Below are positions 1 to 10,579 of a stretch of 10,579 nucleotides of DNA, one piece after another. The stretch's first letter is position 1, and each line of letters starts with the position of its first letter. The stretch comes from Amoeboradix gromovi X-113. Lineage: Eukaryota > Fungi > Sanchytriomycota. The stretch spans positions 1-10,579 of the forward strand of contig JADGIF010000340.1 of the NCBI GenBank assembly GCA_018985225.1, written 5' to 3'. The notes beneath the pieces were generated by a model. The model was not told the DNA's origin. It made no database searches and saw only the letters and a list, made by a program, of their open reading frames with translations. Made by a program: the position numbers and the translations under genes.

Positions 1-114
1 TGGATGAAAGAGTAAGGGAATAGCTGTACAGAATATTTATTTTCCTTTTATACTCGTCAACTCCGCAACTAGCTGAATGTCCACTCGCTTCTTAAATAAT
101 GTTCCAAATTGTTA

Positions 115-151
115 CAGAAAGTTAGTCCAGTTTTTATATTTAATGTCCCAT
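115..151 (+). repeat. Dispersed ~35-bp motif, copy A (cagaaagttagtccagtttttatatttaatgtcccat)
   Basis: 115..150 is 32/36 identical to the reverse complement of 6013..6048. It shares the exact 15-mer ttagtccagttttta (122..136) with the reverse complement of 5498..5512. It lies about 100 nt upstream of the peroxiredoxin ATG. Confidence 0.85.
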
Positions 152-251
152 ATGGATTTACTCCTATAAATGCAATCAAAAACATTTAGTGATTTAGTGA
201 AATCATGTCTGTTGTCTAAAAAATCACCAAAAGGTATAAAAGGAACGCTAT

Positions 252-917
252 ATGACTGAATTACAAATGAGCAACAATTTAAAAATCGGTTCTAAAGCTC
301 CAGATTTTGACGCGGAAACTAGCCATGGTAAGATGAACTTCTACGAAGCGCTTGGCAATAAATGGACGATATTCTTCTCTCATCCAAAAGATTCCACACC
401 GGTCTGCACTACTGAGGTCTCAGATTTAGCCAAGCACGCAGCAGAATTTGATAAGCGAGGATTCGGGTTGATTGGCTTGAGCTGCGATGACTTAGAATCT
501 CACAAAAAATGGTTAGCAGACATCGAAAAATATGCAGAATGCAAAGTAGAGTTTCCACTCATTGCCGATGAGGACCGATCTGTGGCAACCAAATTCGATA
601 TGTTGCAGGACCCATCAAATGTGGATGATTCTGGAAAGCAGCTATCAGTACGATCAGTCTTCTTTATTGATCCAAACAAAACTATTCGAGCAATGCTGTT
701 TTATCCAGCCGCAATTGGAAGAAATACCTTAGAGTTGCTGCGAATTGCAGATGGGCTACTACAGTTGGACAAGTTCCAGTGTTCAACACCGGCTAACTGG
801 ACGCCTGGAAAGCAGATCGTTGTTCCACCCAGCATGAAGGGCAGTGATCTGGACAAGTACAAAAATGTCAAAGAGGAATTGCCGTATTTAAAACTTGCAG
901 ATGACGCGCAACAATAA
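252..917 (+). CDS. PRX1: 1-Cys peroxiredoxin (Prx6 / yeast Prx1 class)
   Basis: Family motifs present: IGSKAPDF, FFSHPKDSTPVCTTE (Prx6 signature PVCTTE), FPLIADEDR, VRSVFFIDP (catalytic Arg), YPAAIGRN..ELLR and TPANW.PG. The true start may be the second ATG at 267, because a TATAAA at 235..240 is only 11 nt before ATG 252. Confidence 0.96.
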   Translation: MTELQMSNNLKIGSKAPDFDAETSHGKMNFYEALGNKWTIFFSHPKDSTPVCTTEVSDLAKHAAEFDKRGFGLIGLSCDDLESHKKWLADIEKYAECKVEFPLIADEDRSVATKFDMLQDPSNVDDSGKQLSVRSVFFIDPNKTIRAMLFYPAAIGRNTLELLRIADGLLQLDKFQCSTPANWTPGKQIVVPPSMKGSDLDKYKNVKEELPYLKLADDAQQ

Positions 918-1374
918 ATTTAAGTTGATTTATTTCTGGATCCTAGCCAAATTAGCTTCACTTTAGTTGAACTGCAATATCATGTAGCTGCATTACGCTG
1001 TAAATCTTAATACTCCAACAAATCAGTTTCAGAGCATTTTTAGATTTTTGTGTGCCTTAGTCGATGTTATAGTAATTCAACACCTTCTAAAATGCTTCTT
1101 GTATTTCGCTCTTCATTTCCAATGTGCTACATATTACAGTACTTTTGAGCGACTGGATATAGAAACTATATTAAGACTGGAATAAGCTGCGGAGCTATAG
1201 AAAGATATTAATCCAGAACTTGTCCATTTGCAACACAATTCAGTGATGTAGGTTCTTAGGCAGACGCGGAAAGGTTATAACCGACTCCAAAAATGGTACT
1301 CCACAATTTGCATTGAGTTTGCACCAATCATTATCCAAACAAAATTAACAAATTGCAACTCTTTATTCAAGTTC

Positions 1375-1680
1375 ATGTCGCAAGCAGAGAGTTTTCAGTT
1401 TAGTGTAAGTGAAAAATCTCAAAATAAACCAAATGGCTTATACAAACCAAGCCCCAGAGAGATGGTACACCACGATTATCAGACAGCAACACGTGAAAGA
1501 AAAAAAGCTGAAGGTGGATATGGTGCTTTGAATTGCTCAAAGTTAACCTTGGGATACTCTACTTGTTGCTTTTGCGTTGTAAGCGTAATCATTATTATTG
1601 TGATAATCATAGCAGTATCAAGCTCCAGAGCGGCCACTATAAAATCAACAGTTACTTCGAATTCTAAGACACGTCATTAA
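1375..1680 (+). CDS. Hypothetical small single-pass membrane protein (101 aa)
   Basis: ATG-started ORF with a polar N-terminus, a Cys cluster (CCFC) and one very hydrophobic helix (VVSVIIIIVIIIAV), then a Ser/Thr/basic tail. ATTAAA overlaps the stop codon. No family recognised. Confidence 0.55.
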   Translation: MSQAESFQFSVSEKSQNKPNGLYKPSPREMVHHDYQTATRERKKAEGGYGALNCSKLTLGYSTCCFCVVSVIIIIVIIIAVSSSRAATIKSTVTSNSKTRH

Positions 1681-2216
1681 ATGTTTATAATTTACTGGTT
1701 TACTTTCTACATGTGATCTTTTGCAACCATATTACTCTGCCCTTGCTTGTTTCAAACAATAAGTACTCGCTAAAAAACCTTGATTTCTGGAAAAAACAAG
1801 GGTTTCCACAGAGAAGTAAATAATTACTTTGCTATTGATTGCAAGGTGATTTCACAAATTATGAAACAATTATATAACTATGCAAAGATGCTCCATTTAG
1901 AGAGATGGAGTTCATGTAACTTAGCTACCTAGTGGCTGGAAGACAGGTTTACTACAATTTTTTCCAATTAAGTCTTCTACCCTTTGTTAGAACACATTCA
2001 ATGATTTGAAGATCATTATAAAATGCGTTCATATTTCTATCTTTAGGGACATCATTTTAAGTGTGCCCGCATAAGATTGGACCCTGCAAGGTTATTTCGC
2101 TTTTCTACTGCTCTACCGTTACAGAGCATTTCCTGTGTGCTTTTTGGGAAGAAATTGCTAGCCAGCAGATATTGCTTTTAAACGAAATAGCTGTTATATA
2201 TCATGTTAATTTATTA

Positions 2217-5200
2217 TTACTGTTTCTTTGTTCCCAACAAGTATGGTCCAATAAACTCAAAGAACGCAAATTGCTTTGCACTGGTCCCATATTTATACAC
2301 AAATCTACTTGCTAAATACGTCCCAAATATAGCTCGCATATATGGATCAGGCACTCTATTCATAATCTTCTGCAGTCCCACAGTTTCAATCAACAATTTT
2401 GGCAACGCTTCCATCAACACCGTAGTTCTTAATCCTTCGTTCTCATAAAGACTACTATTGACCAGTTCCTCCTTCAATTGAACTATAGCGTAGCTTAGTT
2501 TGTCGCTCAAAATACTTTTTGGTGTGTTGGTTAACTCTCCTTCTCTCCACAAACATTCGAATTCTAAATCAGCATTCTTTTCGATTTTGAGGTGCACCTG
2601 CTTGATGTAATCGTTATAGAATGCAGGCATTTCCCCATTCTTCTGACCCATCATATGCTTTTGATACTCTGCATCATCAAAGCTTAGTGCAGCCAATACT
2701 TCCATACTACTACTAGTAACTCCTCCCTTGTTAGCACTAGCATCTTTAAAAATCACGCAACCACTCTGTTCTAATCTCAATCTTGCGTCTTGCGTAATGA
2801 ATAAATTAGCACCTTCTACCATCCATTTAAACTTGCATTTACCATTTGTAATTAGTCTGCCTACATTGCTAAGATCTATGCTCTCTGGTCTACCTCCGCA
2901 GGGCACGAATAAGTCAAATTTGTATTCTTGTAATAAATGAAACTCATTTCTAAATGCCAATCCACTGGAGACAATAATTGGACTACCTACAGGTACAACT
3001 GTATATCCGTTAGCTGTAGGCTGCTGGACAGTAGCAGGTGGCAATTTCACATCTTTACTCTCTACGCTTATGTAAAATCCATACTCGCTTAGCAATTTAA
3101 CATCGAAGTTATTGCTCATTAATCTGGCATTTGCCAATCGTAACAACTCTTGCCTGTTTAGTCCCATTGGATCCCATAAAACACCGCTACCGTCTACGAT
3201 ACCCACAGTAATATCCAAAGATGTTTTGATCTCATTACTTCCTAAATCACCATCTGGTCCACCTGTTTGTAATTTAGTGGTAGTGTACTCATTAATCCCT
3301 AACTTACGATAGATACCCAGCACGTACTGGTGAACTGATTTAGTGGTCATACCAAACAGATCATGAGGTATTCCACCAAGTGATTGAGACTTTCCAGTTG
3401 TGAATGCTTTCCAAAACCCTGCATCTCTCTTTTTAGCATGCAATGCAGCCCAATCCATGACGTCCGCAGTTCCCTCATCTGGCCCAAAGAACAAGATTTC
3501 AGGGACTCTTAGTTTATCAACTAAAAGTTCTTTAATGCCGGGAGTGTGGCCTGGAAGGAGCAGATCTAGAATCGAATCCGTGTACTTCATAAATGCTTGC
3601 TTGCTCTTATCTTGGTGCAACACATCCATTAAAATAGTACCTTTACTACCTCCTTCAGGGATGTCCTTGTTCTTCTTTTGCTGAGTCAGTGCTAAAGCAT
3701 AGTTTTCATCAAATAGTGTTCGCAGATTGATACTGTAATTCTCTTTGTTTCTACTTTTGATGATTCTAATTCCACCACGGGCAATATCTCTGAATCTGAC
3801 ATGGAAGCCTCTGAACTCTGTTCCTACAACCATAAATATACCATAGGGTCTATTAGGATACTCCACGTCCGGCAGATACATAGGATCTAATCGGAATGAC
3901 AGCGCAACCTTTGTTGGCGTGTAAAAGTTGGTTTTGAGCACGTGTCTGTTAAACTGCAATATACATTCAAACACCATAAACTCGTGTTTATTACTGGTAG
4001 ACTTCTTGATCAGCTCCAGTAACTCATCGTCAGAATAGATTTGCTGTTTATTGATTCGTTGATACGATAAAGTGGGATGAGCTGTTTGTTCTTTGGCACT
4101 TACATAGTGATCCATCGCAAAATGAATATATAGCTGCTTGATCAACTCTGGGTACAGTGACATAATGTCCAATATATACTCTCGAGTAAAAGTATCAGTT
4201 CTTAACCTCTTCTTGATGTTGACTAGTACTTCCACATGGCTAGGATCCGTTAAAACACTAGCCAGTGACTTGTACTCACTTCCCAAGCGATTGAGAAAAT
4301 GCTGGCAAAATATCCAAGCACAATGTCCGTACATTGTTTCTTGGACTGAGAGAAGATTTAGCGTGAAGAACTGCTTGTGAAGTGGGGTGATGGGCAAGCA
4401 ATAGATTAAACTAGCTTCCTTGATGATTTGATGAATGGATTGTTCAATAGGAATCTTGATGTTAGCAAGGGGATTCAAATAAAAGGACATGATCGTGATA
4501 CCATTACTGAATTGCTCAACGTATTTACGGGTACTATATAAATCATAGTAATGGTACAAGTCAGACATTGCGCTAAAAAAATTTGTAGTAGATTCCTGCT
4601 TGTACGCAATTACAAGTCGCTGTTCTCTACTACCTTTGATATTAAACGATTCAATAACAGGACCTGTTCTAGTTAGAGCTTCACGCATGCAAGATTGATA
4701 AAGTTCAAGCGTATTGTCAGTAGCCTTTTCAAGAAATATCACATCCCCTACGAGTCTGATGTCTAACTGCTCGATATCATTAGGTGAAGGCTTATTAAAC
4801 TGACATTTCTTCAAAAAGTAGCAACGAACCTGGGTTGAGTTGTCTTGCGATACAGTGCCGTGTGATCTAAAAGATTCTAAACGATACAACTGCTTAGAAT
4901 CAAGATATTTGGAATCAATTGTACGTTCTACTTGGGGACCAGTACTTGTAGATACACCTGGTTTGCTACTAGATATAATAACAGCATAGTCTTCCTCATA
5001 TCGTTCTAAATGAATTTCTAAAGGCTGATCGGTAGTAGCGCTGGAATAAGATGTAATTTTAGACCCGTACAAAGCGACAATGTGATTAGCAATTGTGGAA
5101 ACAGCTGAATGTTGGAAGTATTGATCGTCAATGCCTAAATGACCATAAAACCAGGAAACCTCAGCATCAACTAACTCAGCTGGTAGATATCCTTTATCAC

Positions 5201-5309
5201 GAATATTTTGGCCAACCTCTTGCATCTGCTTGGATTTATCTTTGAAAATGGTGCCATGGTAACCAGCATCACTTTGGCCTGTGTTATTGAATGAATTGAC
5301 GTTCAACAT
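2217..5309 (-). CDS. GDH2: NAD-specific glutamate dehydrogenase, large (~1000 aa) fungal/eukaryotic type
   Basis: 1030-aa ORF with diagnostic blocks FRGFHVRFRDIARGGIR, QQKKNKDIPEGGSKG, FFGPDEGTA, FTTGK..GGIPHD..GMTT, QTGGPDGDLGSNE, FVPCGGRPE, EGANLF and KDASANKGGVTSSSMEV, plus the long N-terminal region typical of fungal Gdh2. Confidence 0.97.
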   Translation of the reverse strand: MLNVNSFNNTGQSDAGYHGTIFKDKSKQMQEVGQNIRDKGYLPAELVDAEVSWFYGHLGIDDQYFQHSAVSTIANHIVALYGSKITSYSSATTDQPLEIHLERYEEDYAVIISSSKPGVSTSTGPQVERTIDSKYLDSKQLYRLESFRSHGTVSQDNSTQVRCYFLKKCQFNKPSPNDIEQLDIRLVGDVIFLEKATDNTLELYQSCMREALTRTGPVIESFNIKGSREQRLVIAYKQESTTNFFSAMSDLYHYYDLYSTRKYVEQFSNGITIMSFYLNPLANIKIPIEQSIHQIIKEASLIYCLPITPLHKQFFTLNLLSVQETMYGHCAWIFCQHFLNRLGSEYKSLASVLTDPSHVEVLVNIKKRLRTDTFTREYILDIMSLYPELIKQLYIHFAMDHYVSAKEQTAHPTLSYQRINKQQIYSDDELLELIKKSTSNKHEFMVFECILQFNRHVLKTNFYTPTKVALSFRLDPMYLPDVEYPNRPYGIFMVVGTEFRGFHVRFRDIARGGIRIIKSRNKENYSINLRTLFDENYALALTQQKKNKDIPEGGSKGTILMDVLHQDKSKQAFMKYTDSILDLLLPGHTPGIKELLVDKLRVPEILFFGPDEGTADVMDWAALHAKKRDAGFWKAFTTGKSQSLGGIPHDLFGMTTKSVHQYVLGIYRKLGINEYTTTKLQTGGPDGDLGSNEIKTSLDITVGIVDGSGVLWDPMGLNRQELLRLANARLMSNNFDVKLLSEYGFYISVESKDVKLPPATVQQPTANGYTVVPVGSPIIVSSGLAFRNEFHLLQEYKFDLFVPCGGRPESIDLSNVGRLITNGKCKFKWMVEGANLFITQDARLRLEQSGCVIFKDASANKGGVTSSSMEVLAALSFDDAEYQKHMMGQKNGEMPAFYNDYIKQVHLKIEKNADLEFECLWREGELTNTPKSILSDKLSYAIVQLKEELVNSSLYENEGLRTTVLMEALPKLLIETVGLQKIMNRVPDPYMRAIFGTYLASRFVYKYGTSAKQFAFFEFIGPYLLGTKKQ

Positions 5310-5482
5310 TGCCGTAACAAGGAGCCCAGCTTCATAAACAATTCAAGGGGAAATTAGCCAATATCGCCAATGCAGGTGACTAGAAAGTTAAAATGTGGCT
5401 AATTTTACGATTCTAGATTGACATTAATGATCTCATCGTCCTTTAAATGTATCACCAATAACCAATTTTTCATTAGAAGTAA

Positions 5483-5513
5483 GTGGAACGCCCACTGTAA
5501 AAACTGGACTAAA
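5483..5513 (-). repeat. Dispersed motif, copy B
   Basis: The minus strand reads tttagtccagtttttacagtgggcgttccac, 24/31 identical to the consensus, with an exact 15-mer shared with copy A. It lies about 175 nt upstream of the GDH2 ATG on the gene's sense strand. Confidence 0.7.
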
Positions 5514-5988
5514 TAATTTAAATTAGTACCTATATTTCATCTCCTAAAGATTTAGCAAAATAATTTTGCTGCTTTTTCTTTTCTTTAAAGTTAGTCTTTC
5601 ACAATTTTTTTAATACGTGGTTTGTTGTCTTCACAACCTTTTGGAATTCCGTTGGCAACCCGATTGCTTAAGCGTGATCCAAATGCTCTAGAAAAACCTT
5701 CGTATATTGGCTTTGTTTTCTTTTCTTTGGAGGTACATCCTTAGTCGTACAATAGCCTAATGTTTTATTTCTTCTCACAAAGCATCATATAAATGAGAAC
5801 CAAAGTATTTATTTCAAGTTTTGTCTAATTTTGCAAAGGCTTACTATTGTAAGTGATTATCCATACCTTTTGCATACCAACGATGAATTGATTACATAAC
5901 AAGTAGCACTTTACTTACATGAAAGATAATATGAACTGAATCTATTGTTGCTAATCTACCATAGTACTATGTTCGGGCTCTGGATTGG

Positions 5989-6048
5989 TTTATGTTTGAT
6001 GTATCATACAATTAGGACATCAAATATAAAAATTAGACTAACTTTCTG
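5989..6048. repeat. Inverted pair of the motif: partial + arm (5989..6007) and full - copy C (6013..6048)
   Basis: tttatgtttgatgt (5989..6002) pairs with acatcaaatataaa (6017..6030) at 13/14 positions plus one G:T, with a 14-nt loop. Copy C is 32/36 identical to copy A. Confidence 0.85.
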
Positions 6049-6391
6049 AAAAAGTTCGAATCATTATTTCAAGTGTATTAACCGATAGTAAACTAAAATA
6101 AATTAATCTTTTCAAGCCTATTATTTTAGTATAAAAGCTTTTCATCCATCAAAATCTTAGAAACAATGATTAATAAGAAGAGAAACCAAAAAATAAGTGA
6201 TACGAAAGGTGGTAAAAAGAAAAAGATAGAGTATCGTCTAAGAGATTGCACCTTTTGCTTAGATACTCAAAGACCTTACTTGAAAGAGATATTGGGTCAT
6301 CTTGTTTTATTTTAAAGAGAGGAATGACATTAATGAAAAAGAATTGGTTTGAAAGAAGAAGGACTTTTATTAATAATAGTATTTCTTCCTT

Positions 6392-6520
6392 ATGGAGCAC
6401 CTCCTTTAAAAAAGACTTTGTCTAGTTTTATATTTGGTGTCCCATTTAGGAATTCAAATATACCATAATTGAAAATGTTGAATCTTCGACTTATTTTAAT
6501 TTTTATATTTCATAATTCAT
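6392..6520. repeat. Cluster of alternating-orientation motif copies around copy D (6417..6447 +)
   Basis: D shares the exact 17-mer tatttggtgtcccattt (6431..6447) with 8009..8025. It is flanked by degenerate minus copies at about 6392..6418 (tggagcacc..., as in copy E) and 6447..6462 (14/16 identical to 6013..6028). A degenerate plus copy lies at 6488..6520 (core taatttttatattt). Confidence 0.75.
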
Positions 6521-6761
6521 AAGCTTAAGGCCAAATACTAAGAATATTTGGTTGCGAATGGATTAGCATTGCGTCACGGTGTCAACACACGTGAATGCAT
6601 TAAAATAGCACGAAATCTAAAGGCTTGTCCCGGTACCTAAGAAAAGCTTGACGGTAAAGAGAGTGAGTCTAAAGCAACTATTTCTAGGGAAATCGATTAT
6701 GTATAGTAGCTGTGACATTTAACAAAAAGCGATTGCAGACTTTCCTATTGCATGTTGCGTT

Positions 6762-6790
6762 TGGAGCACCAAATATAAAATTGGAGTAAC
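6762..6790 (-). repeat. Dispersed motif, copy E
   Basis: The minus strand reads gttactccaattttatatttggtgctcca, which aligns to copies F and D (gttactc head, tatttggtg core). Confidence 0.8.
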
Positions 6791-7342
6791 TCAAAAATCT
6801 CAAAGTTTTGAAAATAAGACTTCAGAATCATTGAAATGTGATCTTTTCAAAAATATTAGTATTGGGTTGGTACGACTATTATTCATGTCTGTTTATTATT
6901 GAAGAGATATTTATGTAAAACGAATGTAATAATTCGATAAACTTTATTGACCAACCAAACTCACTATTATTTACACAATTCTGATATTTCCTTAAAATAA
7001 TTTTAAGTCCAAGGCTATTTATTTTATAATCTAAATAAGTTAGAGGAAATATAGATATATCAAGATTATTACCGAATTCGTTGTAAACTTTGGACCCAGA
7101 TGAGTATATGACTTGTTTAAAATAAACATGTCTGGAAATTTCATTAGATTTTTGGACGAGCTTGGAGAACCAAATCAAAATGATGTAGTATAAACAATAA
7201 CAATGGAATTTAAATATTTTTATTTCAATTTTAGTTACTAACTAATTTGAGTTAACCACTTAATGTTTTCTGTGAAATTTAAATATGATATCCTGTTGCT
7301 CAATTATAGTGCTTCAAAAATAGGCAGGTGATTGAAAATCAC

Positions 7343-7657
7343 ATGGGAAAAGAAAAATACAAAAGAGTTATTGAAATAGATGATATTCGGCCTATGGATG
7401 AAGTATCTTTCTAGACTATGAGTAAAAGTCACTCAATTTTGGCTGTTCTGGGACTGGGGACCGCTATTTAAAGTGGACCTGTGCACTTGCAACTACTTGG
7501 AAAACATTAAAACCACAACTTTTTTAGGAAAAAGGATCAATTGTTACAACGAGACTGCATCAAATCCAAAAGAAGCAATACCTGCACCAACAAACAATAA
7601 ATGAGATTTGAAGTTACTTTCATGTTTGTCTTTGAATTAAAGGATGGGGTTTTATGA
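7343..7657 (+). pseudogene. Possible heavily decayed IS630/Tc1-like DDE transposase fragment
   Basis: IDDIRPMDEVSF* is followed after a frameshift by NFGCSGTGDR, resembling the first-D block (DExxF...G.S..G.R) of IS630/Tc1 transposases. Further on is RFEVTFMFVFELKDGVL*. This is resemblance by eye only and needs stops and frameshifts. Confidence 0.2.
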
Positions 7658-7920
7658 AGATAAGGACTTAGTTTAAAAAAATAAACAAATTAGATTATAG
7701 AGTTAAAAGCAAGCATTATTGTAAAAGTGTAACATAATTTAGACGAAATAAAGACCTGATTTATTCACTTAATAGTCAAGGATTTTGTATCGTAAACATT
7801 TTCAAATAAGCGATTTCAACTTATCCAGGAGTTAACCGTGATCTAATTGAAATGCGTGTTTATCTCTGTATGCAGTAGTACTAATGAAGGCTCATATTTT
7901 GATCACGTTGGTTGACAATG

Positions 7921-8025
7921 GTTACTCTAGTTTTTATGTTTGGTTTAGAATATTATTTTCAAATCAAGATATCTCGAAATGCTGTTTTAAAAGTTACTCT
8001 AGTTTTTCTATTTGGTGTCCCATTT
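7921..8025 (+). repeat. Tandem pair of the motif: copy G (7921..7944) and copy F (7989..8025)
   Basis: The exact 15-mer gttactctagttttt occurs at 7921 and 7993, 72 nt apart. F shares an exact 17-mer with D and ends 29 nt before ATG 8055. Confidence 0.85.
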
Positions 8026-8054
8026 GTAAAGGGTTTGGAGATAAAACAACAAAC

Positions 8055-9107
8055 ATGGGTCATTATGAGACTCTTCAAATTAGTCAAAGCGCTACTCAAG
8101 AAGAAATCAAAAAGCAATTCAGAATGCTTAGTTTACAGAATCATCCGGATAAAGGAGGAGATCCTCAGAAATATCAAGAGATGGTGAGCGCATATCAAGT
8201 GCTAGGCGACCCTGAGAAAAGACAAATCTATGACACTTATGGTGATATAGGAATACCACTACAGTATATACGTGGTATAAAATATGTTTTATTCGGTGTT
8301 ATTTTAATTTTAATTTTGTTGATTATTCAGTTATTGTTATGGGATCAGGGCAGCTGGTTTTTGATATTTATTCCCACCTTCATTATATACTCTATAATTT
8401 TAATAATTATTCTGGACAGCATTTTCCATCCTCCAACTCCAGGTGAGCTTGATGAGATGGAGGAAATATCTCCCAAAGATGTCCGACTAATGAGCGGTCT
8501 TTTGCTTTCGATATTCTCTGTTTTTGTTACTACTCATATACTTTTGCTTTTGAAATTAGAGATATTCCATTCCTGGAGATTAGAACTTATAATGATCCCC
8601 TTTTGGCTGCTTGAGAGTTTTATATTTTTGCGAAATATGGTGTCATTTTTTGTTCCTCCTAGTCTACCAGAGAATGCTAAAATTGAGTTTTTATTCAAGC
8701 TTGTTAACATTATTGTTAATCTTTGCACTATTTCGTTTGCAGTCTTATTGTGTATTCGACAATACTTCATTTTTCAGTGGGCGCTGGTATTTTTACCGTT
8801 GTTTGTAATGCCATTTGTTAGGTGCGTTGTCCCGATATACTGGTGCAGGCTAGACAGAGCAAATATTGGATCTCAGGTTCCTGTATTTATATGGAATGGA
8901 TTCTTAGAATTGCAAGTTGTATTATTTTGCTTGAGCACCAATGGAATAATACAAACAAGAGAGGCATTTATACCAATACTGATAATGTTGTTTCTTCTAC
9001 TGTTGTTAGTAACGATCACCGGAATCGGTTTCATTCTCTCGTTAAAGAAGGAAAAAGAAATTGTGCAGCCTATAACAGATCCTGGTAGAATGATAACAAG
9101 TAAATAA
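8055..9107 (+). CDS. DnaJ (J-domain) multi-pass membrane protein with TMEM185/transmembrane Fragile-X-F-like region
   Basis: Complete J domain starting right at ATG 8055: HYETLQI...EIKKQFR.LSLQNHPDKGGD..KYQEM..AYQVLGDPEKRQIYDTYG, including the HPD motif. About 7-8 hydrophobic helices follow, with repeated W..(V/I)F.P motifs (WFLIFIP, IMIPFW, WALVFLP, AFIP). The open frame extends upstream to 7884, but that extension runs through two repeat copies. Confidence 0.88.
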   Translation: MGHYETLQISQSATQEEIKKQFRMLSLQNHPDKGGDPQKYQEMVSAYQVLGDPEKRQIYDTYGDIGIPLQYIRGIKYVLFGVILILILLIIQLLLWDQGSWFLIFIPTFIIYSIILIIILDSIFHPPTPGELDEMEEISPKDVRLMSGLLLSIFSVFVTTHILLLLKLEIFHSWRLELIMIPFWLLESFIFLRNMVSFFVPPSLPENAKIEFLFKLVNIIVNLCTISFAVLLCIRQYFIFQWALVFLPLFVMPFVRCVVPIYWCRLDRANIGSQVPVFIWNGFLELQVVLFCLSTNGIIQTREAFIPILIMLFLLLLLVTITGIGFILSLKKEKEIVQPITDPGRMITSK

Positions 9108-9356
9108 TGGTATTCAGTTAAACAAGAAATTTCTTTAGAAAATACGCCACATAAACTTTCTGAAGAGTGCCCAAATTATGACCTTGTGACACTCATTGTA
9201 AGCATTTGGTAGAGATTATAAACATTACAATTTCTATCATAACTGAAGAACTATCAACATCATAACTACTTTTATGATACGGAAAATGAAACACAAATCA
9301 CAAAAATTGCTTTATTGTTACTTAGTAATATTTATCCAAGCATTGGTATATTAAGC

Positions 9357-9698
9357 TCAGATCTTCTCATTAGAAAGAGGACGGTTCAGCATCGCATTCT
9401 TTCTCTTCATAGCTAGGTATTTCATATATTTCCAGTATTTAAAGTACCTCAAGCGCTGCAAATATCTTCTTCTTTTTGAATACCAAGCCTCGTATTGAGA
9501 TCTGGTGATCCTTTTGTTCTGTTTTACTCTAGTTCTTGGCATTCGCGACTTCCTTGAAGGTGGATAGTTGAAATATTGCACAAATGCCTGATCTCCTCTC
9601 ATAGTAAGTGGCAAGTTGTTCCATGAATTTTGTCGAGTATTCTGAATTAAAACGGACTGCGAGTACGCAAATGCAATATTGAAGATCAGCCAGATCAT
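9357..9698 (-). CDS. Hypothetical small, highly basic protein with a putative short signal peptide (113 aa)
   Basis: ATG start, a short hydrophobic N-terminus ending in A-x-A (MIWLIFNIAFA), and an Arg/Lys/Tyr-rich C-terminal half. No family recognised. Confidence 0.6.
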   Translation of the reverse strand: MIWLIFNIAFAYSQSVLIQNTRQNSWNNLPLTMRGDQAFVQYFNYPPSRKSRMPRTRVKQNKRITRSQYEAWYSKRRRYLQRLRYFKYWKYMKYLAMKRKNAMLNRPLSNEKI

Positions 9699-10579
9699 AA
9701 ATAATTTCGAGAACAGTAAAACTTTAAATCATCGAACTCAGAAATGTCAGACTTAAACGTCCAATCAGGTCTTGGTAACACAACAGGCGTGAATGAATCG
9801 TCTATTCTGGATATCCTGTATACAGACCTGCTGCCACTAACGAGGACCGCATATTTTATTAGTGATAGTGAGAAAATCTTGTTTATGATTTGTTATTGGT
9901 CAGACTTGCGAGTGTTGCATTATTAATTCTCTCTTTTTCCAAGACTGCCTGCAATTTCCTCAGATTATGATCTCTGCTCTAGGCGGCAGCTCGTGACCGA
10001 TTTCTCTTTTTTGCAAGCCAAATCTTTTACCATTGCTCAGTAGACTTTCTACAGCTTTAAAAATTGGAGGTTGGCAAGGTTTAAATTTTATAATATTGCA
10101 ACAATGTATTACTGACCGCTCAACAGTTGTCAATGTGTAACAGCTAGGGTTATAATAATCAGGATTCTAATTAGCAATCTCTTGATACCACGGCGTATCT
10201 CAATCGAAATACTTTTTCATAAAATTCTGAACCTACAAGAATTTGCTCTGATCTAGTAGTTTCAAGTCTTCAGCATAACCAACAGATTGACCTGATAGTG
10301 ACAGATAGGGTTCTATTGTTTTTAAGCTTACTTTAATCAACTGCAAAAGAGATAAAATGAATCCCCATTATAATCAATTGGTAAAAACTAATCTATTTGA
10401 TATGAAAACGAAATTTAAACAAGTAAGTGAAGAGAAAGGAATGTGATTTTATGCCACAAGACTTGAGTATTCAAAAACAAAGTTTGAATAGGATGCTCTC
10501 TTCCATTATCTAGTATCTTCTCTGACTTCCAATGAGCCTGTGCATGAGCGACTGTTTGATAGTATTGCGGCAATCAATT

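Follow-up and report, generated by a model that had tools for sequence, protein, structure and literature searches.

Fanzor1 genes carried between terminal inverted repeats (TIRs) have been described in two kinds of elements that closely resemble the repeats analyzed here. In Spizellomyces punctatus, the element Spu-1 and its ghost loci have 30-nt inverted repeats (IRs), the left of which is preceded by CA and the right of which is spanned by an ωRNA (PMC10432273); SPu-1 was also described by Bao & Jurka 2013 (PMC3627910). No enzyme that mobilizes such elements was found in Spizellomyces by Saito et al. 2023 (PMC10432273). In dictyostelids, the Sola2-Fanzor1 elements DFa-1/2/3 and PPa-1/4/5 are flanked by 4-bp AWWT duplications (ATAT, AAAT, and ATTT) (PMC3627910).

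We analyzed a window of 10,579 nt from Amoeboradix gromovi X-113. The original prediction had pointed to seven copies of a short intergenic motif that it did not recognize. Our analysis indicates, with a probability of roughly 90%, that this motif is the 30-bp TIR of cut-and-paste DNA transposons, mostly Fanzor1-derived "ghosts" together with a DUF7869-linked sister family. Elements of this kind were known before, and the family adds a new, dense example. Its novelty is weaker than was proposed, because the architecture matches that of the published Fanzor1 "ghost" (PMC10432273) and Sola2-Fanzor1 (PMC3627910) elements.

All seven claimed copies align to one consensus (aaaGTTAGTCyAGTTTTTATATTTGGTGTCCCAttt), and copies A and C show 4 mismatches over 36 positions, which agrees with the 32/36 identity reported earlier. 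The motif is not a chance product of AT-rich DNA, as its genome-wide counts far exceed those of a reversed-pattern control. In the 10.5-Mb assembly, a 29-mer (≤3 mismatches) had 1,551 matches and a 19-mer core (≤2 mismatches) had 1,596, with 0 matches for the reversed pattern in both cases. Within the window, the 30-mer consensus (≤3 mismatches) matched twice versus 0 in 200 shuffles. A profile scan revealed no motif copy in the conserved coding regions of the window, as had been noted. End-specific searches of the genome gave 603 left-end and 697 right-end matches, and summed contig word depth rose from ∼50 outside the element to 22,000 to 45,000 over it.

The idea of a short, ∼35-bp genome-wide element was correct in its distribution but not in its unit: the copies are not free-standing but form the terminal 30 bp of longer elements. 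The TIR reads GGGACAYCAAATATAAAAACTRGACTAACT inward from either terminus, and two end types can be distinguished, a left end (..TTTGATGTCCC) and a right end (..TTTGGTGTCCC). Inverted pairs bound elements, with 4-bp duplications in a subset, so that the guess of a transposon TIR or MITE was the right one; once it is accepted, the foldback-element and protein-binding-site alternatives become superfluous. The features of the window are as follows.

1..149, minus strand: left arm of a family-A miniature element (nhmmer, 27-copy profile, positions 4-176, E = 1.5e-40)
120..149, plus strand: copy A, left-end TIR, with its terminus at 149
5483..5513, minus strand: copy B, degenerate solo TIR relic (15-nt exact block)
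6014..6443, plus strand: complete 430-bp family-A "ghost" element (nhmmer E = 6e-92, profile positions 4-486)
6014..6043, minus strand: copy C, left-end TIR of the complete element
6225..6311, plus strand: Fanzor1 C-terminus remnant (direct sequence reading and alignment to the element consensus)
6374..6444, plus strand: right-end scaffold, predicted ωRNA-like hairpin (covariance model R1, 79.2 bits, E = 1.7e-15)
6414..6443, plus strand: copy D, right-end TIR
6763..8021, no strand assigned: family-B element of 1,259 bp (both arms repeated elsewhere in the genome)
6763..6791, minus strand: copy E, family-B terminal TIR
7921..7944, plus strand: copy G, TIR-like subterminal repeat, ∼70 bp inward of the family-B terminus
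7992..8021, plus strand: copy F, family-B terminal TIR

The family-A element at 1..149 is cut by the contig start and extends leftward beyond the window. The terminus of copy A is directed at the peroxiredoxin gene (ATG at 252), and its flank, ATATGG, is consistent with an ANNTG target pattern. Copy B is identical to the TIR at 22 of 28 aligned positions (nhmmer E = 0.02) and lies in single-copy sequence (5310-6006), with a candidate partner remnant at 5989-6002 (13/14 bases match; 0.75% of shuffles reach this score). Copies C and D are the left-end and right-end boundaries of the complete element, which is flanked by AATT (6010-6013) and ATTT (6444-6447). Its Fanzor1 remnant, in which the reading frame is broken, comprises the second zinc-finger CxxC and a decayed RuvC-III region. 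Copy D includes the site at which the Fanzor ORF of intact relatives terminates (TTA GTC TAG). The family-B element combines the TIRs of family A with arms of its own; GTTT and ATTT flank it, and 33 bp separate its right terminus from the downstream DnaJ ATG (8055). Copy G is a partial subterminal repeat that marks no terminus. It is kept in other family-B copies (alignment of C1317 and C1012), and repeats of this type gave tandem partial model matches in L074.

To describe complete elements, we used 27 inverted pairs of 278 to 594 bp. Across them the 30-bp TIR has 2 variable positions, and the family-A consensus is ∼480 bp long and contains a decayed gene. An exact 4-bp target duplication was found in 10 of the 27 pairs, compared to 7% expected by mismatched pairing (p = 8e-6), and unusual 4-mers (ATAG, ATTA, AAGT, TTAT, and AAAA) recurred at both sides of pairs. 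The remaining 17 pairs lack an exact 4-bp match although the copies look young, which needs recombination between copies or another explanation. The flank profile is A-W-W-T at both element sides. Among the 23 left and 48 right ends used for flank statistics, C at −5 and A at −4 were present in 23/23 left ends, while the corresponding G was present in 29/48 right ends only. The stretch was found in a single DNA run and in no RNA run. In the contigs of that DNA run, repeat depth was high and other copies occurred as internal-deletion variants; we saw no joint spanning a whole element and no empty site. The CA upstream of the left repeat is shared with Spu-1, but there the putative duplication is TA, whereas here it is a 4-bp AWWT that separates the CA from the IR. 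An AT-rich AWWT duplication of 4 bp is instead a property of the Sola2-Fanzor1 elements, whose TIRs are, however, shorter (12 to 21 bp versus 30 bp).

Could the motif be a core-promoter or transcription-factor site, with a TATA-like TTTTATATTT followed by an initiator-like GGTGTCCCA, placed in sense orientation upstream of genes? Sense copies do precede all three conserved genes of the window (A, peroxiredoxin; B, GDH2; F, DnaJ), copy A at 101 bp and copy F at 33 bp from the respective ATG, and the motif has a TATA-like run inside it. However, of 49 sampled termini, 22 face the 5' end of a gene and 17 face a 3' end, with the former count falling to 15 once ambiguous read-through frames are removed. 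Copies in L003 and L010 are likewise directed at gene 3' ends, and a promoter leaves the inverted pairs with duplications around a Fanzor remnant unexplained. On the basis of the orientation counts (17 versus 15 to 22) and the element anatomy, we rejected this reading, which we consider very improbable. The promoter-like appearance can be explained by the fact that TIRs always face outward, so that an element adjacent to a gene presents a "sense" copy to it. An inserted TIR may be used secondarily as a promoter.

We then return to the transposon reading and to the genes between the TIRs. The proposed search for long elements with motif ends was productive: some encode Fanzor1, and one holds a DUF7869 transposase fragment. 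The miniature elements keep the last ∼70 codons of Fanzor1 (zinc finger and RuvC-III), with the stop codon inside the right TIR. In other copies this tail segment includes ..RLRKCTFCLDAQRPHIFERDAGSSSFILKRG.., and the consensus tail reads CTFC..ERD..ILKRG. The tails match residues 547-608 of a 616-aa relative (P0003) at 50 to 60% identity and are also homologous to two longer copies (C33 and C1157) and to the intact P0005 element. A 1,660-bp copy has ∼440 frameshifted codons, of which a 291-aa piece matches PF07282 (E = 3.6e-5); in C1157, an open frame of 436 aa with DPG, ESYTS, CxxC, and ERD motifs extends into the TIR. P0005 is intact (642 aa) and is encoded by a 2,071-bp element in the public assembly GCA_013565655.1, on a contig of 2.3 kb. 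The right TIR of that element agrees with our consensus at 30/31 positions (96.8%), and its ORF ends with TTA GTC TAG inside the TIR. In the A. gromovi assembly, we saw no intact complete Fanzor or transposase gene between two such TIRs. The metagenome scaffold of P0003, the closest full-length protein, carries no such TIR. An 18-nt TIR pattern gave 8 matches in IMG/VR, none of which reaches the full TIR or forms a pair, and protein searches of viral contigs (single sequence and profile) found no relatives. We could thus not reproduce a connection between this family and giant viruses.

Family A, the majority of the copies, most likely consists of ∼450-bp non-autonomous "ghosts" that arose by internal deletion of a ∼2-kb element whose sole gene was Fanzor1 (a eukaryotic TnpB-type, RNA-guided nuclease). 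Each copy retains both TIRs, ∼150 bp of left arm, and ∼70 terminal Fanzor codons. Spu-1 is organized in the same way. Its single Fanzor1 ORF is enclosed by ∼30-nt inverted repeats in an element of ∼2.1 kb that has no internal transposase, and many ORF-less derivatives of ∼450 to 550 nt keep both repeats and the region adjoining the right repeat. The two systems differ in that the Fanzor ORF here runs into the TIR and in that our Fanzor family profile matches Guillardia theta Fanzor1 (GtFz1; 9CER, E = 5e-7) and not SpuFz1 at E ≤ 1. They also differ in density, with 134 ghost loci in the 24-Mb genome of Spizellomyces and about 700 copies in 10.5 Mb here.

The relative with a transposase fragment is a TIR-bounded element of 3.7 kb (C556:20102-23838) that contains a 253-aa fragment of DUF7869 (E = 1.6e-17). 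Its ends are 74 to 75% identical to the family-B arms of the window (E and G/F). DUF7869 (PF25273) has 29 matches in the genome, and the full-length ORFs (586 to 687 aa) are found outside recognizable TIR pairs. Regarding an assignment of DUF7869 as a Sola transposase, its homologues bear no Sola name, and we found no paper that mentions DUF7869. Family B (copies E, F, and G), which shares the TIR, would derive from such a 3.7-kb element holding a putative DUF7869 transposase, and all elements that share this TIR may be mobilized in trans by a DUF7869 (possibly Sola-type) transposase. As in the Sola2-Fanzor1 group, Fanzor1 is then a passenger of TIR elements, and relatives with and without a transposase share their ends. 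Unlike in that group, where the Sola2 transposase and Fanzor are joined in one chimeric element, the Fanzor and the putative transposase here were seen only in separate elements with a common TIR. Classical MITEs such as Stowaway and Tourist are similar in being short, non-coding, high-copy, TIR-bounded deletion derivatives in gene-flanking spacers, presumably mobilized in trans. They differ in that their internal DNA is random, whereas the segment retained here combines the 3' end of a gene for an RNA-guided nuclease with its predicted guide-RNA scaffold.

Fanzor/TnpB genes are classically tied to IS200/IS605- or IS607-like elements, and one may ask whether the family moves through a single-strand or serine recombinase, or as a Helitron-type element, and not by TIR cut-and-paste. 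The left-flank motif, which ends in ..TWAC and resembles TTAC-type targets, and the absence of an exact duplication in most pairs would fit this. The 30-bp TIRs and 4-bp duplications observed here do not, since those families have neither (PMC3627910), and the same TIR encloses the element with the DUF7869 fragment. We find this explanation barely credible. There is practically no chance that the inverted copies are artefacts, produced as chimeric inverted junctions during whole-genome amplification or assembly, for although the published assembly was made by SPAdes in single-cell mode (PMC8371127) and about two-thirds of the copies listed lie within 350 bp of contig ends (36/51 left and about 31/48 right), as expected because high-copy repeats break short-read assemblies, many copies are contig-internal with unique flanks and target duplications, there is a defined ∼480-bp consensus with a decayed gene, and an independent public assembly has a near-identical right TIR beside a homologous gene that is intact.

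Under the cut-and-paste transposon reading, the right end deserves separate consideration. The right TIR forms the 3' arm of the predicted ωRNA-like hairpin, which corresponds in position to the scaffold across the right repeat in the Spu-1 ωRNA. RNAalifold recovered the hairpin independently across three lineages, with one compensatory pair. The right-end copies used for covariation were picked by exact core match, which masks variation; when the genome was searched with a covariance model for right ends that diverge more, near-identical copies only (150 at 90 to 101 bits) were returned, and covariation did not increase. Model R1 scored just 16 to 26 bits on copies C, F, and A, and an Rfam scan of the window returned no family at the motif or the right-end scaffold. 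One potential interpretation is that an ωRNA is, or once was, transcribed from the right end; the TIR-terminated hairpin would serve as its scaffold, and the flanking DNA would supply its guide. The CA conserved before the left end may reflect a Fanzor TAM or a target preference.

A more far-reaching proposal, which we regard as doubtful, is that the ∼700 right ends are live guide-RNA genes and that a functional Fanzor1 re-cuts vacated sites, retaining the element by RNA-guided homing. An ORF of the C1157 type retains the D, E, zinc-finger, and D motifs, and the re-cut sites would carry a left-flank TAM (predicted as WWAC or ACANNT). The element itself would be cut-and-paste, moved by the DUF7869 transposase, and the strict left-end CA versus the loose right-end pattern would be a genome-wide footprint of selection. 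If this were true, the common TIR would identify the cognate transposase that has long been missing for TIR-type Fanzor1 elements.

For A. gromovi, the TIR family explains much of the intergenic DNA and accounts for a motif in front of genes that misleadingly resembles a promoter. Neither transposons nor repeats are mentioned in the genome paper (PMC8371127), and the family thus represents unannotated content. Assembly breaks fall inside these repeats, and the proportion of listed copies at contig ends (∼2/3) suggests that a large share of the breaks is due to this family. The general picture of such elements is unchanged by these findings. For Fanzor biology, they provide a natural collection of ghost elements, packed very densely into a compact genome, with a strict left-flank motif that suggests a candidate TAM, and the presence of the same TIR on a transposase-bearing element offers a testable candidate for the mover of TIR-type Fanzor1 elements.

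The original prediction held that seven copies (A to G) of a ~35-base motif in the window represent a genome-wide element. On alignment, all seven fit one consensus. In the window, the 30-mer consensus (≤3 mismatches) gave 2 matches versus 0 in 200 shuffles. Throughout the whole assembly, the 19-nt core (≤2 mismatches) was matched 782 + 814 times and a 29-mer (≤3 mismatches) 759 + 792 times, with 0 matches to the reversed control in both searches. Because these counts lie far above the shuffled and reversed controls, the motif is real and hugely overrepresented. On the basis of 603 left-end-specific and 697 right-end-specific matches to 37- to 38-mers (controls, 0), there are roughly 600 to 700 elements, ∼3% of the genome. 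Summed contig word depth over 5300-8100, calculated from one public DNA run, was ∼50 in unique DNA and climbed to 22,000-45,000 across the element, which is consistent with hundreds of copies, depth itself not being equal to copy number.

The assembly comprises 10.55 Mb in 1,319 contigs, and the window (contig C592) has ∼35% GC; these figures agree with the published A. gromovi genome (10.5 Mb and 36% GC), for which SPAdes was run in single-cell mode (PMC8371127). The genes of the window are eukaryotic and intronless:

252-917, + strand: 1-Cys peroxiredoxin
2217-5309, - strand: fungal-type NAD-glutamate dehydrogenase
8055-9107, + strand: DnaJ membrane protein

Two small ORFs had no Pfam match; the one at 1375-1680 encodes 101 aa that include a hydrophobic stretch, and the one at 9357-9698 encodes 113 aa.

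Many motif matches lie 30 to 300 bp from contig ends and are directed inward. Among the exact plus-strand matches listed, 36 of 51 left ends and ∼31 of 48 right ends were ≤350 bp from the contig start, and in two short contigs that we read the motif was the terminus of a longer repeat extending toward the contig end. This position is an effect of a high-copy transposon on short-read assembly. Positions 1-37 of the window and of contig C54 start at the same element position and are reverse complementary, which looks like an assembly-graph overlap within the repeat rather than biology.

Could the motif be a promoter element? The copy nearest each gene aims at that gene because the terminal inverted repeats (TIRs) point outward. 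Of 49 sampled termini, 22 (15 once ambiguous frames are removed) faced the 5′ end of the nearest ORF and 17 faced the 3′ end. Copy F stops 33 bp upstream of the DnaJ ATG, and some insertions may have promoter function.

The guess of a transposon TIR or MITE agrees with the arrangement within contigs, where the motif was found in inverted pairs spaced 278 to 594 bp. A ∼480-bp consensus from 27 oriented, aligned elements (family A) has two distinct ends, GGGACATCAAATATAAAAACTGGACTAACTTTCTG... on the left and ...AAAAACGAGTTAGTCTAGTTTTTATATTTGGTGTCCC on the right, which are inverted repeats across 30 bp with 2 variable positions. The flanking 4 bp were identical on both sides in 10 of 27 elements, versus 7% under random flank pairing (binomial P = 8e-6). 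Odd 4-mers recurred on both flanks (ATAG, ATTA, AAGT, TTAT, and AAAA), which speaks for a duplication of 4 bp rather than for a longer TIR; the duplication consensus is A-W-W-T. The remaining 17 pairs had no exact match and were often one base off; our guess is that these inexact duplications come from exchange among the many copies. Left ends always followed ..(A)CA-NN-T, with C at -5 and A at -4 in 23 of 23. The mirror G was present at just 29 of 48 right ends, and the flanks are therefore asymmetric.

On contig C66 (L017:1427-1538), the TIR core occurs in two to three head-to-tail tandem copies at one terminus (..GGTGTCCCATTTCTAGTCTAGTTTTTATATTTGGTGTCCC..). At C154:77-1833, a TIR pair of the motif family surrounds an open frame of 395 aa that encodes a Schlafen AlbA_2 domain (PF04326, E = 2.4e-13); the flanks of this element are AAAT and ATAT, the left one without the usual CA, and it is possibly a cargo-carrying element.

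The right arm of the consensus translates as ..EYRLRKCTFCLDAQRPHIFERDAGSSSFILKRG..NELV*, which corresponds to the second half of the zinc finger of TnpB/Fanzor proteins and the "RD" motif of RuvC-III. Longer copies retain more of this protein. Contig C33 carries a 1,660-bp copy between both TIRs with ∼440 codons across two frames, of which a 291-aa piece matched PF07282 at E = 3.6e-5, slightly below the Pfam cutoff. On C1157, an open frame of 436 aa begins at the contig start, enters the right TIR, and keeps the DPG, ESYTS, CxxC..CxxC, and ERD motifs. Full-length relatives, 585 to 642 aa long and with 33 to 37% identity, came from an all-against-all HMMER search, and a profile of these relatives and the genomic copies matched Guillardia theta Fanzor1 (PDB 9CER) across the RuvC and zinc-finger region (E = 5e-7). 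Tails of the miniature elements align to residues 547-608 of the 616-aa relative P0003 with 50 to 60% identity. The intact 642-aa relative P0005 lies within a 2,071-bp element on a 2.3-kb contig of GCA_013565655.1. The left end of this element starts GGGACACCCAATG, its right end, TTAGTCTAGTTTTTATATTTGGTGTCCC, shares 30 of 31 positions with the element consensus (96.8%), and the ORF ends ..L V stop (TTA GTC TAG) within the right TIR, exactly as in the A. gromovi consensus. Taken together, the homology of the tails, C33, and C1157 and the ends of the P0005 element identify family A as Fanzor1 elements with internal deletions.

At its start, the P0005 contig carries the final part of a divergent histone H3-like ORF (L098:1-144; ..AKRVTLMVKDIQLARKLRGDT*). 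A proposed link of the family to giant viruses was not reproduced: none of 8 IMG/VR matches to an 18-nt TIR pattern extended over the full TIR or formed a pair, and single-sequence and profile searches of proteins from viral contigs gave no relatives. A second, different TnpB/Fanzor family in the A. gromovi genome (e.g., C542, C363:1568-2113, and C1184:5144-5614) gave much stronger PF07282 matches (best E = 9e-20 among 150 scored of 560 candidates). Some of its open frames are 672 to 748 aa, and its copies are without the ∼35-base motif.

The right arm ends in ∼55 nt predicted to fold into a hairpin, in which the TIR is the 3′ strand (UGG.GCACC ... AAAAAC-loop-GUUUUU ... GGUGU.CCA). In this hairpin, 97.7% of cells pair versus 41 to 63% with partners slid, among right-end copies that hardly vary, in part since they were chosen by exact core. 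RNAalifold returned the same fold on seven sequences from three lineages. The one compensatory pair, which comes from the C1157 copy (C-G changed to U-A), accounts for the G/A difference of right versus left TIRs. A covariance model scored copy D at 79 bits and copies C, F, and A at just 16 to 26 bits; thus, the scaffold is present in copy D only. No Rfam family matched. By analogy with known Fanzor elements, the right end is predicted to give rise to an ωRNA (Fanzor guide RNA).

Copy B agrees with the TIR at 22 of 28 aligned positions, including an exact block of 15 nt, and lies in otherwise single-copy DNA. At 5989-6002 is a match to the TIR tip in the opposite orientation (13 of 14 bases; 0.75% of shuffles scored at least as high). 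An old ∼520-bp element abutting copy C may have had copy B as its left end.

Larger elements with the same TIR occur in the window (sister family B, with different arms) and on C556:

6763-8021, 1,259 bp: family-B element bounded by copies E and F, with flanks GTTT and ATTT
C556, TIR pair at 20102 and 23838, 3,737 bp: element in which subterminal repeats accompany a 450-aa ORF of unknown family and a DUF7869 fragment of 253 aa (E = 1.6e-17)

The family-B arms (∼200 and ∼120 bp) are repeated elsewhere in the genome at 71 to 90% identity, and copy G is a subterminal TIR-like repeat kept across the family. The ends of the C556 element are 74 to 75% identical to the window G/F and E arms. Interior positions 7283-7545 of the window element are 98% identical to the entire 265-bp contig C334; the remaining interior is single copy.

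Which protein mobilizes these elements? The TIR pair on C556 encloses DUF7869 (PF25273, a putative transposase domain), as the 253-aa fragment only. Searching the genome with PF25273 gave 29 matches; full-length DUF7869 ORFs adjoin elements and are not between recognizable TIRs. DUF7869 proteins are multicopy across eukaryotes and unnamed, and our literature search found no mention of the family. Because DUF7869 was seen between TIRs as a fragment and its full-length ORFs lie outside, the protein is a candidate mobilizer. Just outside the 3.7-kb element, a 687-aa frame (C556:17908-19968; L102:427-2487) encodes both DUF7869 and, at the C terminus, a homeodomain (PF00046, E = 9e-10) and has close public homologues with both domains (P0020 to P0022). 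On C1105 (L100:180-1418), 11 bp separate the right-end TIR terminus of a Fanzor-derived element from a following 400-aa DUF7869 open frame.

In Spizellomyces, the ∼2.1-kb Fanzor1 locus has 30-nt inverted repeats (IRs), no transposase within, CA upstream of the left IR, a target-adjacent motif of CATA, and an ωRNA that spans the right IR, and the genome has 134 "ghost" loci, ∼550 nt long and without the ORF (Saito et al., PMC10432273). SPu-1 has 33-bp TIRs and putative duplications of TA; in Sola2-type Fanzor1 elements, the duplications are 4 bp long and of the AWWT type (Bao & Jurka, PMC3627910). The A. gromovi family shares its anatomy with SPu-1 and the ghost loci and its 4-bp duplication type with the Sola2-type elements. 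Given this combination, the A. gromovi elements are a new family of an already known kind of element.
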